From the NCBI GenBank assembly GCA_965267575.1, contig OZ254086.1, positions 768,001-832,000 on the forward strand: 64,000 bases of DNA. The letters run 5' to 3'. This DNA comes from Calditrichales bacterium (GTDB lineage: Bacteria > Calditrichota > Calditrichia > Calditrichales > J004). The notes beneath the pieces are model-generated. The model worked only from the letters and a program-made list of their open reading frames with translations. It ran no database searches and had not been told where the DNA came from. A program made the translations under genes and the position numbers. Of this stretch, positions 1 to 64,000 are shown piece by piece (within the stretch, counting starts at the first letter, position 1; the number at the start of each line of letters is the position of its first letter).

Positions 1-368
1 AAATCCACGTAGCCGCTGGTGCCATCGCTCTTTTTGTAAGACACGCCGTAGTGTGTGCACATCCACATAGTGTTTTCGTCATCGACGGCCATGTAGAATA
101 CGCGGTCCTCCAGATCACTAAGTCCAAGATCGCTCTGCTCCCAGATCGTCCAGCCGGAAAGGTCAGCGGCCAGCGTGGAAACAGTCGCCACACCGGTGGC
201 AGCGTCTTTTTGTCCGCCAAACCAGATATCGCCGTCAAGATCAAAATCGATGCAGTAAATGGCGTTGTATGGTAATTCGCTGTTATCGTGCGTATACAGC
301 GTGTATTCCTGCGCCGACGAAAAAGCGGCGAAAAGGAACAAACTTAAAACGGTCACTAAACGGGTCAT
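1..368 (-). CDS. Secreted beta-propeller (two-component-regulator propeller-like) protein, truncated by the window edge
   Basis: Not in the ORF track; translated by hand from ATG at 368: MTRLVTVLSLFLFAAFSSAQEYTLYTHDNSELPYNAIYCIDFDLDGDIWFGG...VFYMAVDDENTMWMCTHYGVS. It has a signal peptide and D..G.IW.G / D...MW..T..G propeller repeats. A GGAGGAG RBS lies at 374-380. Confidence 0.7.
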   Translation of the reverse strand, partial: MTRLVTVLSLFLFAAFSSAQEYTLYTHDNSELPYNAIYCIDFDLDGDIWFGGQKDAATGVATVSTLAADLSGWTIWEQSDLGLSDLEDRVFYMAVDDENTMWMCTHYGVSYKKSDGTSGYVD

Positions 369-393
369 AATGACTCCTCCTTATTATGAAACT

Positions 394-1389
394 TTACAGT
401 GAAATGCCAAGAGCAAAGCGGTGCACATCACCAAGCACACCGTGTTCGGCAAAAGCGTAATCCAGCCTCGAAGCGGCGCCAAACATGCCAAGCGCCAGTC
501 CCCCGCCAAAAGAGAATTCTCCGATATCGTAGTTCATTTTGTAGGCGGCGCGCAAAAAGGCCAGGTTGTTAAGGCCGTATTCCGTGGCAAAAGTGATGCG
601 TTGTTCATTATCGCTGGGCACGTTTACATCGGCCATTACAAGCCAGGTCGATGATTCAAACTCCATCGGTTCAAAGGCCACGCCCATCTGAAAAATCTGT
701 GGCAGGCGAAACTCCTTGCTCAGCCTCTCAATACGCGGATTGTTGTCCGTGCTGATCGCTTTTTCTTCGGCGATCTTTCTGTCTATATCATCACCGGAGA
801 AACTGAGTTTACCGGCCACGTTGCGGATGGCCATACCCAGGCGGATGTTGAGAAATTCCGCTTTGTAAACGGAGCCCACGTCAAAAGCAACCTGGTCGGC
901 TGTCTCATTCCAGATAAATTCCTGCACGTATTTAACCGTAATGCCAAAAGAAAAGCTGGAAGTAAGCGAGCGCGCGTAGGTGGCGCCAATGGCAATGTCG
1001 CCGGCGCTGTAATATTCGCCGGTGCCGTCCTGATCAAATACGGTTGTTATCTCCTCATCATCCATGTAGAACGAGGTTACCGAAAGCCCAATGCTGCCCA
1101 GGTCTTGCCCCAGGTTATGAACGATGCCGCCATAAGCCAGCTTGGTATCCAGGAACCAGTCGGTGTGCGCCAGAAGCAGATCGGTATTCTCTACCTGCGC
1201 GGCCCCGGCAGGATTCCAGTAGAGGGCTTCGGCGCCGTTGGTAAGGGCCGTAAGCGCGCCACCCAGAGAAGCGCCGCGCGGGTCTACGGCAATCTGCAGA
1301 AAGTTTGCGCCGCTTTGCCCCAGGTTACCCTGCGCCAACAGGGGTGTGCCTGCGCAAAAGACGAGTAATAAAATTACAATACGTTTCAT
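394..1389 (-). CDS. PorV/PorQ-family outer-membrane beta-barrel protein
   Basis: Signal peptide followed by the PorV/FadL-like N-terminal motif FLQIAVDPRGASLGGA...ALYWNPAG; amphipathic beta-strands; ends in HRFALGISL. Confidence 0.85.
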   Translation of the reverse strand: MKRIVILLLVFCAGTPLLAQGNLGQSGANFLQIAVDPRGASLGGALTALTNGAEALYWNPAGAAQVENTDLLLAHTDWFLDTKLAYGGIVHNLGQDLGSIGLSVTSFYMDDEEITTVFDQDGTGEYYSAGDIAIGATYARSLTSSFSFGITVKYVQEFIWNETADQVAFDVGSVYKAEFLNIRLGMAIRNVAGKLSFSGDDIDRKIAEEKAISTDNNPRIERLSKEFRLPQIFQMGVAFEPMEFESSTWLVMADVNVPSDNEQRITFATEYGLNNLAFLRAAYKMNYDIGEFSFGGGLALGMFGAASRLDYAFAEHGVLGDVHRFALGISL

Positions 1390-1407
1390 GGGCTTTTCAC
1401 TCCTGTT

Positions 1408-3288
1408 TTATCGAATTATGGCAAAACGGCCTACTTTTTCGCCGAGGTCCGATTTGACGTGGTAAAAATAGATGCCCGATACAACCGGTCGCTGCTCGGA
1501 CGACAACATGTTCCACTCCAGCCGGCCGGAAGGACCGCTATGCTGCAGCGTCTGTACCAGATCGCCGTCGACCGTGTATATTTTTACGGTGGATTGCGCC
1601 GGCAGGTTGGTAAAGCTGACGTTGCGTACCGGCTCGCCGAAGGCGTAATTGCCCAGGCGCTCTTCGTCCCAGCGCGCCGAGATAACAAAAGGATTGGGCA
1701 CAACGCGTATCTTGTCCATATCCGCTTTGGTTTGCGCAGGATTGCTAACGGGTTGCACGATAGCGGCATTCTTTACGTTATCAATATTATCCAGCGAGCC
1801 AAGCCGGTTGGATTCCTCGATCAGTCCGGCGGCATTCTCGCGGTATGCGGATACATTATAGATGTAGCTGAATCCATTATAAACGGCGTCGGTGTCCTGG
1901 TACTGGTAGGCGTTTTCAACATAAACGGAATCACCGGTATAAGTTGCTGGGATGGTATCGAGCGCTTCCCATTGCTTTAGTGCCACCTGGTCCGTGGTGC
2001 GATAGACAATGTAGCCTTGCAGATCGGGGTCATCCAGTTCCACCTGGTTGTCCCAGGAAAGATCAACGGCGTGGTCATTGGCGGTGGCTTTTACGGTTGG
2101 CGCGCCCACAACCGGAATATTAAAGTCAGGATAGTAATCCCAGAGCTGATCGATATTAGCCATAAGGTCTTCGATGTTGTCACCTACGGAAACAGCGACC
2201 CAGAACTCGGCACGTTCACCGGGCTGGATATCAAAGGGGCCGTTGGCAATATATGCGACCATGGCGCCGCCGACTAGATTGCCGTCTTCATCGGTGATGC
2301 GTGTCGTCTCGGGGTCGTCGTAACGGGTCCCGTTAATCGGATTGTCGCCAAGATGGAAATAATCGCTTACTTCCACATCCGGGTGATCGTGGAACCAGGT
2401 GGTATCCGAGCGCATCAGGTTGTAGCTGAGGCTGTCCCAGAAAGCGGCATTAACGCGCACTTCATCCACGGCCACGTCAATCCAGTGCCAGTCGGTTATA
2501 CCGTTATTATTGGGCGTCTGCAGAAAGGTGATGCCAACCGGGAAGGGGTAATTGTTTTCGTCGTTGATCCATTCGTCGCTGACACCATCGGAATCATAAA
2601 AATAGATCGTTTCACGGTCTTTGTCGAAACCGATGCAATCATCCGCCCATTCGCGGGCGTCGTTGGCGTTTCCGCCCACATCGATGTCAGAGTAGAAGTT
2701 AAAATACATATCTTGCAGCGGCCGGGCAGAGGCGTTTTCGATTTCAAATTTCAAAACGATAAAACGATCCGCTGTCGGAACACCCCAGGCGTAGGTGGTC
2801 TGGTGAACGCGAATGCCCATCAGCGCGTCCTGCTCGCCATTATTGGCATAGCGCCAGTTGGTGGAATCGCTGAAAACACAATAGCTGTCCTGCTGCGACA
2901 AAATGATCGGATTGCCGTTTTCATCCTGCACGGGCCATCCCCATGTGGGCCAGGTGCTGGGATCATCGCTGATGGCGATTTCTGCATTGCCGGCATCGTA
3001 ACCGCCGATGGCGTCAAATTCCTCGTAGCGGCCGTCTGCAGCACTGATGACATTGTAGGGAACGCCGATCATCAGGCATTGGCGGTACATGGCGATATGC
3101 CCGCTGTTGATCGGGTATTCCAGCGTTTTTTCAAATTGCCCGCCATAGGGATAAAACTGGCCGATATTGGTTGTAAACCATCCCAGACGCCCCACGTTAT
3201 GCGTGGCGAAGGCACGGTCTTCAAGCCCGGCATAAGAAAAGGCAACGGAAAGCAAAATTGCCGAAATGAGCGTTTTAAAAAGCTTCAA
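1408..3288 (-). CDS. Secreted protein of unknown function with an FN3-like segment and a T9SS-like C-terminal sorting domain
   Basis: TTG start with AAGGAGG RBS; signal peptide; DIDVG...DDCIGFD motif; C-terminus IRVVPNPF...FTNLP...IYTVDGDLV...W...VVSGIYFY...GRFAIIR. Confidence 0.75.
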   Translation of the reverse strand: MKLFKTLISAILLSVAFSYAGLEDRAFATHNVGRLGWFTTNIGQFYPYGGQFEKTLEYPINSGHIAMYRQCLMIGVPYNVISAADGRYEEFDAIGGYDAGNAEIAISDDPSTWPTWGWPVQDENGNPIILSQQDSYCVFSDSTNWRYANNGEQDALMGIRVHQTTYAWGVPTADRFIVLKFEIENASARPLQDMYFNFYSDIDVGGNANDAREWADDCIGFDKDRETIYFYDSDGVSDEWINDENNYPFPVGITFLQTPNNNGITDWHWIDVAVDEVRVNAAFWDSLSYNLMRSDTTWFHDHPDVEVSDYFHLGDNPINGTRYDDPETTRITDEDGNLVGGAMVAYIANGPFDIQPGERAEFWVAVSVGDNIEDLMANIDQLWDYYPDFNIPVVGAPTVKATANDHAVDLSWDNQVELDDPDLQGYIVYRTTDQVALKQWEALDTIPATYTGDSVYVENAYQYQDTDAVYNGFSYIYNVSAYRENAAGLIEESNRLGSLDNIDNVKNAAIVQPVSNPAQTKADMDKIRVVPNPFVISARWDEERLGNYAFGEPVRNVSFTNLPAQSTVKIYTVDGDLVQTLQHSGPSGRLEWNMLSSEQRPVVSGIYFYHVKSDLGEKVGRFAIIR

Positions 3289-3306
3289 GAGCGCCTCCTT
3301 ATGGAA

Positions 3307-5823
3307 TTAATAGTCAAACCTGAAACCAAGGTAGATTAAACGGGGACTACCGTAGTTAAGCGGGTTGTTGGCCCAGTCGCGCGTACGGCCTTCGATGTAA
3401 TCCGGTTGGCCGGTAAACGGATCGACATAGAGCACGTTTTCGCGGTCGGTCAGATTGAACACCTCGAGATAACCGGTCAGGTCAAAGGCATCCATTTGAA
3501 ATTTGCGATCCAGCTTCAGATCAATAGTCCAGTACTCCGGCAGGCGGCGATTGTTTACTTCGTAAGGTTCCACAATACTGCGCGTGCCTTTGGTATAAGG
3601 CAGGCCGCTCCCATACTGGAAAAGCAATGTGGTGCGTATATTCTCCAGCAAGGCGAAACCGCCAACTTCAGGCCCTTCATTTTCCAGGAAACGGTAGCTG
3701 AGGTAGCCGTTTATGGTATGGCGCTGGTCAAAATCCAGCGGGAAAAATTTCAGGCTCTGGCGGTTGGCCTCTTCCGAGCCAACGCGCTCCAGCGGACCGG
3801 AGCTGCTGCCTTCGGCAACAGAGTAGGTGTAGCTGAGCTCGCCAAACAGGTTTTTTCCGCGCGACTTCTTGATCTGCAGTTCGAGACCGTTGTTGTAGGC
3901 GAAATCCTCATTCACAAGCGCCGTCCATGTTTCCCAGTAAGGCACGCCGTCGCGGGATACATCGCCGGCAAAGAAGGTGCGCGCACCGGTCAGGTTAGTG
4001 ATCTTTTTGCTATAAACGGACACATTAACCAGGTAATCTTCCATAAACTGGTGGCTCAGGCCAAACTCATACGCCACTGTTTTTTCGGGCTTCAGGTTGG
4101 GATTGCCAAAACGGCCGTTTCCGGCGCGCAGATTCATCACGATGTTTTGATCGTAATTGTCATCGCTCAGCGCTTTATAGATAAACTGGTATTCCGGGCG
4201 CTGAAAATAGTGGCCGTAGCCAAAATGAAATACGGTCTTTTCGCTAACCGGGTAACTAATACCAAGCCGCGGACTGAGCTGCGTGTGCGTTTCCGCGGAT
4301 TTAAAGTTTTCCGTATTGTTTTGGAAAGCGTCATAGGGTGATTCCCAGAAATCGGTATTGGGATTGGTGAGATCAAAACGCAATCCGGCGCTTAACAGAA
4401 TATTTGAGAAATTAATTTTATCCTGGATATATGCGGAAAACTCATAAGGCTCTACACTGTAATTATCCAGAGTGTGGTCATCATAATAAGGCGATACGAT
4501 CAGATATTCGTCCAGGTAATGCTGCCTTACTTCAACGCCGGCTTTTATCTCATTATAGTTGTTGGCCTGCCACAAACCATCTGCCTTAATACCAAAAGTA
4601 AGCTGATCCGTCTCTTCAAAACTGCTGACGGTGGCGGAGGTATAAAACTCTTTATTATTGTCCAATGTATAGGCCGGGGTTAAATCTCCGGGTCCGTATT
4701 CGCCGGAATCATAATGGAACGAATTGGCATAGGCCGCAGCCGTATAATACATGTTATCGGACAACGTATGGGTCATTGAAAAATTGACCATGCCCGAGTT
4801 TGTGCGTGGTTCGGGAAAATACTGCTCTTCGATATATTTAAAGCTGTGGCGATAACTTTTGCGCTGGCGGTCGGAGATGTTGCCGGATACGGACAGCTTA
4901 ATGTTATTCATATGCCGCGATGTGATCTTGCCAAATATGTTGTATTGCGTGTTGTAGCCCCAGGGCAAATAGGTATCGCGGTCATCAAAACTGCCGGAAA
5001 CGAAAAAGCCCAGATTGGGGTCGAACAGCGAGCCACTGAAATTGGAGCGCACAATAGTTCTGTTGTAATCGGTACTGGCCTGTTCAAAACCTGCTGCCGT
5101 CGATCTCACATCCACATCAAAACCGAACTCGCCGCGCCCTTCCTGCGTGGTGATGTTGATAATCCCGCTCATGGCGTTACCGTATTCGGCGCTGTACGTA
5201 CCGCTGATCACCTGCATTTCGCTGATGATATCTTTATTAATAATCTCCGTGGAGTTGATTTCGCTGAACAGCGGGTTAACCATAGGCACACCGTCCACGT
5301 AGTAGACAACCTCTCCGGAGCGGCCGCCGCGGAAATGTAACCCTCCGCTGTTTACCACTCCGGGCTGTATGGCCAGTACTTCATTGACACTATTGGCGGG
5401 CACCAGCTCCATCTCCTCGGAAGAGAGGCTGCGCGTGGTGGCTGAAATATCTTTTTCAACAAGCGGGCGCTCGGCCACAACGGTGACCGCTTCACTCTCC
5501 AGAACACCGGAAGAAAGTGCAATATCCACCACGGCAATACGGTTACTGCGCACGCGCACATCGGCGATTGTCTTGCTGACATAGCCCACGTAATCAATTT
5601 GCAGGTCATATGTACCGGGCGGCACCTGGAGAATGACAAAATAGCCTTCGATGTCTGTTGCGGCGCCCTGCTTCAGTTCCTCGATGTAAACATTGGCGCC
5701 GGGCAGCACTTCCCCGGTCTGGGCATCTGTGACCACACCGGATATTTTTCCGAAGTTGCCGGCGTGGGCCGCAACGCAAGCAATTAAAAACCATAAAGCT
5801 GCTCGCAATGAAATCTTTAGCAT
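3307..5823 (-). CDS. TonB-dependent receptor with N-terminal carboxypeptidase-regulatory-like domain
   Basis: GKISGVVTDAQTGEVLPGANV N-domain; plug motifs LHFRGGRSGEVVYYVDG and GTYSAEYGNAMSGIINITT; NPNLKPEKT; aromatic barrel C-terminus LGFRFDY. Confidence 0.92.
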   Translation of the reverse strand: MLKISLRAALWFLIACVAAHAGNFGKISGVVTDAQTGEVLPGANVYIEELKQGAATDIEGYFVILQVPPGTYDLQIDYVGYVSKTIADVRVRSNRIAVVDIALSSGVLESEAVTVVAERPLVEKDISATTRSLSSEEMELVPANSVNEVLAIQPGVVNSGGLHFRGGRSGEVVYYVDGVPMVNPLFSEINSTEIINKDIISEMQVISGTYSAEYGNAMSGIINITTQEGRGEFGFDVDVRSTAAGFEQASTDYNRTIVRSNFSGSLFDPNLGFFVSGSFDDRDTYLPWGYNTQYNIFGKITSRHMNNIKLSVSGNISDRQRKSYRHSFKYIEEQYFPEPRTNSGMVNFSMTHTLSDNMYYTAAAYANSFHYDSGEYGPGDLTPAYTLDNNKEFYTSATVSSFEETDQLTFGIKADGLWQANNYNEIKAGVEVRQHYLDEYLIVSPYYDDHTLDNYSVEPYEFSAYIQDKINFSNILLSAGLRFDLTNPNTDFWESPYDAFQNNTENFKSAETHTQLSPRLGISYPVSEKTVFHFGYGHYFQRPEYQFIYKALSDDNYDQNIVMNLRAGNGRFGNPNLKPEKTVAYEFGLSHQFMEDYLVNVSVYSKKITNLTGARTFFAGDVSRDGVPYWETWTALVNEDFAYNNGLELQIKKSRGKNLFGELSYTYSVAEGSSSGPLERVGSEEANRQSLKFFPLDFDQRHTINGYLSYRFLENEGPEVGGFALLENIRTTLLFQYGSGLPYTKGTRSIVEPYEVNNRRLPEYWTIDLKLDRKFQMDAFDLTGYLEVFNLTDRENVLYVDPFTGQPDYIEGRTRDWANNPLNYGSPRLIYLGFRFDY

Positions 5824-5866
5824 AAGGCTCTCCGCGTGAAGGTGAATACGAAAATAAAGTTACACA

Positions 5867-5895
5867 AAGATATATTCACGTAATTTTTTTGTCAA
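5867..5895 (-). promoter_or_regulatory. Sigma70-type promoter for the TBDR operon
   Basis: Minus strand TTGACA (5895-5890), 17 nt spacer, TATCTT (5872-5867), about 45 nt upstream of the TBDR start codon. Confidence 0.65.
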
Positions 5896-6119
5896 GTTGA
5901 ATTTTAAGAATCGGCATCCCATTAACTGGAAAAGGCACGTAAATTACTGTTAATATTAGATTTAATGCCATATATATAAATTTATGCATCTGATAATCGT
6001 GTTATTTTTCTGCTTATTTCCACAAATTGAACCAAATGAGTAATGAAAAAAAAGCATATTGTTTTTGTAATTATTTTTTCATATGATTAGAAAAATGATT
6101 TTTAAGTTTCAGGCTTATC

Positions 6120-7241
6120 ATGACAACTTCTCAAGATAGTATTATTGAACTGTTCCTGCAGTTGGTAGCCATAGATGCCGTTTCCAAAGCGGAAAAACCT
6201 GTCGCCGATTTTATCCGCAATTATCTTAATAAAAGAGAGATTGAAGTTTTTGAAGACAAAAGCGGATCGATCGTCGGTGGTAACAGCGGCAACATCATAG
6301 CACGGGTAGGAAATGGCACGGCGCCCAAAATAGCCTTCACCGCACACATGGATACGGTTAAATCCACCAGGGGCATTAAACCGCAGCAGGTAGACGGTAT
6401 GATACGCACAGACGGTCATACGATTCTAGGTGCGGACAACCGGGCAGGCATCGCCATAATCCTGCACAGCATCGATCGTCTTCTGCAATCGCGCAAAGAA
6501 TTCCCTTCCTTTGAAATAATTTTTACAATCGGCGAAGAAACGGGCCTGTTCGGTTCCATGAATTTGGACCTGAGCATCCTGCAATCGCGCATTGCCTATA
6601 CGCTGGATTCTTCCGCCGATCCCGGCAAATATGTGCTGGCCGCTCCCTCCGCCTGGGAGTTTAAAATCCGTCTTACGGGAAAAGGCAGCCATGCGGCCGT
6701 AAATCCCGGTGCCGGCATAAACGCAATCACCATGGCAAGAGATCTTTTAGGCGAAATAAATACAGGCCAGGTCGACCCGCATACCACCGTTAATGTCGGT
6801 GTCATTAAAGGCGGCGAAGCCAATAACATTGTGCCCGAGTCGGTCTTTATGAGCGGCGAAGTACGCTCTTTCCGTGAAGAGAGTCTCAAAAAATATCTGA
6901 AACAGATTGAAGAGTGCTGCCGCCAGATCAGCGGACGTTACAACGGGCGTTGCGGGTATGAGCAGGAACGGGCTTTCCCCGGATTTCATCTGGACAGTAA
7001 CACGCCCGCCATTCGCCTGCTGGAAGAAGCTTACCAGACTAACAACCTGACACCCGATCCGCTGGTTTATCACGGCGCTTCCGATGCCAATATTCTCAAC
7101 GGCCGTGGCATCACCTGTATCGATGTCGGTATCGGCGCCAAGAACCCGCACAGCTTTGACGAATACATAGCGGTTGCAGATCTGGTTAAAATGTCCGATG
7201 TTGTGCTCACTTTGGTACAAAATCAGGCATGTTTAGAATGA
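6120..7241 (+). CDS. M20 family metallopeptidase (peptidase T-like)
   Basis: Metal-binding motifs AHMDTV, LGADNRAG and GEETG; dimerisation-domain motif GKGSHA; C-terminal GASDAN and NPHSFDE. Confidence 0.9.
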   Translation: MTTSQDSIIELFLQLVAIDAVSKAEKPVADFIRNYLNKREIEVFEDKSGSIVGGNSGNIIARVGNGTAPKIAFTAHMDTVKSTRGIKPQQVDGMIRTDGHTILGADNRAGIAIILHSIDRLLQSRKEFPSFEIIFTIGEETGLFGSMNLDLSILQSRIAYTLDSSADPGKYVLAAPSAWEFKIRLTGKGSHAAVNPGAGINAITMARDLLGEINTGQVDPHTTVNVGVIKGGEANNIVPESVFMSGEVRSFREESLKKYLKQIEECCRQISGRYNGRCGYEQERAFPGFHLDSNTPAIRLLEEAYQTNNLTPDPLVYHGASDANILNGRGITCIDVGIGAKNPHSFDEYIAVADLVKMSDVVLTLVQNQACLE

Positions 7242-8086
7242 AGGACATCCAGCAAACCATTGTTGAAAAGGCGGGGAGTTTCTCCAAAAACCAGAAAGCG
7301 CTGGCCAACTACCTGCTGGAAAACCTGGAAACGGTGCCCCTGCTTTCGGTGAACGAAGTGGCCCGCAATGTAGGATGCAGCACGGCCACCGTTGTACGCT
7401 TTACCCGCGTTCTTGGTTTTGACGGCTACCTCGATTTTCGCAATCACCTGCTGAAACTGCTTAAAACAAAACTTTCACCACTGGAACGATACAAGGAAAC
7501 TCTGTCCCAAAAAGCGGAGATGCCCAATACCCTGGAAAAGGTCTCCGATCAGGTGATCGAGAATCTTAAATACAGTGTAAAACACAACGATCTGAATGAA
7601 TTCAAACAAATCGTTGAACATATACGCAAGGCGGAAAATATCTTTTGCGCGGGGCTGGGCATCAGCAAACACATGTCCGAGATCCTGACTTACCTGCTGA
7701 AACTGTACATGAAAAAAGCATTTACGCTGACCAACGATTCACCTTCTTTTCAGGAGCAGGTAATTCTGCTAAACCCAAAAGATCTGCTTTTTGTGTTCAG
7801 CTTTCCGCCCTACAGCCGGCCGACGGTGGACCTGGCCAGGGAAGCCAGCGAGATGGGCATCACGGTCATCGCCTTCACAGATAAGCGCACAGCACCCGTA
7901 ATGGAGTTTTGCGAACACGCCCTGCTGGCGCGCAGTGACAATATTCTGTTTACAAACTCACTCGGCGCCATTGCCGCCCTGATGAACGCGCTCATCACCG
8001 AGCTGGCCTTGTGCGAAGAAACCACGGTGATCAGCGGCCTGGAAAAAGTGGAAAACTATCTTAACGACAAGCGCTACTTTTATTAA
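7238..8086 (+). CDS. MurR/RpiR family transcriptional regulator (HTH + SIS)
   Basis: HTH motif LSVNEVARNVGCSTATVVRFTRVLGFDGY; SIS motifs GLGISK, FSFPPYS and IAFTD. The ATG at 7238 overlaps the upstream stop codon (ATGA). Confidence 0.92.
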   Translation: MKDIQQTIVEKAGSFSKNQKALANYLLENLETVPLLSVNEVARNVGCSTATVVRFTRVLGFDGYLDFRNHLLKLLKTKLSPLERYKETLSQKAEMPNTLEKVSDQVIENLKYSVKHNDLNEFKQIVEHIRKAENIFCAGLGISKHMSEILTYLLKLYMKKAFTLTNDSPSFQEQVILLNPKDLLFVFSFPPYSRPTVDLAREASEMGITVIAFTDKRTAPVMEFCEHALLARSDNILFTNSLGAIAALMNALITELALCEETTVISGLEKVENYLNDKRYFY

Positions 8087-8109
8087 ACACAAACCGGTTC
8101 AGGTATAAC

Positions 8110-8922
8110 ATGAAGATTTTCTGGTTAATTCTGCTATCTCTCACCCTGCTTTTTTGCACCCAACAACAACCCGAACCCACAAAGGGCAACCTGCTGATTA
8201 TCGGTGGTGGCAAGCGCCCGGATTACGTGATGAAAAAATTCGTTGATCTGGCCGGTGGCCCTGAGGCGCGTATCGCAATTATCCCCACGGCAAGCTCATA
8301 CTACCTGGAATCGGGTAAGCGCTATAAAGAGACATTTCTGGAGCTGGGCGCTGCAGAAGCCGCTTCCTTTAATATTCTTACCACGGAAATTGCCAACAGC
8401 GACAGCATTGCGGAAGCGCTTAAAAGCTACGACGGCTTTTTCTTTGGCGGCGGTAACCAGAACAAGCTGACAGAATTTATGCTGGGCACGCGGGCATTGC
8501 AGATCATTAAAGATGCTCATGCCAATGGCGCAGCGATTGGCGGTACCAGCGCGGGCGCGGCCATTATGAGCGATATCATGATTACCGGTGACGGCAACTG
8601 GGAGATTGCCGTTCGCGACAGCGTTGTGACAACGCAGGGTTTCGGCTTTGTGCAAAACACCGTCATCGATCAGCACTTTTTCGCGCGGCGGCGCTTTAAC
8701 CGGCTGCTGGCCGTATGTGTGCAAAACAGGGTAAACGGCCTGGGCATAGACGAGAGCACGGCCATTTGGGTAAAGCCGGATAATACAATGGAAGTAATTG
8801 GCGAGAGCATTGTCATCGCCCTGGATACGCAGCAGGCGCGCTGGCCGGAAAAAAGCGATTCGCTGTTAACGGCCCGAGATCTCAGGCTGGGCATATACAA
8901 ACACGGCGACACACTTCCCTAA
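8110..8922 (+). CDS. cphB: Cyanophycinase (peptidase S51), predicted lipoprotein
   Basis: Motifs LLIIGGG, IPTAS, FFGGGNQ, nucleophile GGTSAGA, IDQHF and GIDEST; N-terminal hydrophobic stretch ending in LLFC. Confidence 0.85.
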   Translation: MKIFWLILLSLTLLFCTQQQPEPTKGNLLIIGGGKRPDYVMKKFVDLAGGPEARIAIIPTASSYYLESGKRYKETFLELGAAEAASFNILTTEIANSDSIAEALKSYDGFFFGGGNQNKLTEFMLGTRALQIIKDAHANGAAIGGTSAGAAIMSDIMITGDGNWEIAVRDSVVTTQGFGFVQNTVIDQHFFARRRFNRLLAVCVQNRVNGLGIDESTAIWVKPDNTMEVIGESIVIALDTQQARWPEKSDSLLTARDLRLGIYKHGDTLP

Positions 8923-8952
8923 AAAGAAAGGCGGCTCGCTGGCCGCCTTTTT
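8923..8952. terminator. Bidirectional intrinsic terminator
   Basis: AAAGGCGGC-TCGCTG-GCCGCCTTTTT between convergent genes. Confidence 0.8.
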
Positions 8953-8961
8953 AGTTCCTGC

Positions 8962-10518
8962 TTACTTCAAAAGCATCATCTTGTGGGTTTTTATAAAACC
9001 GCCGGCCTGCATACGCACAAAGTAAATGCCGCTTGGCAGAACCTGACCGGTCGCATCACGGCCATGCCATTTTACTTTATGACGGCCCGCTTCCTGGCGC
9101 TCGTTGCGCAGAGTCTGCACTTTTTGGCCGCGCACGTTAAATACGGCAAGCTGTACCTCGCCGGCTTCTTTCAGATCATATAAAATCACGGTGCTGGGGT
9201 TAAAGGGATTGGGCCGGTTGGGATAAAGATTATAAGCTGTCGGCAGCACGGCAACCCGCTCATCAGCCAGGCCGGTGGCGATGGGTGTTTCCAGCATGAA
9301 TGTGTCGCTGAAGGCCTGCTTAAAGCCATCACTGACCTTTACCGTCCAGCGATATACCGTTTCATAATCAAAGAAGGCCGTATCGCTAAACGCAAGGCTT
9401 GTATCCTGTACGGTGATGCTGGTGTCGCTGCTGTCGCTGAACAGCGTCCAGGTGTAATCGAGCACATCGCCGTCAACATCCGCAGAGCGGCTCCAGGCAA
9501 AGGCGATAACCTGGTCCAGGGAATCCAGCATTAAGCCATCCTGTGGTTGCAGCAGCACGAAAGCGGCGGGCGGGTCATTTACTGGGTTGACGGTAATATG
9601 CACCACCGCCGTGTCACTTCCGCTAACGCTGTCTGTAATCACATAACTGAAGGAGTCGCTTCCCCAGAAATCGGGATTGGGCGTGTAGCTGAACAGGCTA
9701 TCGGAAAGACGAAGCAATTCGCCGTGTTCCGTGGAGTCGTAACTTGTGATGTAAATCGGATTGTCATCTGGGTCACTGTCGTTTGCCAGCGGCAGAATAT
9801 GGATGCTGCTGTCTTCGGGGACCTCCACCAGGTCGCGTTTAGCCCGCGGGTATTGGTTTTGTGAAAAACCCTGGTAGCGCACCTGCGCCTGCGAATAATT
9901 GTAGAAGCCGAAGCGTCCGGCCGGAAAGGTGCCGGTGGTATCAAAAACCACCATAGAATCAATCATGATCTGGATGCGGTTTTCTTCATAAAGTACATCG
10001 ACGTCGTACCAGGTATTATCTCCCCAGCCATACTGATTGCCATAAAGACTGTCAATAACCACAAAACTATCTGCAGATTGGTGCGCCCAGAACTGAGGCC
10101 CGATCTGGTCAAACGTTCCGTCCACGCGGGAAAGCGCCCAGCCTTCCTTGGCAAGCCGGCCGTCAAAAACCTGGTCTGCCTGTTTCCAGTCAAACAAAAT
10201 ATATTTATAGCGATTGTCTGCATCACCGTTGGCGCGGATGGGGCTTTCGTAACCCAGCACGATACCGATATAGTCATTGTCGCTGGATGTTTCCACACGG
10301 ATCTCACCGTGAAATGTGGTGTTGATAAGCGTGTCCGGGCTTACAAAAAACGTCGGCGCGCCGTTCTGCGTCTGTTTCACGGAAAAGCCGTCGTCGGAAA
10401 CATTCCAGGTGCCGTTGCTCAAATCACCTTCCTGTGTCCATGTACGCAGATCAATCGGCGAAAGCTGCGCCCAGCCCAGCGCAATACTCAGAAAGAGAAA
10501 TGTTACAACCCTATGCAT
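8962..10518 (-). CDS. Secreted protein: thrombospondin C-terminal-like lectin domain, cadherin-like/Big_9 domain and T9SS-like (FlgD-Ig) CTD
   Basis: Start at MHRVV (GGAGG RBS at 10523-10527). Motifs QTQNGAP, SDNDYIGIVLGY, DWKQ, GWGDNTWY and GRFGFYNYSQ; LANDSDPD...YTPNPDFWGSDSFSY...VNPVNDPP; NRPNPFNPST...LPSGIYF...KMMLLK. Confidence 0.8.
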   Translation of the reverse strand: MHRVVTFLFLSIALGWAQLSPIDLRTWTQEGDLSNGTWNVSDDGFSVKQTQNGAPTFFVSPDTLINTTFHGEIRVETSSDNDYIGIVLGYESPIRANGDADNRYKYILFDWKQADQVFDGRLAKEGWALSRVDGTFDQIGPQFWAHQSADSFVVIDSLYGNQYGWGDNTWYDVDVLYEENRIQIMIDSMVVFDTTGTFPAGRFGFYNYSQAQVRYQGFSQNQYPRAKRDLVEVPEDSSIHILPLANDSDPDDNPIYITSYDSTEHGELLRLSDSLFSYTPNPDFWGSDSFSYVITDSVSGSDTAVVHITVNPVNDPPAAFVLLQPQDGLMLDSLDQVIAFAWSRSADVDGDVLDYTWTLFSDSSDTSITVQDTSLAFSDTAFFDYETVYRWTVKVSDGFKQAFSDTFMLETPIATGLADERVAVLPTAYNLYPNRPNPFNPSTVILYDLKEAGEVQLAVFNVRGQKVQTLRNERQEAGRHKVKWHGRDATGQVLPSGIYFVRMQAGGFIKTHKMMLLK

Positions 10519-10741
10519 ATTACCTCCAATAAATTTATAAAAATTTCCAGTGCGTGAAAGGCCGGTAAAACAATCGGCAAAACCTGGCAAAAAACAATGC
10601 CTTTATAGTAACCACCGATTGCAGCGACCGCAATTCAGCATTTATCTTCGGCAGGAATCTCATATAATTTTGGATAAGGGCTTCGAAACTTTATTTTTGC
10701 GCATCAAGAATATATCAAATGAACTAACAGTTTAGGTAACC

Positions 10742-11452
10742 ATGACTATCTTATATGTTTTTCCACATCCCGACGATGAATCGTTTGGTCCCGCTCCGGT
10801 GATGCATAAAATGCTGCGGCAAGGTCATAACGTTCACCTGTTGACATTGACCAAGGGCGGAGCAACCAAACAGCGCCATAAATTCAATTACACGGTTGAA
10901 GAAATGGGAGAGGTGCGCCACAAGGAGATGCTGTGCGTGGAAAAGGTACTGGGCCTGACATCCATGACCGTTTTAGACCTGCCCGACAGCGGATTGAAGG
11001 AGATGGATCCCCGTACGATCGAGAACGTGGTACGTCATTATGTTGAGCAGATAAAGCCGGAAGTGATTGTTTCCTATCCTGTTCACGGCATCAGCGGCTT
11101 TTATGATCATTTGGTGATGCACGCCGTGGCCAAGCGCGTGTTCGTCGAGTTACGCGAACAGGTGCACTACCTGAAGCGTCTGGCGTTTACATCGCCCACC
11201 ATGGAAATGGCCACTAAAAATGAACATTTCCGGCTCAAAGGACTGACGGAAAAAGAAATCGACTGTATCGTTGAGGTTGAAGATCAGGATATCGAAGCAA
11301 CGCAAAAGGCGCTGGACTGCTACACCACCTACAAGGAAACAATCGACAACTCCGGCATCCGCGACATGATCATTCATAAACAATATTTTGAGTTTTTTGA
11401 CGAATCGTTCAGCCCGCCGCTGAGCGATTTGTTGGAGCGTCTGCCGAAATAG
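10742..11452 (+). CDS. PIG-L/LmbE family deacetylase
   Basis: FPHPDDES motif, LLTLTKG, LPDSGL, and HGISGFYDH. Confidence 0.9.
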   Translation: MTILYVFPHPDDESFGPAPVMHKMLRQGHNVHLLTLTKGGATKQRHKFNYTVEEMGEVRHKEMLCVEKVLGLTSMTVLDLPDSGLKEMDPRTIENVVRHYVEQIKPEVIVSYPVHGISGFYDHLVMHAVAKRVFVELREQVHYLKRLAFTSPTMEMATKNEHFRLKGLTEKEIDCIVEVEDQDIEATQKALDCYTTYKETIDNSGIRDMIIHKQYFEFFDESFSPPLSDLLERLPK

Positions 11453-11479
11453 CCGGGCGCAAACAGAAAGGAGACCAAT

Positions 11480-12418
11480 ATGTCAGCCAATGTAAAAGGT
11501 ATTCATCATATAACAGCTATCTGCGGAGACGCGCAGACCAATGTCGATTTTTACAGCAAAGTGCTCGGTATGCGTTTTTTAAAGCAGACCGTTAATTACG
11601 ATGATCCGGGTACTTACCATCTTTATTACGGCGATGGAGACGGTAATCCCGGAAGTGTGCTCACCTTTTTCCCCTGGGGCAGCGGAAGCATTCGCGGCCG
11701 CGCCGGCAACGGGCAGGTTAACATCATCGGCTTTGCCGTGCCGTCGGGAAGCCTTAGTTACTGGAGCGAGCGGCTCGGCGAGAACAACATAGACTTCAGG
11801 GGGCCGGACAAACGCTTCGATGAAAGCTATATTTCATTCCGCGACCCGGACGGCATTATGTTGGAGCTGGTTGAAACCAACATCAAGGAATCGTCCTGGA
11901 AAGACGGTCCCGTGCCGCCGCAATACGGTGTTATCGGTTTTTACGGCGCCCTGCTTCACGTGAACGATCCCGGACCTACGGGTGCCCTTTTGGAATCACT
12001 GGGCTTTAAAAAGCTGTCGCGCAAGGACAACAACTATATCCGCTTCGCGATTGATGAAGGTGGCGCTTCGCGCTTTGTTGATCTGATCCACGCTTCGGAA
12101 GCGCCGCGCGGCTCGATGGGCGTGGGTGTCGTGCACCATATCGCCTTCCGCGCCCAGGATGATGACGCGCAGGTGCAGTTACGCAACAAACTGACCGGGG
12201 AAGGCTTTGATGTTACGCCGGTAATCGACCGTAAATATTTTCACTCCATCTACTTCCGCGAGCCGGCCGGTGTCATCTGTGAAATCGCCACTGACCCGCC
12301 CGGATTTACCGTGGACGAAAAGCCGGAGGAACTGGGCAAAAAACTGCAGCTGCCGCCATGGCTGGAAGAACGCCGCGAAGAGATAGAAGGCAAGCTGAAA
12401 AAACTGGAGATTGATTAA
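11480..12418 (+). CDS. Ring-cleaving dioxygenase (VOC/glyoxalase, MhqO-like)
   Basis: Motifs GIHHITAI, KQTVNYDDPGTYHLYYGD, VHHIAFR, DRKYFHSIYFREP and EIATDPPGF. Confidence 0.92.
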   Translation: MSANVKGIHHITAICGDAQTNVDFYSKVLGMRFLKQTVNYDDPGTYHLYYGDGDGNPGSVLTFFPWGSGSIRGRAGNGQVNIIGFAVPSGSLSYWSERLGENNIDFRGPDKRFDESYISFRDPDGIMLELVETNIKESSWKDGPVPPQYGVIGFYGALLHVNDPGPTGALLESLGFKKLSRKDNNYIRFAIDEGGASRFVDLIHASEAPRGSMGVGVVHHIAFRAQDDDAQVQLRNKLTGEGFDVTPVIDRKYFHSIYFREPAGVICEIATDPPGFTVDEKPEELGKKLQLPPWLEERREEIEGKLKKLEID

Positions 12419-13057
12419 TTGCAAAACCACGATAACAGCAATATTGTCCTGGCCGGTGCCAAGCCGGATGAAGCCAAACGGGCGATGATCATGCTGCACG
12501 GACGCGGCGCCACGGCCGAAGGAATTATTGACCTGGCCGCTGAATTTAATCAGCCCGATATGTTGTATATAGCTCCGCAAGCCAGCGCCAATAGCTGGTA
12601 CCCGTTCAGCTTTATGAGCCCCATTGAGAAAAATGAACCCGGCCTAACATCGGCCTTGAACCTGATCCAAAAGCTTGTGGAAAGCCTTAAGGCCAAAGGC
12701 ATTACGGAGAAAAATATCTTTTTGCTGGGCTTTTCCCAGGGTGCTTGCCTGGCACTGGAATATGCTGCGCGCAACGCTACACGCTATGCCGGCGTTATCG
12801 GTCTCAGCGGCGGCCTGGTAGGGCCAGAGGATATCCGGTGGAATTACGACGGTTCATTTGCCGGAACACCGGTTTTCCTGGGCTGCGACGTTCAGGATGC
12901 CCACATTCCGGCACAGCGCGTAAACGCCAGCGCGGAAAAAATGAAACAAATGGGCGCCAATGTCATCTTACGCTTTTACAGGGATTTGGGCCATACAATT
13001 GCCCGCGATGAAATCGAAAGCATAAACGAAATACTGAAAAAGGGTATCGAAGCCTGA
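12419..13057 (+). CDS. Alpha/beta hydrolase (phospholipase/carboxylesterase)
   Basis: LHGRG, nucleophile motif GFSQG, D(AHIP) and H (LGHTI) catalytic triad; a typical partner of MhqO-like dioxygenases. Confidence 0.88.
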   Translation: MQNHDNSNIVLAGAKPDEAKRAMIMLHGRGATAEGIIDLAAEFNQPDMLYIAPQASANSWYPFSFMSPIEKNEPGLTSALNLIQKLVESLKAKGITEKNIFLLGFSQGACLALEYAARNATRYAGVIGLSGGLVGPEDIRWNYDGSFAGTPVFLGCDVQDAHIPAQRVNASAEKMKQMGANVILRFYRDLGHTIARDEIESINEILKKGIEA

Positions 13058-13068
13058 AACAATTCGTA

Positions 13069-13110
13069 CCTGCCATAGTCGCGGCCCAACCCGGTTATGG
13101 CAGGCATTTT
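13069..13110 (+). terminator. Possible intrinsic terminator hairpin
   Basis: CCTGCCATA...TATGGCAGG followed by CATTTT, just downstream of the hydrolase stop. Confidence 0.45.
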
Positions 13111-13142
13111 CTTAAATCACTCAATTCCCGGGATTATCCAAA

Positions 13143-14288
13143 ATGAAACATATTAAATGGATTGCACCCCTTGCGATCATTTTAAGCGGCGCCGTTTTGG
13201 CTATGCTTCTTGCCTCCATGCGCGAGGAACCGCCAAAGCGTAAACCCCAGGTCCGCCCCAAAATTGTAGACGCCCGTGTTGTGGACCTGGTAACCACCTA
13301 TCCCGAAATCAAAGCCTTCGGAACACTTACGACAACGCAGCCGCTGCAGCTTATCAGCGAGGTGAACGGCATCCTGGAGCGCGGCAGCATTCCTTTCCAA
13401 TCCGGACGTTCATTTAAAAAAGGCGACCTATTGATAAAGGTGGATGAGCGCCAGGCAGAACTGAACATCAAAAGTCTTAAAAGCGATTTCCTCAACGCCA
13501 TGGCCGCCGTATTGCCGGAAATCAAAATCGATTTCCCCGATAGATTCCAGCGCTGGCAAAATTACTTTAACAGCGTCAGGTTTGAAGAAGAGCTGCCGCC
13601 CATGCCGGAAGTGAATGACCAGAAACTCAAGCTTTACCTGGCCCGCTTCAATATTTACAAGCTTTATTATGCCATCCGCCAGGCGGAAATCAATCTGGAA
13701 AAGCACTTTTTCCATGCCCCCTTCAATGGCACCATCCAAAGCGCCGATCTGCACGTTGGCTCGGCGGCGCGTAACGGCAGCCGCCTGGGCACTATCCTCA
13801 ACCTGGAAAAAATGGAAGTGCGCATCCCCATCCCTGTCAATCAACTGGCTTTTGTGGACAAGGAGCGTCCGGTAAAGCTGCGTTCCGCGGAAACCGGGCA
13901 AAGCTGGCAGGGAAAACTTTCACGCATCTCCCAAAGCATTGATGAGCGCACGCAGAGCATCGATGCCTTTATCGAGATTGACACGCCGCGGGCGGATGGA
14001 CTCTACGAGGGTATTTTTCTTAATGCGGGCATTCCCGTCAGACCTATCCCGGGCAGCAGCGAGGTGCCGCGCTACGCCCTGTATGATGACAACAAGGTCT
14101 ATCTTATCCGCGACGGCAAACTTTTTTACCAGACCGTGGATGTCGCCATTCGTCTCACCAATTCGGCCATTGTAAACGGCGGCTTGAACAGCGGCGATAC
14201 ACTAGTGACGGAACTGCTTCAGGGTGTGGCTCCGGGCATGCCGGCCACTGCCCGTTTTCTCGGTCTCGCTGAAGGGGCCGGCCAATGA
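13143..14288 (+). CDS. RND efflux membrane-fusion (periplasmic adaptor) protein
   Basis: N-terminal membrane anchor; SEVNG...FKKGDLL lipoyl half-motif; helical hairpin; APFNG; lies upstream of an RND permease. Confidence 0.88.
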   Translation: MKHIKWIAPLAIILSGAVLAMLLASMREEPPKRKPQVRPKIVDARVVDLVTTYPEIKAFGTLTTTQPLQLISEVNGILERGSIPFQSGRSFKKGDLLIKVDERQAELNIKSLKSDFLNAMAAVLPEIKIDFPDRFQRWQNYFNSVRFEEELPPMPEVNDQKLKLYLARFNIYKLYYAIRQAEINLEKHFFHAPFNGTIQSADLHVGSAARNGSRLGTILNLEKMEVRIPIPVNQLAFVDKERPVKLRSAETGQSWQGKLSRISQSIDERTQSIDAFIEIDTPRADGLYEGIFLNAGIPVRPIPGSSEVPRYALYDDNKVYLIRDGKLFYQTVDVAIRLTNSAIVNGGLNSGDTLVTELLQGVAPGMPATARFLGLAEGAGQ

Positions 14289-17200
14289 AAAAAATCATCG
14301 CTTATTTTATACGCTATCCGGTCTGGACAAATGTGCTGCTGGCCAGCGTGATATTGTTTGGCGCGCTCAGCCTGTGGAACATGAAGTACTCCTTTTTTCC
14401 TGAAATCCCGCCATCGGTCATCACCATCCAGGTGCCTTACCCGGGTGCTTCACCGGAGGAAGTGGAAGAGGGTGTTATCCTGAAAATTGAGGAAAACCTG
14501 GACGGCCTTGAAGGCGTGGAACGCATCACTTCGGTGTCGCGCGAGAACTTTGGCGTGATCAACGTGGAAGGAACCAAAAGCGCCGATCTTGAAAAGCTGC
14601 TTACCGATGTCAAAAACGCCGTGGACCGCATCAATTCCTTCCCGCTGGACGCCGAGAAGCCGGTGATTTTCGAGCAGCGCTTTATGTCTCGGGCCGTGAC
14701 GGTAATTATTTACGGGCAAACCGATTTATACAATCTTAAATACATAGTGGAAAATCTGCGCGATGAGCTTCTGGCCGCGCCGGAAATTTCCCAGGTTATG
14801 ATTGACGGCCTGCCCGACCTGGAGATATCGATCGAGGTTTCCGAAGCCGACATGCGCCGCTACGGCCTGCGCTTTGATGAAGTGGCCCGCGCCGTCTCCA
14901 CCAGCAATGTTAACATTTCCGGCGGTAAATTTGAGACCGGCGAAGAAGAAATCCTGATCCGTTCCTGGGGCCGCAGCTATTATCCGGACGCCATTAAAAA
15001 TATCCCTGTCCGCAGCAACCCCGACGGTAGTATCATCGTGCTTTCCGATGTAGCGCGGGTTGTTGAAAAGTGGGCCGATGTGCCGGACAAAACCTATTTC
15101 AACGGCCGTACCGCGCTGGTGTTAAATGTAGATAAGACGGAAGAGGAAGACATCATCGCAGTGGCCGATAAGGCGCGCGAACTGGTGCAGCAATTTAACG
15201 ATGAAAACAGCCGCATAGAAGCCTTTATACTTGATGACCGCACCATTGCCCTGCGTCAACGTCTGCAGCTTTTAATGAACAACGGTTTGATCGGCCTGGG
15301 CCTGGTGCTGATCACGCTGGGCTTTTTTCTCAATTTGCGTCTCTCTTTCTGGGTGTCGCTGGGCATCCCCTTTTCCTTTGGCGGCATGTTCATTGTGGCC
15401 AACCTGGTGGGCATCACTATAAATGTAATTTCGCTGTTCGGCATGATTGTGGTGATCGGTATCCTGGTGGATGACGCCATTGTGGTTGGCGAGAATATTT
15501 TTGCCCATTATGAACGGGGCAAACCTGCGCTCAAGGCGGCCATCGACGGCACCATGGAGATGGTCGGTCCGGTTACCACTTCGGTCACCACCACTATCAT
15601 CGCCTTTACGCCGTTTTTTTTCCTGGATGGTTTTATTGGCAAGTTTATCTGGCATATGGCGCTGGTGGTCGTGGCCACGCTCTTCTTCTCGCTGATTGAA
15701 GCATTTCTGGTTTTGCCGGCGCACCTGGCGCACTCCAAAGGCCTGCACCCGCATGCCGAAGATCCGCCCATGCGCAAACGCATCGAAAGGGCGATCGGAT
15801 TTTTAACATATAAAATTTACGCGCCCCTGCTGCGTCTGGCACTGCGCCATAAATGGACCACCATGGCCGTGCCATTGTTCGGGGTCTTAATTACGATCGG
15901 ATTGATCCGCGGCGGCTTCATCGGCTTTACATTTTTCCCCTTTATCGATGGCGACCAGCTGCCGGTAAACCTAACCCTTGTAGCCGGTAAGCAGGAGGCC
16001 GAAACCGATTCCATCCTCGCCGGCATCGAGCGCCATGCCTGGGACCTGAACAACGAGCTGCGTGACGAACGGGCCGACAGCCTGGACGTGATCATCGGTA
16101 TCAAGCGCGATATCGGCAGCAACGATTTTGGCGAATCGGGCAGCCACATCGGGCGGCTAACCCTGCAACTGCTGGATGGCGAGATTCGCAACATGGACAG
16201 CTACATTATCGCCAACCGGCTGCGCGAAAAAGTAGGAGCGGTGCCCAAGGCGCGGCAAATTTCCTACGGCCGCACCAGCTTCTTTGGCAAGCCGGTAAGC
16301 GTAAGTTTGCTGGGTAACGATCTGGAAAACCTGAACCGCGCCCGCGACCTGATGGTACAGGAACTGGAGAGCTTCAGTACATTGCGCGACGTAACCGACT
16401 CCAACCAGGAAGGGCGCCGCGAACTGGACATCACGCTGAAGCCACGCGCTTATGCCCTCGGGCTCTCTTTACGGGATGTGGCCGGGCAGGTGCGTCAGGG
16501 CTTCTTTGGCCAAGAGATCCAGCGTATTCAGCGCGGCGAGGACGAAATACGCGTCTGGGTGCGCTACCGCGAGGACAACCGTGAGGCGCTGGGCTTCCTG
16601 GATCAGATGCGTATCCGCACGCCCGATGGGGCCGAGTACCCGTTCAGCGAATTGGCCACCTACTCAATCGCCCGTGGCATTACGGCAATAAACCACCTGG
16701 ACCGCAAACGTGAAATTAAGGTAGAAGCCAGCCTGGCCAGCGAGGAGCTGGATTTGCCGCCGATCCTGGAAGAAGTGGAAACCCAGGTGGTGCCTAAAGT
16801 ACTGGCGCAGGTTCCGGGTGTGCTGGCCTCGTTCGAGGGACAATCGCGTGACCAGCAAAAAACGGCCAACAGTATGCAGCAGGCTTTTCCGCTGGCGCTG
16901 CTGCTCATGTTCATACTGGTGATTTTGATATTCCGCTCATACGCACAGGCGGTGGTAATATTCGGCCTGATACCACTGGGTATCGTCGGCGCTTTCTGGG
17001 GACACGGCATCCAGGGCATCCAGGTCAATACGCTTTCCATTTACGGCATCATCGCCCTGTCCGGCATCATCATCAACGACAGCATCGTGCTCACCGACCA
17101 GTTCAACCGCTTTTTGCGTGAAGGCATGAATGTATTTGAGGCTGTGTATAACGCCGGTGTAGCCCGTTTGCGACCGATCCTTTTAACGACCATCACGACC

Positions 17201-17449
17201 TCTGTCGGTTTGGCGCCGCTTATACTTGAGAAAAGCCGCCAGGCCCAGTTCCTGATCCCGATGGCTGTCTCCGTGGCGTATGGCCTGATTTTCGGCACGA
17301 TCATTCTGCTGTTTGTGCTGCCCGGAGCGCTGCTCATCCTCAACCGCATCCGCCTGGGTTGGGCGCGTCTGCGCGGGGACAAGGAGTCGGATGCCGAAAT
17401 GGTTGAGCCGGCACGCAAGGAGCTTATCGAAGCAAGGGTGGAAGCCTGA
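14285..17449 (+). CDS. RND efflux permease (AcrB/AcrD/AcrF family)
   Basis: 1054 aa; YPGASPEEVE, GILVDDAIVVGENI, GIIINDSIVL and RLRPILLTT motifs; 12-TM pattern. Confidence 0.95.
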   Translation: MKKIIAYFIRYPVWTNVLLASVILFGALSLWNMKYSFFPEIPPSVITIQVPYPGASPEEVEEGVILKIEENLDGLEGVERITSVSRENFGVINVEGTKSADLEKLLTDVKNAVDRINSFPLDAEKPVIFEQRFMSRAVTVIIYGQTDLYNLKYIVENLRDELLAAPEISQVMIDGLPDLEISIEVSEADMRRYGLRFDEVARAVSTSNVNISGGKFETGEEEILIRSWGRSYYPDAIKNIPVRSNPDGSIIVLSDVARVVEKWADVPDKTYFNGRTALVLNVDKTEEEDIIAVADKARELVQQFNDENSRIEAFILDDRTIALRQRLQLLMNNGLIGLGLVLITLGFFLNLRLSFWVSLGIPFSFGGMFIVANLVGITINVISLFGMIVVIGILVDDAIVVGENIFAHYERGKPALKAAIDGTMEMVGPVTTSVTTTIIAFTPFFFLDGFIGKFIWHMALVVVATLFFSLIEAFLVLPAHLAHSKGLHPHAEDPPMRKRIERAIGFLTYKIYAPLLRLALRHKWTTMAVPLFGVLITIGLIRGGFIGFTFFPFIDGDQLPVNLTLVAGKQEAETDSILAGIERHAWDLNNELRDERADSLDVIIGIKRDIGSNDFGESGSHIGRLTLQLLDGEIRNMDSYIIANRLREKVGAVPKARQISYGRTSFFGKPVSVSLLGNDLENLNRARDLMVQELESFSTLRDVTDSNQEGRRELDITLKPRAYALGLSLRDVAGQVRQGFFGQEIQRIQRGEDEIRVWVRYREDNREALGFLDQMRIRTPDGAEYPFSELATYSIARGITAINHLDRKREIKVEASLASEELDLPPILEEVETQVVPKVLAQVPGVLASFEGQSRDQQKTANSMQQAFPLALLLMFILVILIFRSYAQAVVIFGLIPLGIVGAFWGHGIQGIQVNTLSIYGIIALSGIIINDSIVLTDQFNRFLREGMNVFEAVYNAGVARLRPILLTTITTSVGLAPLILEKSRQAQFLIPMAVSVAYGLIFGTIILLFVLPGALLILNRIRLGWARLRGDKESDAEMVEPARKELIEARVEA

Positions 17450-18771
17450 TGAGAAACGTAACTTTTTATACATTAAAAATAGTTTTTTTGGCGATTTCCT
17501 TATTGCCGGCTCAGCAACCCATGACCGCGGAGGAAGCGATTCGGCTGGGGCTGGAAAATAACTATGCCATTCGTATTGCCCGCAACAACGCAGAGATCGC
17601 CGGCAACAACCGCGGACTGGGCACGGCGGGTTTTCTGCCGCGGCTCGATGCCGGCGGCGGCGCCAGCTATAGCGAAAGCAAGCAGGAAACCAATTCCCCG
17701 TTCAGCTTTGGCGACAGTGAAAGCGAGCAATATAACGGCCGTATTGAGCTGACCTGGACGCTATTTGACGGGTTTTCCATGTTTGCATCCAAGGGACGCT
17801 TTGACGCTTTGGCCACTGCCGGGGAAGCGTCGGCCAGGCTGGCCATCGAGAACAGCGTGGTATCTATTCTGAGCGCCTATTTTAACGTGGTACAACAACA
17901 GCAGCTATACGATGTCGCCCGGGAAAACCTGGCCATTTCCGAAGACCGGCTCTCCAAAGAAGAAGTGCGCCGCGATATCGGCGGAGCCTCTTCCACGGAT
18001 CTGCTCCGAGCGCAGGTGGCCTTTAATGCCGACCAGTCGACGTTGCTTCAGCAGGAGCTGGCTTTGCAGACAGCCCGCCAGAGCCTTAACACCCTGCTGG
18101 CCCGCGATCCCGCCACGGAATTTGAAATCGTCACTGAAATACAGGTGGCGCCGCTGGGACTTTCCGCCGCTGAATTAAACGATCTGGCCGGTAAACGTAA
18201 CGCCGCGTTGCAAGCCGCCCGGGCAAGCCTGCAAGCCGCCGATGACAATATTACGATCAACAGCGCCAATTTTTACCCGCGCCTGACTTTTAACGGCAGC
18301 TACAGCTACACAGATCGTTCTACGCCGCTTAACAGTGAGAACCCGCAATTCCCGTCAACCATCACCTCCAAAACACAGGATACATTTTTCGGGCTTTCCC
18401 TCTCCTGGAACCTGTTTAACGGCATGCGCGACAAGCTGGCGCGCCAAAACGCGGTATTGACCTACCGCAACAGCCTGCTTGAAAAGGAAAACAGCGAACT
18501 GCAGCTAAAGGCCAATCTGGCCCTGGCTATCACCACATTTGAAAAACGCATGGAACTTTTGCAGCTTGAACAGCAGAATCTACAAGCGGCACAGCAAAAT
18601 TTTGCGCTGCAAAAGGAGCGCTACGCTGTGGGCAGTGTAAGCTCACTTGAATTCCGCGATGCGCAGATTAACCTGAACCGGGCGCAAATAGCCCTGATTG
18701 CCGCACGTTACCAGGCTCGTGTGGCCCGTCTTAATGTGGAACAATTAACCGGTCAAATCGCCATAAAATAG
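17449..18771 (+). CDS. TolC family outer-membrane efflux protein
   Basis: Signal peptide; repeated FLPRL / FYPRL...LSWNLFNG pattern; ERYAVGSVSSLEFRDAQ. Confidence 0.92.
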   Translation: MRNVTFYTLKIVFLAISLLPAQQPMTAEEAIRLGLENNYAIRIARNNAEIAGNNRGLGTAGFLPRLDAGGGASYSESKQETNSPFSFGDSESEQYNGRIELTWTLFDGFSMFASKGRFDALATAGEASARLAIENSVVSILSAYFNVVQQQQLYDVARENLAISEDRLSKEEVRRDIGGASSTDLLRAQVAFNADQSTLLQQELALQTARQSLNTLLARDPATEFEIVTEIQVAPLGLSAAELNDLAGKRNAALQAARASLQAADDNITINSANFYPRLTFNGSYSYTDRSTPLNSENPQFPSTITSKTQDTFFGLSLSWNLFNGMRDKLARQNAVLTYRNSLLEKENSELQLKANLALAITTFEKRMELLQLEQQNLQAAQQNFALQKERYAVGSVSSLEFRDAQINLNRAQIALIAARYQARVARLNVEQLTGQIAIK

Positions 18772-18772
18772 T

Positions 18773-19294
18773 ATGGAAAGTATCATAAAATTTAGCCGCG
18801 GCGTTATCCGGCCCTTGCGGCAGGAAGATGCTGAAAGCATAGCCCGGCATGCCAACAATATCCAGATTGCCAACCAACTGCGGGACGCATTTCCGCACCC
18901 TTACAGCCGTGAAGACGCCGAAGCGTTTATTGCCATCTGCAATGGCCAGATACCCGCGCAAAATTTTGCCATCGTGGTGGATGGCGAAGCGGCAGGGGTT
19001 ATTGGCGTAAAGCTGAATAATGATATCGAACGTTTCTCCGCGGAGATCGGCTACTGGCTTGGAGCGGCGTACTGGGGCCGCGGCATCAGCACGGAGGTTT
19101 TAAAACGATTCAGTAGTTTTGCCATGGAGCATTTCAGTCTCAATCGTTTGTACGCCCTGCCTTTCAGCGATAATATGCCTTCCGTACGCGTTCTGGAAAA
19201 AGCGGGCTACGTACGTGAAGGTGTTCTTGCCAGGAGCGCTTACAAAAACGGCACATTTAAAGACCAGTGCCTCTACGCCCTTGTACAGCAATAA
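18773..19294 (+). CDS. GNAT N-acetyltransferase (RimJ/RimL type)
   Basis: Motifs AEIGYWLG..YWGRGI and N.PSVRVLEKAGY..EG. Confidence 0.92.
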   Translation: MESIIKFSRGVIRPLRQEDAESIARHANNIQIANQLRDAFPHPYSREDAEAFIAICNGQIPAQNFAIVVDGEAAGVIGVKLNNDIERFSAEIGYWLGAAYWGRGISTEVLKRFSSFAMEHFSLNRLYALPFSDNMPSVRVLEKAGYVREGVLARSAYKNGTFKDQCLYALVQQ

Positions 19295-20023
19295 ATGACT
19301 TCAAAACCCCGGGACTCCCGAACCCCACGACCATTAGCGGGTGTTGACGGCTGCCCCGACGGCTGGATTGCAGTCTACGACGACGGCAGTACCATCAGCG
19401 GCACTGTAAGGCACTCATTTAACGCACTCATCGATTTCCTGCCCGATGACACCCTTATTGCCATTGACATCCCCATCGGCCTGCCTGAAAAAGGTCCTCG
19501 CGAATGTGACCGTGCAGCGCGTCGTTTTTTGGGCAGCCTGCGCAATGCCAGCGTTTTTTCCGCCCCTATCCGGCCAGTGCTGCACGCTAAAAACTATAAA
19601 GAGGCCCTGGCTCTCCACAGGCAAGCAGATGGTCGCGGCATGTCAAAACAGGCTTACCACATCATGCCTAAAATCCGTGAAGTTGATAACGCCCTGCGGA
19701 AAAATCCGTTGTTGAAAAAGCAGGTTTTTGAAGTACATCCGGAAATCGGCTTTGCTCTGTGGAACGAGGGACGGCCCATGCTTCACAACAAAAAAACCAA
19801 AGCCGGGAAGGCTGCACGGCAGTTTTTTATAGACCGCCTTTGGCCCACGGCCCGTAAAGAGATCACCGCGCAATTAAAAGGTTTCCGCTATGGCGAAGAT
19901 GATCTGCACGATGCCTTTGCCTGCCTGTGGAGCGCCCGGCGCATTGCCGCGGGAAACGCATTGTGCCTGCCTGAAAAAATACCCTGCGATAACCACGGTT
20001 TGCCCATGGCCATAAGAGCATAA
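19295..20023 (+). CDS. DUF429 domain protein (predicted RNase H-fold nuclease-like)
   Basis: Motifs AGVDGC..GW, IDIPIGLP, RECDRAAR, EVHPE and DDLHDA. Confidence 0.8.
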   Translation: MTSKPRDSRTPRPLAGVDGCPDGWIAVYDDGSTISGTVRHSFNALIDFLPDDTLIAIDIPIGLPEKGPRECDRAARRFLGSLRNASVFSAPIRPVLHAKNYKEALALHRQADGRGMSKQAYHIMPKIREVDNALRKNPLLKKQVFEVHPEIGFALWNEGRPMLHNKKTKAGKAARQFFIDRLWPTARKEITAQLKGFRYGEDDLHDAFACLWSARRIAAGNALCLPEKIPCDNHGLPMAIRA

Positions 20024-20106
20024 GCTGTTTTCGATTACACGATAAATTCTGTATTATCTACAGTGGTTTTTAATATTCACCAAAACCGGGCCCGGCATTC
20101 TTTTTC

Positions 20107-21165
20107 ATGATAACAACTATTTTGGGACTGCTGACTTTATTTCTTCTTTTAGTTACGCTGTTGCCGCTATCCCGAGCGACATGGTGGTGGGTGCGCATCT
20201 GGGATTTTCCGAGGCTGCAGCTATCCCTGTTGCTTTTTGCCGTACTTATCGCGGGCTTATTATTACTTGATCTCTCCGAGACCGTAAGTCTGCTCATTCT
20301 CATCACGTCGGCGATTTGTTTTATCTATCAGCTCTGGTGGATCGTGCCTTACACACAACTCTTTCCGGCGGAAGTAAAAAAAGATGCCGGTGTCAATGCT
20401 GGTCCGTCCATAAGCATAATGGCGGCCAACGTGCTCAGGGAAAACCGCAATGTGTCCGCCCTGATTGATATTACATTAAGAAATGAGCCCGATATTCTGG
20501 TTACAATGGAATCAGACCAAAGGTGGGAAGAGCAACTGCAAATGCTGGAAAAAGAGTACCCCTACACAGTAAAGTGCCCGTTGGACAACCGCTATGGCAT
20601 GCACGTTTATTCGAGGCTCAAGCTGAATAACAGCACAATTAACTTTCTGGTGGAGCCCGATATACCTTCCGTACATACCGAAGTGACGCTTCAATTGGGC
20701 GAGGTGATTCGCATGCATTTTCTGCACCCTACGCCACCGAGCCCCACTGAGAAGGAAGAATCCGATGAACGCGACGCGGAATTGCTGTTGGTGGGTAAAA
20801 GTATCGCCAATACGGATGAACCCGTTATTGTAACCGGTGACCTGAATGATGTAGCATGGTCCGAAACGACGCGTCTATTCCGTAAAATTAGCGGCCTGCT
20901 CGATCCGCGCGTGGGTCGCGGCATGTACAACACTTTTCACGCCGGTTACTGGTTTTTACGCTGGCCGCTGGATCACCTTTTTCACAGCAGCCACTTCAAA
21001 CTTCGGCGCATTGAGCGTCTGCCGGCCTTTGGCTCAGACCATTTCCCGATCCTTGTGGAGCTTCTGTACTGTGGCAAAGCTTTACGCGATCAAAACGGTC
21101 TGGAAGCTGAAAAAGAAGACAAACAGCTGGCTGATAAAAAGATAAAGGGATACAAAACCAAATAG
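20107..21165 (+). CDS. Membrane-anchored endonuclease/exonuclease/phosphatase family protein
   Basis: N-terminal TM helices; ANVL, E, GDLND, PLDHLF and GSDHFP catalytic motifs. Confidence 0.9.
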   Translation: MITTILGLLTLFLLLVTLLPLSRATWWWVRIWDFPRLQLSLLLFAVLIAGLLLLDLSETVSLLILITSAICFIYQLWWIVPYTQLFPAEVKKDAGVNAGPSISIMAANVLRENRNVSALIDITLRNEPDILVTMESDQRWEEQLQMLEKEYPYTVKCPLDNRYGMHVYSRLKLNNSTINFLVEPDIPSVHTEVTLQLGEVIRMHFLHPTPPSPTEKEESDERDAELLLVGKSIANTDEPVIVTGDLNDVAWSETTRLFRKISGLLDPRVGRGMYNTFHAGYWFLRWPLDHLFHSSHFKLRRIERLPAFGSDHFPILVELLYCGKALRDQNGLEAEKEDKQLADKKIKGYKTK

Positions 21166-21172
21166 AGCTAAC

Positions 21173-21275
21173 AAAAAAGGGCGCCATAAAGACGCCCTTT
21201 CCTTCTTGCCTGCCTGCTTCCCTGCACCAAGCTTTTCATCCGTGATAAATCGCTGCTTCCCTGCCGCGTTTATTT
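21173..21275 (-). ncRNA. Candidate CsrA/RsmA-sequestering small RNA (RsmY/RsmZ-like)
   Basis: The minus strand reads CGCGGC-AGGGAA-GCAGCG, TCA-CGGA-TGA, TGC-AGGGAA-GCA, AAGGAA, then terminator GGGCGTC-TTTAT-GGCGCCC-TTTTTT. Both flanking genes are on the + strand. The 5' end is approximate. Confidence 0.6.
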
Positions 21276-21402
21276 TTCATACACCTTGATTTTCGATTGT
21301 GGCAGTGGCAACTTGACGCAATTATTGATTAGCTCGGAAATCTGACCAACGTTTTCTCGAATATGAAACCAACTGCCTGTTCAACACGCCTACGGAGCCG
21401 TC

Positions 21403-22650
21403 ATGAAACGTACCATTCTTCTGTCCGCCCTATTGATCTTAATTTCAACATGTACGCCGCCTAAGCAGTTGGAGTCGCAAAACATGATCGAGCAACTGCT
21501 GCAATCGCACCCGCAATGGTTCAACAAGGTTCTGGAAAACAAGGAGCTTTACGAGCCTCAAATTATTTACACGCAAATCGATCGTGACGAAAACAACCGG
21601 CCGCATTTTACGACATACACTTATAATGTAGACGCACAACGCTATTTCTATCCGGCCAGTACTGTGAAGTTTCCGGCCGCCCTGCTGGCGCTGGAGAAAT
21701 TGAACGGACTGAAAATCGATGGTCTTAATCGTGAAACCCCGCTGATTATAGACAGCAGCGCCAGCCAAAGCGGCGTTAATACTGACGAAAGTGCGCCGGA
21801 CAGCCTGCCGACCATAGGGCACTATATCCGCAAGATTTTTCTCGTAAGCGATAATGACGCTTTCAACCGTCTTTATGAGTTCCTTGGGCAAAAAACAATC
21901 AACAAAAATTTGTGGGAAAAAGGTTATAAAAAGTTGCGCATTAACCATCGTCTTTCCATCGCGATGAGCGCCGAAGAAAATCGCCACACCAACGCCTTCA
22001 CTTTTTTTGACGGCGATATGGCAATTTACCGGCAGGAAGCGCAATACAACAAAGAGACCTTTCCGCTGGACCTGCCCAACCTGCAGCGCGGCAAGGGGTA
22101 CTGGAACGGCGAGCGCGTGGTTGAGGAACCATTCGACTTTTCCGGTAAGAATTACTTTGCGCTGCAAGAGCAGCAAGCTATGCTGCGCGCCATTATTTTC
22201 CCCGATGCCGTGCCGGAGGGACAACGCTTTAATTTAACACCAGAAGACTACCGCTTTCTTTATAAAACCATGAGCATGCTGCCGCGTGAGTCGCAGTATC
22301 CGTCTTATGACCCTGAAAAATACTGGGACAGCTATGTGAAGTTTGTTATGTTTGGGGACAATAAGGAGCGGATGTCACATCAAATCCGCGTCTTCAACAA
22401 GGTGGGGGACGCCTACGGTTTTCTGACCGATAACGCATATGTGGCCGATTTTGAGAACAATGTGGAGTTTTTTCTCAGCGTAACCATCCACGTAAACGAA
22501 AACGGGATTTACAACGACAATAATTACGCTTACGACGAGGTGGGTTTTCCCTTTATTGCCAACCTTGGCCGGGTGATCCACGATTATGAGTTAGAACGCC
22601 AACGGCCTTATAAAGCGGATTTGTCGCGATTGAAACAAGCTATCGAGTAA
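21403..22650 (+). CDS. Serine hydrolase, class A beta-lactamase-like fold, lipoprotein
   Basis: Lipobox ISTC; SxxK motif (ASTVK), SDN motif, and NKVG as the KTG-equivalent motif. Confidence 0.85.
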   Translation: MKRTILLSALLILISTCTPPKQLESQNMIEQLLQSHPQWFNKVLENKELYEPQIIYTQIDRDENNRPHFTTYTYNVDAQRYFYPASTVKFPAALLALEKLNGLKIDGLNRETPLIIDSSASQSGVNTDESAPDSLPTIGHYIRKIFLVSDNDAFNRLYEFLGQKTINKNLWEKGYKKLRINHRLSIAMSAEENRHTNAFTFFDGDMAIYRQEAQYNKETFPLDLPNLQRGKGYWNGERVVEEPFDFSGKNYFALQEQQAMLRAIIFPDAVPEGQRFNLTPEDYRFLYKTMSMLPRESQYPSYDPEKYWDSYVKFVMFGDNKERMSHQIRVFNKVGDAYGFLTDNAYVADFENNVEFFLSVTIHVNENGIYNDNNYAYDEVGFPFIANLGRVIHDYELERQRPYKADLSRLKQAIE

Positions 22651-22656
22651 ACACGG

Positions 22657-23151
22657 TTATTTATATTTTTTGGGCCATTCATAGCAGGCAAAACTGCCCA
22701 GGTCTCTGTCTACAATGCGCCAGTCTTCAACCGGGAAGGTGACGCCGAATAACGCGCAGGTGGGCATATTGGCAAGGCCGTAATCGCAAAAATAATTTAC
22801 GGCTTCGGTAAACGTGGGGTTATGCCCAACCAGCATAACCGTGTCATAGCGGCCGTTGAGATCCTGCAGAATAGCCAGTATGTTATTCATACCCTGATCG
22901 TAGATGCGCATATCGGTTTGAATGCTGCTTTCGGCAAGGCCCATTTCTTTAGCGACTGTTTTGGCGGTTGTAAGCGCCCTTTTCGCCGGACTGCTGATAA
23001 TGATGTCCGGCTTTATATTTTTTTGATGGAAGATTTGGCCCATCATTGGCGCGTCGGTTTTTCCCCGCTTGTTGAGCGAACGGTCAAAGTCACTGATTCC
23101 GTGTTCATCCCAACTGGATTTGGCATGGCGCAGCAGGTAAAGCGTTTTCAT
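22657..23151 (-). CDS. sixA: SixA-like histidine phosphatase
   Basis: Motifs LLRHAKSSW, DFDRSL..RG, SSPAKRA.TTA and VGHNP. Confidence 0.88.
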   Translation of the reverse strand: MKTLYLLRHAKSSWDEHGISDFDRSLNKRGKTDAPMMGQIFHQKNIKPDIIISSPAKRALTTAKTVAKEMGLAESSIQTDMRIYDQGMNNILAILQDLNGRYDTVMLVGHNPTFTEAVNYFCDYGLANMPTCALFGVTFPVEDWRIVDRDLGSFACYEWPKKYK

Positions 23152-23241
23152 ATTCAGGCATCCTTATAAAATGTTACGGCTGATGAAATTTACATCAGCG
23201 GTTGAACGTTCTCTGCTAAAAATAAAAACAAACATGAAAAG

Positions 23242-23769
23242 ATGCATATAACGATTATAAGCAGCAGCCTGAATAAAAAAAGCCGTGGCCGTGTAATGGC
23301 AGATTTTGCCGGAAACGAGCTTAGTAAAAAAGGCATAGATTTTACGCTGATCGATCTTCGGGAGTACGACATCCCGTTTTGTGACGGAGCCGACTCTTAC
23401 AATCATCCTCACGTAAAAGAAGTCAAGAAAATTCTGAAGGACAGCCAGGCGGTCATTATCGCTACACCGATCTACAACTACGCCGCCAATGCAGCCATTA
23501 AAAACCTGATCGAGCTTACGGGAAGCGCCTGGAAAGACAAGCCCGTCGGTTTTCTGTGCAAAGCCGGTGGCCAGCGCAGTTATATGTCGGTAATGGGCCT
23601 GGCCAACAGCCTGATGTTCGATTTTCGCTGTATCATTGTGCCGCGCTTTGTCTATGCCTTAAGCAGTGACTTTCACAAAAACGAAACTATTACGGACAAT
23701 GAAATTGCGCGGCGTATCAGCGAGCTGGTCAACAAAACGGTCAGGCTGGCGGAGGCACTCGCCGGGTAA
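23242..23769 (+). CDS. NADPH-dependent FMN reductase
   Basis: Motifs SSSLNKKS, ATPIYNY, KNLIE and KPVG (flavodoxin-like fold). Confidence 0.88.
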   Translation: MHITIISSSLNKKSRGRVMADFAGNELSKKGIDFTLIDLREYDIPFCDGADSYNHPHVKEVKKILKDSQAVIIATPIYNYAANAAIKNLIELTGSAWKDKPVGFLCKAGGQRSYMSVMGLANSLMFDFRCIIVPRFVYALSSDFHKNETITDNEIARRISELVNKTVRLAEALAG

Positions 23770-23771
23770 AT

Positions 23772-24047
23772 TTAGAGGTTTTCCACGTCACCGGCTATCT
23801 TAAAGTCGGCGTCGGTAAGTCCGCCCGCGTCATGCGAACTAAAACTAAGTTTCACCTGGTTATAAACATTAAACAATTCCGGATGGTGGTTATGCTTTTC
23901 CGCCAAAAGCGCCACGCGTCCGATAAATCCAAAGGCCTCGTTGAAGTCGGCAAATTTCCATTCTTTGGTAATCGCGTCACCGTCTCGGCTCCAGCCGTTC
24001 AGTTTTTCCAGTTTTTGCTTGATCGCATCATCGGAAAGTTTTGTCAT
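23772..24047 (-). CDS. phhB: Pterin-4-alpha-carbinolamine dehydratase
   Basis: Motifs [19 protein letters not shown] and SHDAGGLT..D. Confidence 0.92.
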
Positions 24048-24090
24048 GGTTCTCCTCCTTTGTTTGAGTCACAAAAAGTAAGGTAGGCAA

Positions 24091-24456
24091 ATGAAAAAGT
24101 ATGTCAAGCAGGCAACACCTTTTGTGGTCCCGACCGATGATAATAAAGTCATCCGAGAGCATTTTGGCATGGCTTCGACGGGCGACGCATCAATAAGCGT
24201 GGCCCACATGATCGCTCCGCCCGGATGGAGTGAACCGCACCAGCAGCCGGAGTTTGATGAAATCACATTTATGATCCGTGGCCGCAAAAGAATTGAAATA
24301 GACGGTGAGATTGTGGAAGTAAGCAGTGGAGAATCAATCTTGATAAAAAAGGGAGCACGCATCCGCTACAGCAATCCATTTGAAGAGGAGGCCGAGTATA
24401 TTGCCATTTGCCAACCGGCATTTGACCCGAAAAAAGTCCACCGGGAAAACAGCTAA
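24091..24456 (+). CDS. Cupin domain protein
   Basis: PGWSEPHQ.PEFDE...G cupin motif 1; GESILI..G.RIRYSNP motif 2. Confidence 0.85.
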   Translation: MKKYVKQATPFVVPTDDNKVIREHFGMASTGDASISVAHMIAPPGWSEPHQQPEFDEITFMIRGRKRIEIDGEIVEVSSGESILIKKGARIRYSNPFEEEAEYIAICQPAFDPKKVHRENS

Positions 24457-24860
24457 TCCTGTTGTAGTTTTTGGGGCAGTTTGAGCCCCATTTTCTTTAT
24501 CGCGCCGAAAAACTGAATGCGGTTGATCGGTTTGAGCATATAGGCGTCACAATTTAACTTCTTCGCTTCAACAACATACTGGGCGTCACTAACGCCTGTC
24601 AGCATCATAATAGGCGTGTGCCGGTATTCATGCTTTTGCTCCAGCATACGGATATGCTTAAGCGCACTTATACCGTCGATATTGGGCATGAGAATATCAA
24701 GGATTATCAGATCAAAAGGCTGGCTTTTTTGCATGGCCTTCGTAAAGGCTTCAATAGCGGTGCGTCCCGAATCGGCATAAACGAAGTCTGCTGTGTCCTT
24801 AAAAAAATTCTTTAATATCTTCTCCGTCATTCGGACATCATCCGCAACCAATATGCGCAT
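24453..24860 (-). CDS. Single-domain response regulator (CheY-like)
   Basis: Motifs ILVADD, LDILMPNIDG, MLTG and YMLKP. Confidence 0.92.
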   Translation of the reverse strand: MRILVADDVRMTEKILKNFFKDTADFVYADSGRTAIEAFTKAMQKSQPFDLIILDILMPNIDGISALKHIRMLEQKHEYRHTPIMMLTGVSDAQYVVEAKKLNCDAYMLKPINRIQFFGAIKKMGLKLPQKLQQD

Positions 24861-24956
24861 TTTTTTCGCGCCCTCTAATTTTTCATTCTAGCGGGGAAGT
24901 GCTGTCCTGAAATGTAACTGTATTTTATCGACACTTCTAACTTTTTTATAAGTTTT

Positions 24957-27782
24957 TTATTTTTCCTGAATCAAAGCGGTTTTAAATATTTTTTGACCGA
25001 CATTATTTAGTGTTACGTGAACCACATAAATACCGCTTGCTACCTTTCTATTTGCCTCATTACGCAAATCCCAATCTAAATAGGGTTGGGCTGAATCATG
25101 GGTCATACTGCGCACTAAACGTCCGGCCACATCGAATATGCGGATGACGGCACCCTGCGGAAGGTGAATAAAACGCACAGCACCATTATACCCCTGCCCC
25201 GGAAAGTATGGATTCGGAACCGCTTTGACCGATGCAAGCTGACTGCGCAGATCCGGTAAAAGGTCGGTCTCATAAAAACGGGATGTGGAAAAATTAAACA
25301 CATCCAGATCACTCAACGGGTAATTTGGCGTTACGGTCATTTCAAACGCACCCTCTTTATAAGCAAAAGTAGAATCACCGCGTGCCCGCAGTTGCAAAAA
25401 CAGGGTCAGGTAGGCGTCACTGATTCCGCCCGATGTATCGGGATAGGCGTCTTCTTTTTTATAATCGCTGTAAGTAACTATAATGGCTGTCTGATTATTT
25501 TTTATAAGCGCCGGTTCATCGCGTACGGAGTTAAAAAGTATATTGAGACGCCGTGGGGCATCAGGTTTACTGATATCATAAGCGCGTATAAAGGAATTAA
25601 CCTCCCCGTAAAATCTCCTAAAGTCAAGTGAACCTGAGCGGAACCAATAGGCAACGGAGGTGTCCGCCGTATCAAAGTAGATCTTTACCGGCACATGTTT
25701 TTCCTTTGCCAGAACTGACAGGTCCTGAAAAACATGTTTGGCTAACAAAGCCCCGTTATTGGGATAGATAAGTTCGTTTGGCTCCAGCCATACGGTACCA
25801 CTTTTATCTATTTGCGCTATGCTGTCCGGTACATCCACGATGCGGAACTGCATACCGTCAATAATGGGAAATGTGTTCAGGGTATCCTCTCTGAAACTGC
25901 GAACTGTAAGGCTGTCTCTTAAGATCATTCCGTCCTTTTCGATCCGCCAGTAACGGGCATTATCAAAAAACGAAACAGTATAGTTCTCCAGCGGAATGTC
26001 AGCCGGTCTGAGCGGCAAAATATTTAAGCTTCCCTGACCTGCGCCACGGGTATGCCGCGCGCGGAAACCGGTATACTCGTTCTTCACATCGCTGCCCGGT
26101 ACAACCGTTATCGAGGTTGCTTCGCTGTATTGAAAATCAAAAGGTCGCGGCAAAAACCAGTCGTCATGTATGGTGCGGGTCAGGTCGTACTCCTGAAGAG
26201 TGGCGTGATTGATGCTGAAGCTTTTAACAGCGAAGTGATATTTGCTGAAATTGTTAAGCGGTTCACCACTAAAAGCATCATGGTTGATTTGATGGCGAAC
26301 AACCGGCGCATTACCTATATGGCGTGAAAGATTGTTTTTGCCGGACCAGTAAAGCTGCTGCTCACCGTTGTCACCGGGTCCGAAAATAATACGGTAAAGG
26401 TTGTTTAGATCGTAGCGCGCGATAAGGCGGCTTTGTTCGGGGTTTCCGGCTTCGGCATCGGCATGGGCCAGTTGGTAGAGCGCGAAGCCTTCAAACAGGT
26501 AGTGGTTGCCCAACACATCTTCTTCTTCATAGTCATAACAGTTCGAAAGGTCGATCATAAGGTCAACGCTTTTGTCGCCGGGAATCGCTTCCAGTTTGGC
26601 AGCGGGCGGCGGGTCTACCCGTTTAAATCCTCCACGGATAGCTTGTAAAGCTTTGGCGGCATTTTCTTTCATTACGCTGACGCTGTTTAGGGGACTATTG
26701 CCTTGTCCATAAACAATAGCTCCATAAAACTCAAAGCTTTCTCCTGAATCAATGGTTTTTGCATTAATCGTTGTAATAAATACTTTGTTATGATAAATAG
26801 TGTCCAGCCATCCTGTGCCGGAAATCGGGTCACCACTAAAAATATAAACAGGATTTGTCTGTTCATCACCACCAGACCCTGTAATAAGCGGGTCAATTCG
26901 GTATCCCAGGTCAGTTGTTCCATGTTGTAAGTTACGCATAAGGTACTCATACGCCGGATCACATAACGGGTTGAGGTGGCAGGTTAGAAAGTACATATTA
27001 ACAGAAAAGAGCTTTCCGAGAAGAGGATCAGTTACAATGCAGCCAATGGAAGGAGGCTTATCTTTCAAATAATCATCGGGCCCGTCATTATACGAAAAAC
27101 CGAGATGCAACAGGGTATCGCTTCCAATCAAATCATCAACATAATCACCTATGTCCGGATCTACGACCATCGAAATCAAAGTGGAGTCTATTGGAGAATC
27201 TGATTTGTTAGTTACTTTATATTTATAAAACAAGATATTTGTGAGTGGTCCATATAAATACATCCAACATGTTTGTTGAACTTCCAACGGAACCGGAACG
27301 TAATTTCCCGGATCTTCCGCATTGTAATATATCATCCATTTCTGTATATCTCCGAATACTTCAGGCTTGTCAATATCAGGATCGTAAACCTCGTTGTTAT
27401 CAACATCCTGGTAAGGAGCGCCCAACTCAACGGCATCTGACCAGTCTTTATAAGGTTCACTGCCTTGCCGATCAATGCTGCTTAAGCTATATATTCTAAT
27501 GCGCGGATCACCCGGATCAAGATTATACTTTCCCGGAACGGTCCCCTCGAATCTCTTTGAAGGAAAAAGGAGCAAAGCTTTTGTTTTATTATCATTAATT
27601 CCTGTTATCATCAAGCCTCCATTATAGACAAGATTATTATCCAATGTGTGGAAAAAACCGTCAGCATAGAGGCGGAATTTAAGACTATCGTTTGATATAA
27701 TAGTCGACATAACATTTCTTTGGGCCCAAACAACAGTTACAAACAAAAGACATAGTAACAATGACTTGATAAAGGTCTTCAT
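24957..27782 (-). CDS. Secreted T9SS-like CTD protein, tandem paralog 3 (with a ~280 aa extra insert)
   Basis: Start at MKTFIKS (GAGG RBS); signal peptide; DPDIGDYVDDLIGSDT motif; C-terminal AVPNPYF...RIFDVAG...VASGIY. Confidence 0.8.
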   Translation of the reverse strand: MKTFIKSLLLCLLFVTVVWAQRNVMSTIISNDSLKFRLYADGFFHTLDNNLVYNGGLMITGINDNKTKALLLFPSKRFEGTVPGKYNLDPGDPRIRIYSLSSIDRQGSEPYKDWSDAVELGAPYQDVDNNEVYDPDIDKPEVFGDIQKWMIYYNAEDPGNYVPVPLEVQQTCWMYLYGPLTNILFYKYKVTNKSDSPIDSTLISMVVDPDIGDYVDDLIGSDTLLHLGFSYNDGPDDYLKDKPPSIGCIVTDPLLGKLFSVNMYFLTCHLNPLCDPAYEYLMRNLQHGTTDLGYRIDPLITGSGGDEQTNPVYIFSGDPISGTGWLDTIYHNKVFITTINAKTIDSGESFEFYGAIVYGQGNSPLNSVSVMKENAAKALQAIRGGFKRVDPPPAAKLEAIPGDKSVDLMIDLSNCYDYEEEDVLGNHYLFEGFALYQLAHADAEAGNPEQSRLIARYDLNNLYRIIFGPGDNGEQQLYWSGKNNLSRHIGNAPVVRHQINHDAFSGEPLNNFSKYHFAVKSFSINHATLQEYDLTRTIHDDWFLPRPFDFQYSEATSITVVPGSDVKNEYTGFRARHTRGAGQGSLNILPLRPADIPLENYTVSFFDNARYWRIEKDGMILRDSLTVRSFREDTLNTFPIIDGMQFRIVDVPDSIAQIDKSGTVWLEPNELIYPNNGALLAKHVFQDLSVLAKEKHVPVKIYFDTADTSVAYWFRSGSLDFRRFYGEVNSFIRAYDISKPDAPRRLNILFNSVRDEPALIKNNQTAIIVTYSDYKKEDAYPDTSGGISDAYLTLFLQLRARGDSTFAYKEGAFEMTVTPNYPLSDLDVFNFSTSRFYETDLLPDLRSQLASVKAVPNPYFPGQGYNGAVRFIHLPQGAVIRIFDVAGRLVRSMTHDSAQPYLDWDLRNEANRKVASGIYVVHVTLNNVGQKIFKTALIQEK

Positions 27783-28651
27783 AACAGCCTCATTTCTTTT
27801 CGCCAACGACGGCCAGCTTTAGAATCCGGCTGCCGCTCGCGGATTTTGAAACGTGGATAAGATATATGCCGCCGGCTACCCTTCTGCCGGCATCATTACG
27901 CAAATCCCAGTCCCAAAAAGGTTGCTCCAGGGTGTGAGTCATGCTCCGTACCGGGCGACCGGCCACATCAAATATGCGGATGACGGCACCCTGCGGAAGA
28001 TGAATAAAACGCACAGCACCATTATACCCCTGCCCGGGGAAGTATGGATTCGGTACGGCTTCTACACGATCCAGTACCGCTTCGGTGTCATCACCTGCAA
28101 GCACTGCAACTTGAACCGCCACTGGGCTAAATTGAATATCAAAGGAGCGAGGAGCGTACCAGTCATTTTCAATTTCATCCGTTTGGTCAAAGGGCTGCAA
28201 CGCAGCATAGTTGAGACTAAACGTGCGAACGGTAAAATGATAGCGGCTGAAGTTGTTTATGGGTTTACCGCTGAACGCATCCATGTTAACGGTATGGGTT
28301 ACAATGTTGCTGTCTGCGCTAAGTCCACCGATGTTGTTTTGGCCGTCCCAAACCTGTTCCGATATACCTACATCATTCAGGCGATATATGTCTTTGTAGG
28401 TATTATCAAGATCGTAGCGCGCGATAAGGCGGCTTTGTTCGGGGTCCCCAACTTCAGCATCGGCATGGGCCAGTTGGTAGAGCGCGAAGCCTTCAAACAG
28501 GTAGTGGTTTCCCAACACATCTTCTTCTTCATAGTCATAACAGTCCGAAAGGTCGATCATAAGGTCAACGCTTTTGTCGCCGGGAATAGCCTCCAGCCCG
28601 GCAGCGGGCGGCGGGTCTGCCCGTTTAAAGCCGCCACGGATGGCCTGCAAG
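27771..28651. repeat. ~880 bp direct repeat, copy 1 (copy 2 at 29764-30644)
   Basis: Offset 1993 nt. By eye I found only 5 substitutions, all within 28123-28200. The repeat includes the stop codon, the RBS and the first 4 codons of the next gene. Confidence 0.95.
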
Positions 28652-29775
28652 GCCTTGGCGGCATTTTCTCTCATTAAGCTGACGCTGTTAAGAGGACTAT
28701 TTCCCTTGCCAAGGACCAATGCCGCGTAAAATTCAAAGCTTTCCTCAGGTAGCAAAGCTTTGGCAAAAACAGAGGCTAACATTCTTTTGTCATTCGCGAT
28801 ATCATCCAACCAGCCACTGCCTGATAAGGGATCTCCGCTAAATAAATATAATGGATTTGTGTGTTCATCTGCCCCGACACCAAAACTTGTAGGGTCAAAG
28901 GTCTCACCAAATCGGGTCCGCCCCGACTGAAGGTTTCTGATAAGATCATCATAATAATTGTAGTGAAGAGCAAAATAGAAAAATGTTGCAGAAAAAAGTC
29001 TTTGCAGGTCTGCAGACATTACAATACAGCCCAATGCAGGGGGAGCACCACCATATTGAGAATCGTCACCAGAATTATAAACATACTGCATATTCAGCAG
29101 GGTGTCGCTGCCCAGCAGATCATCCCCATAATCACCAATGTCCGGATCCATTGCGAGCGAGAATAAAGCTGAATCAATAGGCGCGTCGCTTTTATTGGTA
29201 ACGATATATTTAAAAAACAAGACATCCCTCAGTTTTCCAAAACGATACATCCAATTAAATTGCTGCACTTCGAGCGCCAATGGATTGTTTACCCTCTGTT
29301 CACTTTCATCGGTGCTATAAACCATCCACGTTTGTAAGTCGCCAAACAAGAGCGGTAGATCAATATCAGGATCGTAAATGCCGTCATCATTGAAATCGTG
29401 ATAAGGAGCCCCTAATAAAACGGCGTCTCTCCATGCTTCATAGCTTGCGGTTCCACTCCCTTCAGTACTATATGCTACATATATTCCGGCTGGGGGATCA
29501 TCTTGCGAAGTTTCATATTTCCCTGGTTTGACGCCATTTAATCGGAGGCCGGGATTATATTCAAAAAAGGCCTTGACCTCGTTACCCTGCAGGCCAGTAA
29601 TCATTATACCACCGTAAAACAGCGGATTATTCTCAACCGATTCATATGACCCATTGGAATGCAATATATATGCAATACTATCGTTAGAGATGGTCCACTT
29701 TTCATTAACGAACTGTGAGCAAACAATAGTTACAAAAAAGAGACTTAGTATCAGTGATCTCTCAAAGGTCTTCAT
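27790..29775 (-). CDS. Secreted T9SS-like CTD protein, tandem paralog 2
   Basis: Start at MKTFERS; signal peptide; DPDIGDYGDDLLGSDT motif; C-terminal ~285 aa almost identical to paralog 1. Confidence 0.8.
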   Translation of the reverse strand: MKTFERSLILSLFFVTIVCSQFVNEKWTISNDSIAYILHSNGSYESVENNPLFYGGIMITGLQGNEVKAFFEYNPGLRLNGVKPGKYETSQDDPPAGIYVAYSTEGSGTASYEAWRDAVLLGAPYHDFNDDGIYDPDIDLPLLFGDLQTWMVYSTDESEQRVNNPLALEVQQFNWMYRFGKLRDVLFFKYIVTNKSDAPIDSALFSLAMDPDIGDYGDDLLGSDTLLNMQYVYNSGDDSQYGGAPPALGCIVMSADLQRLFSATFFYFALHYNYYDDLIRNLQSGRTRFGETFDPTSFGVGADEHTNPLYLFSGDPLSGSGWLDDIANDKRMLASVFAKALLPEESFEFYAALVLGKGNSPLNSVSLMRENAAKALQAIRGGFKRADPPPAAGLEAIPGDKSVDLMIDLSDCYDYEEEDVLGNHYLFEGFALYQLAHADAEVGDPEQSRLIARYDLDNTYKDIYRLNDVGISEQVWDGQNNIGGLSADSNIVTHTVNMDAFSGKPINNFSRYHFTVRTFSLNYAALQPFDQTDEIENDWYAPRSFDIQFSPVAVQVAVLAGDDTEAVLDRVEAVPNPYFPGQGYNGAVRFIHLPQGAVIRIFDVAGRPVRSMTHTLEQPFWDWDLRNDAGRRVAGGIYLIHVSKSASGSRILKLAVVGEKK

Positions 29776-30644
29776 AACAGCCTCATTTCTTTTCGCCAAC
29801 GACGGCCAGCTTTAGAATCCGGCTGCCGCTCGCGGATTTTGAAACGTGGATAAGATATATGCCGCCGGCTACCCTTCTGCCGGCATCATTACGCAAATCC
29901 CAGTCCCAAAAAGGTTGCTCCAGGGTGTGAGTCATGCTCCGTACCGGGCGACCGGCCACATCAAATATGCGGATGACGGCACCCTGCGGAAGATGAATAA
30001 AACGCACAGCACCATTATACCCCTGCCCGGGGAAGTATGGATTCGGTACGGCTTCTACACGATCCAGTACCGCTTCGGTGTCATCACCTGCAAGCACTGC
30101 AACTTGAACCGCCACCGGGCTAAACTGAATATCAAAGGAGCGAGGAGCGTACCAGTCATTTTCAATTTCATCCGTTTGGTTGAAGGGCTGCAGCGCAGCA
30201 TAGTTGAGACTAAACGTGCGAACGGTAAAATGATAGCGGCTGAAGTTGTTTATGGGTTTACCGCTGAACGCATCCATGTTAACGGTATGGGTTACAATGT
30301 TGCTGTCTGCGCTAAGTCCACCGATGTTGTTTTGGCCGTCCCAAACCTGTTCCGATATACCTACATCATTCAGGCGATATATGTCTTTGTAGGTATTATC
30401 AAGATCGTAGCGCGCGATAAGGCGGCTTTGTTCGGGGTCCCCAACTTCAGCATCGGCATGGGCCAGTTGGTAGAGCGCGAAGCCTTCAAACAGGTAGTGG
30501 TTTCCCAACACATCTTCTTCTTCATAGTCATAACAGTCCGAAAGGTCGATCATAAGGTCAACGCTTTTGTCGCCGGGAATAGCCTCCAGCCCGGCAGCGG
30601 GCGGCGGGTCTGCCCGTTTAAAGCCGCCACGGATGGCCTGCAAG
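29764..30644. repeat. ~880 bp direct repeat, copy 2
   Basis: Near-identical to 27771-28651. Partial, more diverged copies lie at about 26407-26630 and 25119-25215. Confidence 0.95.
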
Positions 30645-31804
30645 ACTTTGGCTGCATTTTCTTTCATTACGCTGACGCTGTTTAGGGCGCTATTGCCCTT
30701 GCCGTAAACTATGGCACCATAAATAGTATGGGAAGCCCCGGGAGCCAGATCGAATTTCTGTAGCGTGTGAGTATATTTCTTATCCTCTTGACTTTTGTCC
30801 AGCCAGCCATGCTGCGATAGGGGGTCGCCACTAAAAATGTAACGAGCATTACTCGTCGAATCCGCGCCTTTCCCAAATTTAAATTTTTGAGGATTTATAT
30901 ATGTATAGTCAGCACTGATTTTTGCTTGCTGATAAAATCTGAAAGGCATATACCAATGGAAGTGAGGAAGAGGCGGAAAAAGAGCCGGAGCGAAGGCTTC
31001 TAATTGCAAATCCCGGTTATCTGCGATAACCGTACCCAATGCATAAGGCGGACCTTCTAAATCTTTATCAGCGCCATTATTATAAGAATAACCGAGATTT
31101 AACAATGTATCACAACCAACAAGGTCATCGCTGTAATGGCCTAGGTCTATATCCATATTGAAAGAGACCAAAATATCCTCAACCTTCGACACTGTTGGAT
31201 TCGAAATAACTTGCCTAATAAAAATGATATCTTGTAATGCAAAAAAATAGCGCCATAGAGTTTGTTGTATTTCAAGAATCATTGAAGGCCCGTAACCGTC
31301 ACCACCTGAGGATTTTAGCCGCAGCGAATCGTTGAATACACACCAGAACATTTCATCACCATACATATCCGGCAAATCTTCGTCCGGCTCATAACTGCCG
31401 TTCATGTTTCGATCCACAAAAGGTGCACCCTGAGCAACCGCATTTTGATATTCATTGTAGGCCTTACTGTTAGCGGAATCATAAACAGAGACCAGGTAGA
31501 AGCGATTTGTTGAATCAGCGGGATTTGAATAAAGCTGTCCGGGCTTTGCCTGATTGCCCAAAAGCCAACCAATGGCAGCTTGAACAACTTTACCCTCGCG
31601 AATACCGCTATAACCAATTCCGCCTCTATAAACTGGGTTGTAGTATCCTTCAGCTATCTCCCCATCGTTTCTAAATTGGATGGTAATAATACTATCCAAA
31701 CTCAAAGAAATATGGTCATAATGATAGTTATCGTGGTGGTCGGACTTCTGCTGACCATAGACAAAGCATAAAACAGAAAACAAAACAATAAGAATCGTTT
31801 TCAT
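29783..31804 (-). CDS. Secreted T9SS-like CTD protein, tandem paralog 1
   Basis: Signal peptide MKTILIVLFS; DIDLGHYSDDLVGCDT motif; same C-terminal half as paralog 2. Confidence 0.8.
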   Translation of the reverse strand: MKTILIVLFSVLCFVYGQQKSDHHDNYHYDHISLSLDSIITIQFRNDGEIAEGYYNPVYRGGIGYSGIREGKVVQAAIGWLLGNQAKPGQLYSNPADSTNRFYLVSVYDSANSKAYNEYQNAVAQGAPFVDRNMNGSYEPDEDLPDMYGDEMFWCVFNDSLRLKSSGGDGYGPSMILEIQQTLWRYFFALQDIIFIRQVISNPTVSKVEDILVSFNMDIDLGHYSDDLVGCDTLLNLGYSYNNGADKDLEGPPYALGTVIADNRDLQLEAFAPALFPPLPHFHWYMPFRFYQQAKISADYTYINPQKFKFGKGADSTSNARYIFSGDPLSQHGWLDKSQEDKKYTHTLQKFDLAPGASHTIYGAIVYGKGNSALNSVSVMKENAAKVLQAIRGGFKRADPPPAAGLEAIPGDKSVDLMIDLSDCYDYEEEDVLGNHYLFEGFALYQLAHADAEVGDPEQSRLIARYDLDNTYKDIYRLNDVGISEQVWDGQNNIGGLSADSNIVTHTVNMDAFSGKPINNFSRYHFTVRTFSLNYAALQPFNQTDEIENDWYAPRSFDIQFSPVAVQVAVLAGDDTEAVLDRVEAVPNPYFPGQGYNGAVRFIHLPQGAVIRIFDVAGRPVRSMTHTLEQPFWDWDLRNDAGRRVAGGIYLIHVSKSASGSRILKLAVVGEKK

Positions 31805-32002
31805 GGGCAGTCCGTTATTTTATAAGAATTCCCGGCGGGGCATTATAACATAACACAGATAAACTTAAAATACAGCACTTTTGAGTAATCCGTGGCTTTG
31901 GGATTGTAGACGGTTAATATTTTGCAGTAAAAGTATTAATACTGATAATGAAAAAGATTAAGAAAATGAAAAAGACATAGGCAAAGGAGTAAAACGGGGA
32001 AC

Positions 32003-32818
32003 CTAAAAGCTCGCGATGGCCAGCGGCGTTAACAACAAGGGGTGCTGCGGCAGGAGAATCTCGTAGTTTGGAAGCTCGCGGCGGAAGATGTCGGCGCTGC
32101 CGGGGAAAAGAAATGTGCCGCCGGTGAGATAGATTTTCTCCACAGGATGTGGCTTAACATGGATGCGGGCGATATCGCTTAGCTTTTCAAATACCGGAGT
32201 GACCACATTCAGGTAGTCGCCGTTTTGAGTGCTGCGTTTCAGCTGTTCGGCCTCATCAAAAGGGATGCGCAGGTTGCCGGCCAGCGTCAGCGTAACATGC
32301 TCGCCGCCACCCGGCTCATCCGCGGAATAAATGACTTTTCCGTCCTCAAGAATAGCCACGCCGGTGGTGCCGCCACCCACATCCACTACTGCGGCGCGCG
32401 CATCGGGCAGCAGCCGCGCCACGCAGGACGGCTCATCTTCCACATGCAGCACATCGCGTCCGGCAGATTCTATGACATTGGTGGAAAGCCTGGCGTCCGT
32501 ACCGGGCGGGTAGCTGGTGGCAACGGACGTAATCTCAACAGCGCATTTTTGCTCAATCTTTCCCAGCAGTTTCTTCACAATTTGCGTAGCGCCATGATAA
32601 TCCACAACGACGCCATCGCGCACTACGCGTGCCCATTCCAGAAAAGCCGCATACGGATGGCTTTTTTCGTCAACGAGCATCGCCACGATACTGGCCGTGC
32701 CTAAATCAACGCCAACACGCCAGTTTTCCGGCGCCTTGACGGGATCTTCTTTATTTAAAATGGAAGTGGCTGTTTTGAGATGGGCGTTTATCTGCTGCCA
32801 GGGGTCCATGCCGCTCAT
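32003..32818 (-). CDS. eutJ: EutJ chaperone-like ATPase (Hsp70/actin fold)
   Basis: Motifs VGVDLGTA, VVRDGVVVDY.GA, TSYPPGT, DEP, VVDVGGGTTG, ADEPGGG and YLTGG. Confidence 0.92.
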   Translation of the reverse strand: MSGMDPWQQINAHLKTATSILNKEDPVKAPENWRVGVDLGTASIVAMLVDEKSHPYAAFLEWARVVRDGVVVDYHGATQIVKKLLGKIEQKCAVEITSVATSYPPGTDARLSTNVIESAGRDVLHVEDEPSCVARLLPDARAAVVDVGGGTTGVAILEDGKVIYSADEPGGGEHVTLTLAGNLRIPFDEAEQLKRSTQNGDYLNVVTPVFEKLSDIARIHVKPHPVEKIYLTGGTFLFPGSADIFRRELPNYEILLPQHPLLLTPLAIASF

Positions 32819-34230
32819 ACAATACGGAAATTATCAACAAGCACGCAGCGCCGCAGCCGCACAAATGTGCGCGCGGAGGTAACGCCTTCACCGGTGGGTG
32901 TGGTGATGGTCATCGAGGTGGAGCCTTCGCCGCCAAAACCGAGCCCGGCATAGTTGGGGCCGTTTTTAACAAAGATGCTGCAGTTGATTTCGTTGGCCAT
33001 GCGGTCCAGGTTATCCAGGTTTTTGGAGTACATCACTGCCGTGTGGCGATTGCCTTTTTCCAGCTCTACGGCCACGTCGATGGCCGTATCGGCGTCGGGG
33101 ACGCGCACCAGCGAAATCACCGGCATCATCAGCTCTTTTACGGCAAAAGGATGGTCCTTGTCGGTTTCCACGAAAAGGAGACGGGTACCTTCGGGTACTT
33201 TCAGGTCAATTTGTTTGGCGATCAGGTCGGCGTTTTTTCCGATCCAGTCACGGTGTGGTGTGGCATCGCGGTTGGGATAATTGTTCATGATAATGGTACC
33301 GAGGCGATCGGCCTGGTCCGCCGTCAGCTCATAAGCGCCGTTTTTGACCATCTCTTCTTTCAGCCTGTCAGCAATCGAATCAACCGCAATGATCTCTTTC
33401 TCGCAGGTGCACATAATGTTGTTGTCAAAGGAGCTGCCATCGACGATGCCTTTTCCGGCGCGGGCCAGGTCGGCGGTTTCATCAACCACTACTGGGGGGT
33501 TACCCGGTCCGGCGGCCATCAGGCGTTTGTCGGTCACCTTTCTCGCGGCCTTAACCACCCCGCCGCCACCGGTCACCACAAGCAAATCGATGCCGGGATA
33601 AACAAACAGCTCCTGTGCCGCCTCAATGGAAGGTTCTTCGATAGTGGTCAGTACGGAATCCGGACCACCCGCCGAAGCGATCGCCTCATTAAGAATAGTA
33701 ATGGCCCGCTGGCACACCCGTTTGGCGCTGGGATGCACGGCAAAAAGAACCGCGTTGCCGGCCGCAACCATGCTGATCGAGTTATTGATGATAGTCGCCC
33801 CGGGATTAGTGGACGGCGTCACCGAAGCAATCACGCCCCAGGCGGCGTTTTCAACCAGCGTCAAACCGTGATCGCCGGTCATAGCCAGCGGCTGCAGATC
33901 CTCGAGGCCCGGCGTTTTATGGGCCTGTACGAGATTCTTTTGCGTCTTTGTCTCCACGCGCCCCAGGCCTGTTTCGGCCACGGCGATTTCGGCCAGCTCT
34001 TTGGCATGCTTTACGGAAGCATCACGCATGGCCTGGATCGCTTTGGCGCGGAATTCCAGGTTGCGCAGGCTCTTTTGGGCGTTCTTTGCCGCTTCAAAAG
34101 CCTGGTCCAGCGTGGGGAAAATACCGGCGGGCAGACTGCCCGTGGAACTGCCGCGACGGGCATCCGTGCTTTCCAGGCGCTGAACGACTTTTTCAACGAT
34201 ATTGTTGATTTCGTTGGCCGATAGACTCAT
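32815..34230 (-). CDS. eutE: CoA-acylating aldehyde dehydrogenase (EutE/PduP type) with N-terminal encapsulation peptide
   Basis: Motifs ETGLGR, TPSTNP, VTGG, AGPGNPPVVVDETAD, SFDNNIMC and ELMMP; N-terminal amphipathic helix EINNIVEKVVQRL. Confidence 0.92.
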   Translation of the reverse strand: MSLSANEINNIVEKVVQRLESTDARRGSSTGSLPAGIFPTLDQAFEAAKNAQKSLRNLEFRAKAIQAMRDASVKHAKELAEIAVAETGLGRVETKTQKNLVQAHKTPGLEDLQPLAMTGDHGLTLVENAAWGVIASVTPSTNPGATIINNSISMVAAGNAVLFAVHPSAKRVCQRAITILNEAIASAGGPDSVLTTIEEPSIEAAQELFVYPGIDLLVVTGGGGVVKAARKVTDKRLMAAGPGNPPVVVDETADLARAGKGIVDGSSFDNNIMCTCEKEIIAVDSIADRLKEEMVKNGAYELTADQADRLGTIIMNNYPNRDATPHRDWIGKNADLIAKQIDLKVPEGTRLLFVETDKDHPFAVKELMMPVISLVRVPDADTAIDVAVELEKGNRHTAVMYSKNLDNLDRMANEINCSIFVKNGPNYAGLGFGGEGSTSMTITTPTGEGVTSARTFVRLRRCVLVDNFRIV

Positions 34231-34259
34231 GAGGATTTCCCGGAGTTAGTCCGTGAAGT

Positions 34260-34550
34260 TTACTTTTTCTTTGCAGCCGGCAGCTTGATTGGGAAAATAT
34301 CTTCCAGATCGCCGTGCGGGCGCGGGATAACGTGTACCGCAACCAGCTCACCAACGCGTTCGGCTGCAGCAGCTCCGGCATCGGTGGCCGCTTTACAGGC
34401 AGCAACGTCGCCGCGTACCAGGGCCGTTACATAACCGGCGCCGATCTGGGCGTAGCCAACCAATTGTACACGGGCCGCTTTAACCATGGCATCCGAAGCT
34501 TCGATCAAGCCAACCAGACCCTTGGTTTCAATCATTCCTAATGCTTCCAT
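34260..34550 (-). CDS. BMC-H hexamer shell protein (EutM/PduA-like)
   Basis: [11 protein letters not shown]...[11 protein letters not shown]...[13 protein letters not shown]...HVIPRPH. The start was moved to the ATG at 34550, which has a GGAG RBS. Confidence 0.95.
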
Positions 34551-34560
34551 TTCCGTCTCC

Positions 34561-34848
34561 TTATTCGATCTCACCGGTTAATTTAATGGGATACATATCT
34601 TCCAGTTCGCCATGCGGGCGCGGAATAACATGCACGGATACCAGCTCACCGACACGTTCGGCAGCAGCAGCTCCGGCATCGGTGGCCGCTTTGCAGGCAG
34701 CCACATCGCCGCGCACAAGAGCCGTTACGTAACCGGCGCCGATCTGCTTGTACCCCACAAGCTTCACACGGGCCGCTTTAACCATGGCGTCCGATGCTTC
34801 AATCAGCGCAACAAGACCCTTGGTTTCAATCATGCCTAATGCTTCCAT
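34561..34848 (-). CDS. BMC-H hexamer shell protein (EutM/PduA-like), tandem paralog
   Basis: Same PF00936 motifs; differs from the downstream copy at only a few core residues and the tail. Confidence 0.95.
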
Positions 34849-34863
34849 AGAAGTCTCCTTTTG

Positions 34864-35859
34864 TCAGGCCTGTACATTTTCAGAATTAATTTTAAGATAC
34901 GACGCAGCCAACACCTGCCGCACAATACTCTCCGGCGTACTCTGAACCGGCAGCAGCTGCCAGGAATGACGCAAGCCCACGGTCAGCGGCCCGATGGATG
35001 TATACCCGGCCAGATGCTCCGTCATTTTCTGGGCAATGTTGGCGGATTCTAAAGTTGGAAAAATAAACACATTAGCATTGCCTTTCAAGCGCGCAGCCGG
35101 GGCTTTTTTTTGGGCGACGCTTTGCAGCAGGGCCGTATCAAACTGCAATTCACCGTCGGCCAGCAGGCCGGGGTGATTGTTTTGCAGCCAGCGAGCGGCC
35201 TGTTGCACTTTTTCAACACGGGGATGCTGCGCGCTGCCTTTGCTGGAAAAACTCAGTAACGCCACACGTGGGTCTTCATCCGTAATTTGGCGAAAAGCTT
35301 TGGCCGTGTTGATGGCGATGTGTCCCAGCGCCGGAGGATCGGGATTGACATTCAGGCTGCAGTCACCAAAAGCGTAACTGCGTTGCCCGTCGGGTGAAAT
35401 CATCAGGTAGAAAGCACTGGCCAGCCCGGAAGCAGGATCCACCTCCAACTGCTTCAAGCCATAACGAAACACTTTTTGTGGCTTCGACTGATTCCCGCCT
35501 AAAACGACATCGCAATGCCCGTGGCGCAGGCTGGCGGCGGCCACATTCCAGGGATCGCTGAAAAGACGCTCTGCATCCTGGCGGGTAGCGCCTTTATGGC
35601 GGTTTTCACGCAGGTACTGCTCGATGTAAGGCTGTACGTGGCGCGGTTGCCTGGAGTGAATCACTTTGAGCCCGCGTGTATTTATGCCCAGATCGCGTAA
35701 TTCATAGGGACCGCCCAGAAGTTCCGGCTGTGCCAGACCTTCATCGGCAAGCAAGCGCGCGGCCTGTAAAACACGGATATCTGCTGCTTCGGCAAACAAC
35801 ACGCGCTGCGGCTTCTGGCGGCAGGTGTTCTCGATACGGTTCCAGTAGGCGGGCAGCAC
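34864..35859 (-). CDS. Phosphotransacetylase (Pta/EutD) homolog with a degenerate active-site motif
   Basis: GDCSLNVNP, LSFSSKGSA, DGELQFD and ANVFIFP are present, but the canonical DLSRG motif is replaced by LLPVQ. Confidence 0.8.
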   Translation of the reverse strand: MLPAYWNRIENTCRQKPQRVLFAEAADIRVLQAARLLADEGLAQPELLGGPYELRDLGINTRGLKVIHSRQPRHVQPYIEQYLRENRHKGATRQDAERLFSDPWNVAAASLRHGHCDVVLGGNQSKPQKVFRYGLKQLEVDPASGLASAFYLMISPDGQRSYAFGDCSLNVNPDPPALGHIAINTAKAFRQITDEDPRVALLSFSSKGSAQHPRVEKVQQAARWLQNNHPGLLADGELQFDTALLQSVAQKKAPAARLKGNANVFIFPTLESANIAQKMTEHLAGYTSIGPLTVGLRHSWQLLPVQSTPESIVRQVLAASYLKINSENVQA

Positions 35860-35862
35860 AGT

Positions 35863-36135
35863 CTATTCGCGCTCCTTCAAAATATCGCGCACCGCTTTTT
35901 CTACTTTGACCCGGCTCATGTTGGGACTCTTTAAACGGACCAATACCTCATCGACGATCCTTTGCATGTCACGGTAGCCCACTTTTTCCGTGGCCGATTC
36001 CAGCAGCTCCACACCCAGTTGTTCAGCGCGCTCACGGGCCTGCGGCGTCACGATCTGCCCGGCAGCAACCTCCAGCTTCAGTTGATGCGCGGCATGCACC
36101 TGCTCAATCGTTTCCGCTGATATCAGTTTTTTCAT
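35863..36135 (-). CDS. Small BMC-associated protein resembling the EutQ N-terminal domain, plus an encapsulation-peptide-like helix
   Basis: MKKLISAETIEQVHA...IVTPQARERAEQLG resembles the enterobacterial EutQ N-terminus (MKKLITANDI...IITPEARE.A..LG). The C-terminal helix is DMQRIVDEVLVRL. There is no cupin domain. Confidence 0.65.
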   Translation of the reverse strand: MKKLISAETIEQVHAAHQLKLEVAAGQIVTPQARERAEQLGVELLESATEKVGYRDMQRIVDEVLVRLKSPNMSRVKVEKAVRDILKERE

Positions 36136-36151
36136 GTCATTTCCCTTTTTC

Positions 36152-36336
36152 AACCACAGGGCACACAGAGTACGTCACAGAGGGCACGGAGAAAGAAAAA
36201 TTATTTCAAAATAAAAACCTGTGTTTGCTCTGTATCCCCCGTGATTTCTCTGCAAAGCCGCGATTCTATTCTTTAAAAATTTTTATCTCTTTTTATCTCA
36301 GTGTCCTCTGTGCAGCACTCTGAGTCCTCTGCGGTT
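36152..36336. repeat. Inverted-repeat pair with 41-nt CACAGAG-based arms, downstream of the GxxExxY gene
   Basis: Arm 36152-36192 (AACCACAGGGCACACAGAGTACGTCACAGAGGGCACGGAGA) matches the reverse complement of 36296-36336 (AACCGCAGAGGACTCAGAGTGCTGCACAGAGGACACTGAGA) at 32/41 positions. Confidence 0.9.
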
Positions 36337-36351
36337 TCCGACGGTTTGCCC

Positions 36352-36735
36352 CTACAGGATGATCCGCTTAATGCCGCTTTTCAATCGTTCCACTTTAAAA
36401 TTTATTAATAATCCGATCTTACACCCTGTGGCTCTAAGATATGTTAAAATCTGCGCATCATAAACCGGATGCAGATTTTCAACACATTTTAGTTCAAGCA
36501 CTACGGAATTCTCAACCAAAAAATCCAGGCGATGTTCTCCTACCATGTGTCCTTTGTAACTCAAAGGAATAGGCATTTGTTGTTTATATCCAATTTGTTG
36601 AATCTCGAATTCGCGGGCAAGAGCGTTCTCATAAACACTCTCCAAAAGCCCCGGACCCAAAGTCGAGTGCACTTCTATGGCACATCCGATAATTCTGTGA
36701 GTCAATTCTTTTAAAGGATATTTTTCTTCTGCCAT
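36352..36735 (-). CDS. GxxExxY protein (PD-(D/E)XK nuclease superfamily)
   Basis: Likely start MAEEKY at 36735. Motifs IIGCAIEVHSTLGPGLLESVYE (GxxExxY), RLDFLVE..VVLELK, AQILTYL and GLLINF. Confidence 0.92.
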   Translation of the reverse strand: MAEEKYPLKELTHRIIGCAIEVHSTLGPGLLESVYENALAREFEIQQIGYKQQMPIPLSYKGHMVGEHRLDFLVENSVVLELKCVENLHPVYDAQILTYLRATGCKIGLLINFKVERLKSGIKRIIL

Positions 36736-36744
36736 CTTTTTTTT

Positions 36745-36867
36745 AGCCACAGAGGGCGCAGAGTACAGCACAGAGAACACAGAGCAAATACAAAGAAAAG
36801 TTTATTTAAAAAAAAGAAACCTATTTCTCTGTGGCCTCTGTGAAAATCCTCTGTGCCCTCTGTGGTT
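36745..36867. repeat. Inverted-repeat pair with 41-42 nt CACAGAG-based arms, upstream of the GxxExxY gene
   Basis: Arm 36745-36785 (AGCCACAGAGGGCGCAGAGTACAGCACAGAGAACACAGAGC) matches the reverse complement of 36826-36867 (AACCACAGAGGGCACAGAGGATTTTCACAGAGGCCACAGAGA). The spacer is 40 nt and A-rich. Confidence 0.9.
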
Positions 36868-36872
36868 TTCCG

Positions 36873-37640
36873 TTACCTCAGCCCCAGACGAGACATTATC
36901 TCCAGAGCCAGTTCGGCATACTCTTTGGCGCCGCTGGCCGACGGGTTTTTATGGATGATCGGTTTTTGTGCGTCGAAGGCCTCTACCAGTTTGCTGTTCA
37001 CACCAATGGCCGTTTCGAACACATCCTTGCCAAAGCGCTCACGCAGGTGGTTCAACACATCGTGCGCCACTCGGGTACGCCGGTCGAATTGCGTGCCGAA
37101 GTAGCCCAGGATCTTGAGCCGTGGATTTAACCGCCGCTGTACCTTGGCGACAGACTTCAGCGTCAGCTCCAACCCGGTTAAGGCGAGGTACTGCGTCTGC
37201 ACGGGTATCAGCACAAACTGCGCGATGGCCAGCGCGTTGAGTCCCAGCGAGCCCATATTGGGCGGGCTGTCAAATAAAATGATATCATAGCCCCGCGGCA
37301 AATTGTTTTTAGTCAGGAAAAATTCGCTCTCCTGTTCTTGCAGCATCTCATCGTAAAAATCGCTCAACGAAGGTTCAGACGGCAGGCAAAACAGGTTATC
37401 GTAACGGGTGGGATAAATGAATTCACCCAACGGTTTTGTTTTGGTTACGATGAAATCGCATAGTGTGGCAATGCCGCTTTCGGCATGGTTAAAACCCAGG
37501 TGAATGGATGCGCTCGCCGCGGGATCGAGATCAATCACCAGCGTTTTATAGCCGGCCTGGGCAAAGCAGGCCGCCAGGTTTACGACGCTGGTGGTTTTGC
37601 CGACGCCGCCTTTGTTGTTTAGCACCACGACGGTTTTCAT
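36873..37640 (-). CDS. ParA/Soj family ATPase
   Basis: Deviant Walker A KGGVGKTT; IDLDP; Walker B ILFDSPP; LIPVQ; TQFDRRT; C-terminal GAKEYAELA. Confidence 0.93.
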   Translation of the reverse strand: MKTVVVLNNKGGVGKTTSVVNLAACFAQAGYKTLVIDLDPAASASIHLGFNHAESGIATLCDFIVTKTKPLGEFIYPTRYDNLFCLPSEPSLSDFYDEMLQEQESEFFLTKNNLPRGYDIILFDSPPNMGSLGLNALAIAQFVLIPVQTQYLALTGLELTLKSVAKVQRRLNPRLKILGYFGTQFDRRTRVAHDVLNHLRERFGKDVFETAIGVNSKLVEAFDAQKPIIHKNPSASGAKEYAELALEIMSRLGLR

Positions 37641-37641
37641 A

Positions 37642-38277
37642 TCAACCTCGCTGCGGTAACGGGTAATAAAGCTGCTTCACTTTTTCCACGCGCCCCTCGT
37701 CAATCAACCCTTTAAGCACAACACGCGCCTTTGCCGAATCGAGATTCGTTTCAGTAGCGATTTCTTCCAGTGTCGCGCCATCTTTGCCTGCCCCGAGAAA
37801 CGCCATGATCGCGTCAGCGTTTTCAGTGGGTGTCTCTTGTTTGGGCGGCATTACCGGCGGACCTTTTATGGCTTTTTTCTTTTTGGGCGATCGTTTTTTG
37901 GGTGGACTTTTTTTTGCGGGTTTTGCGGGAGGCGCCGTCTTCCGCGCGGGTGTTACAGGTGGCTTCTTCTCGGTGCCGTCTACCGGGCCTGTCGATACGG
38001 GACCAAGTGTCCCGGCCACAAGCCCCTCCGTATCATCAAATGGTCGCGGGATTACATGTGAGGTCACAAACTGGCCCAGTCTTTCGGCGGCGGCGCGTCC
38101 GGCATCCACGGCGGCCTGAACCGCGCCCAGCTCACCTTCCACGACCACGGTCACCAAACCGGCGCCAACTTCCCGGCGCTGCACGATATGCACTTTGGCC
38201 GCCTTCAACATCGCGTCCGCTGCTTCCAGCGATCCGGTGAGACCCAGCGTTTCCACAAAACCGTAAGATAAAGCCAT
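37642..38277 (-). CDS. BMC-H shell domain fused to a Lys/Pro-rich linker and a C-terminal winged helix (EutK-like architecture)
   Basis: Shell domain GFVETLG...AADAMLKAAKV...GELGAVQAAVDAG...HVIPRP; linker KKPPVTPARKTAPPAKPAKKSPPKKRSPKKKK; wHTH GATLEEIATETNLDSAKARVVLKGLIDEGRVEK. Confidence 0.88.
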   Translation of the reverse strand: MALSYGFVETLGLTGSLEAADAMLKAAKVHIVQRREVGAGLVTVVVEGELGAVQAAVDAGRAAAERLGQFVTSHVIPRPFDDTEGLVAGTLGPVSTGPVDGTEKKPPVTPARKTAPPAKPAKKSPPKKRSPKKKKAIKGPPVMPPKQETPTENADAIMAFLGAGKDGATLEEIATETNLDSAKARVVLKGLIDEGRVEKVKQLYYPLPQRG

Positions 38278-38303
38278 AGGAATTTCCGTAATAAAAGGGT
38301 GTT

Positions 38304-38333
38304 AATCTACACAGCCGGATGCATTGCAGGCAA
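38304..38333 (-). promoter_or_regulatory. Possible promoter for the BMC operon
   Basis: Minus strand TTGCCT, 18 nt spacer, TAGATT with an upstream TG (extended -10), about 27 nt before the first ATG. Confidence 0.35.
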
Positions 38334-38347
38334 GAACAGGGCTTCTT

Positions 38348-39022
38348 TTATCCTTCGCCGCCCGGCAACGATTGCAGAAAGGCCTCACGGAACGATTCAC
38401 CGACAGGCAGTTTACTCTTCCCGATTACAACGTGGCTGCTGCTGTAAGAGCTGATCTTACGGGTGTTGACAATGTAGGATTTATGGATTCGCCGGAACCA
38501 GGACGGCAGTTTGGCCAGGGCCTGGGACGTCGATTCACGGGCCAGAATTTCCTGCCCCACAGCATGGTAAATCATATAGTTGCCGTCCTTTTGCAGGAAA
38601 AGGACCTCATCGATCTTCACGATATGGCTCTGCGGCCCGCTCTTTATAATAAGCGTTTGGCCGGCTTCTCCCTGCCACGCCTGCAAAGCCTTGCCAACGG
38701 CTTTTGTAAATCTCTCCAGGCTGATGGGTTTAAGCAGGTAGTCCAGCGCCTGCACATCATAACTATCCACGGCGAACTCGGCATGGGCGGTAGTAAAAAT
38801 GATTTTCGTCTCCGAAGCAATCATCTGCGACAGCGCCAGGCCCGAAATATCCGGCATGTTGATGTCCAGGAACACCAGGTCGACCGGATGCTTTCCGAGG
38901 TAGTCGAACGCCTTCAAACCGTTGCGGAAAGTGGCGCTTAGTTCGATGGTGTCAAAATGCTGCAGGTAGCTTTTAAGCAGCTCGATGGCCCGCGGTTCGT
39001 CATCAACGATGATCGCTTGCAT
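38348..39022 (-). CDS. LytTR family response regulator
   Basis: Motifs IVDDEP, FLDINMP..SG, FTTAH, DYLLKP and FRRIHKSYIVN. Confidence 0.95.
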   Translation of the reverse strand: MQAIIVDDEPRAIELLKSYLQHFDTIELSATFRNGLKAFDYLGKHPVDLVFLDINMPDISGLALSQMIASETKIIFTTAHAEFAVDSYDVQALDYLLKPISLERFTKAVGKALQAWQGEAGQTLIIKSGPQSHIVKIDEVLFLQKDGNYMIYHAVGQEILARESTSQALAKLPSWFRRIHKSYIVNTRKISSYSSSHVVIGKSKLPVGESFREAFLQSLPGGEG

Positions 39023-40052
39023 CGGTCACAATCTCCAGTTTTACGCTAAACGTGTTATTCGCCTCAATCTCCAGGCGGTGTCGCCCGGGATAGATTAACG
39101 TCAGCCGCTTGCGTGTCGCGGCAATCCCCTCACCGCCGCGTTCCGCCGGCAGCGCATCGTGACGGCTGTTTTCCACGGCAAAAACGATGGCATTCGCGGA
39201 AGAGAGGTCAAAATCAATCCTGATAAACGATTTCTTCTCTGGGCGCGCGCCATGTTTGAAAGCATTTTCGACGAAGGGAACAAACAGTCCGGGCTCCACC
39301 CGCTGTTGATCGTATTCTCCGGTAATGTGCAGCTTAAAATCAATCTCGCTTTCTTCAAAGCGCAGCTGCTGCAGGGCAGCATAGTTGCGGATAAAGTCAA
39401 TTTCTCCGGCAACCGGCACCTCGCCATCGCGGGTTTCGTAAACCACGTAACGCAGCAAGGCAGAGAGCCGGTCGATGGAATCGGCCAAAGCAGGGTTTTG
39501 AAGCGGATCGACCATTGACAAAAGGTTATTAAGCACGTTAAAGAGAAAGTGCGGTTGTAGCTGCATGCGCAACAGGGACAACTCGGCTTCTCTTTTTTGC
39601 AAAGTCAGCATCTGCAATTGTTGCTGACCACGCAGCCAGCTTTTACCGATGCCGTAAGTGGACGACACCGCGTAATAGAAAAAGACAATGCCGCCCAAAA
39701 CCGGCGCTGACAAAACAGGCCCCTCGGCGACAACCCGCAGTTCTATCAAAGCCAGTGCGATAATCAATACGATAAAAAACAATGAAACGGATTGAGCAAC
39801 GGTTTTTAGCCGTCGTCCGGTATCGTCGAGACGGGCCAGCAGGGCGCGATTGAGATAGAAGAGTACCATCGATAAAACAACGGTGAGCAAAAGCTGGTAA
39901 ACAAGTTCCGCGCTGCGGCTAATCCATACCCGTTCCTCGCCGTTGATGATCTCCACTTCATGCGCTTCAATAGAAAAAGTTGCTAAAATCAGCCAGGCGC
40001 TGCCCGCCCAAAACACAATATTGAAGGCAATCTCAATCCATTTTCGGTTCAT
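39003..40052 (-). CDS. LytS/YehU family sensor histidine kinase
   Basis: N-terminal TM helices; motifs LRMQLQPHFLFNVLN, LRYV, ENAFKHG and GEGIA. Confidence 0.93.
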   Translation of the reverse strand: MNRKWIEIAFNIVFWAGSAWLILATFSIEAHEVEIINGEERVWISRSAELVYQLLLTVVLSMVLFYLNRALLARLDDTGRRLKTVAQSVSLFFIVLIIALALIELRVVAEGPVLSAPVLGGIVFFYYAVSSTYGIGKSWLRGQQQLQMLTLQKREAELSLLRMQLQPHFLFNVLNNLLSMVDPLQNPALADSIDRLSALLRYVVYETRDGEVPVAGEIDFIRNYAALQQLRFEESEIDFKLHITGEYDQQRVEPGLFVPFVENAFKHGARPEKKSFIRIDFDLSSANAIVFAVENSRHDALPAERGGEGIAATRKRLTLIYPGRHRLEIEANNTFSVKLEIVTDASDHR

Positions 40053-40219
40053 GCCGCTTTCCCTAAATAGAATTGTTCAATGCAGATTAAGCACTGCGCC
40101 CGTCTGTTTCAAACCATTTGTCGCCTATTTGTACCAGCACGGGCCGGTTAATAACAATCCCAAAACTTTTTCTTTTGCCCGACCTATATTGGCGCACATA
40201 TTCAATTGAGGAGCATATC

Positions 40220-41632
40220 ATGAAACATTTTAGCATGATTCTGATTTTGGCATTTTGCGCTATGCTTTATGGGCGGGAAAATTTACATGAGCGTCCGCAA
40301 CTGGAGGACAAAATCGACCGGCTCGCCAGCCAATATACAGAGCTGGATATTTTTTCCGGCGTGGTGTTGGTAGCGCAGGAAGGGAAACCGGTTTACCACA
40401 AGGCGTTTGGCCTGGCCAATCGCGAAAAAAACATCCCCAACACGCTGCGTACGCGTTTTGACATCGGTTCAATGAACAAGACCTTTACCAAGGTAGTCAT
40501 CCTGCAGCTGGCGGATGAAGGTAAGCTCGATTTGTCTGATAAGCTTGTGGATTACCTGCCCGGTTTTACGCAAAAAGGCACCGAAAAAATCACCATTGAA
40601 CACTTGCTAACGCATCAATCCGGATTTGGTGACTATCATTCGCCGGAATATATGCAGACACCTCCGGCTGAGCGCACCATCAACTGGATTGTTGAGCGCG
40701 TACAAAACATGCCGCTGATGTTTGAGCCGGGAACAGAGCAGGAATACAGCAACGCCGGCTTCGTGCTGCTGGGCGCGATCATCGAAAAAGTAACCGGCAC
40801 ATCGTACCACCGGAATGTGGTGGAGAGGATCATCGAACCTCTGGGTTTGCAGCAGACGCACGTGGAGAATAAAAGCACGGTGCCGCAAAAGGCGATCGGC
40901 TATTTTAAAACAGCCACGGGCGAGCTGCGTGATAACAACAATTTTTCGGAGCTGCCCAATCCCGATGGCGGTTTTCATTCCACGACTAGCGATATAATGA
41001 CTTTTTACCGCGAATACTTTTATGGCAACACTTTGCTGGATAATGAAACAAGAAAACTTGATCCCATGTTTGGCTTTGTGCAAGAGCACCGTAACAGCGG
41101 GGGCGCCATTCCGCTGGCGGGAGGTTTTCCCGGTGCCAATACGGTTTTATATGAAATCCTGCGCGACCGCATAACCGTCGTTGTGTTCGCCAACATGGAT
41201 GAACCGGTTGCCGAACAGCTTGGCGCGGGAATCCTGGCGATCATTCGCGGGCAGCAGCCGCGAGAACCGCAACTGCCGGCCATCCAGAATGTGTACAACG
41301 CCTACAAAACACACGGGACGACCTACGTAAAAGAGAACTGGGACAAGCTGATCATCAATTTCCACCCCGGCGATCCCCATGATATGATCCTGAACCAGGT
41401 GGGTTATGAGCTTTTGTTTAGTGGAAAAACCGACCAAGCGATTGAGATTTTCACACTCAATACGGAGATGTTTCCCGAGGTGGCCAACGTGTGGGACAGC
41501 CTGGGCGAGGCCTGGCGTAAAAAAGGCGATAATGCCAAAGCATTGAAATTTTACAAAAGGGCCCTGTCCATTAGGCCGGATATGCCCAGCGCGAAACAGG
41601 CAGTTGAGGAGTTGGAAGGGAATTCCGAATAG
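40220..41632 (+). CDS. Serine hydrolase (AmpC/beta-lactamase family) with C-terminal TPR
   Basis: Start MKHFS with GAGGAG RBS; signal peptide; GSMNK (SxxK), LLTHQSG and YSNAG; TPR NVWDSLGEAW...ALKFYKRAL. Confidence 0.9.
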   Translation: MKHFSMILILAFCAMLYGRENLHERPQLEDKIDRLASQYTELDIFSGVVLVAQEGKPVYHKAFGLANREKNIPNTLRTRFDIGSMNKTFTKVVILQLADEGKLDLSDKLVDYLPGFTQKGTEKITIEHLLTHQSGFGDYHSPEYMQTPPAERTINWIVERVQNMPLMFEPGTEQEYSNAGFVLLGAIIEKVTGTSYHRNVVERIIEPLGLQQTHVENKSTVPQKAIGYFKTATGELRDNNNFSELPNPDGGFHSTTSDIMTFYREYFYGNTLLDNETRKLDPMFGFVQEHRNSGGAIPLAGGFPGANTVLYEILRDRITVVVFANMDEPVAEQLGAGILAIIRGQQPREPQLPAIQNVYNAYKTHGTTYVKENWDKLIINFHPGDPHDMILNQVGYELLFSGKTDQAIEIFTLNTEMFPEVANVWDSLGEAWRKKGDNAKALKFYKRALSIRPDMPSAKQAVEELEGNSE

Positions 41633-41721
41633 TAACCCCTCAATAATTGTCTCAATTAAATGTTCTTGCCCCGTTTTATACATCCTTCTAACTTTGGGCC
41701 TTCTAACCTTGGAGGCCCATT

Positions 41722-42510
41722 GTGTTTCACAGCAATTTTAAACTGATCTACCTGGTAATCATCGTTCTGATTGGTCTGGCCGGCTATTACTGGCTTTGGC
41801 CGATGGTGCGCGGCTACAATGCCCGCGGGAATTCTGCCGACCTCTATAATCAAATGCGTGAGGATGCGGTGCCCTGGGAAGTGCTGCACCGGTCACCAAA
41901 CGGCAATCCCATCTATATCTGGCAAACCGGCGGTGGCGACGATGTCACGCTCATCTTTGGCGGTTTTCACGGCAATGAATTTGGCGGCTTTGACCTGGTT
42001 CTGCGCCTGGCACGCTATATTCATGAAAATCCGGACGTCGTAAAAAGTAAAGTGGTGATCGTTCCGGTGCTTAATCCGGATGGCCTTTTAGCCGGCACGC
42101 GCACCAACAGCAACGAGGTTGACGTTAACCGCAACTTCCCGACCGAAAACTGGTCGCCGGCCTATGAGAGCAAGCGCAACTACCCCGGCCAGGAACCGGC
42201 TTCCGAGGTAGAAACGCTGCTGGCCATGAAACTGGTGGAAGACCATCAGCCGGACAAGATCATCAGCGTGCACGCGCCGTTGGAGGTTGTAAACTACGAC
42301 GGACCTGCCGGCGATCTGGCCAGGGCCATGGCCCGTCATAACGGCTATCCCACCAGCGGCGATATCGGCTATGCCACGCCGGGCAGCTTTGGCACCTGGG
42401 CCGGCAAAGAGCTCAACATCCCCACCATCACGCTGGAGCTGCCGCCTTACGACCCGGATGAAGCCTGGGAAGAAAATCGCGACGCCCTGATCACCGCGAT
42501 CAATTATTGA
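41722..42510 (+). CDS. mpaA: M14 zinc peptidase, murein peptide amidase A-like, membrane-anchored
   Basis: Motifs GGFHGNE, NPDG, R.N...VDVNRNFP, ASEVET, ISVH, GYATPGSFGTW and TITLELP. Confidence 0.8.
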   Translation: MFHSNFKLIYLVIIVLIGLAGYYWLWPMVRGYNARGNSADLYNQMREDAVPWEVLHRSPNGNPIYIWQTGGGDDVTLIFGGFHGNEFGGFDLVLRLARYIHENPDVVKSKVVIVPVLNPDGLLAGTRTNSNEVDVNRNFPTENWSPAYESKRNYPGQEPASEVETLLAMKLVEDHQPDKIISVHAPLEVVNYDGPAGDLARAMARHNGYPTSGDIGYATPGSFGTWAGKELNIPTITLELPPYDPDEAWEENRDALITAINY

Positions 42511-42541
42511 ATTTTTTTTGCGTCACCAGCGGGAGAGCCTG

Positions 42542-44950
42542 ATGCGTAGAATATCTATTCTGCTGCTTATTTGGGGTGCATTCGTTTTTGCCGCCACGCC
42601 AAAAGTAGGCGTTGTGTTGTCCGGGGGAGGCGCACGCGGTTTTGCCCATATTCCAGTGTTGCAGGCGCTGGATAGTCTGCAAATTCCGGTCTCATTCATC
42701 GCCGGAACCAGCATGGGCGGCATAGCCTCCGGCCTTTATTCCATAGGTTACAGCGGCGATTCGATTCGTGCCCTGGTACAATCTATCGACTGGAACGAGA
42801 TCTTCAGCGATACGCCGCCCCGCTCCGTTGTGCCTTATCTGCAGAAATTCGACGACGGCTGGTACCAGCTTTCTTTTGAACTTAAAGACTTCACGCCCAA
42901 ACCACCTCAAAGCTTTGTGCGCGGCCAGAAGATAAGTCAGTTGCTTTCACGCATGACGCTGCATGCGGGCAGCTATTCGGATTTTGATAATTTCACGATC
43001 CCCTTCCGCTGCGTGGCCGTAGACCTCGTAAGCGGCAACGAGGTGGTGCTTAAGGAAGGTTCCCTGGCCCGGGCATTACGTGCCACCATGTCCGTACCTA
43101 CTGTTTTCAGCCCGGTGGAATGGGGCGATTCGCTGCTGGTGGATGGCGGCATTCTTAACAACCTGCCTGTAGATGTTGTGCGCGAAATGGGTGCCGACTT
43201 CATTATTGCCGTCAATGTTGGCGAATACCTGAAACCACGGGATGAGCTGGACAACATCGCCGGGGTGGCCGAGCAAATGTTCAACATTCCGCTCTATCCG
43301 CGGATAGAGGAAAACCGCCGCCAAAGCGATATTTTTATCCAGCCAAACCTTGAAGGCCTCTCTTCTGCCAGCTTCAACGCCCAGGAAATAGACAGCATCA
43401 TCAGCCGGGGAAAGATTGCCGCAAACGCCGCTCTGCCCCAGCTGCAAAAACTGGCAGACAGACTGCGCCGACGGAGCACGGTGACCGACAGCATTGTTAC
43501 CATAGGGAAAATTCGTCTCAGCGGATCCTATTATCTGCCGGACAGCGCCATGCGCCGGGACTTAAAATTGACGTCCGGGCAAAGCGGTCCCCTGCACGAT
43601 TTTGAAAAACGCCTGCAGGCACTTAAAACGGAAGGCCCTTTTGACTCTCTAAGCTGGACGTGGCAGGCGGCCCAGGATGGAAAAAACGACCTGCTGGTAA
43701 AAATAAAAGACTCCCGTCGTCCGATTGTCTTCAGGGTATTGATAGACGGAAACTACTCCGTTTCCTTTGGGCTTATTTACAATCTGCTGGATATTGAGCC
43801 GGGCGACACGCTAAACATTAACAACCTCGAAAAACAGATTGACCTGATCTACGGGCTGGGCTACTTCGAGCAGATTTCTTACCTGATCAGCCCGGTAAAA
43901 AACGAAAAAGTTGAGCTGCGCCTTAAGGTAAAGGAAGGCGCGCGCCGCCAGTTGCTGCTGGGTCTGCATTATGACAATCTCTATAAACTTGTGGGCCTTG
44001 TGGGCATTAAGGGCGACGGCCTGCTGATACCCGATCTGCGCCAGCATGTTTTCGTCCAGTTCTCCGGTCTGACGCGCATCGGCAGCGAAGTCTCCTATCC
44101 TTCACAGAGCCTGCGCCGGCCACTGATACCATTTGTCCGCTGGATGTATCGCGATATTCCGATTGACATTTTTGATGTCCCCACTGCCCGGAAGCTGGCC
44201 TCTTACAACGACCGCGGTTTTACGGCCGGTTTTGGTCTGGCTACACTGATCGGTCTTTCCGCCCGGCTGGAGGGCGAGCTGCGCCAGGAATGGCTGGACA
44301 TCAATCCCAGCGTGGCCTCACTTCCGGATTCCGTTTTTCCCGCCTGGCGAAACAATCTGCGTCAACTGCGCCTGCGCTTTCATTATGACGGCCTGGATGA
44401 CATAGCGCTGCCGCGGCACGGGATGGAACTGCGCGCCACCTATGAAGGCAGCCTGCGCAGTCTGGATACGGACCTCGCCTACTACAGCTTAACCGCAGAT
44501 GCCAGGGTGGTAAAAACCCTGTATCAGAATCACACCTTTATCACATCGCTTTTTTTCGGCTGGAGCGGTGATACGCTGCCCGTCTACAAATGGCATTACC
44601 GCGGGGGCGGCGAATCTTTTGTCGGCGCCGATTATAACCAGCTCATCGGGCGGCGCTACGCCACGGCACGCCTGGACTACCGTTTTGAGTACAAAAAAGA
44701 TATTTTTCTTAAACTGATCGCCAATGCCGGATTTAACCTGGACAGGGAGTTTGTGCCGCGGCCTACGCGGGATGTTATCTGGGGTGGTGGTATTGGCGTG
44801 CAATTTCTTTCTTTATTGGGTCCTCTGGAGTTTGTTGCTGCAAGAGGCCGGGCGGCATTCTATAAAGAGGCGCCGCTCAGTACACATTTTTACCTGACAT
44901 TGGGGGCGCGCCTGGAAATGCTCATAGGCCGCCATTACGCCAACCCTTAA
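42542..44950 (+). CDS. Patatin-like phospholipase with POTRA and Omp85-like barrel (PlpD / type Vd-like)
   Basis: Signal peptide; motifs LSGGGARG, GTSMG and DGG; POTRA-like GLGYFEQI; C-terminal barrel ending GIGVQFLSLLGPLEF. Confidence 0.88.
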   Translation: MRRISILLLIWGAFVFAATPKVGVVLSGGGARGFAHIPVLQALDSLQIPVSFIAGTSMGGIASGLYSIGYSGDSIRALVQSIDWNEIFSDTPPRSVVPYLQKFDDGWYQLSFELKDFTPKPPQSFVRGQKISQLLSRMTLHAGSYSDFDNFTIPFRCVAVDLVSGNEVVLKEGSLARALRATMSVPTVFSPVEWGDSLLVDGGILNNLPVDVVREMGADFIIAVNVGEYLKPRDELDNIAGVAEQMFNIPLYPRIEENRRQSDIFIQPNLEGLSSASFNAQEIDSIISRGKIAANAALPQLQKLADRLRRRSTVTDSIVTIGKIRLSGSYYLPDSAMRRDLKLTSGQSGPLHDFEKRLQALKTEGPFDSLSWTWQAAQDGKNDLLVKIKDSRRPIVFRVLIDGNYSVSFGLIYNLLDIEPGDTLNINNLEKQIDLIYGLGYFEQISYLISPVKNEKVELRLKVKEGARRQLLLGLHYDNLYKLVGLVGIKGDGLLIPDLRQHVFVQFSGLTRIGSEVSYPSQSLRRPLIPFVRWMYRDIPIDIFDVPTARKLASYNDRGFTAGFGLATLIGLSARLEGELRQEWLDINPSVASLPDSVFPAWRNNLRQLRLRFHYDGLDDIALPRHGMELRATYEGSLRSLDTDLAYYSLTADARVVKTLYQNHTFITSLFFGWSGDTLPVYKWHYRGGGESFVGADYNQLIGRRYATARLDYRFEYKKDIFLKLIANAGFNLDREFVPRPTRDVIWGGGIGVQFLSLLGPLEFVAARGRAAFYKEAPLSTHFYLTLGARLEMLIGRHYANP

Positions 44951-44961
44951 AAGGAGAAGAT

Positions 44962-45297
44962 ATGGAACTGCTAATTCGCTGGATTCTTTTCAGCTTGTCT
45001 GTTTTTATTGTTGCCCGCGTCTTGCCGGGCATCAGGATCAAGGGCTTCGCAACAGCGCTGTGGGTGGCATTTGTCTATGGCGTAATTAAAGTCGTGTTTG
45101 GCTGGCTATTAACGCTAATAACGCTGCCGGCGGTCATATTGACCTTCGGGCTGTTCCTTTTTGTCATCAACGCCGTATTGCTGTGGATTACCGATAAGCT
45201 GATTGACGGCTTTGAGATCCGCAGCTTTGGAATGACGTTGCTTGCGGCCTTCCTGATCACATTACTGGACTCACTTTTCCGGGCAGTGATATTCTAA
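44962..45297 (+). CDS. 4-TM holin-superfamily IV / YvlD-like membrane protein
   Basis: Motifs LITLP..ILTFGLFLFVINA and GFEIRSF. Confidence 0.85.
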   Translation: MELLIRWILFSLSVFIVARVLPGIRIKGFATALWVAFVYGVIKVVFGWLLTLITLPAVILTFGLFLFVINAVLLWITDKLIDGFEIRSFGMTLLAAFLITLLDSLFRAVIF

Positions 45298-45300
45298 ATA

Positions 45301-45330
45301 AAAAAAGGGAGCCGCAAGCGGCTCCCTTTT
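45301..45330. terminator. Bidirectional intrinsic terminator
   Basis: AAAAAAGGGAGCCGC-AA-GCGGCTCCCTTTT between convergent genes. Confidence 0.9.
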
Positions 45331-45350
45331 ATTCATTGAATGAATTATGG

Positions 45351-47111
45351 TTATTCAGGGCAGGTTAAATAATCACCTGTTATTTCCCCATCGACGAAAT
45401 TTTCGTTAACTGCCGCAAGAGCGTCCGTAAGTTCGCTCTCATCATAATCATCACGGCAGCCACCCAACACATCGCTGGAAACGTCAAATAGTTCCCCTAC
45501 GGTCCAGCCTGCAAAATCACCGGATACAATAACAAGGTTTTCCAAAGGTGTATCGGAAGAACCGAAGTCGCTATCGTACGCATCAAAGCCGATACTCAGA
45601 GCGAGCGCCGTCAACTGGCTAACCATTGTATTCTTTAGCTGATTTGTGCTAGGATCGGTATAGCTTCTCTTCAGATATGTTGGTTTACCACCGGCCGGCA
45701 AATAATCGGTAATGGCCTGTGCGCTAGTAAAATGGACCGTATGTTCATCAGTGCAACCAACTGTTAAGCCGGACGGGAACGCGCCTGTAAAGTTTGCATG
45801 CAGATAAGCACCGGGATTATCGCCTTCCGGAGGTGCGCCCCAGCCGCCCGGTGTTTGCGTACGGTGGCCTAATTCGCACTCATCATCATCTGGCTGATAG
45901 ATTCCGGCATCCCAGGTTAAATCATTTTCGCCGGCGTCAAGTGTGGTACAGGCCGCTTCACCACTTGTTGGATCGGCGTCGCTGTCAACATCGTCCGCGG
46001 TCGCGTCCTGACTTGTAAATACATAACCACCCGGCAAGATGAATTTAACGTTGTAATCACCGGAATCGAGGTTATCAAAGAGGTAATTACCATTGCCGTC
46101 TGTGGTTGTGGTGGCAAGAAGATTACCGTCGCAATCATATAATTCAACTGTAACGCCGCTTACCCCCGCTTCGCCGTTATCCTGAACGCCATTCATATTG
46201 GCATCCAACCATACGCGGTCTCCCAAAGATGCAGGCTCTTCCTGGGGCTGATAGATTCCGGCATCCCAGGTCAGGTCATTCTCGCCTTCATCGAGTGTCG
46301 TACAAGCTGCTTCACCGCTCGATGGGTCGGCGTCACTGTCCACATCGTCTGCAGCAGCATCCTGTTGAGTAAATACGTATCCGTCAGGAAGGATAAATTT
46401 TACGTTGTAATCACCGGCATCGAGGTTATCAAAGAGGTAATTACCATTTGCATCCGTAGTTGTTGTGGCAAGCAGATTTCCGGCACAATCATACAGTTCA
46501 ACGGTAACCCCGCCAACTCCGGCCTCTCCGTCATCCTGGACACCATTCATATTGGCATCCAGCCATACACGATCACCCAAAGAAGCAGGTTGCGGCTCGG
46601 GGTCATCACACTTGGCCACAGAATATTCAAGCTCAGTGCGTCCTGTATCATCGCCCACATTTTGATTAATGCCGTCAACAACAATCGCTATGCAAAAGGA
46701 ATCGCCCAGACCGTCCAAAGACATCTGAAATTCGTAAAATTCATCGTCCATACCCGGAGTATGAGTATGCTGAATTGGAAAATCGTTTTTGTCAGCCGGG
46801 ATATGGTCACAAGGGCCCACATAAATATAGCTGACAGCGAGTTTTGTATAGTTTTTACCCTGAATCTGGAAAAACAGTGAGTCCGAAGAATTGGCAATAC
46901 TAATTGTGGCGATCTTGTGACCCGACACTTCGCCGTCAATATTAACCGTTATCGGATCCGCGCAGATGCTTGTTGAAAAATGGTAAAGCGCATAGCGATC
47001 TCCCGTATCCGTGCTTTGGGTCGGTATTACCTGTTGATCTCCGCTACAATGCCACAGCATCAGGGACAACGGCAGCAAAAGCCAGAACCTTGCTAATATT
47101 CTTTGAGTCAT
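45351..47111 (-). CDS. Surface lipoprotein with two tandem SdrD B-like (Cna-B) repeats
   Basis: Lipobox-like WHC; two ~118 aa repeats SLGDRVWLDANMNGVQD.GEAGV.GVTVELYD...TTTD.NGNYLF...DSDAD...DAGIYQP (DNA at about 45892-46236 and 46246-46590). Confidence 0.88.
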   Translation of the reverse strand: MTQRILARFWLLLPLSLMLWHCSGDQQVIPTQSTDTGDRYALYHFSTSICADPITVNIDGEVSGHKIATISIANSSDSLFFQIQGKNYTKLAVSYIYVGPCDHIPADKNDFPIQHTHTPGMDDEFYEFQMSLDGLGDSFCIAIVVDGINQNVGDDTGRTELEYSVAKCDDPEPQPASLGDRVWLDANMNGVQDDGEAGVGGVTVELYDCAGNLLATTTTDANGNYLFDNLDAGDYNVKFILPDGYVFTQQDAAADDVDSDADPSSGEAACTTLDEGENDLTWDAGIYQPQEEPASLGDRVWLDANMNGVQDNGEAGVSGVTVELYDCDGNLLATTTTDGNGNYLFDNLDSGDYNVKFILPGGYVFTSQDATADDVDSDADPTSGEAACTTLDAGENDLTWDAGIYQPDDDECELGHRTQTPGGWGAPPEGDNPGAYLHANFTGAFPSGLTVGCTDEHTVHFTSAQAITDYLPAGGKPTYLKRSYTDPSTNQLKNTMVSQLTALALSIGFDAYDSDFGSSDTPLENLVIVSGDFAGWTVGELFDVSSDVLGGCRDDYDESELTDALAAVNENFVDGEITGDYLTCPE

Positions 47112-47285
47112 AGTTGACCTCCTATATAGGGTTTGAGTGGAACAGCTAAAATGATGCAGTAAGATGCTCTACAGAAAAAAATTATGTTTGACAGATGTCA
47201 ACTAATCAAAGAACAAAAAATAATATCTAACAAATTGTCAATAAGAGGTAAAAGAAAATGTGCAGCCCCGTCCGGATAGTTTTTC

Positions 47286-50200
47286 TTAAGAAGGGTTATC
47301 TGCTAAAGGCAAGCTGATTGTAAAAGTGGTATGATCGTTTTCTTTGCTTTCGAACGTAATGCTGCCACCGTGCGCTTTTATGATATCGTGGCTTATCGAT
47401 AGCCCCAACCCGGTACCGGAGCCGGTGGGTTTGCTTGTATGGAAAGGTGTAAAAATCTTGTCGCGCATCTCTTTGGAAATACCGGTGCCGTTGTCATAAA
47501 CATGAACAAGGATGGCATTATCCTTCAGCTCGCTGCTTAGCTTTACAATAGCTCCGCCGCCTTTTTCCTTATGGCGTTCCCAAGCGGCATAACAGGCATT
47601 GTTGATCGTGTTCAGGAAAACCCGGCTAAGGTCCTGCGGCAGTGCGCGTATCTGCGGCAGCTTGTCATCCAGCTCACTTTGCAGGTCTACATTAAATTCC
47701 GGTATTTGCGCGCGCAGGCCATGATAGACAAGATTCATTGCTTCGCGCACCAGCCTGTTAATATCCGTCTCTTCCTGCTGGCCGCTGCTGCCCCGGGCGT
47801 GAAGCATCATGCTGCGGATAATACCGTCGGCGCGCTTACTGTGGGAGCTTATTTTTTCCATGTTACCGCGCAGGAAGCCGGTCAGGTCGCGAACCTCCTC
47901 AGCGGCCTCTTCCGTCAGGCTTTCTTTTTGTAACAGATCCTCCAGCTCCGCCACATACTCGGCGCTCACCTCCGAAAAATTGGCCACAAAGTTAAGCGGG
48001 TTCTTCAGCTCATGGGCGATACCGGCGGTTAGCTGGCCCAGCGAGACCAGCTTTTCGGACTGCACCAGCTGATCCTGGGTCTGGCGCAAGCGGGACAGCG
48101 TATCCTGAAGCTGGCTGTTAGCCTGTGCCAGATCTTCGGAGCGGCGCTGCAGGTCTTCGGTGCGTTTCTGCACTTTTTCTTCCAGTGACTTGCTGTATTC
48201 GGCAAGCTGCTTGTTGGCATCCTGCAGTTCCGTGTACAGCAAGGCGTTTTCAATGGAAATGGCCATTTCGTTGCTTAACATTTCCAGCAGCTCAATGCGC
48301 TGGCGGCTAAAGGCATGCGTGGTGAGATTGTTTTCAAGGTAAAGAACGCCCTTCAGGCTGCCCTTGTAACGCACAGCCATAGCCAGCATCGACTTAACGC
48401 GGTTCTCCTTGATATAGGCATCGGATGTAAAATCGCCTTCATTGCCGGCATCTGCCAGCAGCACGCTTTCAGCGGTATTTTGCACAAATCGCACCACGGA
48501 TTGCGGAATCTCGTTAAAACGGGTTACCGGCATATTCTGCAATGTCTCGATGGCCTCATCCTTTGCGCGGCAGGTAGCTTTTACCAGCAGGGCCTCTTTT
48601 TCCAGCAACAGGAAAACCGCCCGTTCCGCGCCGGCGTTGGCCAGCACAATACGCATGATATTTTCCAGCAATCGCTCCAGGCGTATTTCGCTGGAAAGGG
48701 TTTGCGATGCTTTTAAAATGGTGTCAATATCCAAAGCACTGGAAATAGAGCCCTGACCTTTTGCGGCGGTCCCGGCCTCCTCGAGCCCGCTGCTGATGGC
48801 CGGCGCCATGTCCAGCAGGTCTTTATATTTTTCCTTAAAACGCTCCTGCACGATGCCGGCGCCCCATTGCCCGCAAAACCGCAGGCATTCCAACAGATAC
48901 ATAAAAGCCACACGCTGCTGCCTGCGCTCCAGGTACCAGGAAACGGCCCTTTCACATGCCAGCGCGGCCACAGGATAGTTTTGCTGAGATGCGGCCGCGG
49001 AAATTGCCTCATCGTAATGCCGGGCATCAAAACGATCGTTTCCGCTTACGCGGGCATACTCATTGCGCACAAGCTGGTAATGGTGCTTATAATTCTCGGG
49101 ACAATTTTCCGCCCACGCTTTAAGCTTTTTCAGATGCGCTTTAATCGTGCGGTGCTGTTTGCGACTGCCTTGCCGGAAAAGAAAGATCAGCGTCAACGCG
49201 GTATAAAAACGGTATTCCAGCTCCATGAGCTGTCCAAAAGCGCCATGCTGCACCTTCTCCGCATCCTCGGCAAATGCCCGTGCCTGCTCATAATCACCGC
49301 GGAAAAACGCGTTCTTAAGACGACAGATAAAAAACTGCACCTCCGCAGATAGGTCACGCGCTTCACGGATCTCGGCAAGCAGGCCTTCATCCTCAAAATC
49401 GTAGCTGTCCTGTTCACCGGGACCGGTCAACTCGCTGATCATTTTATGGTAAGCCAGCAGATCCAGACTGGTATGGCGTATCTTCTGGCTGTAATCAAGG
49501 AAACGTTCAATTTCTTTCTGAAGGCCTTTCAACTCCACGCCCATGGAAACTTTACTGTGAATGGTAAAGCTATTGGCATAAAGCGCGTAAAGCAGATCGC
49601 CGCTTTCCTGAGCACTGTGCCACGCTTCCCGCAGAATGGGCAGGTTATCGGCCATGGGCCGCCGCCAATGGTTTATGATTGCTCCCATGGCCAGGTAGGT
49701 CTTGCTCTTCCAGTAAGGCATGTTCTTTTCATCGGCCAGGCGCAGGGCCAGTTGGCCAAACTGATAGGCTTCTTCGTATTGTCCGCTGCCGGCTCCCACC
49801 AGCAAACCGTATTGCGAATAGACATGCGATGCGCTATCCGGATTGCCGTGCTTCAGCACCAGGCGCATCATCTTCAGGTTCAGCAGGCCAATCATCTCCG
49901 GTCCCGTGAAATAGGCCGCCGTCAGCATATGGCTAATAAGATCGATCGCCGCGCGGGCGCCCGGGTTTGTCATCTCAGGCAGATTATACAAGTCGGCCGG
50001 TTTGCGGCCAAACAGGCGGATTTTAGCAAGCACAAATTCCCGCGCCACCTGCAGGCGCGTCGGGTTGGCAGGTATATTAATATCCAGCAGCCGTGCGGCA
50101 AACCGTCCTGTGGTGAGCGCCTCATCCACCTTGTTTATATGCGTATAGAGACGCACCTTGGTAATATAAATGCGGGCTTTTTCAACATTGGATTCCGTAT

Positions 50201-52670
50201 TACGGATGACGAGATCGAAATGGCTTTCAGCATCATCAAAGCGCCCGGTGATGTATTCCGTCTCGCTCAGTTCCCTGTACAATTTCCAGCACAATTCGTA
50301 TGCAGTTTGCCAGGCATCGCCCAAAAGCCGGGCGGCGGTTGTAAAATACTGGTAGGCCGCCTCAAAAGCCGCCGATCGTTTGGCCTTTTCACCGGCCTGC
50401 AGATTGAGAGCAGCCAGCTTCATTTTGTCGGTCGATTCTTCCGCCCGCTTGCCGCTCAGATTGAGGTGGTGAATGATATCGTAAATGTGCTCGGCGGTCT
50501 GCTCTTCGTTCATGCTTTCCAGGAATTGCCGGCCAATTTTGTAATGCACTTCTTCCCTGTCCGCCAGAGGCAGCATATCATAGGCCGCCTGCTGCACGCG
50601 GTCATGCAAAAAGCGGTAACTGACAGTTGTGTCAACACCGGCCGGCTCGCTGTCTGCGCCACTTTCAAAAATAAACTTGTAGGAATCATCAAGCGCCATC
50701 AGCAGGCCCTGCTTCAAAGGCACCCACAGGTGCGTAGCTACGCGCGTAACGGGCATTCCGGCAATCAAGCCCAGCGTTTTAAGGTCAAACGTGTTGCCGA
50801 TGCACGAGGCCAGAAGAATCACGCGGCGTGATTCCCCGGGCAGGGCTTTCAGCTTTCCGGCCATCAGTTCAACCACGTTTTCAGAAATGCCCAGCTTGCG
50901 GATCGCCTCGCTGTTCCAGCTCCAGCCGGGACCCTTGTCGTTGCGGTAGAGCCATTTTTTCTCATAAATGTCGGTCATAAACTGCCGCACGAAAAAAGGA
51001 TTCCCCTGCGTTTTTTCAAAAACCAGGGCAGCCAGCGGCGCCGTTTTTTCCGGTTCACTGTAGAGGGCGTCAGCCACAAGTTGCGTCACATCTTTTTGCA
51101 GTAACGGCTTCAAACGCAGCGGAGTAACGGAAAAGCCCCTCTTTTCCAGGTCATTCAGCAGCAGGCTCAGGGGATGATGCGCGTCCACGTGATTATCGCG
51201 GTAAGCGCAGATAAGCAGCAACGAAAGATTGTTGTAGTCTTCCACGATCTGCCGGATAATTTCGAGCGAGGCGCGGTCGGCCCACTGCACATCGTCGAGA
51301 AAAAGCACCAGCGGATGCTCGCTGCCTTCTGCAAAAATTTCCAGGAAATTTTTAAAAACGCGGTTAAAACGGTTGCGCGATTCCTGTGCCGGAAGAGGCT
51401 GCAAAGGAGGCTGCGGTCCGGTAATAAATTCAAGCTCCGGTATCACGTCGATAATTACACGGATGTTTGAGCCCAGCTTTTTCTCAAAGCTGCTTTTCCA
51501 ACCGGCGATGCGGCTCTCTTTTTCGGTAAGTATCTGTTTCAGCAAACGCCGGAAAGCTTCCAGGATGGAAAAGTACGGTGTCTCACGATTGAGCTGGTCG
51601 AACTTGCCGGAGGTAAAATAACCGCGGTATTGCGTCAGCGGCTTGTAGATCTCATTTACCAGGGCGGTCTTGCCAATGCCGGAATAACCGCTGACGGTTA
51701 CAAAACGTGTATGTCCGCTAACAACATCGTCAAAAACTTTGCTGAGAATTTTGATCTCCTCTTCCCGGCCGTAAAGCTTTTGCGGCAAATTAAACACATC
51801 ATGCTCATCGTGCCTGCCCACCGGAAAAGAATCGATGCGCTCCTTTTTGGTCCATTGCAGCAGGCATTCTTCCAGGTCCGCCTTAAGCCCGTTGATGCTT
51901 TGATAGCGGTCCTCGGCGTTTTTGGCCAGCAGCTTCATTACGATTTCGGAGATCATTTCCGGGATTTCACCGTTCTTCTGTGTCGGTGAAGGCGGAATGC
52001 GCGCAATATGGCTGTGCACCATTTCCAGCGGATCGCGCGAGCGGAATGGCGGGTGGCCGATCAGGATTTCATAAAGCACGGCGCCGAGGGCATAGAAGTC
52101 GGAGCGATAATCCACGGAGCGGTTCATGCGGCCGGTTTGCTCCGGCGAGATGTAAGGCAGTGACGAATCAAGATACGTGCTGTTAAACAGGCGCGGTGCT
52201 TCCACGCTCAGCAAGGACGCATTACCAAAATTGAGGATTTTCACTTCACCGCGGGCCAGGTTTACGAGGATGTTTTCCGGGTTCAAAGCATTGTGGATAA
52301 TCTGCGCGCGGTGGATAGCGGCAATGCTCTCGGCCAGCTTTATGCCCAGCCTTAAAAAAGAGGGTATGTCAATGCGCGCATCACGAATAGCCTCAGCCAG
52401 CCAGATGCCGTCAAAGTCGGACAAAACCAGCATCTGGCTTTCGCCATCATAAAACTTGTCCATGGCCTCCGGCACGGCAGGCGTGTGCATGCTTTTAAGC
52501 AGATTGTATTCATGGATAAGGCGGTTGTTGACCGAACCGTTGCCTTGCGCGGCCAGCGCCTTCTTAAGCAGCACCGGCCGGCCGTCTTCTTCTTTGCGCG
52601 CCCTGTACAGATTATGGTCACGACGCTTTTGGATCAGTTGCAGTTCACTAAAACCGGAAATCGAGGGCAT
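47286..52670 (-). CDS. Multidomain sensor: degenerate Ser/Thr kinase domain, AAA/STAND ATPase, GAF and histidine kinase
   Basis: YISPEQTGRMNRSVDYRSDFY; Walker A GYSGIGKT; Walker B LFLDDVQWAD; GNPFF; GAF GVLYLENN; H-box AGIAHELKNPL; DNGTGI; GTGLGL. Confidence 0.93.
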   Translation of the reverse strand: MPSISGFSELQLIQKRRDHNLYRARKEEDGRPVLLKKALAAQGNGSVNNRLIHEYNLLKSMHTPAVPEAMDKFYDGESQMLVLSDFDGIWLAEAIRDARIDIPSFLRLGIKLAESIAAIHRAQIIHNALNPENILVNLARGEVKILNFGNASLLSVEAPRLFNSTYLDSSLPYISPEQTGRMNRSVDYRSDFYALGAVLYEILIGHPPFRSRDPLEMVHSHIARIPPSPTQKNGEIPEMISEIVMKLLAKNAEDRYQSINGLKADLEECLLQWTKKERIDSFPVGRHDEHDVFNLPQKLYGREEEIKILSKVFDDVVSGHTRFVTVSGYSGIGKTALVNEIYKPLTQYRGYFTSGKFDQLNRETPYFSILEAFRRLLKQILTEKESRIAGWKSSFEKKLGSNIRVIIDVIPELEFITGPQPPLQPLPAQESRNRFNRVFKNFLEIFAEGSEHPLVLFLDDVQWADRASLEIIRQIVEDYNNLSLLLICAYRDNHVDAHHPLSLLLNDLEKRGFSVTPLRLKPLLQKDVTQLVADALYSEPEKTAPLAALVFEKTQGNPFFVRQFMTDIYEKKWLYRNDKGPGWSWNSEAIRKLGISENVVELMAGKLKALPGESRRVILLASCIGNTFDLKTLGLIAGMPVTRVATHLWVPLKQGLLMALDDSYKFIFESGADSEPAGVDTTVSYRFLHDRVQQAAYDMLPLADREEVHYKIGRQFLESMNEEQTAEHIYDIIHHLNLSGKRAEESTDKMKLAALNLQAGEKAKRSAAFEAAYQYFTTAARLLGDAWQTAYELCWKLYRELSETEYITGRFDDAESHFDLVIRNTESNVEKARIYITKVRLYTHINKVDEALTTGRFAARLLDINIPANPTRLQVAREFVLAKIRLFGRKPADLYNLPEMTNPGARAAIDLISHMLTAAYFTGPEMIGLLNLKMMRLVLKHGNPDSASHVYSQYGLLVGAGSGQYEEAYQFGQLALRLADEKNMPYWKSKTYLAMGAIINHWRRPMADNLPILREAWHSAQESGDLLYALYANSFTIHSKVSMGVELKGLQKEIERFLDYSQKIRHTSLDLLAYHKMISELTGPGEQDSYDFEDEGLLAEIREARDLSAEVQFFICRLKNAFFRGDYEQARAFAEDAEKVQHGAFGQLMELEYRFYTALTLIFLFRQGSRKQHRTIKAHLKKLKAWAENCPENYKHHYQLVRNEYARVSGNDRFDARHYDEAISAAASQQNYPVAALACERAVSWYLERRQQRVAFMYLLECLRFCGQWGAGIVQERFKEKYKDLLDMAPAISSGLEEAGTAAKGQGSISSALDIDTILKASQTLSSEIRLERLLENIMRIVLANAGAERAVFLLLEKEALLVKATCRAKDEAIETLQNMPVTRFNEIPQSVVRFVQNTAESVLLADAGNEGDFTSDAYIKENRVKSMLAMAVRYKGSLKGVLYLENNLTTHAFSRQRIELLEMLSNEMAISIENALLYTELQDANKQLAEYSKSLEEKVQKRTEDLQRRSEDLAQANSQLQDTLSRLRQTQDQLVQSEKLVSLGQLTAGIAHELKNPLNFVANFSEVSAEYVAELEDLLQKESLTEEAAEEVRDLTGFLRGNMEKISSHSKRADGIIRSMMLHARGSSGQQEETDINRLVREAMNLVYHGLRAQIPEFNVDLQSELDDKLPQIRALPQDLSRVFLNTINNACYAAWERHKEKGGGAIVKLSSELKDNAILVHVYDNGTGISKEMRDKIFTPFHTSKPTGSGTGLGLSISHDIIKAHGGSITFESKENDHTTFTISLPLADNPS

Positions 52671-52679
52671 TTACAATCC

Positions 52680-53351
52680 TTAAGCGATTTTAATTTTTCC
52701 TTTACGACGCATGGTGAACAGCGTGATGTAAAACATGTCCAGTATAAAGGCGATGATGCCCATGGCGTGCAGGAAGTGGTTTTCCGGATAGTGCAGCAGC
52801 ATAAAAACCGTATTGGCACCGGTACCGAAAGTGCGCAGATAAGCCACCCACGTCGAAAAACCGGTGATGTTAGGCTGACGCAGAATCAGCAGAATATAGA
52901 GCGTTGAGATAAAAAGCTGACAGATATAAGCCGAGTTCGCGCCGATGGATGTATCGAATCCCTGCTTTGTAAATAAATAGTATAACAGCGTCATAGCCAG
53001 CATGGCAATCACAATAAGATAGCGATAGTGCTGATGCAGGTAGGGCGTAAATACGTTTTTGATACCGTACTTGATAACCATGTAAAAAATAAAGATATCC
53101 AGCACCAGCCAGGAGCGATAGGTCCAGACCAGCAGCTGACCCATGTCCGTTTCAAAAAACGTGGACCACAAAAACTCCCAGGCAAAGTTGGACGCCGCCG
53201 CAAAAACGGGCATTTCTATTACTTTATACTTGATGCCGTTGCGCACGATAATGGCGTAGGCAACCACCCACATCAGGCATCCTCCGAAAAACAAGACCAT
53301 CTCATGCGGCGGATACTGGCTAAGATTTAATAAGCTGCTGCTGTCTGTCAT
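52680..53351 (-). CDS. Integral membrane protein, Pyr4/PaxB-type terpene cyclase homolog
   Basis: About 7 TM helices. W..AY..IVR...K....MP......NFAWEF matches the PaxB/Pyr4 signature with its catalytic Glu, and the last helix has an Asp (ILDMFY). Confidence 0.7.
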   Translation of the reverse strand: MTDSSSLLNLSQYPPHEMVLFFGGCLMWVVAYAIIVRNGIKYKVIEMPVFAAASNFAWEFLWSTFFETDMGQLLVWTYRSWLVLDIFIFYMVIKYGIKNVFTPYLHQHYRYLIVIAMLAMTLLYYLFTKQGFDTSIGANSAYICQLFISTLYILLILRQPNITGFSTWVAYLRTFGTGANTVFMLLHYPENHFLHAMGIIAFILDMFYITLFTMRRKGKIKIA

Positions 53352-53375
53352 AAGGCCTCCATTATGAAAACAGGA

Positions 53376-54554
53376 TTACCGGTTCACCATTTCGCGTACG
53401 TCTTTTAGCGTAACGGGAACGGTAAACGTAATTTCGTGTCCGAATTTTTTGTTAATCATGCGCCGGAAAACGCCTTCACTGAGGAAATGATGGCTGCTGG
53501 GAAAGTGCCGCGTTTCCGGGTTGAACAGGGTGTAAACAGCCATGTAGGCTTTAGGCATGTTAAACAGCAGCCACTTGAAAAGCGGAAAGCCGGGAAGCGG
53601 CCGGATGCCCACGCGGCGGCAGGCCTCTCTGCCGATCAGGTGTTGTGTGTAAATGCGCGGCGCCAAACCAAAACCCAGCAGCCGCAGCCAGAACGGTACC
53701 AGTTTTTTCAACATTTTCAGGTTGGCCCGCGAAAGCTGCACACCATCCGGATTTTTATCGGCGCTGGTGTAATGGCGGCGGGCGTATTCGTTGTACAGGG
53801 TACGGGCGTCATCCACGTTGTCCGGCAAATAGTCCATGGAAGCCGGTTCTCCGGGCGGGTGAATTCCGATCATCAGCGCGTAGACATTCCACATATAAAG
53901 ATAATCTTCGGCCTCCTGCCTGCTGAAGGGAAATTCCAGAATTTCCATCCCATCTATCACCAGCAGAGAAAATCCGAGAATGGTTGCCAGCATATCTTCA
54001 TGATTGATGGCCACGCCGTATCTTTTGGCGTAATCCGGTACATGCCTGTGTGCCACATGGCGGATTCCGGCGTGCAGCAGGCGCAGTTTCTGGGCCGTGA
54101 TCACCGCCTTGCCCTCATGTTCAAAGCCGCGACCGGCGCCCACGTTCAGCACCATCTGCAGAACCTGCAGCAGGCGGCGGTAGGGCTTACGCTCGAGGTT
54201 TCCGGACATGTTAAGAATTTTGGCAAGGCCGGGCGATGCGTAGCCCTCATTAAGGCTCTTAACAAGCAGAACAAGCGCGGCAGGAAAGGCGTGGCGCCCA
54301 AATGCTTCCTCGGCACGGGCAATGCGCTGCAGGTCCACTGTTTCGGGGAGGCGGCTGGTTAAATCATAAAATTCTGTAAAAGCCGGGTGCATCTCCGGGG
54401 CGGGCCGGTGGTCGTTGGTATTCAGCTCTTTGAACAGAAAGCGCAGGTCTTCGATTTCTTTATCGGCGATGAGGCGCTGCAGGTAATCATCGGCCAGGGC
54501 GTCTCCCTGATCGCGCAGCGTGTTGAGAAAGTCGTCGTTCCAGCGATGTGCCAT
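53376..54554 (-). CDS. MpaB / latex clearing protein (DUF2236) family heme oxygenase
   Basis: Start MAHRW with GGAGGG RBS; motifs GDALAD, SL..GY, heme-His motif RLLHAGIRH, AINHEDMLAT and YLYMW....MIGI. Confidence 0.85.
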   Translation of the reverse strand: MAHRWNDDFLNTLRDQGDALADDYLQRLIADKEIEDLRFLFKELNTNDHRPAPEMHPAFTEFYDLTSRLPETVDLQRIARAEEAFGRHAFPAALVLLVKSLNEGYASPGLAKILNMSGNLERKPYRRLLQVLQMVLNVGAGRGFEHEGKAVITAQKLRLLHAGIRHVAHRHVPDYAKRYGVAINHEDMLATILGFSLLVIDGMEILEFPFSRQEAEDYLYMWNVYALMIGIHPPGEPASMDYLPDNVDDARTLYNEYARRHYTSADKNPDGVQLSRANLKMLKKLVPFWLRLLGFGLAPRIYTQHLIGREACRRVGIRPLPGFPLFKWLLFNMPKAYMAVYTLFNPETRHFPSSHHFLSEGVFRRMINKKFGHEITFTVPVTLKDVREMVNR

Positions 54555-54585
54555 GGCACCCTCCGTGCATAAAGGGCAAGAAATA

Positions 54586-55746
54586 TCAGTCTTTGTATTG
54601 TACAGCCAGCATGGTGATGTCGTCCGACTGTTCCGTGCCCCGGGTAAACTGCTCAATCTGCTCCTGCAAATCGTGGATCAGTTTTTCCGGGTTTTTGGTT
54701 TCAGCTTTGGACAAACTCTCTTCCAGCCGCTGCTCGGAGAACTCATTCTCCTCTTCATCCATGGCTTCGTTAACGCCGTCCGTGTAAAAAAATACAGTCT
54801 GCCCGGGCTGCAGCGCGATCGTTCCGCTGACATAGCTGAAATCGGGCATAAAACTAAGCGGTATGCCGCCGTTGGCGGGTATTTCCTTCAGCTCGCCGTT
54901 CGTGCTTACAATGTAAAACGGGTTATGCCCGCCATTGCAGAAGGTGAGCTGGCCGTTGGTCAAATCGAGGATGCCGTAAATCAGGGTAACAAATACGGCA
55001 GGATCGCTTTGCTGGTGCAGGATATTGTTTACGCTGCGCAGGCATTTGCCCGGATCCATACCCGTTATGGCATGGGCCTTAAGCAGGCTTTTGCATAACA
55101 CCATAAACAACGCAGCCGGCACTCCCTTGCCGGAAACATCACCGATGCAAAAACCAAGCTTTTGATTTTCCACCATAAAGAAATCGTAAAAATCTCCGCC
55201 GACGGCACGGGCCGGTTTCATGCTGGCTTCTATGGCAAAATGGGGTTTATCGTGGAATTCGGGTCGCACGGGTGGCAGCATGCGGCGCTGAATGTCACGC
55301 GCCACTTTCAGCTCATTTTCGAAAGAGAGAACGCGGTTGCGGTCATCCATCGCCTGGCGCATTTGCTCCACTTCACGCAGCGTTTTGTTGATCGTAATTT
55401 CCAGGTCTTCGAAATCGATGGGCTTGGTGATGAAGTCGAAGGCGCCGCGGTTAAGCGCCGTACGGATATTTTTCATGTCACCATAAGCGGAAATGATGAC
55501 GGGACGCAAATCCGGAAATAATTCATTTATTTCGCTTAGCAGCGTAAGGCCGTCCATACGGGGCATATTGATATCGGTAAGCACAACGTCAATGCGCCGG
55601 CCCTGTTTTAGAATATCAAGGGCTTCAACGCCATCCGCGGCAAATGAAAAATAAAATTCCTTTGCCTTGATGTGTTTACGGAATCGTTGTTCAATCAACG
55701 AAGAAAGGTCCGGTTCGTCGTCAACGACCAAGATATGGGCAGGCAT
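54586..55746 (-). CDS. Response regulator with PP2C/SpoIIE phosphatase output (RsbU/RssB-like)
   Basis: REC motifs LVVDDE, TDINMPRMDG and FITKP; PP2C motifs VGGDFYD, GDVSGKG, FYTDG and DDITML. Confidence 0.93.
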   Translation of the reverse strand: MPAHILVVDDEPDLSSLIEQRFRKHIKAKEFYFSFAADGVEALDILKQGRRIDVVLTDINMPRMDGLTLLSEINELFPDLRPVIISAYGDMKNIRTALNRGAFDFITKPIDFEDLEITINKTLREVEQMRQAMDDRNRVLSFENELKVARDIQRRMLPPVRPEFHDKPHFAIEASMKPARAVGGDFYDFFMVENQKLGFCIGDVSGKGVPAALFMVLCKSLLKAHAITGMDPGKCLRSVNNILHQQSDPAVFVTLIYGILDLTNGQLTFCNGGHNPFYIVSTNGELKEIPANGGIPLSFMPDFSYVSGTIALQPGQTVFFYTDGVNEAMDEEENEFSEQRLEESLSKAETKNPEKLIHDLQEQIEQFTRGTEQSDDITMLAVQYKD

Positions 55747-55843
55747 GCTCCCCTCCGATCAGCCTGTAGTCAAGTCGTTTAGAAATACGTGTTTAAGTGG
55801 CGCAATATAAACCAAAGAGTGAGAGAATCAAAAAAATGATAAG

Positions 55844-55878
55844 AAAAAAGGCGGCCCATGAAAAGAAAGACCGCCTTT
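55844..55878 (-). terminator. Intrinsic terminator downstream of ccmF
   Basis: Minus strand AAAGGCGGTC...GGCCGCCTTTTTT. Confidence 0.7.
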
Positions 55879-55888
55879 CTATTAATCG

Positions 55889-58114
55889 CTATGCAAACCT
55901 GTTTTTTGCGGCAACGATGGTGCCCAGCGTCAGCAAGATCGTTCCCAGCCAAAGGACGTTCATGAATGGCTTTTTGCTCACTTCCACCAGAAGCTGCTTT
56001 TGAGGAGCAGCCTGGGCTGATTTGGAGCCCGCACCTTCCAGGGCAATTTCCACGCGACCGGAGCCGGCATCGATCCCGTGCAGATCAATCATTATTTCCT
56101 GGCCGCCCGCAGAGGTAAAGGTTGCCGGCTGCGACGTGCGCTGGCCGTTTTCCATCAGAACGGCGGGTGTAATATCATATTCATTACCGTCGCGACTAAC
56201 TTTCAGCCTGGCGCCAACATGGAAGGCATTGGTGTTTTCGTGGCTGGACATATCAAAATCTATAAATGTGATTTGATAGCCGGACATCTCAACCGTCTGC
56301 CCTTTGCTGATCACTTTATGCTCATGATCGTGACCCGTGGCCGCACCGCCCTGCCGCACCACTTGCAATGGAGATATATAAGTATCGCTGAAAAGAGAGC
56401 GCTCAACGTGCGGCTCGTGCATTTCGCTGCGTGTATAATCGTTCATGTAAAGACGCGGACGGGCCTCATAGCTGTCGCCGCCCTCCATCACTTTTATAAT
56501 CAGGCCGTCTTTACCGTCGGGGCTTTGGAAATCGCCGCTGTAGGTCATGGTCAGATCAAAGACATTTTGCGGCTGTTCCAGCGGCAGCAGCACACGCTGG
56601 TCTTCGGCAAAACGCCCGGCCATTATGATACCGATGAACATCATACCAAGACCGATATGTCCCAGCGGCGCGGCTGTATTGCTGAAACCGAAACGCAGCT
56701 TCTGGAAAAAGACAATCAGATTGCTGGTAAAAGCGATGGCGCTTACGATCAGAAAGAGCAGCAGCCAGACGTCTGTAAGCCCAAAGACAAAGCCCAGCAC
56801 GCCAACGATCAATCCGCTGGCGACGGTGGGTGTCAGTTTGCGCATAAGGTCGGGGAAGTCGTGCCCGCGCCAGGACAGAAAAGGCGCGACAGAAAGCAGC
56901 AAGGCAATCAGAATACCGATGGGCAGGTTCACATCATTATAAAAGGAGATGTCCACCTGCGAAGGCTGCCCGGCTATGCCCGTAAGGATAGGAGAAGAGG
57001 TGCCGATGAGCGTGAGAAACGCCGAAAGCAGCAGCACGACCATCGAATAGAACAGAACGCTTTCTTTAGTAAACTTGGAAAAGTCGATTTTTTCACCGGG
57101 TATGGCGTCGCGCCTGCTGTAAAAAAAGCCCAGCCCGCCAACAAATGCCAGCAGCATAAAAATTATCAGGTAAATATCAATGCCGCGGTCGGCGAAGGAG
57201 TGTACGGAAAAATCGGCCAACACCCCGCTGCGTGTCAGGTAAGTGGCGTAAATTACAAGTGTGAATGAAACAATCGACAAAGCGATATTGCTTTTATGCA
57301 GCGCGTTGGTTGTGCGCGTAATGAGCATGCCATGGAACAAGGCCAGAACTGCCAGCCAGGCGATCAGTGAAGAGTTTTCCACCGGGTCCCAGCCCCAGTA
57401 ACCACCCCAGCCCAGCACTTCGTAGGCCCAGAAACCACCGATGATAATACCGGCGCCGAGTGTTACGGAAGCGAACAGCGTCCAGGGTAATGCGATGTGT
57501 ACCCACTCTTTAAAATCCTTTTGCCACAGGGTAGCCAGGGCCAGCGCAAAAGGCACGCTGACGGCGGCATAACCAATAAACAGGATCGGCGGATGGATCA
57601 CCATCCAGGGGTTTTGCAACAGCGGATTAAGACCGGCACCATCGGGAGGATTGCCCTGCTGAATCTCGAAGGGACTGGCTTTTATAAGCAGAATAAGAAA
57701 AGCCGCCTGTACCAGATTGTAAAACAGCATGGAGCGCGCTTCGAACTGCCGTGAGCTTCGGATCAGCCATAAGCCGATCAGAGCAATCATCAATGCCCAG
57801 AACAGGAAGGAGCCTTCCTGGCCGGCCCAAAAAGATGAGAACAGATAGCCAAAGCCCAGATCGCGGGATGAGTATTGATAAACGTATAGTACCTTAAACT
57901 GGTGTGAAAAAAGCAGGTACCAAAGATAAACAGAGGCCAGAACAACCAGCGTGGTCATAGTGTAGTAGGCGAAGCGGGCACGTTTTAAGGTATCCGCCAG
58001 GATTTTGTCGGCACGCTTTTTCTTTGGATCCACCCATGTGGCCTGAAGATAAGCCCAGGCGGAGAAAAGTGTTGCAGCCAAAGCCAGGTAAATAGCCAGA
58101 AAACCCAATTTCAT
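55889..58114 (-). CDS. ccmF: Cytochrome c maturation heme lyase CcmF
   Basis: Motifs WAGQEGS, GLNPLLQNP..IHPP, WAYEVLGWGGYWGWDPVEN (WWD) and TRSG...SVHSF. Confidence 0.95.
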   Translation of the reverse strand: MKLGFLAIYLALAATLFSAWAYLQATWVDPKKKRADKILADTLKRARFAYYTMTTLVVLASVYLWYLLFSHQFKVLYVYQYSSRDLGFGYLFSSFWAGQEGSFLFWALMIALIGLWLIRSSRQFEARSMLFYNLVQAAFLILLIKASPFEIQQGNPPDGAGLNPLLQNPWMVIHPPILFIGYAAVSVPFALALATLWQKDFKEWVHIALPWTLFASVTLGAGIIIGGFWAYEVLGWGGYWGWDPVENSSLIAWLAVLALFHGMLITRTTNALHKSNIALSIVSFTLVIYATYLTRSGVLADFSVHSFADRGIDIYLIIFMLLAFVGGLGFFYSRRDAIPGEKIDFSKFTKESVLFYSMVVLLLSAFLTLIGTSSPILTGIAGQPSQVDISFYNDVNLPIGILIALLLSVAPFLSWRGHDFPDLMRKLTPTVASGLIVGVLGFVFGLTDVWLLLFLIVSAIAFTSNLIVFFQKLRFGFSNTAAPLGHIGLGMMFIGIIMAGRFAEDQRVLLPLEQPQNVFDLTMTYSGDFQSPDGKDGLIIKVMEGGDSYEARPRLYMNDYTRSEMHEPHVERSLFSDTYISPLQVVRQGGAATGHDHEHKVISKGQTVEMSGYQITFIDFDMSSHENTNAFHVGARLKVSRDGNEYDITPAVLMENGQRTSQPATFTSAGGQEIMIDLHGIDAGSGRVEIALEGAGSKSAQAAPQKQLLVEVSKKPFMNVLWLGTILLTLGTIVAAKNRFA

Positions 58115-58378
58115 TTTCGATTCCTTTCTTAGGGATTACGGGGTACGGAATTAAGATATAAATATACACATAATATTTAACGGCGCAAACGACTTTAGAC
58201 GCTTTCTGTACGATTTTGCATCGCATAAGCAGGACGGCAAAAACCAGATGTTTTAATAGCTTGAAGAAGAAAACTACGGCCCAGGGTGCCGTTTACTTAT
58301 TTCGTAGTATTCACCGCGCATCAGTATCGCTTCATTCATTGTGATCAAAAACAAAAATACTTGCTTATTTTCTTTATC

Positions 58379-58419
58379 AGCGAAATTTCGCTTGACAACC
58401 GATTTTCACGTCCTATATT
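58379..58419 (+). promoter_or_regulatory. Promoter of the glyoxylate operon with an adjoining palindromic operator
   Basis: Perfect 14-bp palindrome AGCGAAATTTCGCT (58379-58392) overlapping TTGACA (58392-58397); 16 nt spacer; TATATT (58414-58419). Confidence 0.55.
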
Positions 58420-58447
58420 TTTCCCGCAAACAAAAAAAGGCCTGGTA

Positions 58448-60337
58448 ATGAACTTTACGATCCGCAATAATCTGCAAACGCACTACAGTGACATCTATAC
58501 CCCTGAAGCGCTGGAGGTTCTGAACAGCCTGCAACATCTTAATGAAGAGCGTCTGCACCTGATGCGGAAACGTGTCAACCGGCGCACAGAACGTTTTAAC
58601 AAAAAACAGCGCATTGATTTCCTGAATCCGAGCGAAAAAATCCCCGGCACCAGCATCACCGTGCAACAGGCCCGTGAAGGAAAATTTGAAGGCTCCGACA
58701 TACCACATGACCTGCAGCGTCAATGGATACAGGGCACGGGTCCCGCGGCCAAACCCAACAGCAGCGTGGAAAAGTCAATCCGCAACGTGGCTTACGCCCT
58801 GCTCTCCGGCGCCGACGGCTGGATGTTTGACGGCGAAGACGCCTTGGGACAAATCAACAGCATGTCGCTGGACAACCAGCGTAATCTTAAACTGGCTATC
58901 AGCCGCAACGTGATTTTTCTGGAAGCAGCCAAAACCGTGGCCACGGAAATGAACGCCTGGGCGCGTAATTTTTTTGGCCGCTCCATCATCGCCGACTGGC
59001 GCGAGCAGCTGGATTTTACCACTGTCATTTTCCGCGCGCGCGGCCTGCACCTGGACGATCGCCATACGCGCGACGCGAAAGGCAACGGTCTATCAGCATC
59101 GCTCGTAGATGCCGTGCTTTACGTGGTAAATAACTACGAGGCGCTACAACAGCAAAAGCGCTCCGTTGTACTTTACCTGCCCAAAATTCAAACCGCGGAA
59201 GAGGCCGCTTTTTGGCATAAAATGCTTGGTGCCTTGGAGCAGCATCTTGGTCTGGAGGTTGGCACCATCAAAGTATATGTGCTGGTAGAACAATTGGAAG
59301 CCACCTTTCAGCTTATGGAAATCCGCGCCGCGCTGGGTGTGCGCTTTGTGGGCTACAACACCGGCCGATGGGACTATATCAACTCCGTTTCCGATGCCAT
59401 GGCCTGGGACGAGGAATTCATCAATCCCAATATCGAAGAAATAGTAATGACGTATGGCTATATGCGCCACTACGAAGACCGCGTGCGGCGCTGCGTGAAC
59501 ACACCGGACCAAAACGGCAACTTCGCTTTGTGGCAGGGCGGCATGGAGCCCAACATCCCTGTCGGTTCGGAAGTGGGTATTAAAAACAGCATGGAAAAAG
59601 CCGTGGCCGGGGCCAGGCGTGAGCAGCAGGAAGGCGCCAGCGGCAAGTGGGTGGCGCATTGGCGCATGGTACACATTGTACGTCCCGTGTGGGAAGAGGC
59701 GGGTGAAGACAATCAGCTTGGACGCAATTTTCCCGCGTTGACCTACACGCAGCACGATGCCGACAACCTGTTGTTGCTTGAGCCGGCTGAGCGCAGCATT
59801 CGTGGTGCGCGCAATTTGCTAAGCGTGGCCCTGCAATACGGCAACGCTTTTGGTCAGGGTATGCAGGCGGCGGCGTTGAAGCCGGCCGACTATTTTGGCA
59901 ATGATGATATTCTTTACCTGATGGAAGACATGGCCACGGGTGAAATCCGTATGAGCATTTTGTGGGAGTGGATTCACAAAAAGGCAAAGCTCAACAAGGA
60001 TGATGAGGAAACAGGCTTAAAGGCCGGCGACCTGTTCAGCATAGAGATTTTTGAAAGGTTGCTACAGGAAGAATACGATAAACTACTGCAGGCCCGTGAT
60101 AAAGATGTGTTTGATCATTCCAAGAAAACCACCCTGCCCATTGCCAGGGAAATCGTTAAAGCCTACATCAACGAAGAGATCAAAATACCGTGGTACATTG
60201 ATCTGCTGAATATAAATCTGAACAACATGAATATGGATACGGCCCGCAAACGCATTCAAAACTATTTAAAAGCTTTTAAAAAGGACGGCACCAGGATTAC
60301 GGAGAACCTGGACTTCTCGGCAACACTGTCATCCTGA
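58448..60337 (+). CDS. aceB: Malate synthase
   Basis: Probable start MNFTIR at 58448. Motifs WMFDGED, FRARGLHL, YLPKIQ..EEA..W, GYNTGRWDYINS, GKWVAH and YLMEDMATGEI. Co-transcribed with ICL. Confidence 0.92.
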   Translation: MNFTIRNNLQTHYSDIYTPEALEVLNSLQHLNEERLHLMRKRVNRRTERFNKKQRIDFLNPSEKIPGTSITVQQAREGKFEGSDIPHDLQRQWIQGTGPAAKPNSSVEKSIRNVAYALLSGADGWMFDGEDALGQINSMSLDNQRNLKLAISRNVIFLEAAKTVATEMNAWARNFFGRSIIADWREQLDFTTVIFRARGLHLDDRHTRDAKGNGLSASLVDAVLYVVNNYEALQQQKRSVVLYLPKIQTAEEAAFWHKMLGALEQHLGLEVGTIKVYVLVEQLEATFQLMEIRAALGVRFVGYNTGRWDYINSVSDAMAWDEEFINPNIEEIVMTYGYMRHYEDRVRRCVNTPDQNGNFALWQGGMEPNIPVGSEVGIKNSMEKAVAGARREQQEGASGKWVAHWRMVHIVRPVWEEAGEDNQLGRNFPALTYTQHDADNLLLLEPAERSIRGARNLLSVALQYGNAFGQGMQAAALKPADYFGNDDILYLMEDMATGEIRMSILWEWIHKKAKLNKDDEETGLKAGDLFSIEIFERLLQEEYDKLLQARDKDVFDHSKKTTLPIAREIVKAYINEEIKIPWYIDLLNINLNNMNMDTARKRIQNYLKAFKKDGTRITENLDFSATLSS

Positions 60338-60395
60338 ATACATTTCAGGATCCAAAGGCAGGCGGAAGAAGATGCTGAAACGAGTTCAGCATGAC
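60328..60395. repeat. REP-like inverted doublet (GTCAT-type short palindromes)
   Basis: GTCATCCTGAATACATTTCAGGATC (60328-60352) faces GATGCTGAAACGAGTTCAGCATGAC (60371-60395), whose reverse complement is GTCATGCTGAACTCGTTTCAGCATC. Confidence 0.8.
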
Positions 60396-60456
60396 GTTTA
60401 ATCGCCAGCGTGGTCCGAAATAAAGAATGAAACTTTCATAAAAGCAGGAGAGCCTC

Positions 60457-62718
60457 ATGGACAGATTTGAAAAAGATGTGCTGCAAACCAGGGAGTGGTT
60501 TAAAGGCCCGCGTTTTAAGGGCATCAACCGGCTGTACAGCGCCCGCCAGATTGCGGAACAGCGTGGTACTATTACCAACAGCTACCCGGTTGCCCAAAAC
60601 GCCGCCGCGGAATTTTACGATCTCCTGCGTGAGCTGTTTGCCAAAGGTGAATCGATAACAACCTTTGGACCCTATTCGCCGGGGCAGGCGGTTATGATGA
60701 AGCGTCTGGGGATAAAAGGTATCTACCTGGGCGGCTGGGCTACATCGGCCAAAGGCTCCGTAAGCGAAGATCCCGGCGCCGACCTGGCCAGCTATCCCCT
60801 GAGCCAGGTGCCCAACGAAGCGGCACCCATTGTCCGTGCTTTGCTGGCAGCCGATAAAAATCAGCAATACCTGCGCTCGCGCATGACCGAAGCGGAACGT
60901 AAAAAAACACCCGAGTATGACTACCGTCCGTTCATTATTGCCGACGCCGATACCGGTCATGGCGGCGACGCCCATGTACGCAACCTGATCCGCCGTTTCG
61001 TGGAGGCCGGTGTGACCGGTTACCACATCGAAGACCAGCGCGCGGGCACCAAAAAATGCGGCCACCAGGGCGGTAAAGTGCTCGTTTCCATCGACGAACA
61101 GATCAAGCGGCTCAACTCGGCGCGTTTCCAACTGGACGTGATGAACGTGCCGGGCATCATCGTGGCCCGCACCGATGCCGAAGCGGCCACGCTTTTGGAC
61201 AACAACGGCGATGATCGCGACCATCCGTTTATCCTCGGGGTGACCAACCTGGAAATCCCCAGTTACAAAACCTGTATGCTCGCCATCATGAAGCGTTTTT
61301 ACGACAAAGGCGTGGAAGAAATCAACGGCCACCAGCTATACGATCTAAGCGAGAGCAGCTATAAAAAGGCGTTGCACTGGTTTGAAAGCGCCGCTATCCT
61401 TGAAAAAATCGATGCTGAAATCAAGGCTTACAGCGATGGCAGCCAGCACCTGGTGGATCGCGCTTTAAACGCCGCGCAAGACCTGTTTGTTGAAGCCTGG
61501 GAAGTGGAATCGGGTTTGACCACATACCCCGAAGCGGTGGCTGAAGCGATGCGTTTTCAGCAGGAGGAAGGCACGGAGTTCCCGATGAGCGCCGACGAAT
61601 GGCTGGAATATGCCGGTTCGGTTTCTCTGGAAGAGGCTCGCGCCAAAACATTGGAAATGGACCTTGATGAAGTGCCCTGGAGCGCCGAGCTTTCGCGCAC
61701 ACCTGAAGGCTACTACCAGGTACGCGGCGGCATTCCTTACGCCATCGCCAAGTCACTTGCCGTGGCTCCCTATTGTGATATCCTGTGGATGGAAACAAAA
61801 ACGGCCAAACTGGAAGATGCCAAAAAGTTTGCCGATGCCATCCACGCCGTTTACCCGGACAAAATGCTGGCCTACAACCTGTCTCCTTCCTTTAACTGGG
61901 ATACTACCGGCATGAACGACGAGGAGATGCGCGCCTTCCCGATCGAGTTGGGCAAGATGGGTTTTGTGTTCAATTTTATCACCTACGGCGGGCACCAGAT
62001 CGACGGGTTGGTGGCCGAGGAATTTGCCACATCGCTACAGCAAAACGGCATGCTGGCGCTGGCCCGGTTGCAGCGCAAACTGCGTCTGCTGGAATCGCCC
62101 TACAAAACCCCGCAAACCCACGTCGGCGGCCCCAGGCTGGATGGCGCGTTGGCCGCTTCGTCGGGTCGCACCGCCACCACCAAGGCCATGGGCAAAGGTT
62201 CCACCCAATTCCAGCATCTGGTACAAACCGAAGTGCCGGTACAATTGCTGGACGGCTGGCTGGAGCTGTGGAGCAAACACTACAACATCACCGGCACACT
62301 AACCGCGAAATTGCGTCCGCACCACGCCGGCTCGGAATTGTTGGAACTGCGCGTACAGGATGAGTTTGGCAACAAAATGTCGGACATCGTATTTGCCGTC
62401 ATTCAGGACCGCCGTAACAAGAACATCCTGTCCGTGCGCGACCAGAACAATCACAATGAAAATTTCCGCATGAAGCGTTTTATGACGTTGAACCAGATCT
62501 TTTTACTGCACCGCTACAAGGCGCACTCCATCCATTACGTGACGCCCAACGAGGACAACCGCCGCCAGACGGAGGGTATGAAAAAGCTGGGCATCTTCAG
62601 CGAGGTGAGCAAGGAGATCGGCGACATCATCGTGGCCACGGTTAACCGCGACAAGGTGCTGGAGCTGCTGAAGGAAGACCGAGTGAAGCTGAAGAAGCTG
62701 ATCGCCAAGGAAGAGTGA
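60457..62718 (+). CDS. aceA: Isocitrate lyase, long ICL2-type with extra C-terminal domain
   Basis: Motifs [22 protein letters not shown], catalytic KKCGH, ARTDAE, WMET and [10 protein letters not shown]; 753 aa with an internal insert and a C-terminal extension. Confidence 0.93.
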
Positions 62719-62758
62719 AAGATGTGCTAGTGTGTAAAGTATTATTGTGTTAATGCTG

Positions 62759-62789
62759 GGGCGCTGGGGATGCGCCCTTTCTTTATTTT
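62759..62789 (+). terminator. Intrinsic terminator
   Basis: GGGCGC-TGGGGAT-GCGCCC followed by TTTCTTTATTTT, between convergent genes. Confidence 0.65.
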
Positions 62790-62802
62790 CAGGATTTAGA
62801 TT

Positions 62803-63642
62803 CTAAAAGTGCGGTAACCACATACCCATGGTTGTGGCAAATATGCCGACTGCCATAATGCCGGTCAGCAAGAAAATAAACGCGGCCACCAGCGAAGAGC
62901 CTGTTTGGCCCGCGCGTGATTCGGCCCAAAAGAATAATTCCAATACTGCAAGCGGCAGCAGGTATTGGGCAAAAGCGAGGATATCCAAAAACGGGCCGCG
63001 GAAAGTGGCCATATCAAAACCCACCGGACCCCCGTGGATAAACAGCCACAACATCAACCCGATCCGGAAAAACCAAACCCCGCTGACGGCCATAAACAAC
63101 CGCAATATCCAACGCCGGTGACGTGTAATACGCCGCGCCATAGCGTGGCGCAGGGCGATATACCCAAAAACCATAATTAAAACAGCGTTGATACTGATGC
63201 TGACGGCGCCAAGGGGTCCACTGGCCGACCCTCGAATAAATATCATGTAAAGACCGTCGAGACTGATGGCAAAAGCGGTAAACATGTATATTCTGCCATT
63301 AATGCGGTGCAGCAATGGAAGGCGGGCTCGCAGCTGTGCGGAAAATTGTAGGGGAGCCAATACAAGAATAATAAAGGCAAGCAGAATGTGCACAGCCACG
63401 GCCAGATTGCCCATCGTATCGCCAGACACGTATCCATGAGGCATAAAAGTATTCCATGCTTCAAACTCCCCGCGTACGGCGGAGCGGCCATATAAGGCGA
63501 TGAGATAATAGGCGAAGATCCACTGACCGACTACAGCCACGCTGAACCAGGCCAGGGCCGCTTTAGCCAGCAGGCCGCTTCCACGCTGAGCCGGTGGCGC
63601 GATAATTTGGTTTCCTGCACTTACGGTATCTTTTATGTTCAT
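62803..63642 (-). CDS. DUF2306 family membrane protein
   Basis: Multiple TM helices; motifs H...PLQF...LR...P.LHR.NGR.Y and HRRWILR. Confidence 0.8.
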   Translation of the reverse strand: MNIKDTVSAGNQIIAPPAQRGSGLLAKAALAWFSVAVVGQWIFAYYLIALYGRSAVRGEFEAWNTFMPHGYVSGDTMGNLAVAVHILLAFIILVLAPLQFSAQLRARLPLLHRINGRIYMFTAFAISLDGLYMIFIRGSASGPLGAVSISINAVLIMVFGYIALRHAMARRITRHRRWILRLFMAVSGVWFFRIGLMLWLFIHGGPVGFDMATFRGPFLDILAFAQYLLPLAVLELFFWAESRAGQTGSSLVAAFIFLLTGIMAVGIFATTMGMWLPHF

Positions 63643-63929
63643 GGCTTTTCCCGGGGATGTTGCTGATGTGCCTGATACGGGCTTTCGCGATGCTTGTTAC
63701 ATAAGTGTATTCACGCGGCAACGCTCTGACCGGTTATATTTATAACACGGCTTTTTGTGACGCGCTTGGGTTGTGTCGAAAGAACAAAGTTTAAATTGAC
63801 CCACAATTTATTTCTATAAACACACCTAGCTTCATTCTACAACTTTTTAAATGAAAGGAGCCCGGTCCGGTAATTACCTTTTATTTTTTGTACCTGATAT
63901 ACAACCCACCACAACCAGGAGGATATTTG

Positions 63930-64000
63930 ATGAAGAGATCAAATAGGCTATTCACTCTCGTTTTGCTTCTTTCCGTTTTTATGCTTGTACAGTGCAGTAA
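63930..64000 (+). CDS. Start of a probable lipoprotein, truncated by the window edge
   Basis: AGGAGG RBS followed by MKRSNRLFTLVLLLSVFMLVQCS (signal peptide ending in Cys). Confidence 0.6.
   Translation, partial: MKRSNRLFTLVLLLSVFMLVQCS

Follow-up and report, generated by a model that had tools for sequence, protein, structure and literature searches.

The DNA analyzed here, a window of 64,000 nucleotides from a Calditrichales bacterium (contig OZ254086.1; window coordinates are genome coordinates minus 768000), carries a GxxExxY nuclease gene with inverted arrays of the heptamer CACAGAG on both of its sides, and the cassette is one of a widespread class of selfish gene cassettes. We consider it very probable that the block arose by insertion of a heptamer-armed cassette whose family is dispersed. 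Overall, the locus is best explained as the gene-bearing copy of such a selfish cassette, a reading that we hold with moderate confidence.

The inserted block spans positions 36136 to 36872 on the minus strand (737 bp), from the stop codon of parA to the start of an EutQ-N-like gene. The original prediction that it fills nearly the whole spacer and is more AT-rich than its surroundings was borne out: the nearer hairpin arm lies 4 nt from the parA stop (36873 to 36875), the arm at the opposite end stops about 16 nt ahead of the EutQ-N-like ATG (36135) with an AAAGGGA ribosome site alone between them, and the GC content is 41%, compared with 54 to 57% in the neighboring genes. The order BMC-H/HTH, parA, eutQ-N, pta is kept in all 11 relatives examined, with a gap from the parA stop to the eutQ-N ATG of 5 to 25 nt in 10 of them; in the remaining relative, L019, the gap is about 130 nt. 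A GxxExxY gene is absent from this junction in all 11. Relatives with an empty site, whose comparison the original prediction had proposed, were thus found in every case, and since parA is directly followed by the EutQ-N-like gene in all of them, the 737-bp block is an insertion between two genes of the microcompartment operon.

The arms form two inverted pairs, one on each side of the gene, at the positions originally claimed, as both a repeat finder and an arm profile confirmed. Hairpin B has its outer arm at 36823 to 36868 (minus strand; profile E=2.8e-10), with the AACC end toward the parA stop, and its inner arm at 36742 to 36789 (plus strand; E=8.1e-11), ending about 10 nt ahead of the cassette ATG. 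In hairpin A, the inner arm at 36292 to 36337 (minus strand; E=1.9e-10) begins about 14 nt past the cassette stop codon, and the outer arm at 36149 to 36198 (plus strand; E=1.2e-09) ends just ahead of the EutQ-N-like ribosome site. The profile was built from the arms themselves and then run on the genome; the repeat finder places the inverted repeat of hairpin A at 36152 to 36198 and 36290 to 36336 (47 nt, 77% complementary, 91 nt apart). Every arm parses, as predicted, into four CACAGAG-like heptamers, following the formula AAC-H-N2-H-N5/6-H-N2-H, where H is CACAGAG, with 0 to 3 mismatches in total per arm. The outer arm of hairpin B reads CACAGAG gg CACAGAG gatttt CACAGAG gc CACAGAG, and the inner arm of hairpin A reads CGCAGAG ga CTCAGAG tgctg CACAGAG ga CACTGAG. 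The predicted RNA folds reach -58.9 kcal/mol (z -7.6) for hairpin B and -67.7 kcal/mol (z -6.5) for hairpin A. A further degenerate arm in the loop of hairpin A, at 36218 to 36253 (no strand assigned), is weak: 36220 to 36243 is 79% complementary to 36769 to 36792, and the stretch falls below the threshold of the arm profile.

The gene itself, at 36352 to 36735 on the minus strand, encodes a 127-aa protein of the GxxExxY, PD-(D/E)XK type that matches PF13366 (7e-43; 146.1 bits, cut-off 22) and TIGR04256 (2e-44; 150.5 bits, cut-off 35) over its full length and above the curated cut-offs. PF13366 is a large family whose function is listed as unknown (PMC3424549). Across 35 aligned sequences, G29, E32, Y35, and D71 never vary, and at least 90% retain E81 and K83; the catalytic motif of the window copy reads RLDFLV...ELK. 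All copies of this genome have E81 and K83 except a single armless one, so that the copy lacking arms is also the one lacking the E-x-K motif. An AlphaFold2 model of the protein has a pLDDT of 94.3, and among solved structures it most resembles lambda-exonuclease, Cas4, AddB-nuclease, and Hjc-type chains, each match being weak (E of at least 1.5e-3, TM about 0.5). Searching by sequence, we found no solved structure of a relative, and the PADLOC defense-system models gave no match to the protein at E<=0.01. The start codon stands in the context GGCTAAAAAAAAG-ATG and has no Shine-Dalgarno sequence ahead of it, in line with the original prediction. The promoter scan returned no sigma-70-like site in front of the gene, and there is no terminator in the sense direction at the gene; the gene would therefore have to ride the operon transcript, and the cassette is probably transcribed together with the microcompartment operon.

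Among the runs listed, the block-bearing stretch occurs in four runs of one sample only (X1 to X4), none of which is on record as RNA. X1 carries the stretch in one near-identical contig and is probably the source of this DNA. In a strain-level comparison for an empty site, three further runs that share its species label contain just a short conserved piece of parA and no bridging contig.

Searching the genome for the repeat, as the original prediction had suggested, revealed that the arms belong to a family scattered through the genome, comprising about 28 arms at 12 loci, including 8 hairpin doublets; the majority of the loci have no gene. These arms exceed chance, because CACAGAG is scarce genome-wide (105 plus 96 occurrences, compared with about 288 expected per strand) yet clustered, and because the four-unit pattern, when at most 3 mismatches are allowed, has 17 genome matches, compared with 0 for the reversed control. 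The arms are just 75 to 90% alike, which means that no burst has taken place recently. No target-site duplication was seen at 10 arm pairs, the shared flank being limited to the repeat's own AAC/GTT, and the strict four-unit pattern occurs in 0 of 38 other genomes of the order. CACAGAG arms of this genome also bracket an MNT and HepT-like pair and a 193-aa ORF adjoining the defense gene ApeA; in 30 relatives, the locus of the MNT/HepT cassette is not conserved, and fragments of the repeat and of a secretion tail were the sole matches.

The association between GxxExxY genes and phased repeats extends well beyond this locus. Of the five further GxxExxY copies in this genome, four (at 3 of 4 loci) carry phased arrays of words of their own (CATGAAG, CGCAAAG, and a TGATT type), and the CATGAAG and TGATT words also stand at gene-less loci in this genome. 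The CATGAAG-armed paralogue lies at genome positions 2261037 to 2261414. A Pfam family search found GxxExxY in 51 of 56 genomes of the phylum, at 1 to 16 copies each, many of them at contig ends. When 29 of these loci were sampled and read by eye, every one had at least one phased array adjoining the ORF. An automatic caller that requires neighbors 8 to 10 nt away ranked the word read by eye at the top in 25 of the 29, and inverted alignment of upstream with downstream flanks reached z>=5 in 11 of the 29. On a tree of 43 proteins, the word label changes 12 times, whereas 1000 shuffles gave 23.2 changes on average and never fewer than 19. The repeat word thus tracks the GxxExxY protein clade, a covariation equally expected from plain co-inheritance of linked DNA. 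Both the colocation and the covariation had been proposed as checks in the original prediction, and none of the three outcomes that it named as counting against it occurred: the insertion site exists in an empty form, GxxExxY-linked repeats occur elsewhere, and the gene is not a fixed member of the operon.

Outside the phylum, the exact four-unit arm is present in at least 120 stretches from many phyla. Among 80 such loci fetched, all five enclosures of 200 to 2500 nt formed by a plus and a minus arm hold a GxxExxY gene, and PDDEXK_3, seen 5 times, is the sole recurrent Pfam family among the 62 small ORFs adjoining arms; a GxxExxY gene lies within 300 nt at just 6 of the 80. Two of five other genomes rich in CACAGAG arms have a CACAGAG-armed GxxExxY gene, another two have only CACAGAC- or CACGGAC-armed ones, and the fifth has no PF13366 match, in assemblies that carry no completeness figure. 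At locus L060, which comes from a different phylum, an OLD-family nuclease and a YefM/YoeB pair are bounded by these arms as well. The cassette family had no tblastn match in 50,697 phage records and was present in only 8 of 72,556 plasmids; viral contigs searched with the window protein yielded no relative. GxxExxY genes of the genome, of the phylum, and of other phyla carry the same architecture, with the word following the clade.

The same genome complicates a view centered on the nuclease alone. Its PF05635 four-helix-bundle genes, located outside rRNA, have analogous phased inverted arms with words of their own, and since these genes have no nuclease fold, a nuclease is not required for the architecture. 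We also tried the broader proposition that any abundant family of phased heptamers includes a gene-bearing member in the same genome, which had to be rejected: of 52 words with at least 4 loci, just 3 have an exact doublet no more than 250 nt from a gene of the GxxExxY or four-helix-bundle kind. A strict lag-9 genome scan catches the CATGAAG arms, misses the 9/12/9-spaced CACAGAG arms, and also picks up coding repeats.

How the arms are read can be approached from their variation. Heptamer positions hold 0.8 to 1.6 bits of information each, compared with 0.2 bits in the spacers, and across 29 hairpins the heptamers are 90% complementary, the 2-nt spacers 30%, and the central spacers 60%. The difference between the heptamers and the 2-nt spacers indicates that selection acts on the 7-nt word and not on the spacers or a continuous helix. 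This pattern weighs against an explanation at the RNA level, in which the arms, as in an rRNA intervening sequence, would be transcript stems cut by RNase III or a similar host enzyme, releasing or stabilizing the cassette mRNA and insulating the host message, with the protein having no role in the spread. The strong predicted folds of both hairpins and the dependence of the gene on the operon transcript speak for such an element, as does the 23S intervening sequence of Coxiella burnetii, whose 28-bp terminal stem is cleaved by RNase III and whose ORF directly follows three tandem copies of GACAGAT (PMC4990558). However, the 2-nt spacers pair at chance level, and the word is conserved among the units of an arm and changes in concert between families, neither of which a bare stem needs. 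Mismatches of the G-U and A-C kinds on the sense strand balance at 22:22 in a small sample of 11 oriented hairpins and so give no sign of selection on RNA; a search of Rfam returned just two chance-level matches (E about 0.5) and no family. Processing of this kind would account for the tolerance of the element and not for its spread. We think it unlikely to be the main explanation.

Another possibility is that the arms are portable recombination sites, following an integron-like logic or allowing RecA-mediated swaps into gene-less "landing pad" hairpins, with GxxExxY as the commonest cargo. The toxin-antitoxin-like and defense-adjoining contents of arms described above for this genome and for L060 fit such an exchange, and so does the recurrence of the design at four-helix-bundle genes. 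We nevertheless judge it still less probable than RNA-level processing, since PDDEXK_3 alone recurs among the arm-adjoining ORFs, GxxExxY occupies each of the tight enclosures, and free swapping would blur the observed agreement of word and clade; moreover, the arms, each of four phased heptamers, stand singly across the genome and not in arrays beside an integrase. The idea that ordinary REP/REPIN-type hairpins are moved by one of the Y1 (RAYT/IS200-like) transposases of the genome, with the GxxExxY gene caught between two of them by chance or hitchhiking, would draw on the five PF01797 genes of the genome and on the lack of a gene at most arm loci. None of those five genes is near CACAGAG arms, and GxxExxY copies have different arms of their own at most other loci in this genome, throughout the phylum sample, and in other phyla. 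Gene-specific arms bring this idea close to refutation, and we regard it as highly improbable.

We return to the gene-bearing copy of a selfish cassette as the preferred explanation and propose a model for its propagation. The promoterless nuclease gene and its CACAGAG arrays were inserted together where only a short gap separates parA from the EutQ-N-like gene. The protein may then bind its own word on DNA as an array of sites, with one subunit per heptamer, and cut at or near the arrays, upon which arms with or without the gene would be copied or exchanged among sites. Such a relation of nuclease and satellite would resemble that of RAYTs and REPINs, with an unrelated enzyme in charge. Recognition and mobilization of the arms by their own nuclease at the DNA level is a tentative proposal, to which we give somewhat less than even credence. 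More speculative, and to our mind rather doubtful in its full breadth, is the generalization that both the GxxExxY nucleases and, alongside them, the four-helix-bundle "IVS proteins" recognize phased 7-nt words in a sequence-specific manner. With their inverted arrays, they might constitute a large cross-phylum class of mobile cassettes with no known transposase, which would leave gene-less satellites, include the ORF-bearing rRNA intervening sequences, and at times carry toxin-antitoxin or defense genes.

Literature searches on GxxExxY/PF13366, four-helix-bundle, and heptamer-repeat themes, supplementary files aside, did not turn up a description of such cassettes. The link to a defined DNA word provides the first testable substrate for the GxxExxY family. 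If the tie between protein and word is functional, it would represent a kind of mobile element that needs no HUH, DDE, or serine/tyrosine recombinase, and it would account for a class of intergenic hairpins in many phyla, linking them to rRNA intervening sequences. A practical consequence is that operons are split, and metagenome assemblies interrupted, where such cassettes lie; many copies are found at contig ends.

Among known systems, small insertion sequences and MITEs have comparable terminal inverted repeats (about 45 bp), short gene-less derivatives, and intergenic placement; the cassette differs in the absence of target-site duplications and of a DDE or other known transposase, and in repeats that are arrays of a phased 7-nt word. 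TnsA of Tn7 and PD-(D/E)XK homing endonucleases are nucleases of mobile elements and, like Hjc-type resolvases, have the catalytic fold in common with the GxxExxY protein, whereas the latter has 127 aa with no extra DNA-binding domain and its structural matches are weak.

The likeness to REPINs and RAYTs goes further. RAYTs are Y1/HUH tyrosine transposases, and a REP consists of one imperfect palindrome and includes a conserved tetranucleotide. As in that system, one copy carries a gene and has its own repeat type on both sides, many gene-less intergenic doublets lie in the same genome, and several repeat families coexist there, each with its own gene. The original description of the locus as REP/RAYT-like therefore holds for the dispersed inverted doublets and for a gene flanked by two of them and fails for the enzyme, which belongs to PF13366, with a PD-(D/E)XK and not a Y1/HUH fold; identity with a RAYT system was rejected, as no PF01797 (Y1_Tnp) gene occurs at any of the 12 arm loci. 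Moreover, each arm lines up four phased heptamers where a REP has a single palindrome, and the cognate gene is absent or one letter off in three of the five other arm-rich genomes.

The ORF-bearing 23S rRNA intervening sequences of Coxiella burnetii and Leptospira are likewise selfish inserts of about 0.4 to 0.7 kb with stem-forming terminal inverted repeats. They have a single small ORF whose ribosome site is poor or missing, with tandem heptamers just ahead of it; the Coxiella paper (PMC4990558) treats the origin of rRNA intervening sequences as unsettled. The cassette described here, in contrast, occupies an operon spacer between protein genes in mRNA and not helix 25 or 45 of rRNA, its ORF matches PF13366 only and not the S23p/four-helix-bundle family PF05635, two hairpins, one to either side of the gene, take the place of a single enclosing stem, and its gene-less copies are dispersed through the genome. 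The cassette would work like a REPIN/RAYT pair and resembles the ORF-bearing 23S rRNA intervening sequences, and it is a member of neither.

Our data confirmed the main points of the original prediction of a GxxExxY gene between CACAGAG hairpins, with arms, ORF, and GC content all checked; the observation is real, and chance does not come near explaining it. A widespread selfish cassette, for which a literature search found no published account, is represented here by one copy, the block at 36136-36872. Operon genes around it all lie on the minus strand, as does the block, which is third in transcription order: a BMC-H protein with a C-terminal HTH (37642-38277) and a ParA-type ATPase (parA, 36873-37640) precede it, and a 90-aa EutQ N-terminus-like protein (35863-36135) and phosphotransacylase (pta, 34864-35859) follow. 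The 127-aa ORF (36352-36735, minus strand) is a full-length match to PF13366 (PDDEXK_3; 7e-43) and TIGR04256 (2e-44). Hairpin B (arms 36823-36868 and 36742-36789) separates the parA stop from the cassette ATG, and hairpin A (arms 36292-36337 and 36149-36198) separates the cassette stop from the ribosome site of the next gene. Their arms are laid out as AAC-H-N2-H-N5/6-H-N2-H, where H is CACAGAG with 0 to 3 mismatches per arm; the arm and ORF claims held, whereas the proposed degenerate arm at 36218-36253 is weak. Folded as RNA, hairpins B and A reach -58.9 and -67.7 kcal/mol (z of -7.6 and -6.5 versus shuffles), and the GC content of the block is 41%, against 54 to 57% for its neighbors. Consensus scans detected neither a sigma-70-like promoter upstream of the cassette ORF nor an intrinsic terminator on the sense strand of the block, and no Shine-Dalgarno sequence precedes the cassette ATG.

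An empty site between parA and the EutQ-N-like gene had been anticipated in relatives. When the DNA of the stretch was compared with 30 relatives, the best 11 loci, which belong to genera within the same family and order, the collection containing no genome of the same genus, kept the order BMC-H/HTH, parA, eutQ-N, pta without exception, and none of the 11 carried a GxxExxY gene at this junction. In 10 of them, only 5 to 25 nt separate the parA stop from the eutQ-N ATG. Since these relatives are distant (64 to 70% parA DNA identity to the window), the empty site is seen at the level of synteny and not of alleles; at that level, the block is an insertion. The eleventh relative has about 130 nt at the junction (L019:1309-1455, genome G015), with a GC-rich palindrome, CCCCACCC.../...GGGGAGGGG, that differs from the CACAGAG arms, so the junction has been colonized independently. 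Among the public runs listed, the stretch was found in those of one sample only, probably the source of this DNA, and no further carrier appeared among the four public runs compared.

Across the genome, CACAGAG repeats form a dispersed family. The word is rarer overall than expected (105 + 96 occurrences versus about 288 per strand), yet clustered. Of the 30 matches to a profile built from 16 arms, about 28 are convincing; they fall at 12 loci, most of which are single arms or hairpins without a gene. The four-unit pattern with at most 3 mismatches has 17 matches, versus 0 for the reversed control, and none in the order's 38 other genomes. In 8 of the 12 loci, an arm has its AACC end no more than 6 nt past the stop codon closing the upstream ORF, or overlapping it, and at genome positions 519343-519388 (L001) a lone arm supplies the last codons and stop of a 434-aa ORF. 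The poststop position can be explained by selection, since in a tight operon spacer no other place than the one directly behind the stop spares the next ribosome site; it is therefore not counted as evidence that proves targeting. A module, AATATTGGTAG, accompanied by a short GTCCC-loop-GGGAC hairpin, recurs in or beside the loops of CACAGAG elements (about 1255510-1255580, 1255670-1255740, and 1485240-1485320), which makes the intergenic repeats of this genome mosaics.

The tie between repeat and GxxExxY gene is specific. Six PF13366 genes are present in this genome, the other five being 34 to 44% identical to the window copy, and four of these five (three of four loci) share its architecture with a different word: CATGAAG x3 at 2261037, CGCAAAG x3 at the tandem pair 4493381/4493963, and a TGATT-type word x4 at 1404490, there as two hairpins on each side of the gene. 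The CGCAAAG cassette is a tandem duplicate (4493381-4494346; L012:2882-3847) with a period of 582 nt and 91% DNA identity over 300 nt, and at further loci of this genome CATGAAG and TGATT-type arms stand with no gene beside them. The fifth copy (1018918-1019376; L014:2919-3377), the only armless one here, reads F-I-R at the site of the lost catalytic E-x-K and sits on a long tree branch. One of five Y1_Tnp (PF01797) genes, at 2255819-2256163, lies about 5 kb from the CATGAAG-armed gene. The predicted colocation also extended to the phylum, where PF13366 occurs in 51 of 56 genomes at least 90% complete, with 1 to 16 copies each, some with stop codons and many at contig ends. Flanks read by eye showed at least one phased array beside the ORF in all 29 of the best phylum loci, the words being CACAGAG/CACGGAG, CACGAAG, CACAAAG, CACAGAA, CACGAAT, CACGGAT, ACAGGAT, CAGGATT, CGCAAAG, and ACGAAA. 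An automatic caller, which counts words having a like neighbor 8 to 10 nt off, returned the same top word in 25 of the 29 (L029, L030, L031, and L053 differ). Inverted alignment of upstream against downstream flanks, a method that misses loci with one hairpin per side, reached a z of at least 5 in 11 of 29. Two layouts recur: arm(+) ORF arm(-), with arms abutting the ORF, and hairpin ORF hairpin, as in the window and in phylum loci L040, L037, L032, and L033.

Word and protein clade covary, as had been proposed. A maximum likelihood tree was built from 43 GxxExxY proteins, to which this genome contributed 6, the phylum 29, and other phyla 8. On this tree, word labels require 12 changes, against a mean of 23.2 and a minimum of 19 in 1,000 label shuffles, and well-supported clades have one word each (CACGGAT, ACAGGAT, CGCAAAG, and a CACGAAT/ACGAAA group). 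Labels were set by eye with the help of the caller, merging CACGGAG and ACACAGA variants into CACAGAG; that of L053 is uncertain, and L014 is unlabeled. As linked DNA is coinherited, this result demonstrates linkage of gene and arms, not recognition. In 27 arms of this genome, heptamer positions carry 0.8 to 1.6 bits each, versus 0.2 in the 2-nt spacers. Among the 29 of 32 hairpins that were parsed (8 from this genome, the rest from other phyla), arm-to-arm complementarity is 90% at heptamer positions (734/812), 30% in 2-nt spacers (32/106; chance, 25%), and 60% in central spacers (56/93). With heptamers paired and 2-nt spacers not, the "stem" amounts to four 7-bp blocks with unpaired 2x2 loops between them. 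Between families, all units of both arms change word together, which is what a word reader would impose and a need for pairing alone would not. Selection is thus on the word and not on a stem. G-U and A-C mismatches on the sense strand number 22:22 in the small sample of 11 hairpins with direction from flanking ORFs, giving no sign of RNA-level selection.

A confident AlphaFold2 model of the protein (35 sequences; pLDDT, 94.3) has an alpha-alpha-beta-beta-beta-alpha-beta core. Foldseek matches in the PDB are weak (best E value, 1.5e-3), and all are PD-(D/E)XK nucleases, namely lambda exonuclease, Cas4, AddB/AdnAB nuclease domains, and Hjc; sequence searches found no relative of solved structure. 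Every copy but the armless one keeps E81 and K83, and D71 is invariant. No PADLOC model matches the protein, and the family was not found in 50,697 phage records but was found in 8 of 72,556 plasmids, all typed as nonmobilizable and most of several hundred kilobases. One study lists PDDEXK_3 as a family of unknown function that has undergone multiple transfers (PMC3424549), and another only mentions the domain beside a reverse transcriptase (PMC8934634). The best single explanation, though an inferred one, is that the cassette nuclease reads and moves its own heptamer arrays.

In a species-representative genome collection, at least 120 stretches match the exact pattern CCACAGAG-N2-CACAGAG-N4-7-CACAGAG-N2-CACAGAG, the matches listed including Verrucomicrobiota, Desulfobacterota, Planctomycetota, Spirochaetota, Bacteroidota, Acidobacteriota, Gemmatimonadota, Chloroflexota, Alphaproteobacteria, Patescibacteria, and others. 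Eighty loci fetched among these matches contain 146 arms, making up 27 hairpins, 82 single or other arms, and 5 (+)...(-) pairs. All five pairs enclose a GxxExxY gene (376 to 561 nt enclosed), 6 of the 80 loci have such a gene no farther than 300 nt from an exact arm, and PDDEXK_3 (five times) is the sole Pfam family seen more than once among 62 small ORFs beside arms. A simple "master copy" picture is countered by arm-rich genomes: of the five searched, two contain a GxxExxY gene armed with CACAGAG, two others contain one armed with CACAGAC or CACGGAC but none with CACAGAG, and one yielded no PF13366 match, in assemblies without a completeness figure. A nuclease-centered reading is complicated by the four PF05635 (four-helix-bundle, "23S rRNA IVS protein") genes of this genome, all between phased inverted arrays with words of their own (663384, 665747, 4661404, and 1528549, with GACTTCA-type, GTGTTA, GAATTGG, and GATC-type words), so the same packaging serves a protein that lacks a nuclease fold. 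No other phased-heptamer family in this genome is as common as the GTGTTA-type arrays, with at least 28 loci.

CACAGAG arms also border other genes. At 1110367-1111448 (L002:2868-3949), they bracket an MNT nucleotidyltransferase (PF01909; PADLOC PDC-S09) and a short HepT-like ORF, with two single arms downstream and, 5 nt past the stop codon of the secretion-tail gene that lies upstream, a full hairpin. At 3585157-3585982 (L009:3158-3983), two same-orientation arms flank a 193-aa ORF, without a Pfam or PADLOC match, that directly precedes an ApeA-type HEPN defense gene (PF18862/PF18739). In a metagenome-assembled genome of an uncultured bacterium (L060:2287-7265), four arms, (+)(+)...(-)(-), enclose a 110-aa ORF of no known kind, an OLD-family nuclease (AAA_15 + TOPRIM), and a YefM/YoeB pair, which looks like a row of accessory cassettes parted by arms.

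With regard to known systems, the cassette is not a classical MITE or IS, there being no known transposase and no target-site duplication at the 10 arm pairs examined. The Y1 transposase is the defining enzyme of RAYT. The cassette resembles REPIN/RAYT in having one gene with its own repeat and many doublets without a gene, but it lacks a Y1 transposase. Closest among described systems is the ORF-bearing intervening sequence (IVS) of 23S rRNA. The Coxiella IVS is a 428-nt element whose terminal stem of 28 bp is cleaved by RNase III; three tandem GACAGAT heptamers stand 5' of the ATG of its ORF, which encodes the four-helix-bundle protein S23p and has a poor ribosome site, and the authors call the origin and function of the element unclear (PMC4990558). 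Unlike that IVS, the window element lies in an mRNA operon, carries another ORF, and has dispersed relatives without a gene; the design of stem, small ORF, and heptamers is common to both.
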